DNA of 64,000 bases from Candidatus Falkowbacteria bacterium (GTDB taxonomy: Bacteria > Patescibacteriota > Patescibacteriia > JAACEG01): assembly GCA_018651725.1 (NCBI GenBank), contig JABIDK010000014.1, positions 6,625 through 70,624 of the forward strand, read 5' to 3'. The position numbers and the translations under genes are program-made. The notes beneath the pieces are model-generated. The model saw only the letters and a program-made list of their open reading frames with translations, was not told the origin of the DNA and made no database searches. Positions 1 through 64,000 of this stretch are shown here, piece after piece (the first letter of the stretch is position 1; each line of letters opens with the position of its first letter).

Positions 1-1
1 G

Positions 2-685
2 AAAGAAGCTAAAGTCTACTTAGCTATACTTGAAATTGGTCGAGGTTCGGTTCAGTCTATTTCAAGAAGAGCTGACATAAAACGACCTACTACATATATA
101 ATTTTAGAAGACTTAAGAAGCAAGGGATTAGTTTCTTTAATTAAAGGAGCGGAAAAAGTAATTTATACCGCTGAGTCTCCTGAAAAAATACTAGAAGAGC
201 AAACAAAAAAAGAAAAAATAATAAAAGAAAATTTGCCGGAACTTTTAGCTATATTTAATACAAAAAAAGAAAAACCTAGGGTTAGATTTTATGAAGGAGA
301 AGAAAGAATTATTGATTTATATAATGAAATTTTTAAAAGCAAAAAAGTTGACATATTCGGCTCAATTAACGCTATTAGCTCAAATATTTTAGATAAAATA
401 TGGTGGAATCTAGAAAAAATCGAAAAGAAAAAAATTAAAGTTCGAGAAATACTACAAAATGACAAAGAATCAATTAAGTTTGCTAAAAAATACTCATCAA
501 AAATTCACCAAATAAAAATTACTCCAAAAAATTTCAAACTTCCTACAGATAATGTAATTTACAAAAATAAACTGGTAATTTTTTCATACAAAGATATTCC
601 AATGGCTGTAGTTATAGAAAGTAGTGATGTAGCAACAACATATAAAAACATTTTTGAACTACTTTGGGATAATTTAAAAAAATAA
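2..685 (+). CDS. TrmB-family transcriptional regulator (5'-truncated by window edge)
   Basis: Frame is open from base 2 (KEAKVYLAILEIGRGSVQSISRRADIKRPTTYIIL, TrmB-type HTH) and continues into ORF 233..685 (VRFYEG...IYKNKLVIFS...AVVIES). Confidence 0.8.
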   Translation, partial: KEAKVYLAILEIGRGSVQSISRRADIKRPTTYIILEDLRSKGLVSLIKGAEKVIYTAESPEKILEEQTKKEKIIKENLPELLAIFNTKKEKPRVRFYEGEERIIDLYNEIFKSKKVDIFGSINAISSNILDKIWWNLEKIEKKKIKVREILQNDKESIKFAKKYSSKIHQIKITPKNFKLPTDNVIYKNKLVIFSYKDIPMAVVIESSDVATTYKNIFELLWDNLKK

Positions 686-736
686 TTCTCTATCTTATCT
701 TCACTAATTTTAAGTATTACTTAATTCTAAACAATC

Positions 737-782
737 AAAAAAGTTGTAAAAAAATGCGATCGCAAATTTTTACAACTTTTTT
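737..782. terminator. Inverted repeat between convergent trmB-like gene and dnaN; probable bidirectional terminator
   Basis: AAAAAAGTTGTAAAAA...TTTTTACAACTTTTTT; a second hairpin AAAAAACCAAG...CTTGGTTTTTT lies at ~822-853. Confidence 0.6.
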
Positions 783-877
783 TACTGTGTTTAAATCTTA
801 ATCCACCCAAACAACACTGATAAAAAACCAAGCTAATGATAACTTGGTTTTTTTATATTTATGTTTATCACCGCCCT

Positions 878-894
878 ATCCCGCCTAGCGGGAT
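878..894. repeat. Short GC-rich palindrome (REP-like)
   Basis: ATCCCGC-CTA-GCGGGAT just past the dnaN stop. Confidence 0.5.
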
Positions 895-905
895 GTTTAT
901 ATATT

Positions 906-2063
906 TTACAACCTTATCGGCATTATTATATATAAATAGTTATTTTTTTCAGCTGAGCGTAAAACACAGGGTACATCTTTATTAATAACCTCTAAAATAA
1001 CGTCGTCTCCGTCAATATGTTGTAAGCCGTCCAGTAAATAATGGTAGTTAAGCACTATTTCATTATCTTCTCCTTTTATTTTTACTTGTAGTTTTGATAA
1101 ATTTTCTCCTGTTTCCGCGTTTGCTGAATAAACAGTTAATTCGTTACTGTCCTTTAAAAAATTCAATTTTATACTATCTATTTTGTTTTTAGTAAATAAA
1201 CTACTCTTTTTAACAGTGTTAATTAAGTCGTTTTTATTAACAATAATTTCTGTATTATGGTTTTCAGGAATAATCTCCTGATATTCAGGGTAATTACCCT
1301 CTATTAACCTGGAAATTAGCTCTATATTTTCATCTGCTCCAATTTTCGTATCGGAAAATGTAAATAAAATTTGATTATCATTAGAAATATAGATATTTAC
1401 ATCACCTTTATCGCTATTTTCTTCTGTTTCTTTTATTAAGCCTAAAATTCTTACTACTTCTTGCAGTGTTTTACCGGGAACGATAATTCTTTTGTCTTCA
1501 CCGCTATTTTTTAACGATATTTTTTGTTCTGCTAAACGATAACTATCGGTAGCAGCTACTGTTAACATCTTATTCTTACTATTAAAGTCAAAAACAGCGC
1601 CATTGATCTCCGGTCGAGAGCTTGTATTAGCAACAGCAAAGATAATTTTATTTAAACAGTCTTTAAAGTCTCTAACTGAAGTAGTGTATTTATTTTCTTT
1701 TTTAATCTCAGGAATAGTTGGAAAGTCTTGAGAGGAAACCCCTTTAAACCTTGTTTTATTATTTGAAGTAATCAACTCTATTTCATTGTCTTTTAAATTT
1801 AAATTAACTTGTTTATCTTTTATTAGATTAACATAGTCAGTAGTGGTTTTTGCTGGAATAGTAAAATTTCCATCGTTATCGATCTTTCCTCTTATAATAC
1901 AGTTAATACCCATCTCTAAATTAGTAGAGGTTAAAGTAATCACTCCTTGCTTTGCTTTTATTAAAACGTTATTTAGAATAGGAAGGTTAGGATTTTTATT
2001 TGATAGATTACTTACAATACTTAATCCTTGATTTAAGTTTTCTTGAGTACAAATTATTTTCAT
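906..2063 (-). CDS. dnaN: DNA polymerase III beta sliding clamp
   Basis: LPILNNVLI, ATDSYRLAE, SRLIEGNYPEY and C-terminal YIIMPIRL motifs; directly downstream of dnaA. Confidence 0.97.
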   Translation of the reverse strand: MKIICTQENLNQGLSIVSNLSNKNPNLPILNNVLIKAKQGVITLTSTNLEMGINCIIRGKIDNDGNFTIPAKTTTDYVNLIKDKQVNLNLKDNEIELITSNNKTRFKGVSSQDFPTIPEIKKENKYTTSVRDFKDCLNKIIFAVANTSSRPEINGAVFDFNSKNKMLTVAATDSYRLAEQKISLKNSGEDKRIIVPGKTLQEVVRILGLIKETEENSDKGDVNIYISNDNQILFTFSDTKIGADENIELISRLIEGNYPEYQEIIPENHNTEIIVNKNDLINTVKKSSLFTKNKIDSIKLNFLKDSNELTVYSANAETGENLSKLQVKIKGEDNEIVLNYHYLLDGLQHIDGDDVILEVINKDVPCVLRSAEKNNYLYIIMPIRL

Positions 2064-2079
2064 ATTTGGTGGTAGCCCC

Positions 2080-2350
2080 TTATTAGTATTATAATTATAT
2101 TATATATTAATATAATAGTATTAATAATAGAGTGGATAACTGAAGTAATTGGTGTTTTAGTTATTGTTTAAAACAAAATCCTTGTTGATAACAGTGTGAA
2201 TACTTTGTTGATAACTATGTGAATAAAATATGTGGAAAAAGTTTTTTGAAAATCGGTTAACTTAATAACATTTTATTCACAACTTTTCCAGATAGTTATA
2301 CAGGAAAATACATAATTATATCAACAGCTTATCAACACCTTATCCACAAT
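2080..2350. other. Replication origin oriC (dnaA-dnaN intergenic)
   Basis: TTWTNCACA boxes at 2218-2226(-), 2231-2239(-), 2273-2281(+), 2340-2348(+), near matches at 2131, 2183, 2195, 2206, 2284, 2318, 2329; AT-rich unwinding element 2081-2130 ending in TAA-TAG-TAT-TAA-TAA-TAG trios next to the box at 2131. Confidence 0.9.
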
Positions 2351-2360
2351 AAATTTATTT

Positions 2361-3704
2361 TTAAAACGAGCTGTAAATTTTTTGTTTTATTGTTTCTATA
2401 TTTTGCTTTAAAGATTCGTCTATTTCCAATTGAGCCTCTATTTTATTGCAAGCATGCATTGCTGTTGTGTGATCTCGTCCGCCAAGCTCTTGTCCAATGG
2501 CTGGGTATGAACTTTTCATTTCTTCTCTCATTAAATACATTGTTATTTGACGAGGACCAACTAAGTGTTTTTTTCGACAAGCTCCAATTAAATCATTAAC
2601 GGAAATACTGTAAAAATCAGTAACAATTTTAAATAATGTTTTTACATGAAACGATTTTTTTTGTGGAAGGCTTTTAAGGTTGATTAAAACCTTCCCTACA
2701 CTTTCTAAGTCTGGAGTAATATCTTTTATTTCATGAAAAGCTATTATTTTATTTAATGCCCCCTCTAATTCTCTGACATTACTTTTTATATTACTGGCTA
2801 AAAAATCAATAACTTCATTTTTTATTTTAAAATTTTTCTCTTTTGCTTTATATTTTAAGATAGCACTTCTTGTTTCGAAGTCAGGACTTGAAACATCGGC
2901 TATCATCCCCCATTCAAAACGAGAAATCAACCTATCTTCCAAGGTAGCGATTGATTTTGGTGGTCTATCAGAGGTTAAAATTATTTGTTTATTAGCCTGA
3001 TGTAATTCATTAAAAGTGTGGAAAAAAGCCTCTTGAGTTTGCTCTTTTCCGCTTAAAAACTGGATATCATCAACTAATAGAACGTCTATTTTTCTATATC
3101 TTTCTTTAAAACTCTTAGTGTTGTTAACGGATAAAGCCTGAATAAAGTCGTTAACGAATTTTTCACAAGGAACATAAAGTATTTTTGACGAAGGATTTTT
3201 TTTAAAAATTTCATTACCAACTGCTTGCATCAAATGAGTTTTCCCTAAGCCAACTCCCCCGTAAATAAACAAAGGATTATAAGCTTCACCAGGCTTTTTA
3301 ACAATTGCTCTTGAAGCTGCCTGAGCGAGCTCGTTTCCTTTTCCAATAATATAATTTTGAAAGGTGTATTTAGGGTTAAGGCCGGCACTAAAAAGATTGT
3401 TTTGTTCTAAAGAGACACTTTTTTGTGTTGGCTTGGATTCTTCGGGTTTTTTTGAAGTAGGTATTATTTTATAGTCTATTTTTACGCTTCGGTTGTCGGT
3501 AATATTTTCTACAGCCTTAGCAATTAAATTTTGATATTTATCTTCAAACCATTTTTTAGTAAAAGCATTAGGAACAGCAATAACAACTAAGTTTTTTTCA
3601 TTATAATGTACATAGGTTTGCTTAAACCAAGTAGTAAAATTAGGCTTACTGATAAGAAGCTCCATTTCTCCTAAAATAGCTTGCCAAAGTTGTTGGTTGT
3701 CCAT
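2361..3704 (-). CDS. dnaA: Chromosomal replication initiator DnaA
   Basis: YNPLFIYGGVGLGKTHL, LLVDDIQF, NVRELEGAL, GGRDHTT. Start trimmed to MDNQQLW at 3704. Confidence 0.98.
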   Translation of the reverse strand: MDNQQLWQAILGEMELLISKPNFTTWFKQTYVHYNEKNLVVIAVPNAFTKKWFEDKYQNLIAKAVENITDNRSVKIDYKIIPTSKKPEESKPTQKSVSLEQNNLFSAGLNPKYTFQNYIIGKGNELAQAASRAIVKKPGEAYNPLFIYGGVGLGKTHLMQAVGNEIFKKNPSSKILYVPCEKFVNDFIQALSVNNTKSFKERYRKIDVLLVDDIQFLSGKEQTQEAFFHTFNELHQANKQIILTSDRPPKSIATLEDRLISRFEWGMIADVSSPDFETRSAILKYKAKEKNFKIKNEVIDFLASNIKSNVRELEGALNKIIAFHEIKDITPDLESVGKVLINLKSLPQKKSFHVKTLFKIVTDFYSISVNDLIGACRKKHLVGPRQITMYLMREEMKSSYPAIGQELGGRDHTTAMHACNKIEAQLEIDESLKQNIETIKQKIYSSF

Positions 3705-3759
3705 AGGAAAAAGTTTAAAGGTTGTTTTTATGATAGTATTAAATTTATTATAATGCAAG

Positions 3760-3821
3760 TTTTCAACAATGTAAAATAAAATGGGGATATAAAATAAACC
3801 ATGTGTATAACCTGTGGATAG
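3760..3821. promoter_or_regulatory. DnaA boxes upstream of dnaA (autoregulation or second origin sub-region)
   Basis: TGTGTATAA 3802-3810 (consensus), TGTGGATAG 3813-3821, TTTTCAACA 3760-3768. Confidence 0.65.
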
Positions 3822-3975
3822 AGAGGGGAGAAAAATTATTAATATTATTTGATAGTTATTATTAGGTTCTTGATTTTAAAATAATTAAACCGTATACTTT
3901 TAATATAAAGAGGATAAAAAATAACTTTACTTATGGAAAACCATAATTTTTTAAAACAAGCAAATTAAAAAGCCT

Positions 3976-6048
3976 ATGCAAAAAGAAACAATTTACCAAC
4001 CAGAAAAAGAAACAGAACATTTATCCTTAACCAAAGAACAAAAACAAGTCGTCGGTGGCATCACCCTTGGAATGGAAGAGGTTGATCAAAGAGCCCACGA
4101 TATGGATGATGACGTGGTTGAAACCTTGGAAAATGGCCATCCGCTCAATAAATTAATAACAGGAGAAAATAACGAAGTTTTGGGATATGTTGCTTGCGAG
4201 GACTTTGTCTCTGGAGAAGCGTATATAAAATACTTTGGCTCAACCGAAAATTTAAAAACCAATCTTTTCAAAGAACTACCGGCTTTTTTTGAATATGCTA
4301 AACAAAAAGGATATAGCAAGCTTAATTTTCACGGTTGGAATAAACGTTTAAACCATGCTTTGGAGCGATTTGGCTTTGAACACCTTCGCACCGATTCTAT
4401 GGACGATATTAGCGCTGACTTTTACGAAAAAGCGTTAACCAAAGAAAAAGACAAAAAAACAATAGCTGAAGAACGGAAAAAAGCCTTTGAGCAAAAATAT
4501 ATCAACAAGATAAAAAAAGAATACGAACGAACCTTAAAAACATTTAGAGAAGAAGATCAACAACAAAAAGAACAGCAAATCTCAGAAGCCTTTGAAACTT
4601 TAAATAAACGCTTAATAAGTAATGAAGATTTTGAAATTAAGGAAAAGCAAGAAGTAATTCTTAAACTGAAACTGGCGCGCTACTTTCAAAGCAACGAAAC
4701 TTGCGACACAAGCACACTTTATGACGCTATAGTGGAAACTTCAAAATTTATTAACACCGACAAAGGCTCTCTTAATCATTTATTTGAAATACACGAACAA
4801 AAAACTTTGGAAAAAATCGCTCAAATACGAAAACAAAGAGCTGAGATGAGCAACGAGGAAGGTTTTAATCCTTACGAAGCATTATTACGAACAGATTCCA
4901 AGGAGTATTATCTGGCACGCTTGCTTAATATGCCTCATTTGGAAGAAGAATCAGAGTATATGCGAAACTGCGTCGGCACCAGTGATTCTTATATTAATCA
5001 AATGAAGCGCGGAGAAATTGAGATTTTATCGCTTCGCCACACTAAAGAAGGAGGACAAGGAGAGCCGGATGCGCCGATTATGACGATTGAATATGACCCA
5101 AAAGAAAAAGTTATTAAGCAAATGAAAACAGCCAATGATGAATATCTGAGAAAAGACGACCCTTACTACCACGAAGTGATTGACGCGCTTAAAAAACTAA
5201 CTCAAACAACAACCGACATAGGAGAAAAAAGAGAAATTAAAGAAATATCAAAAAGCGAACTGGAAAATATTGAAGTTAAAGACTATCATTTCTTAACTGA
5301 GGACGGAGAAGTTGATTTTCATGATTTTGACCCAGATTCAGGAATTTTTGTTTTGAAAACGGGTAAAATGGATATAAACCAAGATATTCCAAAACAAGAT
5401 GCAGCAAAAATTTTAAAAATAGTTGAAGATATTGAAGTTGAACCGCAAGAAATTGCTTGTGGAATAGACGAAATCAACAAAAACACCAAAGCCTATATTG
5501 GCGAGTGGAACCCACAAATCTACCAGGAAATCAGAAAATACCTGAATATTGAGCATCTCTACGAATCTTTTCCAGACAAAAAAATATTTATGCAAACCTT
5601 GGAAACCGATCCAGGCATCAATTCTCCGGAAACAGCCGAAAAAGCGCTAGAAGACGAAAATATATATCTCACGAATCGGGCAAAAGATATTTTAAAACAA
5701 ACAGAGTTCAGCAAAGAAAAACAAAACTATGAACTGGTTAGATTTACAGTTGAACAGCTTGGACTTCCAAATGGAGTGACAATCAAAGAAATTCGTGAAA
5801 AATTAGAAGAGCTTAAACTGGAGCTCTGCCAGGCTGAAGTAGGACCACAGCTTAGATTAAAGTATCCGGGGAAAGAGTGGTTGTTTATTGCCATGGAACC
5901 TATTACCGGCTCCGATGGCGATCCGGGCGTGTTCTATCTGCACGAGGATGTCGGGCGGCTGGAGCTCGATGCCGATGACGCTCGGCCCGGCAGCAGGTGG
6001 GATGCGGGCTGCAGGTTCGTCTTCCGTCCCCGCAAGTTAGATTCTTAG
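3976..6048 (+). CDS. Multidomain protein: GNAT-like N-terminus, PcfJ-like middle, C-terminal putative DGR-variable (CLec-like) domain
   Basis: 690-aa ORF; LEEESEYMRNCVG resembles the PcfJ-like motif; C-terminus LELCQAEVGPQLRL...AMEPI...RW....RFVFRPRK with an abruptly GC-rich, A-poor 3' end. Confidence 0.7.
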   Translation: MQKETIYQPEKETEHLSLTKEQKQVVGGITLGMEEVDQRAHDMDDDVVETLENGHPLNKLITGENNEVLGYVACEDFVSGEAYIKYFGSTENLKTNLFKELPAFFEYAKQKGYSKLNFHGWNKRLNHALERFGFEHLRTDSMDDISADFYEKALTKEKDKKTIAEERKKAFEQKYINKIKKEYERTLKTFREEDQQQKEQQISEAFETLNKRLISNEDFEIKEKQEVILKLKLARYFQSNETCDTSTLYDAIVETSKFINTDKGSLNHLFEIHEQKTLEKIAQIRKQRAEMSNEEGFNPYEALLRTDSKEYYLARLLNMPHLEEESEYMRNCVGTSDSYINQMKRGEIEILSLRHTKEGGQGEPDAPIMTIEYDPKEKVIKQMKTANDEYLRKDDPYYHEVIDALKKLTQTTTDIGEKREIKEISKSELENIEVKDYHFLTEDGEVDFHDFDPDSGIFVLKTGKMDINQDIPKQDAAKILKIVEDIEVEPQEIACGIDEINKNTKAYIGEWNPQIYQEIRKYLNIEHLYESFPDKKIFMQTLETDPGINSPETAEKALEDENIYLTNRAKDILKQTEFSKEKQNYELVRFTVEQLGLPNGVTIKEIREKLEELKLELCQAEVGPQLRLKYPGKEWLFIAMEPITGSDGDPGVFYLHEDVGRLELDADDARPGSRWDAGCRFVFRPRKLDS
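5905..6036 (+). other. Putative DGR variable region (VR)
   Basis: Hand count 90/132 G+C and 17/132 A within an otherwise A-rich gene; many NNC/NNT/NNG codons between invariant-looking A-free codons. Confidence 0.65.
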
Positions 6049-6180
6049 GAACTTTTACTCTTTATAATATTTGATACTTTGAGATTTAGATACTTTGACA
6101 CTTTTTTGCAAGGAAATATTTTCCCTTAACTTTTTAAAATACGATATTATACAAATACCTTAACAGAATTGTTATATTTT

Positions 6181-6240
6181 ATGTCTAATTTTGCTGAAAA
6201 AGTGTTAAGATTAACAAGACGACAAAAGAGTAATGCTTAA
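6181..6240 (+). pseudogene. Possible 5' stub of an MGMT/ATL-like gene
   Basis: MSNFAEKVLRLTRRQKSNA* resembles the MxxFxEKVxxxxxxIP start of small MGMT/ATL proteins; recognised from memory only. Confidence 0.3.
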
Positions 6241-6357
6241 TTTGATTTTTAAATAAAAATAATTTATACTAATAGTAATTTACAACTACAAATTTTATCC
6301 GAATTCTCAGAGAATGAATTACTTGAATTGTTTTTACAGTCTTCGGGTCATGGTATT

Positions 6358-8169
6358 ATGAAAAATATTTTGAAGAATTTTTTAATTGTTTTTTTTGTTA
6401 TTTTAATGGTGGCCGGGTTTATTAGTTTGTACTCTGAACCTAAAGAAGAGGTGGAGAAAATTAGTATTATTAAGTTAATAGAAGAGGTTAATAATGAAGA
6501 GGTGGAAGAGATTATTGTTGAGAACGATATTTTAAATATTGTTTTATATTCTGGTGAAAAACAAAAAACTAAGAAAGAGGGGGTAGAGTCGCTTTCGGCC
6601 TTGTTTAAAAATTTGGAAGTTTCGCCGGAAAAAACAAAAAAAATTAACATTACAATAAAAGAAGAGTCTGGAACAAGTACTTTTGTAAATAATATTTTGC
6701 CGTTTTTAATTCCGTTCTTACTTATCGGTTTTTTTATCTTTTTTATGATGCGTCAAGTTCAAGGAATGAACAAAAGAGCAATGGGCTTTGGGCAGACAAA
6801 GGCTAAAGAAATAAAAAAAGACGGAAATCAAAAAATTACCTTTAAAAATGTGGCTGGTGTGAAAGAAGCCAAAGAAGAGCTGTTTGAAGTGGTTGACTTT
6901 TTAAAGGACTCTAAAAAATTTACTGATTTAGGAGCTAAAATTCCTAAAGGAGTTTTATTGCTTGGCCCTCCTGGGGTAGGGAAAACATTGTTAGCTAGAG
7001 CTGTGGCCGGAGAAGCAGGAGTCCCGTTTTTTCATATCTCCGGATCTGAATTTGTGGAGATGTTTGTTGGAGTTGGCGCATCTAGGGTGCGGGATTTGTT
7101 TGGTAAAGCCAAAAAAAACGCGCCATCGATTTTATTTATCGATGAAATTGATGCCGTTGGTAGAAGAAGAGGCTCCGGCATGGGTGGATCGCACGACGAA
7201 AGAGAGCAAACACTAAATCAAATATTAGTAGAGATGGACGGTTTTGAGCCTCATATGAATGTTATTGTTATTGCCGCCACTAACAGGCCCGATGTTTTGG
7301 ATCCGGCGTTACTTAGACCGGGAAGATTTGATAGAAGAGTAATGTTGGACTTGCCGGATATCAACGATAGAGAATCTATTTTAAAGGTCCATGTTCAGAA
7401 AAAACCTTTAGAAAAAAATGTTTCTTTAAGAGAGGTAGCCGAACGAACGCCGGGATTTTCTGGAGCTGATCTAGAAAATTTATTAAATGAAGCCGCTATC
7501 TTAACAGTTAGAAGAAATAAGAAAAAAGTAGGTAATAAAGAATTGTTAGAAAGTATCGAAAAAGTTTTATTGGGTCCGGAGCGAAAAAGTCATATCTTAG
7601 GTAAAGAAGAGAAAAAAATAACCGCCTACCACGAAGCCGGACACGCTCTGGTAGCTAAAATGTTGCCTAACACTGACCCTGTTCATAAGGTTTCTATTAT
7701 CTCTCGCGGTAAAGCAGCCGGTTACACTCTTAAACTACCCCGAGAAGACAGGGTGTTTAGAACAAAATCTAATTTTGTTGATGAACTATCTGTATTTTTG
7801 GCCGGTTATATGGCGGAAAAACTCCATTTTGGAGAGGTTACCACAGGCGCTACCAACGATCTTCGCCAAGCAACTGGTCTTGCTAAAAAACTAATTACCG
7901 AGTTTGGTATGGCTGAAAATTTACCCCCACGTACCTATGGAGCAAAAGAAGAAATGATTTTTTTAGGTCGTGAAATTCACGAACAAAAAGATTACAGTGA
8001 GAAAGTAGCTGAAGAGATAGATAAAGAAGTGGCTGATTTTATTAAAAACGCGCAAAAAACAGCTGAAGATATTTTAGTGAAAAATAAAGAAAAATTAAAA
8101 GAAATAGTCACAACACTTATTAAAAAAGAAACCATCGAAAGAGAGGAATTTGATAAGATGTTTAAATAA
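6358..8169 (+). CDS. ftsH: ATP-dependent zinc metalloprotease FtsH
   Basis: Two TM helices, [24 protein letters not shown] zinc motif; ATG at 6358. Confidence 0.97.
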
Positions 8170-8263
8170 TCATTATTTAATTTAAAGTATTTATTAAAAT
8201 ACCTACGACCTTAGCTGCATTTAAATTTAAAATTTAAATTGGTTGAGTTGTGGAGGGAGGTTT

Positions 8264-9268
8264 ATGAATATGAATAATAATTTTTATTTCCAAGCTTTAA
8301 CCAATTCTTGGAAGTTGGTTTGGAAAAATAAAATTTTGTGGTTTTTCGGCTTGTTCGCTATCTTTTTAGGAGGAGTGGAATGGAGCAATCTCTTGTCTAG
8401 AGATTTTTTAGGAATGTTTAAGATTAACAGTGTTGTTTCTTATCTTTCAAGTATAGGTGTTTTTAGTGGAGAGTTTTTACTGAATATTAAGGCAGTGGCA
8501 GTGACTAATCCTTTTTCTCTTGTAATGATTTTATTTATCTTTGGTATTTTTATTGCTTTGTTCGTTGCGCTTTTGTGGGTTTCAGTTGTGTCTCAAGGAA
8601 GTCTTGTTTATTCTGTTTTTGAACTTGATCATAAAACAAAGATAAACACTTTTAAGAGCATGGCCATTGGTAGACAAAACTTTTGGCAAATTTTAAGTTT
8701 AAATATTGTAGATAAATATGTTGTTTGGACTTGCTCTATTTTACTTGGTTTTTTTGGCACGGAAATTTTTATTCAGAAGTCAGCACTTACGGCTATAACA
8801 CTTCTTATTATCTCTGTTTTAATTTTAGTTATTTTAGTATTAACGGCTTTTATTATTAAATATGCTCTTGCTTTTGTGGTTTTAAAAGCACAAAATCCTT
8901 TTTTAGCAATTAAAAACGCCTTTATTTTATTTTTTAGAAATTTATTAATAAATATAGAAATGGCAGCTTTTTTATTTTTAGTTAACTATGTTTTTAGAAT
9001 ACTGGCTATTTGGATTGTTGTTATTTTAATGATTCCATTAACGTCTCTTGGCAGTTTTAGTTTATATTTATCGGGTGGTATTAGCTTTGGTTTTTATGCT
9101 ATTTTTATACCATTTTTTATCAGCGTACTTTTGTTGTGGTTTTTCTCTATTTTAACAGCCTACAACTATTCAATTTGGACTTTAATGTTTATGTCTTTAA
9201 CAGGAGATAGAAAAACCAGTTCCAGTATTATTAAAAAATATATTGGAAAAATAATTAAGAAGAGTTAA
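8264..9268 (+). CDS. Multi-pass membrane protein, unknown function
   Basis: About 7 hydrophobic segments; GGAGGGAGG SD before ATG 8264. Confidence 0.75.
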   Translation: MNMNNNFYFQALTNSWKLVWKNKILWFFGLFAIFLGGVEWSNLLSRDFLGMFKINSVVSYLSSIGVFSGEFLLNIKAVAVTNPFSLVMILFIFGIFIALFVALLWVSVVSQGSLVYSVFELDHKTKINTFKSMAIGRQNFWQILSLNIVDKYVVWTCSILLGFFGTEIFIQKSALTAITLLIISVLILVILVLTAFIIKYALAFVVLKAQNPFLAIKNAFILFFRNLLINIEMAAFLFLVNYVFRILAIWIVVILMIPLTSLGSFSLYLSGGISFGFYAIFIPFFISVLLLWFFSILTAYNYSIWTLMFMSLTGDRKTSSSIIKKYIGKIIKKS

Positions 9269-9305
9269 TTAATAGATTTATTATATAATAAATCTAACAA
9301 ACTAT

Positions 9306-11006
9306 ATGCCGGAAGACAACAATAAAAAGAAAATTAAAATTGCAAGAGAAAAAACATTGGGTGATTTTGATATTAAAATGAGAGAAATAGAAATTAAAGA
9401 AAAAGAACAAGCAGCTAAGGAGAAGGCCAAAGCCTCAGGACTTCCTTATATAAATTTAGCAAAATTTCCAATTTCTCAAGATGCTTTAAAGTTGATAGAT
9501 AAAGCTGAGGCTAAAAAACATCAAATAGTTTGTTTTTTTTACGGAGATAGGCAAGTTCGTTTAGGAGCTGTTAATCCTCTTGATGAGCAAGTTAAAAAGT
9601 TTGTCAAAAAAATAAAAGATCAATTTTTCAATAAAGATATTGGCATATATTTATGCTCTCTTTATAGTTTTGACGCAGCTTTTGCAGGCTACGCCAACTT
9701 ACCTGCGCTTAAGGAGACAAGTGTAGGGGTGGAAATTACCGAACAAGACTTGAAAAAATTTGCAAACATTAAAAATTTTCAGGAGATTGAAAGTTATATC
9801 CGAACAGTACCGTTAACAGATATTGTAAATTTACTTTTAAGTAGTGCTATTAATGTTAACGCGTCTGATATACATATTGAGGCAGAAGAGGGAGGGGTAA
9901 AAGTTAGGTTTAGGCTTGATGGTATTTTGCATGACGTAACAGAGCTACCAAAAGAAAAATGGAAAATTTTAGTTTCCAGAGTTAAGCTAGTTTCTAGTTT
10001 AAAAATTAATGTTGATAGCGTGCCTCAGGATGGTAGTTTTACTATTTATTTAGATAACGATAGAGTCGACGTTAGAGTTTCCACCTTGCCTACAGCCTAC
10101 GGAGAAAGTGTTGTTATTCGGCTTTTACTGTTTTCTCGAGAAAATTTAAGCTTGGAAGACCTAGGTTTAGATAAAGAAAGTTATAGTATTTTAGAAAAAG
10201 GTATTTCAAGGCCAAATGGTATGATTTTAAATACCGGCCCAACAGGGTCAGGTAAAACAACCACACTTTACTCTATTTTAAATAGCTTAAACAAAGAGGG
10301 TACTAAAATTATTACTATTGAAGATCCAATCGAGTATCATTTGGAAGGGGTTAATCAGAGCCACGTAGATGCAAGTAGGGGCTATACCTTTGCTAAAGCG
10401 CTTCGGAGCGTGGTTAGGCAAGATCCGGATATTGTTATGGTTGGTGAAATCCGTGACGCCGATACGGTTGACACTGCAATTCAAGCTTCTTTAACAGGGC
10501 ATTTAGTTTTAAGTACAGTTCATACAAATAGCGCCGCTGGAGCAGTGCCAAGGCTCTTATCGATGCAAGCTCAAAGTTTTTTACTTGCCCCGGCATTAAA
10601 TACGGTTATCGGTCAAAGGCTTGTAAGAAAAATATGTAAAGAGTGTAAAGAAGAGATCAGATTAGATGAAAAAACAATAGCTTATATTAAAGAAATGTTT
10701 TCTGTTATTTCTGAAAAAATAAAAGAAAAAATAGATATTAATAATTTAGCTGAGCAGAAATTTTATATGGGCAAGGGTTGTGAAAAGTGTGGTAATATTG
10801 GCTACAAAGGAAGACTTGCTATTTTTGAAATTATTAACTTTGATGAAGAAATTAGAGAAGCTATTATCTCGGATAAAAATATTTCAGAAGATAAAATAAA
10901 AAAAATAGCCATTCAAAAAGGAATGACTACCATGGCTCAAGATGGAATTTTAAAGGCTCTACGAGGAATAACTTCGGTTGAAGAAGTTCTAAGAGTAACC
11001 GGATAA
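9306..11006 (+). CDS. Type IV pilus assembly ATPase (PilB/GspE family)
   Basis: ASDIHIE, GPTGSGKTTT, TIEDPIEY, RQDPDIVMVGEIRD, tetracysteine CKEC/CEKC. Confidence 0.93.
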   Translation: MPEDNNKKKIKIAREKTLGDFDIKMREIEIKEKEQAAKEKAKASGLPYINLAKFPISQDALKLIDKAEAKKHQIVCFFYGDRQVRLGAVNPLDEQVKKFVKKIKDQFFNKDIGIYLCSLYSFDAAFAGYANLPALKETSVGVEITEQDLKKFANIKNFQEIESYIRTVPLTDIVNLLLSSAINVNASDIHIEAEEGGVKVRFRLDGILHDVTELPKEKWKILVSRVKLVSSLKINVDSVPQDGSFTIYLDNDRVDVRVSTLPTAYGESVVIRLLLFSRENLSLEDLGLDKESYSILEKGISRPNGMILNTGPTGSGKTTTLYSILNSLNKEGTKIITIEDPIEYHLEGVNQSHVDASRGYTFAKALRSVVRQDPDIVMVGEIRDADTVDTAIQASLTGHLVLSTVHTNSAAGAVPRLLSMQAQSFLLAPALNTVIGQRLVRKICKECKEEIRLDEKTIAYIKEMFSVISEKIKEKIDINNLAEQKFYMGKGCEKCGNIGYKGRLAIFEIINFDEEIREAIISDKNISEDKIKKIAIQKGMTTMAQDGILKALRGITSVEEVLRVTG

Positions 11007-11039
11007 CTCATTGGGTGATTTTTAAGATTATTGAGACTT

Positions 11040-11483
11040 TTAAATTTTTTGGGATACGGTTATTGCTCTTTTACTCTTGTTTACTTTAAAATTTATATAG
11101 ATTGTGTTTCTTGGCAAAAGATTTTTCACTTTTTCCGCCCACTCGATTATTGTAATAGTTTTATCATCAGATAGATAGTTGGTGATACCTAGGGATGTTA
11201 AATCTTCTGAACTATTGAGGCGGTAGGCATCGATATGACAAAGTTTATGATGTCGAAGATGGAACATGGAATATGGAATATTGTAAATTTTCATTATGTT
11301 GAAGGTTGGACTGATTATGTGTTCTTTTATGTCAAGTGACTTGGCAATGCCTTTTATGAAAACTGTTTTGCCACTTCCAAGCTCGCCTGTTAAAGCAATA
11401 GCTTCGTTCCCTTTTAGACTCCTAGCAAATTTTTTAGCTAAAGCAAAAGTTTCCTTTTCGGTTGTAGTAATAAAAGTTTTCAT
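11040..11483 (-). CDS. tsaE: tRNA threonylcarbamoyladenosine biosynthesis ATPase TsaE
   Basis: GELGSGKT, SPTFNI, HIDAYRL, IIEWA. Confidence 0.95.
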   Translation of the reverse strand: MKTFITTTEKETFALAKKFARSLKGNEAIALTGELGSGKTVFIKGIAKSLDIKEHIISPTFNIMKIYNIPYSMFHLRHHKLCHIDAYRLNSSEDLTSLGITNYLSDDKTITIIEWAEKVKNLLPRNTIYINFKVNKSKRAITVSQKI

Positions 11484-11522
11484 AATAACATTATAATTAT
11501 TTTTAATTCATAAAACAACCCT

Positions 11523-12569
11523 ATGTCAAATTTACAAAAACAACAACTAAATATTTCCATGTTTTCTATTGTTAAAATTCTTCTTGTTTTATTTTCTGTT
11601 TATTTATTGTATTTAGTGTCAGATGTGGTTGCTATGTTGTTTATAGCGTTTATTTTATTCTCAGTTATTAATCCATTGGTTAACAGTCTCCATAGTCGTC
11701 GTGTTCCTCGCGCTTTAGGTACAATAATAATTTATATTGTTTTATTTGCTATTATTAGCTCTGTTTTTGTACTGCTTACCCCGGTTATTGTTCATCAAGT
11801 CAAAGAGTTGATTAAAAACTTCCCTGGATATTGGGAACAGATATCTTCCGGCTTTTCGCGGTTGGAAGAGTATTCTGTTAAATATAGCTTTGAAGATAAT
11901 ATCAAAAAAGGATTGGAGTTTTTGCAAAATAATATAGGACAAGGTGCAAAAGGCGTTTTCTCTGTTCTTTCCGGCATCTTTGGCGGAGTGGCATCTTTCT
12001 TTATTGTACTTGTTATTACTTTTTACATGGTAGTTGAAAAAAGTTCTGTAAAAGATTTATTAAGCAATATAGTCCCTGCTAAACCAAGAGATCGTATTAC
12101 TCATATCATGGAAAAAATCCAAGAAAAACTTGGTCTTTGGGCGAGGGCGCAACTTATTCTATCTTTTATTATTTTTCTTTTAACCTTTGTAGCTCTATCT
12201 GTTGCCGGAGTTGAGTATGCGTTAGTTTTAGCTTTAATCGCCGGTTTAACTGAGCTTATCCCGTATCTAGGGCCTATTTTAGGAGCTATTCCGGCTATTG
12301 TTTTGGCTTTTTTCCAGGCGCCCCATTTGGCATTAATAGTACTTGGGATTTATTTGGCTATTCAGCAATTTGAAAATATAGTGCTTGTTCCTCAGGTTAT
12401 GAAAAAAGCAGTTGGCATTAATCCTGTAGTTAGTATTGTTGCTTTAATGTCCGGATTTAAAATTGGCGCTGCCATTGGAATTGGCAGTATACTTGGTGCG
12501 ATTTTAGCGATACCTATTGTAATAACTTTCAATGTAATAATTAACGAAGTGTTTCAAGAAAAAAAATGA
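11523..12569 (+). CDS. AI-2E family (UPF0118/PerM) transporter
   Basis: Multi-TM; IPYLGP, QQFENIVLVPQVM, GINP, GAILAIP motifs. Confidence 0.9.
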   Translation: MSNLQKQQLNISMFSIVKILLVLFSVYLLYLVSDVVAMLFIAFILFSVINPLVNSLHSRRVPRALGTIIIYIVLFAIISSVFVLLTPVIVHQVKELIKNFPGYWEQISSGFSRLEEYSVKYSFEDNIKKGLEFLQNNIGQGAKGVFSVLSGIFGGVASFFIVLVITFYMVVEKSSVKDLLSNIVPAKPRDRITHIMEKIQEKLGLWARAQLILSFIIFLLTFVALSVAGVEYALVLALIAGLTELIPYLGPILGAIPAIVLAFFQAPHLALIVLGIYLAIQQFENIVLVPQVMKKAVGINPVVSIVALMSGFKIGAAIGIGSILGAILAIPIVITFNVIINEVFQEKK

Positions 12570-13144
12570 TTTCTTACTTAAAAGGAAAAATAATAAGCAT
12601 AGATAATTTATCTGTAATTTTACTAGCAAGCGATACTGGCTATAAAATTTTTTTAGGAAATAATTTGCTTAGCCAAATAAAATTAGGTGAAGAAAAAGAA
12701 TTCTTCACTTTTTTGCGTTTTCGAGAGGATGCTTTAAGCTTGTTTGGGTTTCAAAATAAAGAAGAGCTGGATTTATTTAACCAATTAATTTCTGTTTCCG
12801 GAGTTGGTCCAAAATCAGCTTTACATTTATTAGACACGGTTGGTTTGGGAGAAACGCAAAGAGCTATTGTGAATAAACGAGCAGATGTTTTATCAAGAGC
12901 GCCGGGTCTCGGCAAAAAAACAGCCGAGAAAATTATTATAGAGTTAAAAAATAAAATAATAGTTACCGGAGATGACAGCGCTCCAACCAGAAAGTACTCC
13001 GAAGAAAACGAAGATGTAGTTAACGCTCTAGTTGGACTAGGTTATACAGCAAGAGACGCTAGAGAAGCGCTTGAGAGTGTTTCCGAAGAAATAGAGGGGA
13101 CTGATAATAAAATAAAAGAGGCTTTACGGGTAATTGGAAGATAA
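12566..13144 (+). CDS. ruvA: Holliday junction branch migration protein RuvA
   Basis: MISYLKG, REDALSLFGF, VSGVGPKSA, PGLGKKTAEKIIIELK, ALVGLGY. Confidence 0.96.
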   Translation: MISYLKGKIISIDNLSVILLASDTGYKIFLGNNLLSQIKLGEEKEFFTFLRFREDALSLFGFQNKEELDLFNQLISVSGVGPKSALHLLDTVGLGETQRAIVNKRADVLSRAPGLGKKTAEKIIIELKNKIIVTGDDSAPTRKYSEENEDVVNALVGLGYTARDAREALESVSEEIEGTDNKIKEALRVIGR

Positions 13145-13148
13145 TGAT

Positions 13149-14495
13149 ATGGATAAAATTTTGATAATAATTAAAAAAATAATACCTAAATCTGTTTTTA
13201 GATTTTTGCAGCCTTTTTATCATAAGTTTTTGGTTTGTTTGGCTGCTTTTTTTTATGCACATCCCAGTGAGAAGTTGATTGTGATCGGGGTTACAGGAAC
13301 TAACGGGAAATCTACTACTGCTCACTTGATTGCTAAAGCTTTGGAGGCTCGTGGAGATAAAACAGGGGAAACTTCAACTGTTTTTTTTAAGATCGGAGAC
13401 AAAGAGTGGTTGAACGATAAAAAAATGACCATGCTGGGGCGGTTTGCTTTGCAGAAAATGTTAAAACAAATGGTTCAGGCCGGATGTAAGTATGCTGTGA
13501 TTGAAACTTCGTCCGAAGGAATAAAACAATTCCGTCATTTGGGAATAAATTACGACGTGGTTGTGTTTACAAACTTAACTCCGGAGCATATTGAATCCCA
13601 TGGGGGATTTGAAAACTATAAAAAAGCAAAACTGGAGTTATTTAAACATCTAGAAAAATCAAAAAGAAAAAAAATAGATAACAAGAAAATTAACAAAGCA
13701 ATTATCGCTAATTTAGACGATGAACACGCAAAAGATTTTTTAAATTTTAAAGTTGATAAAAAAATTGGAATTACTATTAAAAATAACAAAAGTGATTTAG
13801 TTGATCAAGCGTTAACTGTAGAAAATACACATAGTAAGTTAAAAGGAATTAGCTTTAGCACTGACAACGTTAATTTTAAATTAAATTTAATAGGAGAATT
13901 TAATATCTATAATGCACTTAGCGCGATAGCGGTCGGTTTAAGTCAAGATTTTGAACTGGAAGAAATGCAACAAACCTTAAGTAAAATCAAAGGAGTGCCC
14001 GGGCGAATGGAGTTAATTAAAGAAGCTCAAAATTTTACAGTTATCGTTGACTACGCCCCGGAACCGGAATCATTAAAGCAGGCTTATAATACAGTTTTAA
14101 AATTAAAAAAAGATAATGCTAAAATTATCCATGTTTTAGGATCTTGCGGCGGAGGAAGAGACATAGCGCGTCGCCCGATTTTAGGTGAGCTAGCCGGCAA
14201 AAACGCTGACTATGTAATTATTACTAATGAAGACCCTTACGACGACGATCCAATGGAAATCATAAACAATGTTGTTGAAGGAGCAGTAAAAGAAGGAAAA
14301 GTTTTGGATAAAAATTTATTTAAAATTTTAGATCGTCGCGAGGCTATAAAAAAAGCCTTGACCTTAGCCAAGGAAAACAATTTAGTTTTAATTACCGGTA
14401 AAGGCAGTGAGCAGGCAATGTGTATTGCAGACGGAAAAAAAATAAAATGGGATGATCGAGCAATAGCCAAAGAAGAGCTTAAAAAACTTTTTTAA
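13149..14495 (+). CDS. murE: UDP-N-acetylmuramoyl-tripeptide synthetase (MurE-type Mur ligase)
   Basis: GVTGTNGKST, ETSSEG, TNLTPEHI, VPGRME, NEDPYDDDP, TGKGSE. Confidence 0.88.
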   Translation: MDKILIIIKKIIPKSVFRFLQPFYHKFLVCLAAFFYAHPSEKLIVIGVTGTNGKSTTAHLIAKALEARGDKTGETSTVFFKIGDKEWLNDKKMTMLGRFALQKMLKQMVQAGCKYAVIETSSEGIKQFRHLGINYDVVVFTNLTPEHIESHGGFENYKKAKLELFKHLEKSKRKKIDNKKINKAIIANLDDEHAKDFLNFKVDKKIGITIKNNKSDLVDQALTVENTHSKLKGISFSTDNVNFKLNLIGEFNIYNALSAIAVGLSQDFELEEMQQTLSKIKGVPGRMELIKEAQNFTVIVDYAPEPESLKQAYNTVLKLKKDNAKIIHVLGSCGGGRDIARRPILGELAGKNADYVIITNEDPYDDDPMEIINNVVEGAVKEGKVLDKNLFKILDRREAIKKALTLAKENNLVLITGKGSEQAMCIADGKKIKWDDRAIAKEELKKLF

Positions 14496-15496
14496 ATATT
14501 CCAGGCCTTGTTTAAATTCTCTTTATTTTTTATTAACAGGTTCATATATTTAATTTCTTGTGTGATCATTTCTTTGTCGTCTCTGCGCAACCACTCACTT
14601 ATCCAGGCAAAGCGGAGGGCGATTATAAAGTCAATTAGAGTATCCCAACTTTCTTTTTTAAGAAAGTTTTTTTCTTTTAGGGCTTTAATAAATCCCGGGA
14701 CTATTCCATCTATTAATCCGTTTAAATCTTCGCTACCAACACACCCAACCATATTAGCCACATCATAACTTTCTTTTTTATAACCAACAAATTCCCAATC
14801 AATTACAGAGTTAATTTTGTCTTTACCCCAAATAATATTTAGAGGATGAAAATCACCATGACAAAAGCTGACTGGCAATTTTTCATAAGAATTAAAAAAG
14901 TTATCTTGTAAGTATTTTATTATGGATTTTATATTATTATAAATTTCAGGATTATGATTTTGAATACTTTTTGTAATTTCTAAGACATAAGCACTCAAAG
15001 AAAAAACATCGTTATGGTCAAAAAAAGGAATTTTTTTATTTTTATTTTTTAAATCAATCAAAAATTGAGCAGACGTTTCCCCTCGCCAAGAATCAAAAAC
15101 ATATTTTGGTCGTTTAAGGGAAATACCATCAACAAACGGAAGAACTTGCCAATATTCATCTTGACTATGCATCCTCGGTTGCCCGCAGCAGTTATTATCT
15201 ACTGGATAATTTTGTGGAACCAAGCTTAAAAATTCATTTTTATTGTTACGAAGATAAGAAGTAGCACCTAACAACTTTTTCTTTTCCAAATATTCAGAAG
15301 TTTCAGCAATTATATTTTTTCTCTCAAACAATTTACTATGAATATTTTCTAAAATATATAATTTATTATCGTTATCCTCCACAACAATCCGAAATTTAGC
15401 CCTTTCCGGAGAGCCACAAATATCAATATCATCGCGAACTTTTTTAAATTTAATATCCCAGTTATTTAAGATTTGTTGTAGGTTGTGTTGAGTCAT
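14492..15496 (-). CDS. Aminoglycoside/homoserine-kinase-like phosphotransferase (APH family)
   Basis: HGDFHPLN and VIDWEF motifs. Confidence 0.8.
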   Translation of the reverse strand: MTQHNLQQILNNWDIKFKKVRDDIDICGSPERAKFRIVVEDNDNKLYILENIHSKLFERKNIIAETSEYLEKKKLLGATSYLRNNKNEFLSLVPQNYPVDNNCCGQPRMHSQDEYWQVLPFVDGISLKRPKYVFDSWRGETSAQFLIDLKNKNKKIPFFDHNDVFSLSAYVLEITKSIQNHNPEIYNNIKSIIKYLQDNFFNSYEKLPVSFCHGDFHPLNIIWGKDKINSVIDWEFVGYKKESYDVANMVGCVGSEDLNGLIDGIVPGFIKALKEKNFLKKESWDTLIDFIIALRFAWISEWLRRDDKEMITQEIKYMNLLIKNKENLNKAWNI

Positions 15497-15635
15497 AGTA
15501 TTTTGACCGTTTATTTACAGTCCAATGTTTAATAGCTATTAAGCTATATATGATTATATACGAGAAGTTAATATTTGTAAAAAACCCTACAGCCGTTTGT
15601 TGCGGTGTAGGGCTTAGGTTGGATATTTTTTAAGA

Positions 15636-15914
15636 CTATAAAGATTTGCTAAATCCATACGATAAAGAAAACAATGCTGTACAGCCTGACATGAAAGCAA
15701 AAAGTTTTAGCCAATTACTGGGGTTAGTGCAATCATTTAATAATACGATAGAGAAGAAAGACAATAGACTAAAAATAAAAAATGATAAACACCATAAAGG
15801 ACAATACTTTTCATGCCTTGTTACTTTGATAAGACCATGCTCTTTATTGAACATTTTAACTTTGTATGTTGTAACAATAAATCTACCGTTTTTTTCTTCT
15901 GTTTTAAAGAACAT
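15636..15914 (-). CDS. Small orphan membrane protein (2 TM)
   Basis: 92 aa, SD AGGGAGGGG, two hydrophobic segments; hairpin plus T-tract at ~15579-15613. Confidence 0.6.
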   Translation of the reverse strand: MFFKTEEKNGRFIVTTYKVKMFNKEHGLIKVTRHEKYCPLWCLSFFIFSLLSFFSIVLLNDCTNPSNWLKLFAFMSGCTALFSLSYGFSKSL

Positions 15915-15969
15915 GACCCCTCCCTTGTTATTTGTTTTTAAAAGGTTCTTTTTAATTTTAAAATATTTG

Positions 15970-16043
15970 TGGACCCGACGGGATTCGAACCTGCGACCTC
16001 TTGCATGCCATGCAAGCGCTCTAACCAGCTGAGCTACGGGCCC
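15970..16043 (-). tRNA. tRNA-Ala(GGC)
   Basis: GGGCCCGTAGCTCAGCTGG...CTTGC-AT-GGC-AT-GCAAG...GGTTCGAATCC...CGGGTCCA; G3:U70 pair; CCA not encoded. Confidence 0.93.
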
Positions 16044-16047
16044 TTAT

Positions 16048-16782
16048 TTAGAATGCCATGTATTTTGACCATTTATTGTATAAATCTCTGGTGGCGAATA
16101 GATCGTCGGCGTTGTATTTGGCTATGTCTAAATATTTTCCTTCTTGAAATAGTTTTCCAACATCATCTCCGCTTACGCCTTTTGATTTTGGGCTAATAAT
16201 TTCAAACGCCCGACACCATAAATGTAAATTACCTTTTTTTCTAACTGAACCGAAATAGCTTAAATGATCAAGTAGATCTAAGTGATTTGTTTCGTAGTGT
16301 TTGGCGTAACGATAGGGCATTAAATCAACGCTGGGACGAATTCCGTGGACTGCAGAGCGAGCCACTAAAAATGGTATATCAAACCCGCGACCATTAAAGC
16401 TGATTACTTGTCGGTAATCTTTAACACCTTCCCAGAATTTTTTTAACATCTCTTTTTCGCTGTAAGTAACATATTTAATCCCGTTTTCTTCTAAAGCTTC
16501 TTCTCCCGCCTGCAACGCTGTAGCATCTGCGGACAGGTCTTTTTTAGACTGATAGTAAACTGCCCCTTGGTCTTGCTCTACATCCAGCACACCGATTGCT
16601 ACAATTTCTCCGGTTAAAGGAGAAAGCCCTAAACCATCTTTTAAATCATCTAAAGCCAGCTCATACTCTTCTTCATTTTTAGATTCTTTTTTAATCCAAC
16701 GAGTTAAAACACTCTGAGTGGTTTTATCCAGCTCATCAAAATTTTCTCCAATTGTCTCAATGTCGAAAACTAGTTTATTCAT
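16048..16782 (-). CDS. PolB-like 3'-5' exonuclease (RNase H-like, DEDD)
   Basis: VFDIET, SFNGRGFDIPF, YNADD motifs. Confidence 0.85.
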   Translation of the reverse strand: MNKLVFDIETIGENFDELDKTTQSVLTRWIKKESKNEEEYELALDDLKDGLGLSPLTGEIVAIGVLDVEQDQGAVYYQSKKDLSADATALQAGEEALEENGIKYVTYSEKEMLKKFWEGVKDYRQVISFNGRGFDIPFLVARSAVHGIRPSVDLMPYRYAKHYETNHLDLLDHLSYFGSVRKKGNLHLWCRAFEIISPKSKGVSGDDVGKLFQEGKYLDIAKYNADDLFATRDLYNKWSKYMAF

Positions 16783-16839
16783 AAGATTGTTAAATTAAAG
16801 ATAGTTAAATTTTATGTTATTAAACAAAATGTGTCAATT

Positions 16840-18363
16840 TTATTCACTTTTCGGGCGGTATTGCAGAGCTTCGGCAAGGTGAGGTAGTTTGATGTTTTCT
16901 TCTCGGGCTAAGTCGGCGATGGTGCGGGATAGCTTTAAGATTCTGAAATAAGATCTGGCTGATAAATTAAATTTTTGAATAGCATTTTTTAATAACTCTT
17001 CTGACTCTTTATCTATTTCACAAAATTTTTCCACTTCTTCGGATTTCATTTCAGAGTTAGTTAAAGTATCTAAATTTTTGAACCGTTCATTCTGTGAGTC
17101 GCGGGCATTTTGCACTCTTTCTCTTATTGTTTCTGATTTTTCTCCGTCAGGAGCAGAGGTTAATTTGTCTATTTTAACTTTTTCTACTTCAATGTTTAGG
17201 TCAATCCTATCCAGCAGAGGACCGGATATTTTACGGTTGTATTTTATGACTTGATTTGGTGAGCAAGTGCAATCTTTGTCAGGATCGCTGTAGTTTCCGC
17301 ATGGACAAGGATTTTGAGCGGCTATTAAAATAAATTTTGCCGGAAAATCAAGCGATCCGGTGGCGCGTGAAACCGTGACAACCCCATCTTCGAGTGGTTG
17401 GCGCAAACTTTCCAGAAGATGCCGGCTAAACTCCGGGAATTCATCTAAAAATAAAACTCCGCGATGAGCCAAACTGATTTCGCCTGGTTTTGGCCAAGTT
17501 CCTCCGCCGATTAAAGCTACTGCCGATGAAGTATGGTGAGGATTTCTAAAAGGACGAGTATTTATTAAAGATTGATTTTTGTTTAATTTTCCGGAAACAC
17601 TATATATCTTAGTTGCTTCTAAAACTTCATCCAAAGTCATTTTTGGTAAAATTGAAGGCAGGGTGCGAGCTAAAAGAGTTTTCCCTGTTCCTGGAGGACC
17701 GCTCATTAAAATATTATGTCCACCAGCCGCTGCAATTTCCATGGCTCTTTTCGCCATCTCTTGACCGCGCACTTGCGACATATCGTAAGCATAGCTTTCT
17801 TGCTTGTCTTTTAAATTATATTTTTTTGTTGAAGGAGAAATTGTTTCTACACCCGTAATATGTTTTATCAGTTCGTTTAGATTTTCCAGTGGTATTATTT
17901 CAAGGCCTTCAATTAAACTTGCTTCCTCGGTGTTTGCTTTTGGTAAAAATAAAGTTTTAAAACCTTTTTCTTTAGCCATTATGGCGATCGGTAAAACACC
18001 GTTTACTCCTCGCAAAGTTCCATCCAAAGAAAGCTCACCAATAAAAATCGATTTTTTAAGGTCTATCTTTGATATAAAATTTTTACTGCCCGCGATTAAA
18101 ACACTAAGCGCAATTGGCAAATCAAAAATCGGCCCCTCTTTTTTAATATCAGCCGGAGCTAAGTTTATAGTTATTCTAGTTTGAGGAAAAGTTAGAGAAC
18201 TGTTTTTAATAGCCGAGCGAACACGCTCTCGAGATTCCTGTACAGCCGTATCCGGCAAACCAACCACAACAAAGTTTCCCAAACCACCTGAGATATCAGC
18301 TTCAACCTCAACCGGTTCACTATGTAATCCAATAGAAGTAGCAGAAAATATTTTAGAAGACAT
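16840..18363 (-). CDS. comM: YifB/ComM Mg-chelatase-like AAA+ ATPase
   Basis: VGLPDTAVQESRERV, GPPGTGKT, PHHTSS, GEISLAHRGVLFLDE, NPCPCG, SGPLLDRID. Confidence 0.93.
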   Translation of the reverse strand: MSSKIFSATSIGLHSEPVEVEADISGGLGNFVVVGLPDTAVQESRERVRSAIKNSSLTFPQTRITINLAPADIKKEGPIFDLPIALSVLIAGSKNFISKIDLKKSIFIGELSLDGTLRGVNGVLPIAIMAKEKGFKTLFLPKANTEEASLIEGLEIIPLENLNELIKHITGVETISPSTKKYNLKDKQESYAYDMSQVRGQEMAKRAMEIAAAGGHNILMSGPPGTGKTLLARTLPSILPKMTLDEVLEATKIYSVSGKLNKNQSLINTRPFRNPHHTSSAVALIGGGTWPKPGEISLAHRGVLFLDEFPEFSRHLLESLRQPLEDGVVTVSRATGSLDFPAKFILIAAQNPCPCGNYSDPDKDCTCSPNQVIKYNRKISGPLLDRIDLNIEVEKVKIDKLTSAPDGEKSETIRERVQNARDSQNERFKNLDTLTNSEMKSEEVEKFCEIDKESEELLKNAIQKFNLSARSYFRILKLSRTIADLAREENIKLPHLAEALQYRPKSE

Positions 18364-18465
18364 AAAGTTAGTTTTTAGGACAAGAAATTAAACATTATTA
18401 TTATGGCAATGATGAAAACTTTTTGCAAATTTTTTATAGAAATAAATCTATGCTATAATATAAAT

Positions 18466-18732
18466 ATGAAAACTTTAAAGTCTAATAAACGACAATTCAT
18501 TATTTTGTTGATAGCTTCTTTTTTTGGAGCGCTTCTCGCTATCGTTCATGGTATATTCTTTGATTTAGATATAGGAGAGCTTGGTCGGCTGACTATTGGA
18601 GGAACCTTTGCAACTACAGCGATTTTGTTTTTAGTTTTATTGTTTTTGGAGTGGGTTTTTGATCTGGATAACGAGAAAAAAATAGACGAACTTACCAAGG
18701 AAATTGAAGAAATCAAAAAGAAGATTAAATAG
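18466..18732 (+). CDS. Small membrane protein (2 TM)
   Basis: ATG 18466 after a TGCTATAAT element; two hydrophobic helices and a charged tail. Confidence 0.65.
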   Translation: MKTLKSNKRQFIILLIASFFGALLAIVHGIFFDLDIGELGRLTIGGTFATTAILFLVLLFLEWVFDLDNEKKIDELTKEIEEIKKKIK

Positions 18733-19198
18733 TAGATTTAATAATAATTTTCTTTTTTAATAATTCTTCTTTTAATAAAAAACCAACCCCTAGAACGATT
18801 AAAATATCAGCCAGATTAAAGATGGAAAACCAGGGAATGTTGATAAAATCAATTACATAGCCGAGATAAATTCTGTCGATCAAATTAGAGATCGCGCCAG
18901 CGAGGATAACAGTAATAATTAAAACTCCCCCTAGATTATTTTTTCTATAGTTTTTTTGCAAAAGATAGAGTAAAAATAGAATGGTGATTGTGCTTAAAAG
19001 AAATAAAAGGATGTGTGGTATTCTGAAATTAAACGCTATTCCGTAATTTTTAGTAAAAGTTATTTCTAAAAGATTTTCAATAGAAAAATCCCGAAACGTA
19101 TCGGGATTTTTTGATATATAGTTTTTACTAAATTGGTCTATTGCTACTAAAACTATTCCAACAATAAAAATAAAAGTAGTTTTCAGTTTTTTGTTCAT
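18725..19198 (-). CDS. lspA: Signal peptidase II
   Basis: DQFSK, NYGIAF, GAISNLIDRI, VIDFI, FNLAD. Confidence 0.95.
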   Translation of the reverse strand: MNKKLKTTFIFIVGIVLVAIDQFSKNYISKNPDTFRDFSIENLLEITFTKNYGIAFNFRIPHILLFLLSTITILFLLYLLQKNYRKNNLGGVLIITVILAGAISNLIDRIYLGYVIDFINIPWFSIFNLADILIVLGVGFLLKEELLKKKIIIKSTI

Positions 19199-19199
19199 T

Positions 19200-19598
19200 T
19201 TAAGCTTCTCCTTTTAATCTTTTTTTACAGGTGATACAAGCAGAAGAAATTGGTCTTATTTTAATCCTTTCTTTTCTGATTGGTTCTTTGCAGTATTTAC
19301 AAATTCCGTAAGTTCCTTTTTTAATTCTATCCAAAGCGCTTTCAATATCACGCAAGGTATCTTCCAGCGATTTTCCCAAAGACAAGTTATCGGTAAAAGT
19401 TGCTATTTCGTTGGCGTTCTCATCGCTTTTGTCTCCATATTCAGGAAAAATAGCTTTATGCGCTTCATGTTCATATTTATCCTCCTTGGTAATTTTACCT
19501 AATTCATCATTAATATTATCTCTTCTGATTTCTAGAGATTTTTTTATTGCAGCCAAAGTCTTCTTATCCAGAGCCGTTTTTACTTTTTTTATTGCCAT
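19200..19598 (-). CDS. TraR/DksA C4-type zinc finger protein
   Basis: ALDRIKKGTYGICKYC...CITC; own promoter TTTACA-N17-TATAAT at ~19655-19683(-). Confidence 0.9.
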   Translation of the reverse strand: MAIKKVKTALDKKTLAAIKKSLEIRRDNINDELGKITKEDKYEHEAHKAIFPEYGDKSDENANEIATFTDNLSLGKSLEDTLRDIESALDRIKKGTYGICKYCKEPIRKERIKIRPISSACITCKKRLKGEA

Positions 19599-19717
19599 AT
19601 AATTTCTTTAAAATAATAAATAAAATAACACTTTTTAGTGTTTTTTATACTTTTATTATAGTATTTTGTTTTGTTTTTGTAAAGAGGGCGCACAGGGGAG
19701 GGGTATAAAAAATTGCC

Positions 19718-20120
19718 AACAAAAAGAGAGCGCTACTAGCGCCCCTTTAATATATATAATTTAATGGGCTGTAACGCTCTCGGCTCTTAAAAACTTCAAC
19801 AAATTCTCCTAATGGAGAAGTTTTGTTAGTTTTGTTTTAAAGAGCTGATGAGACGCGTACCCCCGAGCTTGTTTACGCAATTTATACTTTTCTACCGTTC
19901 TTGTGGTGATATCCCTAGAGCTTTATCGTAAGGAGACACCTTTTTTAATTTTTTTGTTTTTGTTTTTCAGGCCTTGGTCGGGTTCTTGGCCGATTCGAAG
20001 AGTAGAAAAGCGGGGAATATGCACAGTTTTATCAAATATTTCTAGCTATGTGTATTCCTCCCTTTTCTACCCCCTCCTATAGGGAGTAAAGTGCTAAAGA
20101 ACGTAATCTATACTTTTAAT
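19718..20120 (-). ncRNA. Candidate ~400-nt structured non-coding RNA (family not recognised; strand uncertain)
   Basis: Consensus promoter upstream, terminator at 19721-19748(-), long hairpins 19766-19864 and 20002-20070, no ORF of 60 aa or more. Confidence 0.5.
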
Positions 20121-20126
20121 ATCTTT

Positions 20127-20155
20127 ATTATAGCATTTTTTAGCTGCATTGTCAA
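20127..20155 (-). promoter_or_regulatory. Sigma70 consensus promoter
   Basis: TTGACA-ATGCAGCTAAAAAATGC(17)-TATAAT, with extended -10 TG. Confidence 0.8.
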
Positions 20156-20206
20156 CGGAGTCAATAGAGGTTTCCCTCTTGTATTTAAGCTAAATAGCTG
20201 CATACC

Positions 20207-20276
20207 TGTGGATATGTTTTTTCTTTAAATCAATAAAATATCCACTTTTACACAACTTATCCCCAACTTATCCCCA
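20207..20276. promoter_or_regulatory. DnaA-box cluster outside oriC
   Basis: TGTGGATAT 20207, ATATCCACT 20238, TTTTACACA 20246, TTATCCCCA 20257, TTATCCCCA 20268; the last three are spaced 11 bp apart. Confidence 0.6.
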
Positions 20277-20393
20277 GACGTCAAAAAAAACATTGAAACA
20301 AAAAAACATAAAAACACACAGCCATTAATTTGGGCAGTAACAAGCAGTAAATGGCTTGTTTTCTTGTTTTTATGTTTTTTTGCTTTTGTGATA

Positions 20394-22274
20394 TTACACT
20401 TCAATCACTACCGGCAAGACCATTGGCCTTCTTTGAGTTTTTTGATACAGGAAATTACCCATTTTTTCTCTTATTTCATTACGAACATGTGTCCATTTAA
20501 CTGGTTTTTCCTTGGCTTTTTGTTCTACGATTTGTCTTACTTTTTTTCTAGCCTCTTCAACTAGCTCGCGAGACTCTTTCATATAGATAAAGCCCCTTGA
20601 AATAATGTCAGGATTTTGCAGTAATTTACCTGTTTTTTTATTAACTGTAACTATTACAGTAAACATGCCAAATTCGCTCATTACTTGACGATCACGAAGA
20701 ACTATTTGGCCAATATCACCAACACCAAGCCCATCTATGAAAATATAGTCGGTTTTGGCTTTTTTGTCGGATATTCCAACTTTTTTATTCTTTGATTCCA
20801 AGATTGAACCGTTATCTAGTATAAAGATGTTGTTTTTGTTAAAACCGGTTTCTATGGCTAGTTTTGCAGCTTCTTTTAAAAAGTAGTGATTGGCATAAAC
20901 AGGTAGATAGTAGGTTGGTTTTACTTGTTTTATTACTTCTTTAATGTCTTCGGCATTACAATGTCCGCTAGTATGCACATCCATAATGCCGGTATGTATC
21001 ACATTATCGCTTTTTCTGTACAAATCATCTTTGATTCTTTGAATAGTTCTTTCGTTCCCAGGAATAACCGAAGAAGAGAAGACAACAGTATCTTTTTTAT
21101 TTATTTGAATGTATCTGTGTTTTCCCTTTATAATTCTAGATAAAACCGCATTACTTTCACCTTGCGCGCCTGTACAGATGATAACTATTTTATTCTTTGG
21201 ATATTTAGCTATATTTTTAATATCAATCAAAACCCCCTTAGGGACTTTAACATAACCCAGCTCTTTAGCAATTTCAATGTTCATTTTCATGCTATATCCA
21301 TCTAAAGCTACTTTTTTCCCTGTTTTCCAAGAATGTTCTATGATTTGTCCAATTCGTCTTACTTGAGAGGAAAAAGTCCCAATAATTACTCTTTCCGGAG
21401 CAGAATCAATAAGCTTTTTAAGATTTTCATACATTGTTATTTCTGGAGTAGGTGTTTTATAGTCTGTTGCTCCCAAACTTTCAAGCATTAAGAACGTTGG
21501 TTTTGGTAGTTTTGCCAGTTCGGCATAAGACATTACCCTGTTTCCTTTTTCATCTCTTTCAAGAGTCCAGTCACCCGGATGAATGATTGTTCCCTCTGGA
21601 GTAGTTAAGGTGGCTCCAACAGCATCCATGATAGAATGTTCAACATCAAAAAAGCCGACTTTAAAAGCACCTAATTGAATCTTTTGATTTAAAGATTTTA
21701 TTAAGGCTATATTTAACAGCTTAGAAGATTTTTTTTGATTATCTTCCATTTTTCGTTTAATTGAGGCGATTGTAAAGTCTCGACCAATAACAAGAGGATA
21801 ACCAAGCTGGTTTAAAAGTATCGGAGCAGCTCCAATATGATCAAGATGACCATGACTAAAGATTACACCGCGAATATTTTTCTCTTTTCCTTTTAAATAA
21901 GAGATATCAGGTACAATATAGTCTACTCCAGGCATATCTTCTTCTGGAAACTGCATACCCATATCAAGTATTACAATATCTTCGCCATACTCAAAAACAG
22001 TCATATTTCGTCCGACTTCTTCTTGTCCTCCTAAAGGAATGATTTTTAATGTTTTGTTTTGAGAAAACCTTCCTGGCTTTCTTCTTTTATTTGAGTGAGT
22101 TTGTTGCAAATAAGGTTTTTTAATTGTTTTTTTACCTTGTTCTTTTGTATAAGGTTTGGAAAACGTTGTTTTCTTTTGCATTTTTGGCAAAGGTTTTTTA
22201 ACATCTTTTTCTTGTGCATTAAATATTTTAGGAGCTTTTGTGTAGCGCCTAATAGGTTTTTTGTTTTCTGTCAT
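20394..22274 (-). CDS. rnj: Ribonuclease J
   Basis: PLGGQEEVGRNM, SHGHLDHIGA, TGAQGE, HTSGH, RRPMVLPVVIEV; basic N-terminal extension. Confidence 0.95.
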   Translation of the reverse strand: MTENKKPIRRYTKAPKIFNAQEKDVKKPLPKMQKKTTFSKPYTKEQGKKTIKKPYLQQTHSNKRRKPGRFSQNKTLKIIPLGGQEEVGRNMTVFEYGEDIVILDMGMQFPEEDMPGVDYIVPDISYLKGKEKNIRGVIFSHGHLDHIGAAPILLNQLGYPLVIGRDFTIASIKRKMEDNQKKSSKLLNIALIKSLNQKIQLGAFKVGFFDVEHSIMDAVGATLTTPEGTIIHPGDWTLERDEKGNRVMSYAELAKLPKPTFLMLESLGATDYKTPTPEITMYENLKKLIDSAPERVIIGTFSSQVRRIGQIIEHSWKTGKKVALDGYSMKMNIEIAKELGYVKVPKGVLIDIKNIAKYPKNKIVIICTGAQGESNAVLSRIIKGKHRYIQINKKDTVVFSSSVIPGNERTIQRIKDDLYRKSDNVIHTGIMDVHTSGHCNAEDIKEVIKQVKPTYYLPVYANHYFLKEAAKLAIETGFNKNNIFILDNGSILESKNKKVGISDKKAKTDYIFIDGLGVGDIGQIVLRDRQVMSEFGMFTVIVTVNKKTGKLLQNPDIISRGFIYMKESRELVEEARKKVRQIVEQKAKEKPVKWTHVRNEIREKMGNFLYQKTQRRPMVLPVVIEV

Positions 22275-22345
22275 AAAATGAATTGTGTAAATACTTTACC
22301 TCTCCGATAGGTAAAGTTAGTTAATTATTTAGTTAGATAATAGTG

Positions 22346-22429
22346 TGGGAACGGGGAGACTTGAACTCCCATGGACTGATGTCCACTAGCCCCTCAAGCT
22401 AGCGCGTCTACCAATTCCGCCACGTTCCC
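22346..22429 (-). tRNA. tRNA-Leu(GAG)
   Basis: GGGAACG acceptor, GGCGGAATTGGTAGACGC D-arm, CTAGC-TT-GAG-GG-GCTAG, long variable arm. Confidence 0.95.
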
Positions 22430-22524
22430 CAAATACAAAAATGGGTTACCAATTGGTAATTTTATTAAATAAGTTTATTTTTAGTAACTTCTCCCATTAA
22501 TTTAAGTTCAGAGGGAGTTAAATA

Positions 22525-23049
22525 TTATAAAACTTTTTTAAGTCGTTTTTTATAGTCGCGGCGCAAGAAGTATAGTTTAGCGCGTCGAGTTTTTATCTTG
22601 TGAAGTAGCTCAATTTTTTCAATTGTTGGTAAAGCAAGAGGAAATATTTTTTCTACGGCGATTCCGTTGGAAACTTTTCTAATAGTAATAGTAGCACCTG
22701 CTTCATTACCACCTTTACGGGCTAAAACAGTACCTTCAAAGTATTGAAGACGTTCTTTAATCTCTCCTTTTGGATTTTTTTCTTTAATCTTTTGCCAAAG
22801 CTTAATAACCATACCAGGCTTTACATCAGCTGGAGAAATAAGATCAGTTTTTTGAGAGCTTTTAGCTTTTTTCTTGTTATTAGTTTCAGGCTCTTCTGCT
22901 TTATCTTCAAGTTTCTCGTTATTTTGCTTTTTATCATCCTGTTCCAACTCTTTTTCTTTCTCGGTTTTTGGATTCACTTCACTGTTTTTTGGTTTATCCT
23001 CAGTAGTTTCAGCGGAGGATGGTTTTTTTGTATCTTTTTCTTCGGACAT
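22525..23049 (-). CDS. rplS: 50S ribosomal protein L19 with charged N-terminal extension
   Basis: KERLQYFEGTVLARKG, VEKIFP, RRAKLYFLR. Confidence 0.95.
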   Translation of the reverse strand: MSEEKDTKKPSSAETTEDKPKNSEVNPKTEKEKELEQDDKKQNNEKLEDKAEEPETNNKKKAKSSQKTDLISPADVKPGMVIKLWQKIKEKNPKGEIKERLQYFEGTVLARKGGNEAGATITIRKVSNGIAVEKIFPLALPTIEKIELLHKIKTRRAKLYFLRRDYKKRLKKVL

Positions 23050-23088
23050 ATATTAATTAGCTTATAGCTTCACTAGCTTTTTAAAAAA

Positions 23089-23514
23089 TTATTTGTTTTC
23101 TGCTGGCTTTTCTTCTTTTTTCTCTTCCTTTTTTTCTTCAGTAGCAGGTTTGTCTTCAGATTTTACGTCTTCTTTTGCTTCTTGCTTAGACTCTTCTGTT
23201 TTTGGTGCTTCTTTAGATTCTTCCCCTTCTTCTTTTTCTTTCTTCTTTGGAGAAGTCGCTTTTATTTTTTTAGCATCGATAATTTTTTCATCAATAAAAA
23301 GATTATGAAGAGTTACAGACGGCTGAGCGCCAACACCTAGCCAATATTTAATTCTATCGGTTTTTAGATTAACGGTATTTGGCTTAGTTCTTGGGTTATA
23401 AGTTCCAAGATTTTCAAGATAATCTCCCCAAGGATCTTTTCTTTTGTCTAAAACAATAACCCTATAGATAGGTTGTTTTTTCTTTCCCATTCGTCTTAAT
23501 CGAATTGATAACAT
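23089..23514 (-). CDS. rpsP: 30S ribosomal protein S16 with E/K-rich tail
   Basis: IRLRRMGKKKQPIYRV, LGTYNP, YWLGVGAQPS. Confidence 0.96.
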   Translation of the reverse strand: MLSIRLRRMGKKKQPIYRVIVLDKRKDPWGDYLENLGTYNPRTKPNTVNLKTDRIKYWLGVGAQPSVTLHNLFIDEKIIDAKKIKATSPKKKEKEEGEESKEAPKTEESKQEAKEDVKSEDKPATEEKKEEKKEEKPAENK

Positions 23515-23736
23515 AGCATTAGTCGAAAGTCTATAAAGTTAATTTTTTTATAGCTTTAACTTTTTTAATTTATTTGTTTAACAAAAAAATCGGTTACTTA
23601 ACATGAGTAACTTATTATTTTTAAATTTTAACATAGTATAAAAAAAAGTCAAGGGATAGCGGTAAAACGGCTTGATTATTAGATAAAAATGTTGTAGCCT
23701 GTATATAGATTCATTATCTAATAGGTTTATTAATAT

Positions 23737-24768
23737 ATGAACAATAAAAAACTTAAAGATTTTTTGGCTAAAAATAACCAGCCTGGATTTCGTTATAAAC
23801 AAATTGTAAAAGCAGTTTATCAAGATGCGGTTGCGTCTTTTAGTGATATTTCGACTTTGCCTAGAGGTTTGCGTGATTTATTGGGTAAGAAAATTGATAT
23901 TTTGCCTTTTAAGGTGATTGAGGCTGTTGTGTCAAAAGAAAAAAAAGCAATAAAAGCCTTATTTGAGCTCTCTGATAAAAATATAATTGAGTCAGTGCTT
24001 ATTTCTCCAAAGCCCGGAACATGGTCGGCGTGTATCTCGTCTCAAGTTGGGTGTGCTTTGTCTTGTAAATTTTGCGCAACTGGGCAAATGGGAATAAAGA
24101 GAGATTTAACCAGTGATGAAATTGTTAGTCAAGCGATTTTTTGGAGACAATATTCACGCGAATATAATATAGAAGGGTCGTATGCCAGCATTGTTTATAT
24201 GGGAATGGGAGAGCCGTTTAAAAACTGGGAGAACGTTAGGGAGAGCATTAAAATTCTTACAGATAAAGATCTGGGGAATTTTCCAAATCGCGGATTGTCA
24301 ATATCAACATCAGGCGTTGTTCCTGGAGTTAAAAAATTTGCCAATGAATTTAAACAAGTGAACTTGGCGATATCACTGCACTTTGCCAACAATGAAAAAC
24401 GCAGTAAATATATGCCTATAAATAAAGCATATGACTTAGAGGCCTTGAAAAATGCTTTACAATATTATTTTAGCAAAAATAAGAGAAAAGTTTTTATTGA
24501 ATATATTATGTTGAATAATATTAATGATAGTGAAGGTGATGCTCAAGAACTGATTGATTATTTGCTTTCAATTGAAAACAAAAAACTTTTGCATGTAAAT
24601 TTAATCAGATATAATACAGTTGATAATAATTTTACTCCATCATCAAGAGAAAGAGTAAAAGATTTTCAAACTTTTTTGCTTGATCAAGGTATTTCATGCA
24701 CAATTCGTAAAAGCATCGGAGACGACATCCATGGAGCCTGCGGACAGTTAGCGGGAAAAAGCAAATAA
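23737..24768 (+). CDS. rlmN: Radical SAM rRNA methyltransferase RlmN
   Basis: CISSQVGCALSCKFCATG, MGMGEP, ISTSG, LAISLH, GACGQL. Confidence 0.92.
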   Translation: MNNKKLKDFLAKNNQPGFRYKQIVKAVYQDAVASFSDISTLPRGLRDLLGKKIDILPFKVIEAVVSKEKKAIKALFELSDKNIIESVLISPKPGTWSACISSQVGCALSCKFCATGQMGIKRDLTSDEIVSQAIFWRQYSREYNIEGSYASIVYMGMGEPFKNWENVRESIKILTDKDLGNFPNRGLSISTSGVVPGVKKFANEFKQVNLAISLHFANNEKRSKYMPINKAYDLEALKNALQYYFSKNKRKVFIEYIMLNNINDSEGDAQELIDYLLSIENKKLLHVNLIRYNTVDNNFTPSSRERVKDFQTFLLDQGISCTIRKSIGDDIHGACGQLAGKSK

Positions 24769-24894
24769 AAAATTTGTTTGCTAAGGAGCTTCGAGTGTTT
24801 GACTTTTACGGTATTTAACTATAGTTTATTAATAAACAACAGTAAGCACCTTTGACAATTTAAAAATAAAAAAACAATAACAGGAGAGTTGATT

Positions 24895-26118
24895 ATGGAA
24901 AAAAGAAGAGTTGTAGTAACCGGGATGGGTTTAATCTCTAGTATCGGTAGTTCTGTAAAAGAAGTTGCCAGATCACTTTTTGAGGGTAAATCAGGAATTA
25001 AGTATTGCTCAGAGTATAAAGAAATGGGTTTGCTATCTCAAATCGCCGGGTCATTACCTGATCCAATAAAAATGATTAGCAAGAACAAAATAAAGCGTTT
25101 TATGAGTAAAGGGGCGGCTTTTGCTTACTTGGCGATGGTACAGGCTATAAATGACGCTAATTTATCTGAAGATTTTATTGTTAATCCCAGAACAGGATTG
25201 ATAGTTGGAACCGGCGGTGGTTCGCCAATCAGCTCTGACTTAGTAGCTGAAACTGTTAGAAGCAAAGGGTTTAATAGATTACGTCCTTTTTTTGTTCCAA
25301 AATGTATGGTTAATTCGCCCTCAGCAAACTTAGATGTTTTGTTTGGTATAAAAGGAATTTCTTTTTCTCTGGGGTCCGCTTGTGCAACGGGCGCACACTG
25401 TGTTGGCGAGGCTTGGGAAAAGATAGTTCATAACAAGCAAGACATTATATTTGCCGGAGGAGCTGATGAACAAGACTGGATTATTGCTTCAGCCTTTGAT
25501 AGTGCTAATGCCTTGTCAAGGCGAAACAATAATCCCACGAAGGCGTCTAGGCCTTACGACAGAGATCGTGATGGTTTTGTTATAGCTAGTGGTTCCGGCA
25601 TTTTGATCTTAGAGGAGCTTAACCATGCTTTATCACGTGGAGCTAAAATTTACGCTGAGATTATCGGATATGCAGCAACCTCTGATGGGTTTAGCATGGT
25701 TGTTCCTTCCGGAGAGGGCGCTGAAAGATGTATGCAAGATGCTCTGAGTGTAGCGGAGATTAGCAGCAGTAGTGTTGATTATATTAATCCTCACGGAACA
25801 AGTACACCACTTGGAGATATCGTTGAGCTAAAAGCCATTAAAGAAGTTTTTGGTAATGATATACCTTATATTAGTTCAACAAAATCTTTAACCGGCCATG
25901 GTCTTGGTGCAACCGGAGTTCAAGAACTTATTTATTCAATTATAATGATGAAAAATTGTTTTATCTCGGCATCCGCTAACATTGAAAATCTTGATTCAGA
26001 AGCAGAAAGCTTTCCAATTTTAACCAAGCGCTTAAATGGATACTCTCCTAACGTTGTAATGTCTAACAGCTTTGGCTTTGGAGGAACCAATGCTGTTATT
26101 ATAATGAAAAAAATTTGA
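24895..26118 (+). CDS. fabB: Beta-ketoacyl-ACP synthase (FabB-like)
   Basis: RRVVVTGMG, SACATGAH (Cys), NPHGTSTPLGD and TKSLTGHGLGA (His, His), SNSFGFGGTN. Confidence 0.88.
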   Translation: MEKRRVVVTGMGLISSIGSSVKEVARSLFEGKSGIKYCSEYKEMGLLSQIAGSLPDPIKMISKNKIKRFMSKGAAFAYLAMVQAINDANLSEDFIVNPRTGLIVGTGGGSPISSDLVAETVRSKGFNRLRPFFVPKCMVNSPSANLDVLFGIKGISFSLGSACATGAHCVGEAWEKIVHNKQDIIFAGGADEQDWIIASAFDSANALSRRNNNPTKASRPYDRDRDGFVIASGSGILILEELNHALSRGAKIYAEIIGYAATSDGFSMVVPSGEGAERCMQDALSVAEISSSSVDYINPHGTSTPLGDIVELKAIKEVFGNDIPYISSTKSLTGHGLGATGVQELIYSIIMMKNCFISASANIENLDSEAESFPILTKRLNGYSPNVVMSNSFGFGGTNAVIIMKKI

Positions 26119-26143
26119 AAACCAATTTTTATTGGAAAAAAAC

Positions 26144-26171
26144 AGGAAGCTTTTAAGTAAGCTTCCTTTTT
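26144..26171 (+). terminator. Intrinsic terminator after fabB
   Basis: AGGAAGCTT...AAGCTTCCT-TTTT. Confidence 0.7.
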
Positions 26172-26188
26172 AATTGGATCTATATTTT

Positions 26189-28810
26189 TTACCGCGCGGC
26201 GTTTGTTTTTGCGTCTTCAAGTTTTATGCTTAAAACTTTGGAAACCCCTTTTTCTTGCATGGTTATGCCATACAAAACTTTAGCCACCTCCATTGTGGCA
26301 CGGTTGTGGGAGATTGTGATGAATTGCGTTTTATGAGAAAGATCTTTTAAAATTTTAGCAAAGCGAATTGAGTTAGCTTCGTCTAAAGCGGCGTCTACTT
26401 CATCTAAAATTACAAAAGGAGAAGGATTAATTGAGATGATAGCGCAAATTAAAGCGATTGATGTCAAAGATTTTTCACCACCCGACAAAATATGGATGTC
26501 TTTCAGTTTTTTACCATGAGGCGCGGCTTGAATATCAATACCTATTTCCTGCTTTTCTTTATTTTTTGATTTCTCTTTTACTTCTTCATTGTTCTCTTCT
26601 TCATTTTCATCTGAATCTTCTGTTGGAATATTTATTATATTTTTAATTAACTTTGCCTCTCCGCCATCAAAAAGAGTTTTAAAATATTTATTGAACTGTT
26701 TATTAATTTTAGAAAAAGATTCGTCAAATTTATTTTTAATTATTTTATCAAGATCAGCGATAATGCCGGTTAGCTTTAGACTGCTTTCCTCCATATCTTC
26801 TACTTGTTCACTTAAAAATTCATAACGCTCTCTTACTTCTTTGTGCTCCTCTATTGTCTCCGGGTCTATTCCCCCGATCATACTTAGTTGATTTTTTAGT
26901 CTATGGATTTTATTTTCGTCTATTTCTTCTTGAGATTCTGTTATGTTTAACTTGCTTAAACTTTTTATTTCTTCTCGTATTTCTTTTTCCAAGCCTTCTT
27001 TCCTGGTTTCTTCTTTTGTTAATCTGATAAGGACTTCGTTGATTTCGTTTTTACTTCTATTTAGTCTAATCTGTTCGCTTTGAATTTTATCTTGCAAAGA
27101 AAATGTTTTGTCTTTTTTATCTTGTTCTTGTCTATTAAAATTATCTAAATTATTTTTGACTTCTTTTATTTTTTTATCGATTTCTCGAATTTTTTCATTG
27201 AGTTTTTGCTCGTTATCTTGTAACTCTTTTAAAGAGGTTTTTTGGTCAGCAACCTGATTTTTTTTGATTTCTTGTTTAAGGTTATCTAACTCTTCTTTGA
27301 TTTCTTTTATTCGAGATTTTATCATTCGCTCTTTTTCTTCGTTAACATTTTTGTTTATCTCTAAACTGCTTAATTTATTTAAAATTTCATTTTTAGAGCT
27401 CAGTAAATCTTCTTGATCTTCTTTGATTTTATTTATTTTTTGAGTTACCCGCACTTCATAATCGTTGTTTTCTTTTTTGGAAAGTTCTTTTAAATTATCT
27501 TTAATTTTTTCAGCGTTGTTTTTGATTTTTTGAAAATCTTGTTGTTCTTTAGCTAGTTCAATTTGTTTAATTAACTCTCTTTGCTTCAAAATAATTTTTT
27601 GTAAAAGCTCATCCCAGTTTTTGTTGTCCGAAGAAAAAGTTTGTTCGGACATTTTTTCCAGCTCCAACTTTAAATTATTTATTTTCTGGCTAATTTCAGC
27701 AAGATTTTTTTCTTCACGATTTATTTTTTGATTAATCATTTTGCCTTCTTCTGCTATCAGCTCAAGTTCGTTTTTTATTTTATTTTCCTGCAAAATTAAA
27801 TCATCTTTACTCCGCGTAATCCAGGCTAAATCAAGTTTACCTTCTTTTTTATACTCTAAGTTTATTTCACCCTGGACAATCGTAAGTTTTTTAAAGAGTT
27901 TGTTTTTTTCACTGTTAAAATCATCAAATTTTTCTTTTAGTTCATTAAATCTTTCGCTACGACTGCTGTCAGAGGCTAAAATCGCCAGCTCTTTTTGAAA
28001 AACCAAAAAATTTTCGCCGATTTCTTTATCTGCTTGTTTTTTATTTTTCAGCTCTGAATTTATCTCAGTTATTTTATCTTGTAAACCAAAATACAGATTG
28101 CTATAGTGTTTTATTTGCAAACTTTCCAGTTCGGTTTTTATTTTTTCGCGTTTTTCCAGTTTTTTAACTTGACGGGATAAGAGTCTTAAGTGCGGTTCAA
28201 GTTCGTTTAAGCTGATTTTAATTTGTTCCAAGTTTATTTTAGTGCGATTTAAATTGTTGATAGTTCTGTGCCTTTTAATTTGATACTGTTTAACCCCAAC
28301 AGCTTCATCGAAAAATTCTTTTCTTTCTTTTACCCCAGCTTGCAAGATATAGTCGATCATTCCCTGTCCAACAATACTAAAACTTTTTTGCCCAAAGTTA
28401 GCTTTAGCCAAAAGCATAGTAATATCAGCTAAACGAGCCTTAGATTTATTTAAAAGGTATTCACTGTCTCCGTTTCGGTATAATTTTCGTGTAATCATTA
28501 GCTCAGAATATTCAATCGGCAGGACTTTATCGTGATTGTTTATAAAAATAGACACCTCGGCCATGCCAAGTTGAGACTTTCCTCCAGCACCATGAAAAAT
28601 AACGTCATGAGATTTTTTTCCACGAAGTAGTTTTAAACTTTGCTCACCCAAAACCCAGCGGATAGCATCCACGACATTTGATTTCCCGGATCCGTTAGGT
28701 CCAACAACAGCTGTTATACCTTTATTGCCCTTTTCAGGTTCAGGAAAGATAAATTCAGTTTTATTAGCGAAAGATTTAAAACCGCGAATTTCAATTTTTT
28801 CTAGAAACAT
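26189..28810 (-). CDS. smc: SMC-family chromosome segregation ATPase (short form)
   Basis: GFKSFA, GPNGSGKSN, LSGGEKS, LDEVDAALDEAN, long coiled coils; ATG 28810. Confidence 0.9.
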   Translation of the reverse strand: MFLEKIEIRGFKSFANKTEFIFPEPEKGNKGITAVVGPNGSGKSNVVDAIRWVLGEQSLKLLRGKKSHDVIFHGAGGKSQLGMAEVSIFINNHDKVLPIEYSELMITRKLYRNGDSEYLLNKSKARLADITMLLAKANFGQKSFSIVGQGMIDYILQAGVKERKEFFDEAVGVKQYQIKRHRTINNLNRTKINLEQIKISLNELEPHLRLLSRQVKKLEKREKIKTELESLQIKHYSNLYFGLQDKITEINSELKNKKQADKEIGENFLVFQKELAILASDSSRSERFNELKEKFDDFNSEKNKLFKKLTIVQGEINLEYKKEGKLDLAWITRSKDDLILQENKIKNELELIAEEGKMINQKINREEKNLAEISQKINNLKLELEKMSEQTFSSDNKNWDELLQKIILKQRELIKQIELAKEQQDFQKIKNNAEKIKDNLKELSKKENNDYEVRVTQKINKIKEDQEDLLSSKNEILNKLSSLEINKNVNEEKERMIKSRIKEIKEELDNLKQEIKKNQVADQKTSLKELQDNEQKLNEKIREIDKKIKEVKNNLDNFNRQEQDKKDKTFSLQDKIQSEQIRLNRSKNEINEVLIRLTKEETRKEGLEKEIREEIKSLSKLNITESQEEIDENKIHRLKNQLSMIGGIDPETIEEHKEVRERYEFLSEQVEDMEESSLKLTGIIADLDKIIKNKFDESFSKINKQFNKYFKTLFDGGEAKLIKNIINIPTEDSDENEEENNEEVKEKSKNKEKQEIGIDIQAAPHGKKLKDIHILSGGEKSLTSIALICAIISINPSPFVILDEVDAALDEANSIRFAKILKDLSHKTQFITISHNRATMEVAKVLYGITMQEKGVSKVLSIKLEDAKTNAAR

Positions 28811-28816
28811 AGAATT

Positions 28817-28890
28817 AGTCAAAAGTCCATAAAGTCCATAAAGTCAAAAGTCACACGACTTTCGACTTTATGGACTTTTGACTTTCGACT
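28817..28890. repeat. Hairpin built from AAAGTC/GACTTT tandem units in the smc leader
   Basis: AGTCAAAAGTCCATAAAGTCCATAAAGTCAAAAGTC-ACAC-GACTTTCGACTTTATGGACTTTTGACTTTCGACT. Confidence 0.85.
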
Positions 28891-28892
28891 GC

Positions 28893-28935
28893 ATTATAGC
28901 AAGGTATTGACAATATGGCAATTGTGTATTAAAAT
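28893..28935. promoter_or_regulatory. Overlapping divergent sigma70 promoters (smc and tRNA-Glu)
   Basis: + strand TTGACA(28907)-N17-TAAAAT; - strand TTGCCA-N17-TATAAT (28921 to 28893). Confidence 0.7.
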
Positions 28936-28998
28936 GTGGTTATTGAATTGCCAAAAGGCCGTTCATTTTTTATCTAGATTTTTTGTTTAAACGACGAT

Positions 28999-29073
28999 GG
29001 CCCCATCGTCTAGTGGTTAGGACATCAGGTTTTCATCCTGAAAACAGGGGTTCGATTCCCCTTGGGGCTACCA
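28999..29073 (+). tRNA. tRNA-Glu(TTC)
   Basis: GGCCCCATCGTCTAGTGG...TCAGG-TT-TTC-AT-CCTGA...GGTTCGATTCC...TGGGGCTACCA. Confidence 0.96.
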
Positions 29074-29142
29074 ATTTAAAAAGGTTCTCAACCAAAGGTT
29101 GACCAGCCTCTAGCTGGGATTCCCCTTGGAGTTATGACAAAC

Positions 29143-29170
29143 ATAAAACCGCCAATAATGGCGGTTTTAT
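29143..29170. terminator. Bidirectional terminator
   Basis: ATAAAACCGCCA-ATAA-TGGCGGTTTTAT between convergent genes. Confidence 0.75.
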
Positions 29171-29201
29171 TATGTTTAATTTGATAAATAACAAATTACC
29201 C

Positions 29202-30221
29202 TCAATGAACAACTCTCCCAATTTCTGATTGTGTGTCGGGTAAATCATGCTTCTTTTCATATTCTTTTAAAGCATCTTGTATTTCAAAAACATTACCATT
29301 ATGCTCATTCATGTCTATTCCATATTTTTTTGCCACCCCATACATTTTTAAAGCTGTTTTAATATTATTAATATCTCTTATATTTATTGAGTCCGCGTCT
29401 CCAAAATTCAAACCAAATTCTTCCATTCTGTCATCCAGCTCTTTTGCCTCTATAATTAACTCGGCATCGCTGCCTGGGTATGTGCCAAAACCGGTCCATC
29501 TTTTTCTTGCAGCATTATGTATATTATTTGCAGAAACACCTCTTTCTGTTAACCCAATAATTCCAGCTGCTATGTTAACTCTCTCTTCTTCTTCTTTAGC
29601 TTTTACTTCCTCAATACTGTCTCTTACCTCGTTATTGCTCATACCTTTAGAATTTATTCCTCGCAACTCAGCCTCTTTGATTAATTCATGCTCTCTTATG
29701 GTATTTTGTAGTTCTCTTCTTGTTTTACCGGAAACATCAATGTTATTTTTAGCAGCATATTTAATTTCATCAATATACCGATAGAAGCTCTTTAACTCGT
29801 CAAATGCCTTATCGTAAAAATTAGTATTTGATTCATATTGTACTGGTTTTCCTTGCTCTCTAAACACTCCTCTCATTTCTTTTTTTTCGTCATCTGTTTC
29901 AGCTGATTCATAATCTTTATTGGTTACTCGTATATCTCTTCGATCTTTCAGTTTTGACAAAAAATTTTCAGTTAAATGTATCTGCACATCTAGCAATATT
30001 TTGTCTTGCTCGGCTTCCTCCATATTTTTAGTAATGAAATCCAATATTTCTTTTTTTCTTTTTTCTGTTATGTCTTCCTTGATTATTGAAAATTGGCTAT
30101 TGAACATGCTAGCCATTTCACGAGCTAATTCTTCGTCTTTTATTCGACCAGCGTCTTCAGGAGATGTGTCAATGGTGTTTTTTATAACTTCTTTTGGTGT
30201 AATATTTAATTTTTCTGACAT
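29202..30221 (-). CDS. Acidic helical orphan protein with internal ~23-aa repeats
   Basis: 339-aa ORF; repeated A..[G/N]I...G.....[L/V/I]...I units. Confidence 0.75.
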   Translation of the reverse strand: MSEKLNITPKEVIKNTIDTSPEDAGRIKDEELAREMASMFNSQFSIIKEDITEKRKKEILDFITKNMEEAEQDKILLDVQIHLTENFLSKLKDRRDIRVTNKDYESAETDDEKKEMRGVFREQGKPVQYESNTNFYDKAFDELKSFYRYIDEIKYAAKNNIDVSGKTRRELQNTIREHELIKEAELRGINSKGMSNNEVRDSIEEVKAKEEEERVNIAAGIIGLTERGVSANNIHNAARKRWTGFGTYPGSDAELIIEAKELDDRMEEFGLNFGDADSINIRDINNIKTALKMYGVAKKYGIDMNEHNGNVFEIQDALKEYEKKHDLPDTQSEIGRVVH

Positions 30222-30536
30222 ATTTTTTTATTAATAGTTATTATTTTTTATATATAATATTATACCAAGTGATAAAAAAATTGCAATATTTCAGAAAATC
30301 AAAGCCCTAATTTTTTCTCAGGTTATTTCATGTGTAGATTGATTAATTTATCTACATGCTCAAGTAATCCTCGGGTGCGTTCAGTATGTTGATTAATCAT
30401 TTTTTAATATATTATTTTTTCTTACTATTTTTACTGTCTGTTAAGTTTCCCATGTCTCGAGTTACATCTTAATAATGGCTACAAAAAAGAAAAGGAGTGA
30501 CTGAAAAGTCGCTCCTTTTTTGTTTTTTTAGGCAGA

Positions 30537-30752
30537 TTAGCCACACGAGTCGCTTGGATCGTTAGCCTCACAAATTTTGCATATTATATTATACACTATC
30601 ACCTTTCGTGGTTCCTGTGTTAGCCCCCATGTTTCGTTTTTTCTTTTCTCGCACTGAATTAAAAATTGACACCCAATACATGATTTCCATTTTTCGTTAA
30701 GCTTACAGCCAATTATTTTTTTACATCTTCTACAATACATTAGGCTGTCCAT
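30537..30752 (-). CDS. Small Cys-rich (probable Zn-binding) orphan protein
   Basis: 71 aa, three CxxC pairs plus three further Cys; SD AAGGAGGG; TTGACA at 30841-30846(-); terminator ~30490-30521. Confidence 0.7.
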   Translation of the reverse strand: MDSLMYCRRCKKIIGCKLNEKWKSCIGCQFLIQCEKRKNETWGLTQEPRKVIVYNIICKICEANDPSDSCG

Positions 30753-30934
30753 TTTGCCCTCCTTTTTGACGGTTTTTATATATAATATAAGTACCTATAA
30801 AGATCAAACATTTGATTTAGCATAGCAATAATTAGCTAATTGTCAAGGTGAAATTGTTGAATTTAGTAAATTTGCTTTTTTCTTTTTGCTCTGTTAAAAT
30901 AAATAAACATTTAATTTTATTTAATATTTATATT

Positions 30935-31486
30935 ATGGGAGACTTACAAAATCCAAAAACAGAGAGATTAAGTTGGGATGAAACTTTTATGAATTTGGCG
31001 CTTCTTATTTCAGAGAGAACAGCCTGCAAGTTTCATTCAGTTGGAGTTGTTTTTGTTGGTGAAAACCATCGAATTATTTCTTTGGGATATAATGGCCCAA
31101 CCGAAGGAGATTATCATTGTATCGATGTGGGGTGCGCTAAAGTAGACGGTGATCCAAAAACCGGAGAATTAAAAAAGTGTCGAGGAGCACACGCAGAAGT
31201 TAATGGAATTATTAACGCTCAAGATACCAGGCGACTGCGCGGAGCAACAATGTACTCCACCTTAACACCATGTTATGATTGCATGAAGGCGTTAAACAAC
31301 GCTGGGATAAGAGAGATTGTATATTTTAAAGAGTACGAAAGAATAAAAGAAGGCGGAAAAGAAACTGTGAAAGAGGATGAAGTTTGGGATCTAGCCGAAC
31401 GCCGCGGAATAAAAATAAGAAAATACGACGGCAAAACACTTTTAAAAATAGAAGAGCATAATTTATCATGTCCGGGATGCAAATAA
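30935..31486 (+). CDS. dCMP deaminase (ComEB family)
   Basis: SWDETFM, GYNG, HAEVN, PCYDC zinc motifs. Confidence 0.9.
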   Translation: MGDLQNPKTERLSWDETFMNLALLISERTACKFHSVGVVFVGENHRIISLGYNGPTEGDYHCIDVGCAKVDGDPKTGELKKCRGAHAEVNGIINAQDTRRLRGATMYSTLTPCYDCMKALNNAGIREIVYFKEYERIKEGGKETVKEDEVWDLAERRGIKIRKYDGKTLLKIEEHNLSCPGCK

Positions 31487-31501
31487 AAATATTTTAAACA
31501 T

Positions 31502-32050
31502 ATGATCTTAGGAATAAAAAAACTTCACGAATTAGTGAAAAAACAAAAATTAGTAGAAAATTTATGTGACCGGGAATTAAACAATCCGGAGGGAGCCGGA
31601 TTTGATTTACGAATGGGTGAGGTTTATGAATTAGAAGGAGATGGATTTCTAGGAGTTGAAGAAAGAGATACGCCCGAAGTAAAATTGGTTGCGAAAGACA
31701 ACCCGGAATTATCTGAGAAAGAAAATAGCTTTGTTTTTGAGCCTGGAAAATATTATTTAATCAAGACAATGGAGAAAGTTAATTTACCAACAACTTTATC
31801 TGGAATAATTTTTCCAAGAACAACATTATTTCGCTCCGGTTTAGGGTTATTCAACGGCATAGTCCAGCCCGGCTACTCCGGAGAACTAACATTCGGAATC
31901 CGTAATTTAGGAAAAAGCAATATTAACGTATCATTCGGCGCACGTGTTGTACATATTACTTTCCAAGAAGTCCTAGGCGAAGGCAATCAATACAAAGGAC
32001 AATGGCAAGGCGGTCGAGTAAGCACTGACGGACAAGAAGTGCAAATTTAA
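31502..32050 (+). CDS. Trimeric dUTPase / dCTP deaminase family protein
   Basis: GFDLR, PRTTLFRSG, QPGYSG, YKGQWQG; catalytic positions are atypical. Confidence 0.8.
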   Translation: MILGIKKLHELVKKQKLVENLCDRELNNPEGAGFDLRMGEVYELEGDGFLGVEERDTPEVKLVAKDNPELSEKENSFVFEPGKYYLIKTMEKVNLPTTLSGIIFPRTTLFRSGLGLFNGIVQPGYSGELTFGIRNLGKSNINVSFGARVVHITFQEVLGEGNQYKGQWQGGRVSTDGQEVQI

Positions 32051-32156
32051 GCGGAAATATATAAAAAAATGTAAAAAATATCTCGACAAACTCTAAAAAC
32101 ACCTATAAAATGGAGCTAAGAGGGTAAAAAATAAGATTTTTATTTAAAAGTAATTT

Positions 32157-32903
32157 ATGGATTTTTATAACTATTTTAAAATTTACAAGAAAGAACTTAA
32201 AGTTGATCTAGAGAAGGAGTATCAGAAATTATTTAAAAAAGGTGAGATTGACTTTAATTATTTAATTGAAGCTTCGGCTGTTTATTCTTCTAATATTGAA
32301 GGAAACTCAATGGATTTGAATTCTTTTATGAACTCTAAAGGGTTAAAAGTCAAACAAAGGCCTAAAGAATTTGTTGAAATTACAGACTTGGTAAAAGCTT
32401 ACAATTTTTCTCAAAAATATAAATTAACTGAAAGTAATTTTTTAAAAGCTCATAAAATTTTAAGTAAAACTTTTTTGGTTGAATCAAGACAAGGCGTTTA
32501 TCGCGAAGAAAAGGTCGGTGTTTTTGATTCAGGAGGCTTGGTTTATTTGGCAGTAGAACCGGAAAATGTAAAAAAGGCAATGAAAGATTTTTTTCAAATG
32601 ATTAATGATCTTTTTAAAAAAGAAATGACCACAAAAGAAGTATTTTTTTGGGCATCAATTATTCATTTACGCCTAGCTCATATCCATTCTTTCTCCGATG
32701 GTAATGGGCGAATAGCGCGACTTGCTGAAAAATGGTTTTTAGCCTCAAAGCTAGACGGGAGAGCGTGGGGTATTCAATCAGAGAAATATTATAAAGAAAA
32801 CTTAAACCAATATTACAAAAAAATAAATTTAGGAGTAAATTATTATGAGCTTAATTACGATAAGTGCATTCCATTTTTATTAATGCTGCCAAAGGCGTTT
32901 TAA
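32157..32903 (+). CDS. Fic-domain protein
   Basis: HSFSDGNGRIAR Fic motif; N-terminal SSNIEGN inhibitory motif. Confidence 0.9.
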   Translation: MDFYNYFKIYKKELKVDLEKEYQKLFKKGEIDFNYLIEASAVYSSNIEGNSMDLNSFMNSKGLKVKQRPKEFVEITDLVKAYNFSQKYKLTESNFLKAHKILSKTFLVESRQGVYREEKVGVFDSGGLVYLAVEPENVKKAMKDFFQMINDLFKKEMTTKEVFFWASIIHLRLAHIHSFSDGNGRIARLAEKWFLASKLDGRAWGIQSEKYYKENLNQYYKKINLGVNYYELNYDKCIPFLLMLPKAF

Positions 32904-33017
32904 ATTTACGGTGAACCCCTAAATTAAAAGATAATAAATATAGCTCTTTAAAATAGAATATTTATTGAAGGAATAAACAGGATAGAAAAACAATAACTTT
33001 TACAGGAGGGTTTATTA

Positions 33018-33656
33018 ATGAGTGATAACGAAATTATGGTTGTAAACACAGGAGCATTGTTTGGGGTCTTTAACCCTTGCCCTTTTAATGGGTTTATGGA
33101 TAACAGCATGACTTGTTACGAGCAAAGGATTTTAGATAATTTTGAATGGATGGACAAAGATTTGGCTGAAAAAAATCAAAGATACAAACAGCCGGTTGGA
33201 TATTCAGTTATTTGTAATCCGGAGCTACAAAAGATATTTGTTTATCAAAGATCATCTAAGGATAAAGAATATCCAGAGAAAAGACTCCAAGGCAAATGGT
33301 CGTGCGGTATTGGCGGTCATATTGAAAAAGCAGACTACACTTTTGCTGATCCAATATACGATAGCCTTACAAGGGAACTACTTGAAGAGGTTGAAATAAT
33401 GGGTCGCGAAAAAAAGCCTAAAGTTATTGGTTATATCAATGACGATTCAAACGACGTAGGCAAAGTTCATTTTGGTATTTTGTATGTTGTTGAGACTGAT
33501 GCAGAAGTAGCTAGGCCAAGAGATCCGGAGATCAAACAGGGAGGTATGATTTCAATTGATCGATTTAAAGCAAGATGTTCTTCTTCTCATTTCAAAGTTG
33601 AAAATTGGTCAAAAATTGCGCTAAAACCATTGTTGGAATATTTTGAAAATAAATAA
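33018..33656 (+). CDS. NUDIX-family phosphoesterase (COG4112-like)
   Basis: EKRLQGKWSCGIGGHIE, RELLEEV, GYINDDSNDVGKVHFG, ENWS. Confidence 0.85.
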   Translation: MSDNEIMVVNTGALFGVFNPCPFNGFMDNSMTCYEQRILDNFEWMDKDLAEKNQRYKQPVGYSVICNPELQKIFVYQRSSKDKEYPEKRLQGKWSCGIGGHIEKADYTFADPIYDSLTRELLEEVEIMGREKKPKVIGYINDDSNDVGKVHFGILYVVETDAEVARPRDPEIKQGGMISIDRFKARCSSSHFKVENWSKIALKPLLEYFENK

Positions 33657-33754
33657 TTCCTATTCCCTTTCCTTTTATGGGCGAGAGTTCACCTCGCCCC
33701 TTTCAATAAATATTTTATTTTTAAAAATAAAATCAAATAACTAACAACAATTTT

Positions 33755-34744
33755 ATGCATCCAGAATATCAATATCTTAATTTATTAAAAGACATTAAAG
33801 AGAATGGTTCTGATAAGAAGCTTTTTTTTACTCCTGAGGTTTTGGCTGAGTATGAAAAAAAGGAACAGGAACCACCCTGTATTCGATCTGTCTTTGGTAG
33901 GCAGATCCGGTTTGATTTGTCGCAAGGGTTTCCGCTTTTGACTACTAAAAAAACTTTTTTGCGTGGAATCATTGTGGAGCTTTTGTGGTTTTTGAAAGGA
34001 GATTCTAATATAAAATATTTAATAGATAATAATATCCATATTTGGAACGAGTGGACTTGGAAAGTTTATCATAAACATTGTTTGAAAAATGATCCTGAGA
34101 AAGATTTAACACAAGAAGATTTCATTGCGAAAATAAAAGAACTTCCGGAAACAGATGAGTTTGTTGTAAAATGGGGAGATTTAAAAGGTGTTTACGGAAG
34201 ACAGTGGCGAAGATGGCCGGCTTCTGATGGGCGAGAAATCGATCAGCTTGGTTGGGTGATCGAAGGATTGAAAACAAAACCATATCGAAAAAGTTATATG
34301 GTCTCAGCTTGGAACCCTGATTTTATTTATGCAATGGCCTCTCCCGGAAATGCTACCGAAGCGCCACCGGCTTGTCACACAGTTTTTCAATTAGCCGTTG
34401 TGAACGATAAATTAAATTTAGGACTTTACCAAAGAAGCGCCGACGCCTTTTTGGGAGTTCCTTTTAATATCGCCAGTTACGCACTTTTGCTTCAAATGAT
34501 TTCACAGGTTGTTGGAATTCCAGCCGGAGAGTTTGTTCATACCTTTGGGGATGTGCATTATTACTCAAACCATTTAGACGCTATCAACGAACAATTAAAG
34601 CGAGAACCAAAACCGTTTCCAACAATGAAGTTAAACAAAGATATAAAAAATATAGACGATTTTAAATACGAAGATTTTACTCTGGAAAATTATGAATATC
34701 ATTCTCCTTTACGAGCGGAAATCGCTAATATAGGAGGGTTTTAA
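33755..34744 (+). CDS. thyA: Thymidylate synthase
   Basis: FPLLTTKK, ELLWFLKGDSN, YGRQWR, VSAWN, PPACH, YQRSADAFLGVPFNIASY, GDVHYYSNH. Confidence 0.95.
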   Translation: MHPEYQYLNLLKDIKENGSDKKLFFTPEVLAEYEKKEQEPPCIRSVFGRQIRFDLSQGFPLLTTKKTFLRGIIVELLWFLKGDSNIKYLIDNNIHIWNEWTWKVYHKHCLKNDPEKDLTQEDFIAKIKELPETDEFVVKWGDLKGVYGRQWRRWPASDGREIDQLGWVIEGLKTKPYRKSYMVSAWNPDFIYAMASPGNATEAPPACHTVFQLAVVNDKLNLGLYQRSADAFLGVPFNIASYALLLQMISQVVGIPAGEFVHTFGDVHYYSNHLDAINEQLKREPKPFPTMKLNKDIKNIDDFKYEDFTLENYEYHSPLRAEIANIGGF

Positions 34745-34747
34745 AAT

Positions 34748-35218
34748 ATGTTATCAATTATTTGTGTAATCGGAAAAAATCGAGAAATAGGTTTTCAAAA
34801 TAAACTTCTTTGGGATATTCCTGAAGATATGAAGCATTTCAAAGATGTTACTTTTGGGTGTACTGTGATTATGGGAGATAAGACTTTTGAGTCAATTGGA
34901 AAGGCTCTTCCGGGACGAAAAAATATTATTGTTACTCGAGATGAAAATTATAAAGCTGAAGGTTGTGAAGTGAGCAACTCCTTGGAAGATACACTTACTT
35001 GGGCAAAAGAACAAGACAAAGAAATTTTTGTTATTGGCGGGGGGCAGATTTATAAACAATCATTACCTTGGGCAGATAAATTATATTTGACTTTAGTTGA
35101 GGACGCTCCGGAGGCCGATACTTTTTTCCCGGATTTCTCAGGGTTTAAAGAAATAAAAAGCAGTGAGCAAAAAGAACACAATAAAATTAAATTTAGATTT
35201 GTGGAGTATGAAAAATAA
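34748..35218 (+). CDS. folA: Dihydrofolate reductase
   Basis: IGFQNKLLWDIPEDMKHFK, LPGRKNI, VIGGGQIY, ADTFFP. Confidence 0.95.
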   Translation: MLSIICVIGKNREIGFQNKLLWDIPEDMKHFKDVTFGCTVIMGDKTFESIGKALPGRKNIIVTRDENYKAEGCEVSNSLEDTLTWAKEQDKEIFVIGGGQIYKQSLPWADKLYLTLVEDAPEADTFFPDFSGFKEIKSSEQKEHNKIKFRFVEYEK

Positions 35219-35768
35219 AAAAATATTTGCCGTGGTAGGTATGACCGGCTCAGGCAAAACAGAGGTGGTTAAATATCTGCAGAAGAAACTTGATTGCGGA
35301 AAAATTTATTTTGGAGAAATTACTTTTGAGCGAATGAAAAGAGAAAAGATTGAGGTAAGCTATAAAAATGAACAGATTATGAGAGAAAAAATAAGAGCTG
35401 AAAAAGGAATGGGAGCTTACGCAGAGTTATCTTTATTAAAAATAAAAAAAGCTTTAAAAGAAAATGATGTAGTTGTTGTTGAAAGTTTATATAGTTGGAG
35501 TGAATATAAAATTATTAAAGAAAAATATCCAAATAATTTTCAGGTAATTGCAGTGCATGCCTCACCAAAGATAAGATTTTTACGTTTAAAAAATAGAAAA
35601 AACGAAAGACCAATGAAAACCAGAAAAGAATTTATTACCAGAGACTTTAGTGAAATTGAAAATATAGAAAAAGGTGGACCAATCGCCAGGGCTGATTATA
35701 TGATAGTTAATGAAGGAAGTTTAAAAAAGCTGTACGCAGAACTTGATAAAATCTTATGTCTTACGTGA
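35208..35768 (+). CDS. P-loop nucleotide kinase (dephospho-CoA kinase / UPF0200-like)
   Basis: GMTGSGKT, RDFSEIE...GGPIARADYMIVN; ATG 35208 overlaps the folA end. Confidence 0.75.
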   Translation: MKNKKIFAVVGMTGSGKTEVVKYLQKKLDCGKIYFGEITFERMKREKIEVSYKNEQIMREKIRAEKGMGAYAELSLLKIKKALKENDVVVVESLYSWSEYKIIKEKYPNNFQVIAVHASPKIRFLRLKNRKNERPMKTRKEFITRDFSEIENIEKGGPIARADYMIVNEGSLKKLYAELDKILCLT

Positions 35769-35849
35769 AGAGATAAAAAAATTTCTAAGGTTGCCGAAAG
35801 GGCAACCTTATTTCTTGTCAGCTTATTTTTAATGTGATAGTCTCAAAAT

Positions 35850-37367
35850 ATGAAATACGATGTAATTATTGGGATGGAAATTCATGCCCAATTAAAAACT
35901 AAATCCAAGATGTTTTGCAACACATCTAATAACGGCGAGAACATGGCGCCGAATACCGCTATTTGTGAGGTTTGTACCGGTCAGCCCGGGACTTTGCCGG
36001 TAATTAATATGCAGGCAATTGAGTGGACGGTTTTAACCGGTCTGGCTTTGGATTGTCAGATTGCCGAGCAAACTAAGTTTGATAGAAAAAATTATTTTTA
36101 TCCGGACTTGCCAAAAGGTTATCAAATTTCACAGTACGATCAGCCTATTTCTTTTGATGGTTTTCTTGAAATAAATGAACAAAAAATTAAAGTAATCAGA
36201 ATTCACTTGGAAGAAGATACCGGCAAACTTTTGCATCCGGAAAATACTAACTATAGTTTAGTTGACTACAATCGAGCCGGTACGCCTTTAATGGAGCTTG
36301 TAACTGCCCCGGATATAAAAAGCGCTGAAACAGCTAAGAAATTTTGCCAAGAGTACCAAAAAATACTTCGTTATTTAGATGTGTCTGATGCAAATATGGA
36401 GAAAGGGCAGATGCGTTGTGAGGCTAATATATCCCTGCAAGAAAAAGGAGCATGGGAGCGAAAAGGTGATGAAATAGTTCCGAAGAAAGGTTGTAAGTTA
36501 AACGCTAAAATTGAACTTAAAAATATAAACTCTTTCAAAGCAATGGAGCGAGCCGTGAACTATGAAATAAAAAGACAGACAAAAGTTTTAGACGAAGGAG
36601 GAGAATTATTGCAGGAAACAAGAGGGTGGAACGATGCTAGCGGGAAAACCTATCATCAAAGAATTAAAGAATCAGCTCATGACTATCGCTATTTTCCGGA
36701 GCCTGATTTGCCACCGCTTGATTTAAAAGAAACAAAAGAAAAAATAAAGAAAGACCTACCTGAGCTTCCGCAAGAAAAAGTAAAAAGGTTTGTCGAAGAG
36801 TATGGCTTTATTAAAACGAACGCTGAGTTGATTGCTGAAAATAAAGATTTAGCAAATTATGTTGAGAAGGTTATTTCAGAGTTAAAAGCCTGGCTTGTAT
36901 CTTTACCGGAAGTTGAAGGTAGTAACGATGAAATTTTTGAACAAAATAAAAAGAAAATCGCTAAATTGGTTTCCAATTGGCTTATAAATAAACTCGGAGG
37001 TTTAATGAGAAATGGAGATGACTTGAAATCAAAAATTACCCCGGAAAATTTTGCTGAATTTTTGACTTTAATTCATCAAAATAAAATCAACGCAACCTCT
37101 GGAATGAAAATTTTGGAGATAATGTTTAACAAAGGCGAAGACCCATCACAAATTTTAGAAGAAGGAGACTTTGATCAAATTGAAGACAATTCTGTTTTAG
37201 ATAAAGCTATTAAAAAAGCTATTGCAGACAACCCAAAAGCAGTTGAAGAGTATAAAGGAGGAAAGTTAAATGCTATCCAATTTCTAGTGGGTCAAGTAAT
37301 GAAAGAAACAAAAGGAAAAGCCCAACCACAGACCGTCAAGGGAATATTAGAAGATAAATTAAAATAA
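35850..37367 (+). CDS. gatB: Asp-tRNA(Asn)/Glu-tRNA(Gln) amidotransferase subunit B
   Basis: IGMEIHAQL, FDRKNYFYPDLPKGYQISQ, HLEEDTGK, DYRYFPEPD. Confidence 0.97.
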   Translation: MKYDVIIGMEIHAQLKTKSKMFCNTSNNGENMAPNTAICEVCTGQPGTLPVINMQAIEWTVLTGLALDCQIAEQTKFDRKNYFYPDLPKGYQISQYDQPISFDGFLEINEQKIKVIRIHLEEDTGKLLHPENTNYSLVDYNRAGTPLMELVTAPDIKSAETAKKFCQEYQKILRYLDVSDANMEKGQMRCEANISLQEKGAWERKGDEIVPKKGCKLNAKIELKNINSFKAMERAVNYEIKRQTKVLDEGGELLQETRGWNDASGKTYHQRIKESAHDYRYFPEPDLPPLDLKETKEKIKKDLPELPQEKVKRFVEEYGFIKTNAELIAENKDLANYVEKVISELKAWLVSLPEVEGSNDEIFEQNKKKIAKLVSNWLINKLGGLMRNGDDLKSKITPENFAEFLTLIHQNKINATSGMKILEIMFNKGEDPSQILEEGDFDQIEDNSVLDKAIKKAIADNPKAVEEYKGGKLNAIQFLVGQVMKETKGKAQPQTVKGILEDKLK

Positions 37368-37372
37368 AAAAT

Positions 37373-39580
37373 ATGGACTTAATAATCGTTGAGTCGCCTA
37401 CTAAGGCGAAAACTATCTCTAAATTTTTAGGAAGTAAATATAAAGTTACTTCTTCTTTTGGACATATCCGAGATTTGCCGAAAAGTACAATGGGAGTTGA
37501 TATTGAGCACAACTTTGAGCCTAAATATGTTATCCCAACAAAAGCTCGGAAGAGAGTTAACGAACTTAAAAAATTAGCAGAGAAAGCCGAGAATATTATT
37601 CTGGCACCCGATGAAGATCGAGAGGGAGAGGCAATCGCGTGGCATTTAGTTGAGGCGCTTGATTTAGAAAAAAAAGATTCTTCAAAAATTAAACGAATTG
37701 TTTTTCACGAGGTAACCAAAACTGCCATTCAAGAGGCTCTTAATAATCCGCGAGAGATAAATCTGGATATGGTTGATGCGCAACAAGCCAGGCGAGTTTT
37801 AGACAGACTGGTTGGTTATGAACTTTCTCCTTTTTTATGGCGTAAGGTTGTGAAAGGTTTATCCGCCGGTCGCGTGCAATCGGTGGCTGTTCGTTTGATT
37901 GTAGAGCGCGAAAGAGAAATTCAAGCCTTTAATAAAGAAGAGTACTGGACAATAGAAGGAGATTTTACCAAAGACAAGGATAATTTTATCGCTAAATTAT
38001 CAAAAATAGATAATAAAACACTTGGGAAGCTTGATATCAAAAATCAAAAAGAAGCAGAAAAAATAGAGCAAGATGTGAACAAGAAAACTTTTAAAGTTTT
38101 GAGCGTTACAAAAAGGGATGGTAAAAAATCTCCGTCGCCACCATTTACTACTTCCTCTTTACAACAACAAGCAAATAATAAATTAGGTTTTTCAGCTAAA
38201 AAAACAATGATGATTGCTCAGCAATTGTATGAAGGTTTGAGCTTGGGAGTGAAGGAGTCTACCGGTCTGATTACTTACATGAGAACAGACAGTTTAAATT
38301 TGAGTGATAAGTTTCTAGGTGAAGCTAAGGATTTTATTTCCAATAATTATGGAAAAGAATATGCGCTTAGTTCTCCGCGTAAATATAAGACAAAACAAAA
38401 ATCAGCCCAAGAAGCTCATGAAGCAATCAGACCAACAGAAGCTTCTAATTCACCGGAAAAAATTAAAGATTATTTAAATTCAGATCAATTTAAATTGTAT
38501 GATTTAATTTGGCGTCGAGCAGTTGCTTCTCAGATGGCGGAAAGCATTATTAAAAGTACCAGAGTAAAAATTATTACCGATGATAATAAATATGAGTTTT
38601 CCGTTAGTGGCAGTATTATTGTTTTTGATGGATTTTTAAAAATTTATCCGGGTCAAACAAAAGAGAAAATATTACCTAATCTTGAGGAAAATGATCCTCT
38701 AAATCTTTTGGAGTTAATCAAAGACCAACATTTTACCGAGCCACCAGCTAGATACAACGACGCCAGCTTGGTAAAAGTTTTAGAAAGCCATGGCATTGGT
38801 CGACCTTCAACTTATGCACCAACAATTAGCACTATTTTAACAAGAGGATATGTGGAGCGTGAGGGGAGAGCTCTTAAACCAAAGGATATTGCTTTTGTAG
38901 TAATTGATTTATTGATTAAACATTTCAATCAGATTGTTGACTATGAATTTACCGCTAAAATGGAAAATTCTTTTGATGAAATTGCCGAGGGCAAGAAAAA
39001 ATGGCAACCTATAATTAAAGATTTTTATATGCCTTTCAAAGAAAACTTAGAACAAAAAGACAAAGAAATTAATAAAAAGGATTTGGGGATGGAGCAAGAT
39101 ACCGATGAAAAATGCGATAAATGCGGTGCCCCAATGATAATTAAAATGGGAAGATTTGGAAAATTTTTGGCTTGCTCAAAATTTCCAGACTGCAAAAATA
39201 CCAAACAAATCAACGAACAAACAGGCGAAATAGAAGAGCCGGAAAAAATAGAAGAGAAATGTGATAAGTGTGGGAAAGATATGGTTATGAAACAGGGTAG
39301 GTTTGGCAACTTCCTAGCTTGCTCCGGCTATCCGGACTGCAAAAATATTAAATCCATAGAAAAAGGAACCGGAGTCGGCTGCCCGGAGTGCGGCAAAGGA
39401 GAAATTATAGAAAAAAAGACCAGACGCGGAAAAACATTTTATGCCTGCAACAAATACCCTGCCTGTAAAAAAGCCTTCTGGAGCAAACCAACCGGTAACA
39501 ACTGCAAAAAATGCGGAGGCCCGCTAGTCTACGGAAAAGGCGAGACTGAAGTTTGTCCGGACAAGGAATGTAAGGGGTAG
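37373..39580 (+). CDS. topA: DNA topoisomerase I
   Basis: IVESPTKAKTI, DEDREGE, SAGRVQS, ITYMRTD, EAHEAIRP, C-terminal C4 zinc ribbons. Confidence 0.97.
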   Translation: MDLIIVESPTKAKTISKFLGSKYKVTSSFGHIRDLPKSTMGVDIEHNFEPKYVIPTKARKRVNELKKLAEKAENIILAPDEDREGEAIAWHLVEALDLEKKDSSKIKRIVFHEVTKTAIQEALNNPREINLDMVDAQQARRVLDRLVGYELSPFLWRKVVKGLSAGRVQSVAVRLIVEREREIQAFNKEEYWTIEGDFTKDKDNFIAKLSKIDNKTLGKLDIKNQKEAEKIEQDVNKKTFKVLSVTKRDGKKSPSPPFTTSSLQQQANNKLGFSAKKTMMIAQQLYEGLSLGVKESTGLITYMRTDSLNLSDKFLGEAKDFISNNYGKEYALSSPRKYKTKQKSAQEAHEAIRPTEASNSPEKIKDYLNSDQFKLYDLIWRRAVASQMAESIIKSTRVKIITDDNKYEFSVSGSIIVFDGFLKIYPGQTKEKILPNLEENDPLNLLELIKDQHFTEPPARYNDASLVKVLESHGIGRPSTYAPTISTILTRGYVEREGRALKPKDIAFVVIDLLIKHFNQIVDYEFTAKMENSFDEIAEGKKKWQPIIKDFYMPFKENLEQKDKEINKKDLGMEQDTDEKCDKCGAPMIIKMGRFGKFLACSKFPDCKNTKQINEQTGEIEEPEKIEEKCDKCGKDMVMKQGRFGNFLACSGYPDCKNIKSIEKGTGVGCPECGKGEIIEKKTRRGKTFYACNKYPACKKAFWSKPTGNNCKKCGGPLVYGKGETEVCPDKECKG

Positions 39581-39600
39581 GATTGTTAAAATATTTAAGA

Positions 39601-39652
39601 TTTTTAAAATAAAAAAGAACGACTTTAAAGTCGTTCTTTTTTATTTTAAAAA
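39601..39652. terminator. Perfect 52-bp palindrome between convergent topA and trxB
   Basis: TTTTTAAAATAAAAAAGAACGACTTT|AAAGTCGTTCTTTTTTATTTTAAAAA. Confidence 0.8.
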
Positions 39653-39660
39653 GTATTTTT

Positions 39661-40578
39661 TTATTTTTTCTGCAAGTATTTATAAATTCCGCTGACTGCT
39701 ATGGATCCTTCTGAGGCAGCGGTTATTACTTGGCGGAATTTGTTTGAGGCGGTTGTGATGTCTCCGGCGGCGAAAATGCCCTTTATATTGGTTGATTGGT
39801 CTTCGCTTACTTTAACATAGCCGAATTTGTCTATTTTGAGCCCGAGTTCTTTTGGGAGGGCTAAACTTGGGAGTGATCCGATTTCGATAAATACGCCATC
39901 AACTAAAAGTTCATTTTTTTCTTTATAAGGAGTGTCTAAGGTTATTTCTTCAACTTTTTGATTTCCTTTTATTTCGGTTATATTAGTATTTGAAACTATT
40001 TCGATTTTAGGATTTGTTTTTATTTTTTCTTGCCAAACAGGTTCAGCTGTCATGTTGTCTTTTCTAAAAATCAAATAAACTTTTTTGGCGATTTTTGACA
40101 TATAGTCAGCCGCCATTGCAGCACTGTCAGATCCGCCGGCAACAGCCACTGTTTTATCTTTAAAAAACATTCCGTCACAAGTAAAACAAAAAGAAACACC
40201 TTTCCCGATGAATTTTTCTTCTCCTGGAATAGCCAATTTTCTGTGTCCCATACCGGTAGCGAGTAAAATTGTTTTGGCTGAATATTTTCCATCCTTTTCT
40301 AAATCAACCGTAAAGGTATTGTCTTTTTCTTTTATAATTCCCTGAACCTCTTTTGTGATTATCTCTGCTTCAAATTTTTCTGCATGTTCTTTAAATTTAT
40401 CCATTAACTTTTTACCATCAATACTTAAAAAGCCCGGATAGTTTTCAACTAAATGAGCCTCAGCTATTTGCCCGCCGTGCTCTCTGCCGATAATTAGATT
40501 TTTAATTTTATAACGAGACGCATAAATGGAAGCCGTATAAGCTGCCGGCCCTGCGCCAATGATTATTAAGTCGTACAT
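39661..40578 (-). CDS. trxB: Thioredoxin reductase
   Basis: IIGAGPA, VENYPG, GVSFCFTCDG (CxxC), FAAGD. Confidence 0.92.
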   Translation of the reverse strand: MYDLIIIGAGPAAYTASIYASRYKIKNLIIGREHGGQIAEAHLVENYPGFLSIDGKKLMDKFKEHAEKFEAEIITKEVQGIIKEKDNTFTVDLEKDGKYSAKTILLATGMGHRKLAIPGEEKFIGKGVSFCFTCDGMFFKDKTVAVAGGSDSAAMAADYMSKIAKKVYLIFRKDNMTAEPVWQEKIKTNPKIEIVSNTNITEIKGNQKVEEITLDTPYKEKNELLVDGVFIEIGSLPSLALPKELGLKIDKFGYVKVSEDQSTNIKGIFAAGDITTASNKFRQVITAASEGSIAVSGIYKYLQKK

Positions 40579-40602
40579 AAATTTTTAATTATGAATAGTA
40601 AA

Positions 40603-41697
40603 TTATGAATTATTTTTTTTGTTTTCTAAATACCCGGCTATTATTGCTGTTAGCGGGATAGATAGAATTAATCCAATACTGCCGGCGATTGAGCGGATTA
40701 TTTCTTCGGCAATAAAGTTAAAGTTTAAAAATTTTAAATAAGACTCTCCATATTGGTTAAATAATAATAGTAAAAATAACGACGATCCAACATAAGCAAA
40801 GATTAAAGTGTTTGACATTGTCCCCATTATATCGCGACCAACGTTCATGCCTGATTTTATTAAATCAATTTTTTTAATTTCAGGGTGAGCTTTTTTTACC
40901 TCTGCTATTGTAGAAGATATCGACATCGCCACATCCATTACAGCACCAAGCGAGCCAATAATAATTCCGGCAAGAAGTAAACCTTTAAAATTTAAGTGAG
41001 GATAACTTGCAAAAAGAGCACGGGCATGTTCGTCGGAAAGACCGGTTAAATGTGTGTATTTACTAAATAAAATCGCTAAAATTGTGGCTACTAAAACTCC
41101 GCCCACAGTTCCTAAAATAGAGGCCAATGTTTTTTTCTTAAATCCACTGATTAAAGTTAAAGTAACAATAGCAATAATAGAAGAAATAACAAGAGCAAGT
41201 AAAATCGGGCTGGTGCCGGATAAGGCTTTTGGAATAAATAATTTAAAAATTAAAACAATGGAAACCGCTAAACTGATTATGGCTTTTAAACCTTGTTTGC
41301 CCCCGATTAAAAAAAGCGTTAGTAAAAATAAAACAATTAAAAAGATAAGGGTTGGCAAAACATAAAAGCTTTGTATTTGAGCCGTGTATTTACTGCCTTC
41401 TATTTCTTCTATGTAGACTAAAATTTTATTTCCTTGATCAACTTTTAAGCTCAACGGATTTGACGATAGAGTATTTTCTATTTCTTTTACATCCCCTTTA
41501 TGCTCTCCGCTTAATATTTCAACTTTAATTTTTTGTTTACTAATTACTTCGCTGTCAGTTTTTTCAACAACTTCTTCAACGCTTATAACCCGAGCTTTTT
41601 CATACGCAGTTTTAATCTGTTCTTCATTTTGGGCGAGGGTAGGCGAGACGAGAAAAATATTAAATATTAAAAATAGCAAAATGAATATTTTTTTCAT
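40603..41697 (-). CDS. YibE/F family membrane protein
   Basis: LGAVMDVAMSISS, GRDIMGTMSNTLIFAYVG, GSIGLILSIPLT. Confidence 0.9.
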   Translation of the reverse strand: MKKIFILLFLIFNIFLVSPTLAQNEEQIKTAYEKARVISVEEVVEKTDSEVISKQKIKVEILSGEHKGDVKEIENTLSSNPLSLKVDQGNKILVYIEEIEGSKYTAQIQSFYVLPTLIFLIVLFLLTLFLIGGKQGLKAIISLAVSIVLIFKLFIPKALSGTSPILLALVISSIIAIVTLTLISGFKKKTLASILGTVGGVLVATILAILFSKYTHLTGLSDEHARALFASYPHLNFKGLLLAGIIIGSLGAVMDVAMSISSTIAEVKKAHPEIKKIDLIKSGMNVGRDIMGTMSNTLIFAYVGSSLFLLLLFNQYGESYLKFLNFNFIAEEIIRSIAGSIGLILSIPLTAIIAGYLENKKNNS

Positions 41698-41719
41698 GGA
41701 TTTTATTTTATAAAATTTG

Positions 41720-41791
41720 TAGCCCCAAGGGGAATCGAACCCCTGTTTTCAGGATGAGAACCTGATGTCCTAACCACTAGACGATGGGGCC
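41720..41791 (-). tRNA. tRNA-Glu(CTC)
   Basis: Identical to the tRNA at 28999 except at the anticodon wobble base; CCA not encoded. Confidence 0.95.
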
Positions 41792-41795
41792 AAGA

Positions 41796-42491
41796 TTATT
41801 CCTCGTCTCCTCCAAATCTTCTATTTCTTTTTTCAAACCATTCAACAGCTTCATCTAGGTTTTTTTCTTTAAAACCGGGCCAGCAAACAGAAGGGAAATA
41901 TAGTTCGCTGTATGAAGCTTGCCATAAAAGAAAACCGGAAAGACGTTGTTCCCCGGAGGTTCTTATTATCATATCAGGATCCGGCAATTCAGAGGTGTAT
42001 AAATTATTATTTATTGTTTGTTCGGTGATTTTTTCTAAAGGTATTTTTTCTTTAATAATTTTTTTAACTGCCTTAACTATTTCTAATCTACCACCGTAAT
42101 TTATAGCAATATTCAAAAGACCTTTAGTACAATTTTTTGTCTTTTCTTCCATGTTTGAAATAGCGTTTTGTAAGTCTTGAGATAATCTTGATTTTTCCCC
42201 GATAACCTTAACTTGTATTCCTTTTTCTTTGAAATATTTTACCTCTTTTATCATGCCTTTTTTAAGAAGGTTCATTAAATAATCAACTTCTTTCTTGCTT
42301 CTGCTCCAGTTTTCAGTAGAAAAAGCATAGACAGTTAAAATGTCTATGCCTCTATTAATGCACCATTCCCCAACTTGTTTAATTTTTTCGTAACCTTTCT
42401 TATGCCCGATAAGAGTTGGCAGTCCTTTGCTTTTTGCCCAGCGCCTGTTTCCATCTAAAATAATACCAAGATGTTTTAACTTTTTAGGCAT
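41796..42491 (-). CDS. uppS: Undecaprenyl diphosphate synthase
   Basis: HLGIILDGNRRWA, YAFSTENW, NYGGR, IRTSGEQRLSGFLLWQ. Confidence 0.97.
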   Translation of the reverse strand: MPKKLKHLGIILDGNRRWAKSKGLPTLIGHKKGYEKIKQVGEWCINRGIDILTVYAFSTENWSRSKKEVDYLMNLLKKGMIKEVKYFKEKGIQVKVIGEKSRLSQDLQNAISNMEEKTKNCTKGLLNIAINYGGRLEIVKAVKKIIKEKIPLEKITEQTINNNLYTSELPDPDMIIRTSGEQRLSGFLLWQASYSELYFPSVCWPGFKEKNLDEAVEWFEKRNRRFGGDEE

Positions 42492-42494
42492 AAT

Positions 42495-42650
42495 TTATTT
42501 GGTTTCTTTGTGAGGGGTGTGAGCCTTGCAGTGCTTGCAATATTTTTTTAACTCTAAACGGTCTTTAATAATTTTTTTGTTTTTACGAGAATGATAGTTA
42601 ATTCGGTGACACTTGGTACACTCAAATTTTATCAAATTATCTTGAGACAT
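42495..42650 (-). CDS. rpmG: 50S ribosomal protein L33 (below ORF-track cutoff)
   Basis: [51 protein letters not shown]. Confidence 0.95.
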
Positions 42651-42683
42651 AGATTTGTTTATTTTTTAATTTATAAATTAGGG

Positions 42684-42757
42684 AGCCACCCGTCGGATTC
42701 GAACCGACGACCTATTGTTTACAAAACAATTGCTCTAACCAGCTGAGCTAGGGTGGC
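42684..42757 (-). tRNA. tRNA-Thr(TGT)
   Basis: GCCACCCTAGCTCAG...ATTGT-TT-TGT-AA-ACAAT...GGTTCGAATCC...GGGTGGCT. Confidence 0.95.
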
Positions 42758-42762
42758 AAGTG

Positions 42763-42837
<75 letters not shown>

Positions 42838-42850
42838 TTTTTTGGGTTAT

Positions 42851-43306
42851 CTATTTTTCCCCGACGCTTTTGTAGATACTTCCCAGTACGCCGTTAACGA
42901 ATCTTCCCGATGCTTCTCCTCCGAATGTTTTCGCCAGCTCTATTGCTTCGTTTATTGCTACTTTAGCGGGGATGCTGTTGTCGTACATAAGCTCATAAAC
43001 TCCGATCCTAAGCACATTTCTGTCTATGTTCGTGATTTGTTCTATTGGCCATTCCGGGGCATATTTTGCCAGGGTTTGGTCTATTTTTTCAATATTACTT
43101 ATAACACCCTCTATAATATTTTCAATAAATTTTTTTTCGCTCGTTCCTGGCGCAAAATCCTGAATATTTCTTTCGCTTAATTCTTCTATTTTTTTAAGGA
43201 TTGCTTTGTCTTTAAATTTTTTGTAATCAGAAGAAAACGACTCTCTAAAATCAAGTTGATAAAGAGTTTGCATAGCTACCGTACGACCAAGATGACGACT
43301 AGACAT
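42851..43306 (-). CDS. nusB: Transcription antitermination factor NusB
   Basis: [44 protein letters not shown]; start trimmed to 43306. Confidence 0.95.
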
Positions 43307-43310
43307 AATT

Positions 43311-43547
43311 TTATTTATTATCTTCTTTGTTTTCCTTGTCCGTTGGAGTTTTAGCGGAAGCGGATTTTTTAATTTTTTGAACCAATACTTGTTTTCCTTT
43401 ATAGGTTCCGCAGTTTCCACAAACGGTGTGTGTTAGAATTTTTTCTTTACATTTTGGACAAGTTGCTAATTTGATTTTTTTTAACGCATCATGAGACTGT
43501 CTATTTTTGACAGATGATCTTGTGCGTCTTTTTTTCGGTACAGACAT
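43311..43547 (-). CDS. rpmF: 50S ribosomal protein L32
   Basis: [13 protein letters not shown]...[12 protein letters not shown]. Confidence 0.95.
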
Positions 43548-43618
43548 AGATAAAATTTTAAAAATTTAACTTGATAACAATATTAACAGATAAAATAAAA
43601 AAAGCAAGAGGGGATTGA

Positions 43619-46135
43619 TTAAATCAACGTTACATTCGCTACTATATCTTCTTCTTTTTTGAATTTCATTAAACGAACTCCTTGAGTTGACCTGCCAAGT
43701 AGATTGACTGATTTTAGCGGTAAACGAATAATTTGACCGGCGTTTGAAATAATAATCAAGTCTTCATCCAAAGATTTGGAGTTGATAATTTTCATAGATA
43801 CCAATGGCCCGGTTTTCTTTGTTACTTTTGATGTTTTTATACCACTGCCACCGCGTGATTGTACGCGATATTCTGTTAGCTTACTTCTTTTTCCAACTCC
43901 GTTTTGACTTATTATAAATACATGTAAATCATTTTCTTTTATTGAGTTATCAATAACATCCATTCCAATAACATTATCGTCTCCTTTAAGTTTTATACCC
44001 CTTACCCCGCTGGCGGTTCTTCCCATTCCACGAATGCCTTTTTCTTTAAACTTGATTGCCTGTCCATTTGTAGTAGCAATAATAATTGAATCTTTCCCTG
44101 TTGATGGTTTTACCCACTTTAGTATATCTTCTGGTCTTAGTTTTATTGCAATTAATCCGCTTCTTCTAACGTTTTTAAAGTCATTTATAGCGACTTTTTT
44201 AATAACCCCCATCTTGGTTTGCATAACAAGATATTCATAGTTTTCAAGCTCGTCTAAAGGAAGAACAGCCGAAACAGATTCGTGCGGCCCAAGTTGTAAA
44301 AAGTTAACAATTGCTTGTCCTTTTGATTGTCTGGAGCTGGTTGGAATATCGTAGCACTTTAACTGAAAGACTCTTCCCTTAGTAGTAAAGAATAGTAAAT
44401 CAGAGTGGGTGGTTGTTGTGAAAAAGTGTTTTACTAAGTCTTCTTCTTTTGTTGTTAACCCGATTACACCCTTTCCTCCGCGCGCTTGGGATTTAAATAT
44501 ATCCGGTGAAAGTCTTTTAATATAACCATCGCGAGTGATAATAACAATCGCTGGCTCATTTGGAACCAAATCTTCAGCAGAGAACTCTCCGACTGCTCCG
44601 GCAATAACCTTTGTTCTTCTTTCGTCAGAGTATTTTTCTTGAATTTCAGCTAGCTCATCTTTTACAATTTTTAACATTAATTTTTTAGAGGCCAATATCT
44701 TTCTTAGTTCTTTAATTATTTTTTTCTTTTCTTTTAGTTCATCCTCAATCTTTAATCTTTCCAAGTTAGCCAAATTTTGCAGCTTCATTTCCAAGATAGC
44801 GATACACTGTCTTTCTGATAATTTGAATTTTTTCATCAAATTGTCTTTGGCTGTTTCTTTATCTTTTGACTTTTTAATTACTTTAATTACAGCATCGATT
44901 TTATCAAGAGCAATTTTTAAACCCTCTAAAATATGAGCTCTGTCCAAGGCTTTTTTAAGTTCATACTCACATCTTCTCTTCACTACAATTTCTCTGTGTT
45001 TAATATATTCTTCTAAAGCGGTTTTTAGATTCAGCACTTTTGGTTGCAAGCCATCGATAAGAGCAAGCATGTTAAAGTTAAAGCTGTCTTGCAGTTGCGT
45101 TAATTTGAAAAGTCGATTTAATATTTTCTTTGGATAAGAATCTTTTTTAAGATCAATAACAATTCTTAGTTCTTTTAATCCCTTTGATTCATCTCGTAGA
45201 TCTTTAATGCCCTCTATTTTTTTGTTTTTTACAAGGTCGGCAATTTTTTCAATTAAGTTGGCTTTGTTCACTTGATAGGGGATCTCTGTGACAATAATTT
45301 GAAATCTATTAGTTTTTACTTCAACTATTTCAGTTTTAGCTCTCACTATCACTCTGCCTCGTCCGGTAGCGTAAGCCTCTTTAATATCTTTTTTATTATA
45401 AATTATTCCACCGGTTGGAAAGTCAGGACCTTTTACAAATTCAGTTAAATCTTTCGCGCTTGCTTTTGGGTTATCTATTAAATGATTTATGGCTTGGATT
45501 AACTCTTCTAAGTTATGGGGTGGAATATTAGTTGCCATTCCAACAGCAATACCAAGTGTTCCGTTTAATAAAAGCAAAGGAAGTTTAGAGGGTAAAACTC
45601 TTGGCTCATTGTGACTACCATCAAAGTTTGGCACAAAATCAACTGTTTCTTTTTCAATATCTTGCAAGGTTTCATCGGCTATTTTTTGCAGTTTTGCTTC
45701 CGTGTATCTGTAGGCAGCCGGGTTGTCTCCGTCCATAGAACCGAAGTTTCCCTGGCCATTAATCAAGGGGTAGCGCATAGAAAAATCTTGCGCCATTCTA
45801 ACCATACTATAGTAGACAGCTAAATCTCCATGTGGGTGATATTTACCTAAAACTTCTCCAACTACAGTCGCTGATTTTCTGAATTTTGCAGTCGATCTTA
45901 ATCCGCTAGTCCACATAGAATAAAGAATTCTTCGATGCACCGGCTTCAAACCGTCGCGAACATCTGGCAGAGCTCGAGCAACAATAACACTCATAGCATA
46001 GTCAAGATACGAAGTTTTCATTTCTTCGGTAATAGCTAAGTCTTCTATATTTTCTTGTTTATTCTTTGTAGTTTCATCGGAAGAAGGTTTATTTTCCTCT
46101 TCTCTCGGTGTTTTTTCTTTGTTATTTTTAGGCAT
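43619..46135 (-). CDS. gyrA: DNA gyrase subunit A
   Basis: [29 protein letters not shown], GyrA-box QARGGKG. Confidence 0.97.
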
Positions 46136-46200
46136 AATATTTTATAATTTGAAGTAAAATAAAAAAAACGGCTTCCGTTTTCTTTATTTAATTTACCATG

Positions 46201-46569
46201 TTATTGTTGATTTGGCAAGAGAGGAGGAGTAGTGCTTGTATTTAATAAAAGTTCTTGCTCCAATCTTACTTTCATCTCTTGCATCATTTTTTCTTCTTTT
46301 TCGTTTAGAATAATATCCGCTCTTTGTTTGTTATTTTTTTGTTCGGTATTTTCTTTGAGTTCTTGTTTTATGTTGTTTATTTGATTTTTTATTTCGGTTA
46401 TTTGGGTTGATTTATTTTCAGAAGGTTTATTTTTCTTATGATTAAACTTTAAATTATAAGAAAAGCCGTACAACCAAGATAAAAAAATAACAAAACCAAT
46501 AACAGCAACACTTATAAAAAGTATTTTTTTCTTTTTTTCTTCAATAGAGCGACTATTTTTTTTAGACAT
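46201..46569 (-). CDS. Membrane-anchored hypothetical protein
   Basis: Single N-terminal TM followed by a coiled segment. Confidence 0.65.
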   Translation of the reverse strand: MSKKNSRSIEEKKKKILFISVAVIGFVIFLSWLYGFSYNLKFNHKKNKPSENKSTQITEIKNQINNIKQELKENTEQKNNKQRADIILNEKEEKMMQEMKVRLEQELLLNTSTTPPLLPNQQ

Positions 46570-47216
46570 TATTTTTTATTTAAAATTATCACTTTATTTT
46601 CTTCGTTCGGAAGATTTTTTTTGTTTATTTTAAATTTGTCAAAAGTTTCTTCTCCATTATGTCCAAGTTCTTTAATAAATCCGTTTACCCCATCTAATTT
46701 TTCTTTACTCCCCGGGATTTTATAGTACATTGGAATTATAATTCTAGGTTCAATTTGGTTGATTATTTCAATGGCTTGTTTAGCGTTGATTACTTTGTTT
46801 CCGCCCACAGGAACCATTAAGACATCCACGTTTTGTATTTTACTTAAAATATCTCCCTCCGGAAGAGATGTAAGTTCTCCAAGATGAATAAGATGAACCC
46901 CTTCTATCTCCAGAGAAAAAATAATATTTTTCCCTTGTTTTTTTTCTGTGTTTTCAGCGCTATTTATTCCTGCAATAAAGTTATTTTTGATTTCAAACTC
47001 TCCAGGACTGTTCACTGTAAAGGCCGCTGTATTTTTTGTGATGTTATTGTCTAGGTCATCGCATCCTAACAAAAAAATATCAGCTTTTAATTTTGATAAT
47101 TTAAGCCCTGTTTTTTTAGGATCAAACGGGTTAATAACAACAGTTATTTCCTCTGTACTTTCTCTGGGTTTGCTTTTTACAGTAAAACAAGACTGCCCAT
47201 GCCAAATAATTTGCAT
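46569..47216 (-). CDS. Metallo-beta-lactamase-fold protein with degenerate metal ligands
   Basis: WHGQSCF, PGEFEI, HLGEL, DVLMVPVGG, EPRIIIPMYY. Confidence 0.8.
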   Translation of the reverse strand: MQIIWHGQSCFTVKSKPRESTEEITVVINPFDPKKTGLKLSKLKADIFLLGCDDLDNNITKNTAAFTVNSPGEFEIKNNFIAGINSAENTEKKQGKNIIFSLEIEGVHLIHLGELTSLPEGDILSKIQNVDVLMVPVGGNKVINAKQAIEIINQIEPRIIIPMYYKIPGSKEKLDGVNGFIKELGHNGEETFDKFKINKKNLPNEENKVIILNKK

Positions 47217-47237
47217 AATTTTTTGTTTAAGTATATT

Positions 47238-47705
47238 TTAATCTATTAATAAATCTATTACTTTTCCTTTATGCGGTATTTCATGATCAATTTTTTTATC
47301 GTCTATCTGATTACCACTGTTTTTAGCAGTGTTTGCCGCGCCATATAAACTTGATCTATCAACTTTTCTTAAATTTTCCAATCTTTCAGACATTTTACTT
47401 CTACTTTGCCCATATTCTTTAAGACGATGTTTTTCCTCCTTGCCGGCATGCGAAAGAGCTACTCCAAGTCTTCTTTTGTTAAGATAGAAGCCTTTTTCGT
47501 GTGTATCTTGTAATAATTGCTTTATTTGAGATTTTTTTAATTTGACATTTCCAATTTTTGATGTTATTTGTTTTGCTTCTGGGGTTTTTAATTTTTGATA
47601 AAAGCTTTTTACTTCACGGTTTGTTTTTCCGCTAGCTTTTTTAATAATGCCCAAGGCAGTTTTTGTGCCAACCTGTTTAAAGGGGATGTTAATATTTTGA
47701 AGCAT
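47238..47705 (-). CDS. Basic hypothetical protein
   Basis: 155-aa ORF co-oriented with neighbours; TTGACA-like promoter upstream at ~47768. Confidence 0.65.
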   Translation of the reverse strand: MLQNINIPFKQVGTKTALGIIKKASGKTNREVKSFYQKLKTPEAKQITSKIGNVKLKKSQIKQLLQDTHEKGFYLNKRRLGVALSHAGKEEKHRLKEYGQSRSKMSERLENLRKVDRSSLYGAANTAKNSGNQIDDKKIDHEIPHKGKVIDLLID

Positions 47706-47813
47706 AGCTAATTTTTTTAGGATTAATTTATAGTTAGTAATTTTATAGTACTATTTTTGGTTTTGTTTGTCAAAAGACAATAATTATGGTGTAATAAATT
47801 TAATATTATTTAT

Positions 47814-50612
47814 ATGTCAAAGAAAAAGAAAAAATTTATTATTTTAGATGGAAATGCTCTTATCCATCGGAGTTTTCATGCTTTGCCAACTACGCTTGCT
47901 ACAAAAAACGGTTTAATAACCAATGCGGTTTATGGGTTTACCTCTGCTTTATTAAAGGCTATTTTTGAATTTAAGCCTGATTATATTGCTTTGACACTGG
48001 ATAAAAAAGAACCAACTTTCAGGCATAAACAGTATAAAGAATACAAAGCCAAAAGAATAAAAGCTCCGCAAGAACTATACGATCAATTTCCTTTGGTTAA
48101 AAAAATAGCTGAGTCTTTTGAAATTCCTATTTATGAAATGTCAGGTTTTGAAGCCGATGATTTGATAGGAACGATTGCTAGGGAGACAGATGGTAATGTT
48201 GAAAAAATTATCGTTACCGGAGATATGGACACCTTGCAATTAGTTAATGATCATACAAAAGTTTACGCTATGAGCAGGGGTATTTTAGAAAGCGCTTTAT
48301 ATGGAAGTAAACAAGTGAAAGAAAGATATGGTTTAGATGTGGATCAACTTATAGACTATAAAGCTCTTAGGGGGGACCCAAGCGATAACATCCCGGGAGT
48401 GCGAGGTATTGGAGAAAAAACAGCCACTGAGCTTTTGCAAAAATTTGGGACGCTTGATGAAGTGTACAGATATGTTGAAACAAAAAAATACGATGATGAT
48501 ATTATAAGACCGCGGGTTATTGAGCTTTTGAAAAAGTATAAAAAAGATGCTTATCTAAGCAAAGAATTGGGGACGATTATGGTTGATGTGGACATGAAAT
48601 TTAATTTGGAAGAAGCACGGTTTAAAGATTTGAATATTGAAAAAATAACTAAAACTTTCCAAGATTTAGAGTTTAATTCTCTCTTGTCTCGCTTAAATAA
48701 AATAACTAAAACAGTAAATCAAGAAGAAAGCATTGAAGATAAATTTGAAAGAAATCTTAAACTTTTTAACTATAACTTGATTGATACCGAGGAGAAGTTT
48801 AATAAATTTTTGGTTGAACTTAAAAAACAAAAAGAGTTTGCCTTTGACACGGAGACAACCGATTTTGATCCGATTCAAGCTAAACTTTTAGGGATTAGTT
48901 TTAGTTGGGAGAATAAACACGCTTATTATTTACAAGTTAAAAGTCAAGAGTCAAAAGTTAAAAGTCTTTTGGACTATAAAAATGACGATGAAGAAAAAGG
49001 GCTGGATGTTAAATTATTGAAAAAGATAAAGCCGATATTGGAAGATAAAAATATTAAAAAAATTGGACATAATATTAAATATGATATTCAGGTGATGGCT
49101 AATTATGATATTGAAGTGCAAGGAGAAATTTTTGATACTCGCGTGGCTTCTTATATTTTAAATCCGGGCTTGCGCGGACATAGCTTAGATGCTGTTACTT
49201 TGGAACATTTTGATCATGAAAAAATAGACAAAAAAGATCTTTTTCCCGACAAAAAACAACCAAAAGAATTTGCAAAAATTCCGATTGAAAAAATGTATGT
49301 TTATTCTTGCGAGGACGCTGATTTTACATTTAGATTGAAAAAGATATTAGGAGATAAACTTAAAAAGCAAAAACTCGAAGAATTATTTGAAAAAATTGAA
49401 ATGCCTTTGGTGCAAGTTTTGGCAAAAATGGAAAGAAATGGGATTAAAGTTAACAGTGATTTTTTGAAAAATAAATCTCTTGACTTTGGAAAGCGTATTG
49501 AGAGTATAACCGATAAATGCCACAAATTGGCTGGAATTAATTTTAATATTAACTCCACTCAACAACTTAGAGAGGTTTTGTTTGATAAATTACAACTGCC
49601 AACAGAAGGAATAAAAAAAGGAAAAACAGGATTTTCTACAGCCGCCAGTGAACTTAAAAAACTGGAAGGCGTTCATCCGATAATTAAAATAATTCAAGAA
49701 AACAGGGAGTTACAAAAACTAAAAAATACTTATTTGGATGCTATCCCGAAGCTTATTAATCCTGACTCCGGAAGAGTGCATACAAGTTTTAACCAAACCG
49801 CCACAGCTACCGGGCGACTTTCTTCCCAGAATCCAAATTTGCAAAATATTCCGGTTCGTACCAAGGAAGGTAGAGAAATTAGGAGAGCTTTTGTGGCTGA
49901 ACATGGTTTTAAATTACTTGCAATTGATTATTCTCAGGTTGAGCTTAGGCTGACTGCTTCAATTTCAGGAGATAAAAAAATGATTAAAGCTTTTTTAGAT
50001 GGAGCTGATATTCATACGCAGACAGCTGCTGAAATAAATAAAGTTAGCTTGGATAACGTTACCTCTGAAATGCGCAGGCAAGCTAAAGCAATTAATTTTG
50101 GCGTTTTATATGGGCAAGGTCCACACGGTTTATCTGAAGTAGCTAATATTTCATACGCAGAAGCAAGAGAGTTTATTGACGTTTATTTTTCTGCTTTTAA
50201 TGGCGTGAAAAAATTTATAGATCAAATAATAGAAAAAGCAGAAGAAAAAGGATATGTAGAAACATTGTTTGGAAGGCGCAGATATTTGTCTGACATTAAT
50301 TCTAATAATCCACAAATAAAAAAAGCAGCCGAGCGAATGGCGATCAATGCTCCAATTCAAGGGACAGCCGCTGATATGATAAAAATAGCTATGGCAAAAG
50401 TTCAAGACAAAATTGATAAAGGCTATGAGAAAGAAGTAAAAATGCTCTTACAAGTTCACGATGAGTTAATCTTTGAAGTAAAAGAAAATCTTGTTGAAAA
50501 AGTAAGTTTAGAGATTAAGGAAATTATGGAACAAGTAATAAAATTAAAAGTCCCAATTGTGGCGGATGTAAAAGCAGGAGATAATTGGGGAGAGATGGAA
50601 GCGCTTAATTAA
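47814..50612 (+). CDS. polA: DNA polymerase I
   Basis: 5'-3' exo (EADDLIG, GDPSDNIPG), 3'-5' exo (FDTET), polymerase (DYSQVELR, KAINFG, QVHDEL). Confidence 0.98.
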   Translation: MSKKKKKFIILDGNALIHRSFHALPTTLATKNGLITNAVYGFTSALLKAIFEFKPDYIALTLDKKEPTFRHKQYKEYKAKRIKAPQELYDQFPLVKKIAESFEIPIYEMSGFEADDLIGTIARETDGNVEKIIVTGDMDTLQLVNDHTKVYAMSRGILESALYGSKQVKERYGLDVDQLIDYKALRGDPSDNIPGVRGIGEKTATELLQKFGTLDEVYRYVETKKYDDDIIRPRVIELLKKYKKDAYLSKELGTIMVDVDMKFNLEEARFKDLNIEKITKTFQDLEFNSLLSRLNKITKTVNQEESIEDKFERNLKLFNYNLIDTEEKFNKFLVELKKQKEFAFDTETTDFDPIQAKLLGISFSWENKHAYYLQVKSQESKVKSLLDYKNDDEEKGLDVKLLKKIKPILEDKNIKKIGHNIKYDIQVMANYDIEVQGEIFDTRVASYILNPGLRGHSLDAVTLEHFDHEKIDKKDLFPDKKQPKEFAKIPIEKMYVYSCEDADFTFRLKKILGDKLKKQKLEELFEKIEMPLVQVLAKMERNGIKVNSDFLKNKSLDFGKRIESITDKCHKLAGINFNINSTQQLREVLFDKLQLPTEGIKKGKTGFSTAASELKKLEGVHPIIKIIQENRELQKLKNTYLDAIPKLINPDSGRVHTSFNQTATATGRLSSQNPNLQNIPVRTKEGREIRRAFVAEHGFKLLAIDYSQVELRLTASISGDKKMIKAFLDGADIHTQTAAEINKVSLDNVTSEMRRQAKAINFGVLYGQGPHGLSEVANISYAEAREFIDVYFSAFNGVKKFIDQIIEKAEEKGYVETLFGRRRYLSDINSNNPQIKKAAERMAINAPIQGTAADMIKIAMAKVQDKIDKGYEKEVKMLLQVHDELIFEVKENLVEKVSLEIKEIMEQVIKLKVPIVADVKAGDNWGEMEALN

Positions 50613-50616
50613 TTCC

Positions 50617-50707
50617 GGGCACTGCCAAAATTATTTATTTTTTTGTTGCGGAACTCGCTTCGCTCAGACAGTCCTCGCTGCAAAAATAAACAATCTTGAC
50701 AGCGCCC
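50617..50707. repeat. ~90-bp imperfect hairpin with AACTCGCTTCGCTCAGACAG core (REP-like)
   Basis: GGGCACTGCCAAAATTATTTATTTTT...AAAAATAAACAATCTTGACAGCGCCC arms. Confidence 0.65.
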
Positions 50708-50749
50708 TAGTCGGCTATTAAGCCGCTTTTGTTAGTTGTTGTGAAAAAT

Positions 50750-51856
50750 ATGAGTAAATTAAATAACAAAAAAATTATAATCTTGCAGGATTATTTTTTA
50801 TATAAAGGTGGAGGAGAGAGATCTATGATTGAGTTGGCTAAGGCTCTTGGAGCGGATATTGCGACTTCTTTTATTTCTAAAGATGCTTTTAACCCGCGAG
50901 ATCATGGGATTAAAACTATTGAACTTACTACCGAGGGCGGATTTTCTCATATCCCGGGTTGGAGGTTTTTAAAGGTACAGTTTTCTTTTGTTTTTAAAAC
51001 AAGGTTCTTAAAAAAATATGACATTATAATTTACAGTGGGGATTGTATCAGTGCCGTACACAATTGCAAAGATAAGCTTAATGTAGCTTATGTTCATACT
51101 CCTCCAAGACATCTTTTTGATAATTATAAAATTCGTTTAAATGAATATAAAGGATTAAAACGATTAATTTTTCGTCCGTATGTTTGGGTGAGTCGGTGGC
51201 GCTACAAACGAGCTATTCCTAAAATGGATTTGTTGATCGCTAACTCTAAAAATGTTCAAAAAAGAATTAAAAAATATTTGGGCATGGCTTCGGTTGTGAT
51301 TTACCCTCCGGGGGATACTTTAAATTTTAAATGGATAAGTCAGGGAGATTATTATTTTTCTTGGGCGCGACTTTATGATGTTAAAAGAGTAGACAAAATC
51401 GTCGAGGCTTTTACTAAAATGCCTGAGAAAAAATTAGTAGTGGCATCCGGCGGACCTGAACTTGAGAAAATAAAAAAAATTGCAAAAGGGCATGATAACA
51501 TAAAAATATTAAATTGGATTAGCGACGAAAAACTACTGGAGCTCATTGGCAACTGCTTAGCAACAATTTATATTCCTTTAAACGAAGACTTCGGCATGAG
51601 CCCGGTAGAGTCAATGATGGCCGGCAAGCCAGTCGTCGGCGTAAACGAAGGAGGCTTAAAAGAAACTATAATAGATGACAAAACCGGTATATTATTAAAG
51701 TCAGATTTTAATATTCAAGATATTGCCAGAGCAGTACGAGAATTAACTTCAGGAAAAGCTATTGCAATGAGAAATGCTTGCGAAGAACAGGCTAAAAAGT
51801 TTTCCGTAGAAGAATTTATTAATGGAGTGGCAGAGAACATAGAATCGAAAATTTAA
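50750..51856 (+). CDS. Glycosyltransferase family 4
   Basis: GGGER, YVHTPPR, IANS, EDFGMSPVESM. Confidence 0.9.
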   Translation: MSKLNNKKIIILQDYFLYKGGGERSMIELAKALGADIATSFISKDAFNPRDHGIKTIELTTEGGFSHIPGWRFLKVQFSFVFKTRFLKKYDIIIYSGDCISAVHNCKDKLNVAYVHTPPRHLFDNYKIRLNEYKGLKRLIFRPYVWVSRWRYKRAIPKMDLLIANSKNVQKRIKKYLGMASVVIYPPGDTLNFKWISQGDYYFSWARLYDVKRVDKIVEAFTKMPEKKLVVASGGPELEKIKKIAKGHDNIKILNWISDEKLLELIGNCLATIYIPLNEDFGMSPVESMMAGKPVVGVNEGGLKETIIDDKTGILLKSDFNIQDIARAVRELTSGKAIAMRNACEEQAKKFSVEEFINGVAENIESKI

Positions 51857-51952
51857 AATTTTATCAAAAAAAAGAAAGAGTAGGGTTTAGTCAGTATTAT
51901 GCGCGTTATCCGCGCAAGGCTCTGAAACCTACTCTTTTTTGCTTGGGTTAAT

Positions 51953-52483
51953 TCATGCAGCTTGGTCAAGCTGGAGAAGATCGTCGTTATCTATCAGGCC
52001 GTTTATATTTATTATCTGGTTTAACTGCACCCATTCCATTTTTGGGCAGACAGATTTTCCCGAATTAGTATCTAAAAAGAAAAATTCACTGCGTGTTTTT
52101 TGAGTAACGCACCAAAATTTTCCGTTTTGAGAGACAATAGAGATCTCCCAAAAATTACAAAGCCCTCCAGGATTAAGTTCCAAAAGACGCAAATTGTCTT
52201 TCGGATTTTCAACACGGAAGAAGCGGCCTTTTTTTCGGATCTTTATATTTGCTTGATAAATTTTTTCCTTACCATTTGCTAACGGTTTTTGCAATTCAAT
52301 ATTTTTAGCATCATCCACGATAATGCTAAAAATATCATTTACGCGTTCAGCGGTTACGCGTGTTTTGACGGTAATGTCTCCATTTTGTAAAAGCGCTTCT
52401 AATGGGTATGGGCTAGAGTTAATATGGAACTTATAACCCTTTATCGGCAAAAAAATTTCTACTCCGGGAATTTGTGTCATCAC
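51953..52483 (-). CDS. Orphan hypothetical protein
   Basis: 176 aa, SD CAGGAG, TTGACA..TATAAT promoter at ~52552-52579(-). Confidence 0.7.
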   Translation of the reverse strand: MMTQIPGVEIFLPIKGYKFHINSSPYPLEALLQNGDITVKTRVTAERVNDIFSIIVDDAKNIELQKPLANGKEKIYQANIKIRKKGRFFRVENPKDNLRLLELNPGGLCNFWEISIVSQNGKFWCVTQKTRSEFFFLDTNSGKSVCPKMEWVQLNQIININGLIDNDDLLQLDQAA

Positions 52484-52677
52484 GATTTCTCCTGGTTTGA
52501 TTGTTAGTGTTCAGGTTTTTTTCTAATAAACCAATTTTATTAGAATAAATTATTATACACTTTTTAACGAAAATGTCAATAAAAAAAGGGCGGATCATAA
52601 GGTAATCCGCCCCGCAGGAGTAGAGGTTATAGTCCTCGATCCCGCTACACTAAGAAGTATTGGTTTTCTTCCTTGTG

Positions 52678-52872
52678 TTAACTCAGTGTTTGCGCTGTAG
52701 ACGCATTTGAATGTAGCCCGGCTTCTTGCAGGATATCTTGGCACACAAGCTGATGTAAGCCGCGAGTTGAAGAATACTCTTTTCCGTAAAGCAATGCCCT
52801 ACATTGTTTTGGAATTTTCTTACCACATTTAGCGCTTCTTGGTATTTCTTTACATCTTTTAATCTTACTCAT
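52678..52872 (-). CDS. Small Cys-containing orphan protein (64 aa)
   Basis: SD AAGGAGGT; ATGA overlap with the upstream ORF; terminator GGGCGGAT..ATCCGCCC-T7 at ~52581-52612. Confidence 0.6.
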   Translation of the reverse strand: MSKIKRCKEIPRSAKCGKKIPKQCRALLYGKEYSSTRGLHQLVCQDILQEAGLHSNASTAQTLS

Positions 52873-53051
52873 CGCGGACCTCCTTGCAGTCTTTGTATCC
52901 CCACCCATGTTTTTTTAAGTTCGGTGGAATATTTTCTAATCCTGTGTTTATTCCCTTGGTTTTTAGCCATTATTAACAGTTTTTTTAAGCAATTTTCTTG
53001 TAAAGCCAGTTTTCCTAGTTTTTCGCTCCCTGCGTTGCCGGTTTTCTCCAT
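52869..53051 (-). CDS. Small basic orphan protein (60 aa)
   Basis: SD CAGGAGGGGG before ATG 53051; translationally coupled to the next ORF. Confidence 0.6.
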   Translation of the reverse strand: MEKTGNAGSEKLGKLALQENCLKKLLIMAKNQGNKHRIRKYSTELKKTWVGIQRLQGGPR

Positions 53052-53085
53052 TTCCCCCTCCTGTAGATAGAATGAACGTTTAATT

Positions 53086-53117
53086 AAAAAGACCATCGCC
53101 TTGTGCGATGGTCTTTT
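53086..53117 (-). terminator. Terminator/attenuator hairpin
   Basis: AAAAGACCATCGC-ACAAG-GCGATGGTCTTTTT. Confidence 0.8.
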
Positions 53118-53137
53118 ATTTTGAAATTTTTATTTTA

Positions 53138-53218
53138 TCAAGTCAAAATATTAACCACCGCTGTAGTGACCACGAGCATCAGAATGATAATAATAGATTG
53201 TCGAGCAGTTGCATTCAT
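53138..53218 (-). CDS. 26-aa Ile/Val/Leu/Thr-rich peptide (putative attenuation leader or small membrane peptide)
   Basis: MNATARQSIIIILMLVVTTAVVNILT*; promoter TTGACA-N16-TAAACT at 53266-53239(-); terminator 20 nt past the stop. Confidence 0.55.
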   Translation of the reverse strand: MNATARQSIIIILMLVVTTAVVNILT

Positions 53219-53292
53219 ATAGGTAGTTAATTACTATTAGTTTAGATCATTTTTTAAAATTGTCAAATTTAAATTGTGGAAAAGTAGCTCAA

Positions 53293-53895
53293 CTACTCAG
53301 GCTTTCCGTCCATGTTTACATCGTAGAGGATTTGTTCTTGGACTAAACGATAATCAAAAATCTCTTCTTTTTTAAACCATAGCGCGATTTCTTTTTTAGC
53401 TTCGTCCAGTGTGCCGGAGGCGTGGATTAAATTCCTGATCGGTCGATCATCAGTATCGGCAATTTCATAAGAGTCAATTGTAAAGTCTCCTCTTACTGTT
53501 CCGACATCACTTGTTAAAGGTTCAGTTCCGCCGGTGATTTTTCTCACAATACCAACGGCCTGGTTTCCTTCCCAAATCATAGCAATAACCGGTCCGGAGG
53601 TAATATATTTTTTAAGTCTTCTTAGTACATGCCCGCCAAGTTCTTCCGGGTCGCGTGATGGCGGTTCAATTCCTTTGTTGTCATAAGAAACAATAGATTT
53701 TTCGCCTACTTTTCTAACCCATTCCGGATCGATAGTGTAGTGTTTCTCAACACGATCTTCATTCGCTATAACCATTTTTAAGCCCATTAATTTTAACCCG
53801 GTTCTTTCGTAACGAGTTATAATTTCACCGATTAAAGTTCTTTGAATTCCATCCGGTTTAATAATTACCAGAGTTTTTTCTTGTTTTGGATGCAT
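53293..53895 (-). CDS. ndk: Nucleoside-diphosphate kinase
   Basis: TLVIIKPDG, SGPVIAM, GTVRGDF, NLIHASG. Confidence 0.93.
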   Translation of the reverse strand: MHPKQEKTLVIIKPDGIQRTLIGEIITRYERTGLKLMGLKMVIANEDRVEKHYTIDPEWVRKVGEKSIVSYDNKGIEPPSRDPEELGGHVLRRLKKYITSGPVIAMIWEGNQAVGIVRKITGGTEPLTSDVGTVRGDFTIDSYEIADTDDRPIRNLIHASGTLDEAKKEIALWFKKEEIFDYRLVQEQILYDVNMDGKPE

Positions 53896-53903
53896 AGGAG
53901 ATT

Positions 53904-53937
53904 AGTCCGTAAAGTCAAAAGTCAAAAGTCAAAAGTC
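53904..53937. repeat. AAAAGTC heptamer tandem in the ndk leader
   Basis: AGTCCGTAAAGTCAAAAGTCAAAAGTCAAAAGTC. Confidence 0.8.
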
Positions 53938-53969
53938 GTTTGATATTTCGAGTTTAAAAACATTATTTA

Positions 53970-54341
53970 TTAGCGTTTAGATTTTAGATATTTTTCTACT
54001 TTTTCTAAAATTTGAGTTGGAGTTAACATTGCTTTTACCAGATAGTCAATTGCTCCCAGTTCTTTTCCTTTTTCTACATCGTTTTCTTGTTTTAGATTGG
54101 TTAAGAAAAAAACAGGGATTTTTTTAGTTACCGCATCTTTTTTTAGATTTTCCATAACCATAAACCCATCCATTTGCGGTAAAATTATATCAAGTAAAAT
54201 TACATCAGGCTTATTTTTTTTTGCTATTTCGTATCCCAACTTCCCTGTTCCAGCCTTAAAAACTTCATACCCTGCTTCAGAAAATTTCAAGGTATACATA
54301 TCCAGTAGCATTTGATCATCTTCAATTAAAAGTATTTTCAT
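53970..54341 (-). CDS. Single-domain response regulator (receiver)
   Basis: LLIEDD, PDVILLDIILPQMDG, LTNL, DYLVK. Confidence 0.93.
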   Translation of the reverse strand: MKILLIEDDQMLLDMYTLKFSEAGYEVFKAGTGKLGYEIAKKNKPDVILLDIILPQMDGFMVMENLKKDAVTKKIPVFFLTNLKQENDVEKGKELGAIDYLVKAMLTPTQILEKVEKYLKSKR

Positions 54342-54435
54342 AGAAAATATAATGTTAATACGCGAATGAATGCGAATGACGCGAATATGTTTATTAACGT
54401 TATGCTATATTAAAAAAAATTATTTGGCAAGGTGA

Positions 54436-55497
54436 TTAGTTGAAAGATTTTACTATTTTCGCTACTAAATTATTTAAATTATGATTTTCTGTTACTATTT
54501 TTCTTAGATTTTTTTGCAAAATTTCCTTGTCTTCTCGACTTTTGTTTTTGATATTTATAATTTTTTGGGCAAGCATTTCATGGTTATGTTGTTTTGTTAA
54601 AAGTTCTTGTTTTAAAATATTGTTAAAGGCAACGTTGCTTGTTATCGGTATAACTTCAGAGGACATGGCTTCTAGTATTGCTTTGTCAACACTTCCGGTG
54701 TTACTTAAATTTATAAAAATATCTGACACAGTTAATTTTTCAGGAATGAGTTTATTTGGGATACTGCCTATAAATTTGATATAACTTTGCAAGTTCATTT
54801 TTTCAACCATTTCTTTTAAAGACTCAAAATATGTTTCATGATTTTTTAATCCGGGCTCGCCGATTATTTTTAGATTTATATCTTTAATGTTCTTTTTATT
54901 CACCAAAACATTAATTGCTTTAATTAAAGTTTCCAAATTTTTGGTTGGAGAAATTCTTCCAACCGAGATAATAGAAAAAATATCATTTTGAGATTTGTTT
55001 TCGCTTGGTTTAAATTTTTCTATATCTATTCCGTGTCCGGTGATTTTAATTTTTTTGCTTTTTAACCGAAAACTTTCTTTAGAAGGTGTTAAAATTTTGT
55101 CAGCCATTTTTTCCAGAAGTCGCAGTCGCAGAGTAATTTGTTTATGAGCGTACCAACTGACAATTTTTTTATTAAACAGCTTTGCCTGAGGCCAAACAGA
55201 AATAGTATACTCCGGATTCATATGGCAAAAAATCCCGTTAATTTTTCTTATATTTTTAAAAACCAATTTTTGAAAAATAAAAAAATCTTTAATTTTACGT
55301 AAAAAAACATTATTTATTTTTTTACCTCTAACGGAAAAGATTTTAATATTTTTGTGCAGTCCTTCGATATCTCCTTTCTCTAAACAAACCACAGTTAATT
55401 TTTCCACTTGGCTTCCTATTTTATTAACCCAATTAAAAGTAAACCCAGCCAAGCCATCGTCTTTATCAACTTTACGGGTTATCATTAAAAGCTTCAT
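54436..55497 (-). CDS. Glycosyltransferase family 4
   Basis: GHGID, SVGRISPTKN, GSVDKAILEAM. Confidence 0.88.
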   Translation of the reverse strand: MKLLMITRKVDKDDGLAGFTFNWVNKIGSQVEKLTVVCLEKGDIEGLHKNIKIFSVRGKKINNVFLRKIKDFFIFQKLVFKNIRKINGIFCHMNPEYTISVWPQAKLFNKKIVSWYAHKQITLRLRLLEKMADKILTPSKESFRLKSKKIKITGHGIDIEKFKPSENKSQNDIFSIISVGRISPTKNLETLIKAINVLVNKKNIKDINLKIIGEPGLKNHETYFESLKEMVEKMNLQSYIKFIGSIPNKLIPEKLTVSDIFINLSNTGSVDKAILEAMSSEVIPITSNVAFNNILKQELLTKQHNHEMLAQKIINIKNKSREDKEILQKNLRKIVTENHNLNNLVAKIVKSFN

Positions 55498-55644
55498 AAA
55501 ATTTAGTATTTAGTTATATTATATCAATGGTTCAGTAAAATACAAGGTACTTTGTATTGACAAAACGGTAATTTAGTGTATATTTAATAGAAGTTCGCTC
55601 TATACAAAAAGATTAATCCCAAAAATATTTAGGAGGACATTAAG

Positions 55645-56511
55645 ATGAAAACAGGAAATTTGTTAATGGTTTGGTTAACAGTTATTTTTTTGGTTAGTTG
55701 TGTTGAAGTAACTCAGTCTGGTAGTGAATCGAGGGTTTACGATGGGGTAGACTCACGGGTTTTTGAAAAAAATACTATTGTTCGTTCACATGACGGCCAT
55801 CGGAAAATCGAAGGACCAGGCAAAAAATGGATTTGGTATAATTCTTGGCATGTAACACGTCGTCAACCCGGAGTCTTTAAGACATCGGTTGGGCGAGCAC
55901 CTTACACACTTACCAATTCTTTTGCTTATCAAGATTTTACAGAACTTACTTGGGCACATTATTCTTTCTATGTGTACCAGCCAGCTAAGAATGACCCAAT
56001 GAGAGAGTCGTACGACTGTAATCTTCGGGACATTGAAGATGAAATTTGGGACCTTTATCATCAAAGCGCTGACATTATTCGGATCGATAAGCTAGGCGAA
56101 AATTTTTATGTAGTCACTTATAAAAGAAGCGACCATAAAAGATTTCACATCCAAGAAGTAGATGGTTACCCGCCGTTTAATTTGGGCGATAACGTTGGAA
56201 TGGCCGAAAAAAGTATTCTCTTTGATGTTAAAACAAAAAGCCTTGATCCTTACGGACGAAAGGCATTTGAATCTCAAGGAGCTAAAATGCTTCTTCAAGA
56301 TGTTCTGTTGTTAAACCCCAGATTTTTTGATCGACCAACGGAGCTATGGAATGTTTTTATTCCGTATGAATTTTTTGCTAAGAAATTTTTATACGATCAT
56401 TCCGGTGTAAAATACGCCGTGAAACAATCCGGTGATCCAATGGTCGTCAAAATAGGTAAAAATGGTGTCACTCTTCGGTTTTCAAGAAAGCCGGAGTTGG
56501 AAGAGTGGTAA
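55645..56511 (+). CDS. Orphan lipoprotein
   Basis: Signal peptide with lipobox LVSC; SD TAGGAGG; TTGACA at ~55557; terminator ~56528-56567. Confidence 0.75.
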   Translation: MKTGNLLMVWLTVIFLVSCVEVTQSGSESRVYDGVDSRVFEKNTIVRSHDGHRKIEGPGKKWIWYNSWHVTRRQPGVFKTSVGRAPYTLTNSFAYQDFTELTWAHYSFYVYQPAKNDPMRESYDCNLRDIEDEIWDLYHQSADIIRIDKLGENFYVVTYKRSDHKRFHIQEVDGYPPFNLGDNVGMAEKSILFDVKTKSLDPYGRKAFESQGAKMLLQDVLLLNPRFFDRPTELWNVFIPYEFFAKKFLYDHSGVKYAVKQSGDPMVVKIGKNGVTLRFSRKPELEEW

Positions 56512-56593
56512 AAATAAACAAACACAAAAGCGGGAGCTGATAAATTCAGTCTCCCGCTTCTTTTTTTGTTGCGTGTTAGTTGTATGCTACATA

Positions 56594-58618
<2,025 letters not shown>

Positions 58619-58691
58619 CTAAAATAAAAAATACCTAGAAGGTAGTTTTTATATATTCATAATATCACAATATTTCTTAAATAGCAAGAGT

Positions 58692-59573
58692 TTATTTTTT
58701 CTTAGTATAAATATCAAAGTCCCAGGCAAGGTGTTTTATTAAAGGAATTTTAGCGATGAATTTATCGTCTATTTGTTTTAATATTTTTTCAATTTTTTGA
58801 TTTGGGAAATGTTTTTTTTTGGTTATTTTGGTTTTTAGAACAACCCAGTTTGTGTAAATCTTTCTAAGATAATGAACCGGTTTGATTTTAATATCTGTGA
58901 AGTGCGGGGATAGTAATTTGTTTAATTTTCTTTTGGAAAAGCCCCAAGTAACATCGTCTGCTAGAGAAAAATCGTTTTTATTTTTCTTACGCAATAATTT
59001 TCGAAGAATAAAAAAAACAGGACCAAAAAAATAATACTGCCAAGAGGCTGGCTCGCGCAAAATTAAAAATAAGCCATTATTTTTTAAAACTCGGCTTACT
59101 TCTTTCAAAGCTTTTTGTGGATTTGGCAAATGATGCAAAGAAGCAACCATAAAAATAGCTTCAAGAGAGTTATCTTTAAAAGGCAAATCTTCTGCATCCA
59201 AAACAGCGTAAATTCCGTTTTTAATATTATTTTTCTCTGCAATTTGTTTAACTTTTTGAACAGATCCGGGAGCAATGTCAGACTCAATTACCGTATAGCC
59301 TTTGTTCATTAAATAAAAAGCAAATCGCCCATCGCCACCGGCAAGCTCTAAAACAACAGAGTCTTTTGGAAGTTTAGTAATTGGTTCAATCACAGATTGA
59401 AGCTCTTCAGAAAGCGAAAGCATAGCTTGCTCGTTAAAATTATCAGCACGATTAGAGTAAGTTTCTATTTCTTGCTTTTTAATTTTGTTCTCTTTAGTAT
59501 CTTCCGGCAAGCAGTTGTAAGTTCCATCTCGCAAAGAATAATCTTTAGAAAAAATTTTTTCGATTTCAAACAT
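58692..59573 (-). CDS. Class I SAM-dependent methyltransferase
   Basis: VLELAGGDG, DAEDLPF, SLHHLP, RVLK; start trimmed to MFEIEK. Confidence 0.88.
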   Translation of the reverse strand: MFEIEKIFSKDYSLRDGTYNCLPEDTKENKIKKQEIETYSNRADNFNEQAMLSLSEELQSVIEPITKLPKDSVVLELAGGDGRFAFYLMNKGYTVIESDIAPGSVQKVKQIAEKNNIKNGIYAVLDAEDLPFKDNSLEAIFMVASLHHLPNPQKALKEVSRVLKNNGLFLILREPASWQYYFFGPVFFILRKLLRKKNKNDFSLADDVTWGFSKRKLNKLLSPHFTDIKIKPVHYLRKIYTNWVVLKTKITKKKHFPNQKIEKILKQIDDKFIAKIPLIKHLAWDFDIYTKKK

Positions 59574-59710
59574 ATTTTTTTTATATATAAATATATAGTA
59601 GTCAATAATAAAAACACAGTCAATTTTTTGAGCTTTTATTTTTTCAATACTTTGATATACTAATAATAGTTTATTATGCAACAAGTCTATTGAATTATAT
59701 TTTTAAATCT

Positions 59711-61012
59711 ATGGGGCATATTAACTCAAGAAGTTACTTAAAACTTCAAAAAAGATTAGATGATGCACCGCAAGGAGCGCCGGAATCTGAGAGTTTGTAT
59801 AAAATATTAAAGGTATTTTTTACAAAAGAAGAAGCAGGTCTGGTGTCTGTTTTGCCGATGAATTTTTTTACAATAGAAAAAGCAGCTAAACTGTGGAAGA
59901 AGAAGGAAGGTGAAACCGAGGAGATTTTAAATAAGTTGGCCGGGAAAGGAATTCTATTTGATTTTTCAAATAAAAAAATCAGAGCTTTTATAGTGACTCC
60001 GACTATGGCCGGATTTTTTGAGTTCGCGATTATGCGAACCGACGGCAAATTTGATCACCAAATTTTAAGTGAACTTTTTTATCAATACATAAATACGGAA
60101 GAAGATTATATTAAAAAAGTTTTTACAATAAACCCTCCATTGGATAGAATTTTTGTCCACGAAGAAGTTATTCAAAAAAAAGATAAGACTATTGTTTTGG
60201 ACTTTGAAAGGGCTTCTAAAATTATTAAAGAAGCCAGTTTCGTGACAGTCAGCAATTGTTATTGTCGGCACAAGAAAGAACATTTGGGCACAGCCTGTGA
60301 TAATCCGCAAAAAGTTTGTTTAACTTTGAATAAAGCGGCTGAAAGTTTGGCAAAGCATGGTATAGCAGAAAAAATCAGCAATGAAGAAGGTTTAAAAATT
60401 CTCAAAGAGTGTAAAGGTTTGGGTTTGGTTCAACTTGGGGACAATATTCAAAACGATGTTAACTGGATTTGTAATTGTTGCTCATGCTGTTGCGATGGTC
60501 TTAGTGCTTACAGGCGGTTGGGTTATAATCCAAAAATAGAGAGTAATTTTATTTCCAATCCTAGTAATGACAAATGCACGGGCTGTAATATTTGTGTTAA
60601 GAAATGTCCGGTTGAAGCTATTAAGTTAAAGAGTAATAATAATAAATTTTACATAGAAATAGATAAGCAAAGATGTATCGGTTGCGGGGTTTGCGCTAGG
60701 TTTTGTTCATTTGAAAATATAAAAATGGAAAGAAGAGAAAAACTAAACTTTATCCCAATCGACACTTTTGAAAGATATATAGTAGGCGCAATAGATAAAG
60801 GAGAAGTGCAAAATTTGCTTTTTGATAACTATACCTTATGGACTCATGAAATGTTGAGAAGATTTTTAGGTATTATTTTAAACCTAAAACCAGCCAAAAG
60901 ACTGCTCGCCACCAAACAAATGAGATCGATTTTTATGAACACTCTAACCAAAACAGGCAAATACGAGTTGTTTGATAAAATATTTAATAATGGGAGGAAA
61001 GTTAAGTATTAA
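59711..61012 (+). CDS. 4Fe-4S dicluster-domain protein
   Basis: CYCR, ICNCCSCCC, CTGCNICVKKCP and CIGCGVCARFC ferredoxin motifs. Confidence 0.88.
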   Translation: MGHINSRSYLKLQKRLDDAPQGAPESESLYKILKVFFTKEEAGLVSVLPMNFFTIEKAAKLWKKKEGETEEILNKLAGKGILFDFSNKKIRAFIVTPTMAGFFEFAIMRTDGKFDHQILSELFYQYINTEEDYIKKVFTINPPLDRIFVHEEVIQKKDKTIVLDFERASKIIKEASFVTVSNCYCRHKKEHLGTACDNPQKVCLTLNKAAESLAKHGIAEKISNEEGLKILKECKGLGLVQLGDNIQNDVNWICNCCSCCCDGLSAYRRLGYNPKIESNFISNPSNDKCTGCNICVKKCPVEAIKLKSNNNKFYIEIDKQRCIGCGVCARFCSFENIKMERREKLNFIPIDTFERYIVGAIDKGEVQNLLFDNYTLWTHEMLRRFLGIILNLKPAKRLLATKQMRSIFMNTLTKTGKYELFDKIFNNGRKVKY

Positions 61013-61045
61013 TTTGCAAAAAATACATATAAACAATAAAATTAT

Positions 61046-63049
61046 ATGAACAAATTTGAAATGGAGATTCCTGACGTTCCTGAAGTGTCAGAAAAAAATA
61101 ACAATCAAGAACAACCATCTAAGATTTTAAAACCTGAAGAAATTATTAAGGTTGAGGCAAAAAGCAGTGTAATAAGTAATGATGCTAGAGTCGGTAATAA
61201 TGAGTTACGAAAATACACAAAAAAATATTATTCAAAAGAAAGATTAAGGACTGCTTCTGAAATTAAAGAAATTAGAAGTAATTTTTTTTCTAATAAGGAA
61301 AAAATCAGAGAGCAAATTTTTTTCATACTTAGGCAACTTGAAGAAAAAAAGACAATGCTTGATATTATACAAAATGAGGTACAAATTTTAGAAAAAAATA
61401 TTAGTAGCAAGAGCAGTTCTTTATTTTCTCAAGTTTTTAGGTACTTTGAGATAAAGAAATTAGAAGAAACTCTTAATGAAAAAGAGCCAAAATTTGAAGA
61501 ATTTCAACAAGAAGTACAAGAAATGCTGCAGCAAAAAGCTCTATTGAGTGAACAGTTGGAAGTAAAACAAAATCTCCAAGAGTTAAAAGCTAAAGTGCAA
61601 ATATTCTATGATAATCATATTGGTGATTTTGAAAAATATACAGAAGAAGAAGGTGCCATTGAATTAGAGAGACTAGAAAAGGAAGAGGAGGGGCGCCAAG
61701 TAGAAAATATCATGTCAGAATATAATGGCTATTTTGTACATGGAATAAAACATCGATGGTCCCCCGAAGGTAATTCATTAATTAAGGAAAAGGCTTCATT
61801 TGAATCAAAACTAAAAATATTTTTATCTCTTGAACCAACTAGCTCTACATCAGTTATTCAAGTTGGCGATGACGCCGATGATATGTGGGAACAAATGGGA
61901 TTACTCTTATCACGCGGCAGAGTAGATGCCGCATATTCTAGAGACACCGGCACAGTAGCAAAGGATGCTAACACCCGTACACATAGAGCTGGAGGGTTAA
62001 ATTTTGAAAATATTAAAAAAAGTATTGCTGGAGACACGGCATCTGCAGGAGGGACAGGATATAATGAGTTTGTCGTATCAAATCCAGGAGTGGCTGGAAT
62101 GTATTTAACTGCTGACAGAGAAGATAGCACAACTACAATATCTGATAAAGAATTTTTTGCATTAGCGAATAAACTTAAATTACCAACTTATTATATAAAA
62201 AATGGTGAAGTCTTTTCTACTAATTTTAGTAATAAAGAAGAGTTAATAATTGGAGAAAAAATAGATCCTAAAAAGCTCAGTGAAAAAGAGTATGGGTTTT
62301 CAGACGAAGAAAAAGAAGAAATGTTTGATGATGTTTTTGAAGAAGAAATGCCTTTTAAAGCTGAAACAATTTTATTTGAAGCAAGAAATTTCGCTGGACG
62401 AAACGCTGGTCAAGAACATTATTTAAGGGTTATAAAAGATAAATTAAAAGATACAAAATTTAGAAAAAAAATATCCAAAACAGAATTAGGTGTTACTTCT
62501 GGTGATGATTATTCAATCGATAATCTATTTAAATCTGACGTTTATTTAATTAAAGAAATAATATACCCCGAAGGAAATAAAAAAAGATATTTTAAAAATA
62601 ATGATCAAGTTTTTGTTCAGTATTATGATTTTAAAAAAGATAAATATAGCAATAATTTCTCTACGGTAGATTCTAAATATACATTACCAAATCATATTGC
62701 TCTTAGCTATTCCAGGGGGTTGTTATTTGAAAAATCAGTAGATAATGTTACTCTATATTTAAGTGAAGTAAAAAAATTCATTGAAGATTTACAAGAAAAA
62801 ATGCAAAATGTCAACATGACCGATGAGGTAAATCAAAAAAACTACAAAGAAACGTTGATGAAATTAACTTACCATCTTTACGGTTTTGCCGATACAGCTA
62901 AAGCATTTGGAGATGAAGAGACTTATCAAAAGACAATCAAAATTGCTGATTCTGTGGTCCCCTTATTGGATTATCAGAGAAATGTTAATAAAAGACTAGA
63001 TGAGCAGGGAAAGTTTATTATTTATAAAGAAGATTTTTATGATAAATAA
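61046..63049 (+). CDS. Large hypothetical protein (coiled coil plus globular domain)
   Basis: 667 aa; coiled coil around aa 85-215; FVHG, STS and YNEFVV motifs. Confidence 0.8.
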   Translation: MNKFEMEIPDVPEVSEKNNNQEQPSKILKPEEIIKVEAKSSVISNDARVGNNELRKYTKKYYSKERLRTASEIKEIRSNFFSNKEKIREQIFFILRQLEEKKTMLDIIQNEVQILEKNISSKSSSLFSQVFRYFEIKKLEETLNEKEPKFEEFQQEVQEMLQQKALLSEQLEVKQNLQELKAKVQIFYDNHIGDFEKYTEEEGAIELERLEKEEEGRQVENIMSEYNGYFVHGIKHRWSPEGNSLIKEKASFESKLKIFLSLEPTSSTSVIQVGDDADDMWEQMGLLLSRGRVDAAYSRDTGTVAKDANTRTHRAGGLNFENIKKSIAGDTASAGGTGYNEFVVSNPGVAGMYLTADREDSTTTISDKEFFALANKLKLPTYYIKNGEVFSTNFSNKEELIIGEKIDPKKLSEKEYGFSDEEKEEMFDDVFEEEMPFKAETILFEARNFAGRNAGQEHYLRVIKDKLKDTKFRKKISKTELGVTSGDDYSIDNLFKSDVYLIKEIIYPEGNKKRYFKNNDQVFVQYYDFKKDKYSNNFSTVDSKYTLPNHIALSYSRGLLFEKSVDNVTLYLSEVKKFIEDLQEKMQNVNMTDEVNQKNYKETLMKLTYHLYGFADTAKAFGDEETYQKTIKIADSVVPLLDYQRNVNKRLDEQGKFIIYKEDFYDK

Positions 63050-63093
63050 TTAATTTATAATTAAGCGATTGAATTCGCGAAACGTACAACCAT

Positions 63094-64000
63094 ATGAATA
63101 AATTTGAACAATGTCCATCTAATATTCCGGAAGTGCCGGAAGAAGCTGATAATCAAGAAAAACCCTTTGAGATTTTAAAAGATATTTTAAAACCTGAAGA
63201 AATTATTAGGATTGAGGCAAAAGGAGAAAAAAGAGAAGGAAGTTTGCCTATTTTATATATTCCGGGATGGGGAGAAACAAGTGAATCCACTAGTCCGCTT
63301 TTGGATGTGTTATCACAAGATAATGACGTTATTTCTTTTGACCAACCAAGAGAAGAAAGAATCGATAAAGACTTTGCAAAAAATAAATTCGAAGGAGAGT
63401 TTTCAGCTCTGCAATTACAGAAAGCCTTTGCAGTAATCGAAGCAATTAAAAAGTCTGGTTACAATCAGGTCGATGCTGTTGGTGCGTCAGAGGGAGGAGC
63501 AGTGTTGGCGACGGCTGCTTATCTTGCTCCAGAAAAGTTTAGAAATATAACACTCATGGAGCCTGCCGGGATGATGGGCAAGGATTCTTTTTTTAAATTA
63601 GCGAAAAGATTTGGCATAGATCACGCCAAGCAAAATAGAGAAAGACCAGAAGAACAACAAGAGCAAGTCGCAACAGGTAAGGCGGATTTTAGAAAATTTT
63701 GGAAAAAAAATTTACTTCAGTCTGTTAAAGAAATAAAGGAAATGTCGGAAGCTGACATAACAGATATGATTGCCGGACTTCACGAGCTGGGGATTGGAAT
63801 TTCTCTGGTAAATCATGTTAATAGCAAAGTTTTTGATAGTGATGCTGTTCAAAAAGAAATATCAAAAAAACTGGTTGACCGAAGCGGTGATGAGCATAAA
63901 GTATTGGTTGATGGAGTTTATACTATAATGTCTAAAAGAGAAAACGAAGACGGAGAAATGGAAACTTACGATGGTGGACACGCTGATATCAGATATGATA
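63094..64000 (+). CDS. Alpha/beta hydrolase (3'-truncated by window edge; missing from ORF track)
   Basis: ATG 63094: MNKFEQ...ILYIPGWG...VDAVGASEGG (GxSxG)...PEKFRNITLMEPAG. Confidence 0.8.
   Translation, partial: MNKFEQCPSNIPEVPEEADNQEKPFEILKDILKPEEIIRIEAKGEKREGSLPILYIPGWGETSESTSPLLDVLSQDNDVISFDQPREERIDKDFAKNKFEGEFSALQLQKAFAVIEAIKKSGYNQVDAVGASEGGAVLATAAYLAPEKFRNITLMEPAGMMGKDSFFKLAKRFGIDHAKQNRERPEEQQEQVATGKADFRKFWKKNLLQSVKEIKEMSEADITDMIAGLHELGIGISLVNHVNSKVFDSDAVQKEISKKLVDRSGDEHKVLVDGVYTIMSKRENEDGEMETYDGGHADIRYD

Follow-up and report, generated by a model that had tools for sequence, protein, structure and literature searches.

The window analysed in this work is a stretch of 64,000 nucleotides (G000:C13:6625-70624) from contig C13, one of the 19 contigs of a Candidatus Falkowbacteria assembly of 920,786 bases that is 93.8% complete. 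Its forward strand carries an ORF of 690 aa (3976-6048), which we read as the remote target gene of a DGR. The predicted protein consists, in order, of a GNAT fold, a helical region, a PcfJ-like part, a linker and a CLec-like part that holds the variable repeat (VR; VR1 hereafter, 5902-6037, forward strand). The gene is oriented divergently from dnaA (2361-3758, reverse strand), a neighbour that is not part of the DGR system. Between dnaA and dnaN lies the likely replication origin (2064-2360), with eight DnaA-box-like 9-mers that differ at no more than one position from the consensus.

GC makes up 68.2% and A 12.9% of the last bases of the ORF, 5905-6036, whereas the gene body has 36.0% GC and 40.8% A, in agreement with the switch to about 68% GC and 13% A over the last ~130 nt described in the initial annotation. 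AAY codons, which that annotation had found to be missing from the tail, number 0 of 45 in the VR and 32 of 642 in the gene body, and codons with A at the third position 0 of 45 and 263 of 642, respectively. In the whole assembly (920,786 bases), windows of 132 bases with at least 66% GC occur in only two places, VR1 and the VR of a second gene, target 2. The tail is GC-rich and A-poor as proposed, but its start was placed at 5905 and homology to the template begins at 5902. The window was rightly said to lack an RT and a template repeat (TR), as the PF00078 match and the TR-like stretch both lie outside it. Composition is insufficient by itself, since 15 other homologues without a nearby RT have the same GC-rich, A-poor tail; the genomes of five have no RT, and a matching template was found for only one of the 10 whose genome had one, in incomplete assemblies of which ~1.5 kb around each RT was scanned.

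The distant template and its cassette

A BLASTN search with the tail returned two further copies, both on contig C13. The check proposed at the outset, for a copy differing at adenines and lying near an RT and avd, was positive: the TR (C13:95291-95426, forward strand), recovered by BLASTN and by a scan that treated adenines as wildcards on either strand of the 19 contigs, lies beside both genes. The two pieces of template guessed from the tail agree by eye with the TR at 28 of 30 and 32 of 39 bases. The cassette runs from its own target, target 2 (C13:92985-94961, forward, 658 aa), through the TR, avd (C13:95444-95848, reverse) and the RT gene (C13:95744-96817, forward) to a tRNA-Arg (C13:96937-97009). 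The avd product matches PF22296 with 57.4 bits, over the cut-off of 40, and NF033474 with E 3e-18 and 66 bits, below the cut-off of 80. The RT (357 aa, PF00078 E 2e-24) has the YADD motif and no stops, is encoded ~320 bases from the TR, and its gene context suggests the DGR type; it is the sole PF00078 match in the 93.8% complete genome. Both genes are intact and in frame. A search for Rfam families over the TR region found only the tRNA.

VR1 and the TR are 82,765 bases (82.8 kb) apart on one contig, the TR downstream, such that the gene at 3976-6048 is not adjacent to the cassette of a genome with one RT match only. Of their 136 bases, 22 differ between the two repeats, and 21 of these are TR adenines, which supports the diversification in trans claimed earlier. 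In other words, 21 of 39 adenines are changed and only one of 97 other bases (Fisher p 5e-13), the exception being a C-to-G at 6004. The VR at the end of target 2 (VR2) differs from the TR at 22 bases, all adenines. Positions other than A that equal the TR number 97 of 97 in the TR itself, 96 in VR1 and 97 in VR2, and the next best stretch genome-wide has 43. A third target was found neither by protein search nor by the adenine-wildcard scan, with three matches each. Most TR adenines (37/39) fall at codon positions 1-2, and the VR occupies the 3' end of a coding gene.

Two of the adenine differences probably have another origin than mutagenesis. Position 6005 is C in both VRs, and the corresponding TR base is A in the assembly and C in the contigs of all four sequencing runs; the assembly base is probably an error or a strain variant. 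Position 6033 is likewise C in both VRs, within the GC-rich end, as it is in many related VR ends, and fits an IMH/IMH* difference. Without these two positions, 19 of 37 adenines are changed, plus the one C-to-G. The tail was likely mutated from the remote template, the DGR probably rewriting this gene from 82.8 kb away.

The two targets share a DNA block (5469-6105, forward strand; 80% identity over 643 columns) that starts at the linker, takes in the VR and ends with a periodic tract following the stop. Over residues 493-642 the identity to target 2 is 77%, higher than for any of 119 homologues (63% at most), whereas the N-terminal segments of the two proteins have an identity of only 8-26%. 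From these sequence comparisons, the block likely derives from a C-terminal domain swap, which would be the reason why one template fits both genes. A shared block of about 640 bases at 80% identity could also suggest that ordinary gene conversion from target 2 produced VR1 and that retrohoming played no part at the site. We find this very improbable, and it is largely refuted by the distribution of differences: VR1 and VR2 differ at 22 sites, of which 21 are TR adenines, and conversion followed by drift would not confine differences there. Moreover, VR1 keeps TR adenines that are changed in VR2, and vice versa. As nearly all differences between them are at TR adenines, both VRs were likely rewritten independently. 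Third-position differences between the targets affect one of the 45 VR codons and 15 of 56 codons in the 168 bases upstream, which fits repeated overwriting better than plain duplication. On this sequence evidence, the non-adenine sites of both VRs were brought back to the template after the two genes had diverged.

Whether VR1 is still edited bears on another reading, in which the gene is a former target, diversified beside a cassette or while it had a hairpin, that then moved or lost its signal and is now frozen. The VR variation for which the initial annotation had suggested looking at reads did not appear: VR1 has no variants in the contigs of four runs from three studies, with a depth of ~3-8 and contigs that drop rare variants, and two of these runs may be the source of the assembly. 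VR1 is also without the GC-rich hairpin that follows target 2 (fold energy -4.3 against -12.6), and the orphan copies mentioned above are common. However, the hairpin-bearing target 2 is likewise without variants, none being listed for VR2 in the run contigs over the cassette, and the RT and avd are intact. Moreover, VR1 still agrees with the present TR at 96 of 97 non-A positions, although the shared block next to it has drifted by ~20%, so that the last overwrite was recent relative to the split of the two genes. We regard a frozen target as quite unlikely.

We therefore hold it very probable that the gene is the second, remote target of the single DGR of this genome, and that this DGR probably rewrites the tip at which a soluble GNAT-PcfJ-CLec protein is predicted to bind its ligand; the match of the last 45 codons to a template 82.8 kb away, except at adenines, points to this. 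By the established DGR mechanism, Avd and RT would transcribe the TR RNA inaccurately at A, and the resulting cDNA would take the place of each VR, diversifying up to 23 codons and allowing in principle ~3e20 protein variants.

Candidate signals downstream of the VR and within the cassette

After the last mutated adenine (6011), the repeat ends in a GC-rich segment (6012-6037, forward strand) that is a putative IMH. It differs from the TR once, at 6033, and the difference is common to both VRs; a difference of this type recurs at the ends of related VRs and TRs. The segment is followed by a degenerate tract of TT(T/A)G motifs with a period of 8 bases (6037-6112, forward strand). Degenerate repeats after the stop had been noticed before, and the 100 bases after the stop indeed contain seven TT(T/A)G motifs, a number reached in 0 of 5000 shuffles. 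The repeats characterise the family: 30 homologue flanks (two were dropped, one masked and one short) average 5.7 motifs per 100 bases, compared with 1.5 behind 528 ORFs from this genome and 1.4 behind 14 templates, and 74 of the 152 spacings in the homologue flanks are exactly 8 bases.

Because the motif was picked after seeing the data, we applied a motif-free test, trinucleotide autocorrelation, on 55 TR-VR pairs from 109 other RT loci, mostly of other target types. After the VRs, lag 8 gave 393 against 81 in shuffles (z 27.7) and lag 16 a z of 13.3, in loci that are related and hence not independent; after the TRs there was no peak at lag 8 (103 against 83, z 1.7). A simple motif rule for the tract selects 11 windows genome-wide, two of which are the VR flanks and nine unrelated.

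Since the tract follows VRs and not TRs, and VR1 has no GC-rich hairpin, we consider it a candidate homing signal by which the target is recognised. The block common to the two targets stops at the end of the tract, and the GC hairpin of target 2 lies outside it. The target signal would then be made of the IMH and the periodic tract together, a proposal that follows from the remote copy being without the hairpin. The tract could instead serve transcription or RNA stability. In the set of Wu et al. (2018; PMC5758913) a strong inverted repeat is an optional feature, present in only 127 of 372 DGRs, and recognition must sometimes extend downstream of the IMH; the term 'direct repeat' does not occur in the main text of that paper.

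A different kind of repeat is found in the cassette, where avd and RT overlap head to head across a (GA)11 tract (C13:95810-95831). The patterns searched found no other long dinucleotide or G/C run in the genome. Both frames are open across the tract, and contigs of two runs cover it with no gap. Of 110 RT loci, this one included, 90 have a GA or G tract at the RT/avd overlap. By a crude ATG-only rule, avd is in frame across the tract in 8 of 21 GA loci and 21 of 68 G loci, and the frames of the two genes agree in 17 of 20 GA loci. The in-frame (GA)11 may be taken as a sign that the cassette is set to 'on'. Among the papers listed in a literature search there was no published repeat switch on DGRs, and a supposed link between four-helix-bundle genes and short tandem repeats was dropped, as none of those listed was relevant to it.

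The gene family and the position beside dnaA

Among 7997 candidates scored, 289 proteins match the target at E<=0.001. An RT match is present in 20 of 54 homologue loci of species genomes, and a matching TR in 15 of the 33 loci with an intact C-terminus, which makes the family a recurring DGR target. The gene itself is sporadic among the genomes searched, as a sporadic insertion would be: a search of 400 further genomes from the class (E<=1e-30) did not find its N-terminal 430 residues, and the full-length gene was not found in 60 relatives. A mobile GNAT-PcfJ target gene would have inserted between dnaA and ftsH, and recombination would have made its C-terminal 640 bases common with the resident target, thereby placing it under this template.

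The adjacency to dnaA reported in the initial annotation is real, but it is not a conserved feature. None of the 54 homologue loci, many of which are cut by contig ends, has dnaA, dnaN or ftsH, and none of 18 dnaA loci of relatives has the target gene within ~1.5 kb. In one genome of the same family (G003), one of seven with longer dnaA stretches, dnaA is directly followed by ftsH and the same next three genes, with the target absent; the other six longer stretches have neither ftsH nor the target. We rejected a conserved link between target and dnaA on these grounds.

It may still be asked whether the location was selected, for copy number and editing rate at the origin or for co-regulation with dnaA, a proposal that concerns the location only and is compatible with the gene being a remote target. 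VR1 is ~3.7 kb from the likely origin, the sign of the GC skew changes nearby, at 9-10 kb of C13, and the gene is co-directional with the fork. In E. coli, DGR editing is more frequent in targets that lie close to oriC and run in the direction of the fork, as reported by Unlu et al. (2026; PMC12875486), who ascribe the effect of position to multi-fork replication. A slow-growing symbiont may be without such replication. Two DnaA-box-like sites are found in the intergenic stretch shared by the target gene and dnaA; a promoter scan gave three sites against 2.7 expected. The presumed leading strand carries the homologue in 33 of 38 loci (87%; 16 of the 54 were dropped for too short a flank), against 163 of 249 neighbouring ORFs. 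Ordinary long ORFs in this genome have a similar share (290/374, 78%), however, and, the loci not being independent, the excess amounts to a weak trend. Together with the lack of dnaA in homologue loci and of the target in those of relatives, this makes an adaptive location unlikely in our judgement, and the gene probably came by chance to be inserted at this place, which happens to favour editing.

Domains of the protein and likeness to known DGRs

The initial guess of a GNAT-like, PcfJ-like and CLec-like protein without an obvious signal peptide holds, with differing strength for its parts. Pfam and NCBIfam gave no domain at a useful score on the target, and a profile of 113 sequences gave no match against PDB sequences. 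A structure model built from these 113 sequences has a mean pLDDT of 88.7. The part assigned to the GNAT fold (3976-4446, forward strand; residues 1-157) best matches Ard1 (4pv6; Z 14.9, rmsd 3.5, 145 aligned), with RimI and Naa50 next, and all 50 matches listed are GNAT-fold entries by title; Foldseek gave E 1.2e-5 and the Atlas search a TM of 0.70-0.74. The family has an invariant FHGWN-like motif and G133-F134. In a loop that presumably binds acetyl-CoA, this copy has E91, K94 and T95 where the consensus has G, G and R in 58, 81 and 76% of rows, departures by which its GNAT domain may be altered or inactive.

For the PcfJ-like domain (4783-5175, forward strand; about residues 270-400), with invariant N318, C332, G334, Q382 and K384, PF14284 scored over the cut-off in 34 of 40 homologues scanned, out of 112 aligned, and the Atlas and viral fold searches agree. 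The target protein bears a precomputed PcfJ-like label, yet the Pfam scan of this copy gave no PF14284 match. In the HCV-type motif C332-V333 are conserved, while H331, found in 92% of rows, is N in this copy.

The C-terminal domain (5569-6045, forward strand; residues 532-690) is likely a CLec fold with the VR inside, according to structure comparisons whose scores fall below the threshold of the tool. Residues 431-690 folded alone with a pLDDT of 96.3, and the best match of residues 532-690 has a weak Z of 5.8 (rmsd 3.5, 97 aligned), followed at lower scores by TvpA (2y3c; Z 5.0, rmsd 3.8, 129 aligned) and Mtd (1yu0; Z 4.0). By title, nearly all of the 50 matches listed are C-type lectin, FGE-type, Link or DGR variable proteins, as we take their families to be; AvpA, the archaeal variable protein, is not among these 50, which carries no weight either way. 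Foldseek returned nothing at E<=0.001 for this domain (best E 0.068). No hydrophobic segment was found in the protein, the best 19-residue Kyte-Doolittle mean being 0.64. The PcfJ and GNAT parts are the most conserved and the VR is the least.

These predictions suggest, with something less than even confidence, a soluble cytoplasmic sensor-effector whose variable CLec tip binds a changing partner that the GNAT and PcfJ domains modify. The partner would probably be a phage, mobile-element or host protein; PcfJ is uncharacterised and the nearest Atlas clusters of this part are mostly viral, from which we lean towards a role in conflict. A supposed link of PcfJ to GNAT or polyvalent proteins found no support: the papers retrieved were unrelated, and 'PcfJ' does not occur in the passages of PMC5512222 compared. 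We offer more tentatively a general scheme in which DGRs of the Patescibacteria type mark their targets by the periodic tract instead of, or besides, a hairpin. A new gene would become a remote target, in this genome next to the origin, by recombining in a lectin tip together with the tract, and a cytoplasmic effector of acetyltransferase fold would so gain a hypervariable targeting domain under an on/off switch by repeat slippage.

TvpA, a surface lipoprotein, resembles the predicted tip of the present protein, and differs from it in that the latter has no hydrophobic segment. DGRs with non-adjacent or remote targets, that of Treponema denticola being an example, share with our case one TR, a distant target and, with minor exceptions, A-to-N differences only (PMC5758913, PMC6602519). 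The gene order of the cassette is that of architecture B3 (TR, antisense avd, RT), which makes up 90% of the CPR set in PMC5758913. Targets of category g2, 'PcfJ', in the same set have, like ours, a C-terminal VR with a PcfJ-like motif upstream and ~20 TR-VR differences at ~40 adenines. The two PcfJ rows of that set list one adjacent target of ~1.6 kb, no non-adjacent target and no GNAT motif, whereas here two targets differ in their N-termini and the remote one, at 82.8 kb, has the GNAT fold. Non-adjacent targets number 73 in 45 of 372 DGRs there, and those more than 100 kb away are described only in and near Lineage 4; against these, ours is a case of CPR type at 83 kb. With B3, PcfJ-type targets and non-adjacent targets catalogued in PMC5758913, and Paul et al. 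(2017) cited for remote targets by Roux et al. (2021; PMC8144416), the remote target itself adds a clear new case to a kind already known. No earlier description of the GNAT fold, the domain swap or the VR-only periodic tract was found in the DGR literature compared, Paul et al. (2017) being outside the comparison.

As in the DGR of Bordetella phage BPP-1, mutagenesis is adenine-specific at codon positions 1-2, and an Avd-like accessory gene and an IMH-like GC-rich end are present; a CLec-like fold is likely, with a weak match to that of Mtd. Unlike BPP-1, this DGR is chromosomal and cellular, has two targets, and its avd is antisense and overlaps the start of the RT gene across the GA tract; in place of the GC-rich inverted repeat of BPP-1, the remote target has the 8-base-periodic tract.

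The locus offers a natural experiment, with one template and two targets that differ in hairpin, in position (origin-proximal against 86 kb out) and in N-terminal cargo, and that keep the same putative IMH and 8-base-periodic tract. It makes testable how Patescibacteria DGRs, most of which have no strong hairpin, tell target from template, and what soluble, non-membrane DGR targets do, the GNAT fold offering a direct enzyme assay. Clade 2 (Patescibacteria) targets of Roux et al. (2021; PMC8144416) are, as here, cellular, aquatic, modular and without a transmembrane segment. Most have no recognisable conserved domain and their role is left open in that report, whereas fold prediction gives GNAT, PcfJ-like and CLec-like parts here. 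The sequencing runs that contain the present organism are marine metagenomes.

Surroundings of the template repeat and the avd/RT overlap

In the cassette locus L002, the template repeat (TR) is preceded on its 5' side by a spacer (L002:8963-9290) and directly followed on its 3' side by a hairpin (L002:9427-9460), both of which appear to be conserved across related cassettes; a stem resembling this hairpin also lies 3' of the TR in the related loci compared for the ends of the TR and the variable repeat (VR). No Rfam match was found for the spacer or the hairpin, and together they possibly constitute a structured DGR RNA. The head-to-head overlap of avd and the reverse transcriptase (RT) gene contains a (GA)11 tract (L002:9810-9831, corresponding to G000:C13:95810-95831 in the source genome), across which both genes are in frame. 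Similar GA or G tracts are present at 90 of the 110 RT loci, where avd is frequently out of frame, and the (GA)11 tract is a candidate slipped-strand switch. A XerC/D-type tyrosine recombinase gene (L002:5140-6072), two genes upstream, and a tRNA-Arg (L002:10938-11010), directly downstream, flank the cassette.

Target 2 and homologues of the window protein

The N-terminus of target 2 (658 aa, L002:6986-8962) differs from that of the window protein and had no match in Pfam or NCBIfam. Around residue 309, target 2 has a cysteine motif that lines up with C332 in the window protein, so it may contain a divergent PcfJ-like domain.

Fourteen homologues (L028, L035, L036, L037, L039, L042, L043, L048, L049, L055, L061, L067, L074, and L077) have GC-rich, A-poor tails, yet a matching template was not found near any RT of their own assemblies; in this protein family, targets that are orphaned or remote from their template are a common occurrence. 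At L024 and L027, where the homologues adjoin an RT, the VR region is apparently frameshifted, as the tblastn hits are split, and these could be indel products of mutagenic homing. In another genome, two target-plus-TR copies with identical scores (L007 and L020, G011:C6) lie in tandem, ~3.1 kb apart, 5' of a single RT, reflecting either a duplication or an assembly artefact.

Single-base differences in the TR and the window

The TR base at G000:C13:95394 (L002:9395) is A in the assembly, whereas the contigs of all four metagenome runs compared carry C, as do both VRs at the matching position; the A is probably an assembly error or a strain variant. In the intergenic stretch of the window, a one-base deletion at position 6197, seen in one contig of run X8 (depth 3), represents either a strain variant or an error.
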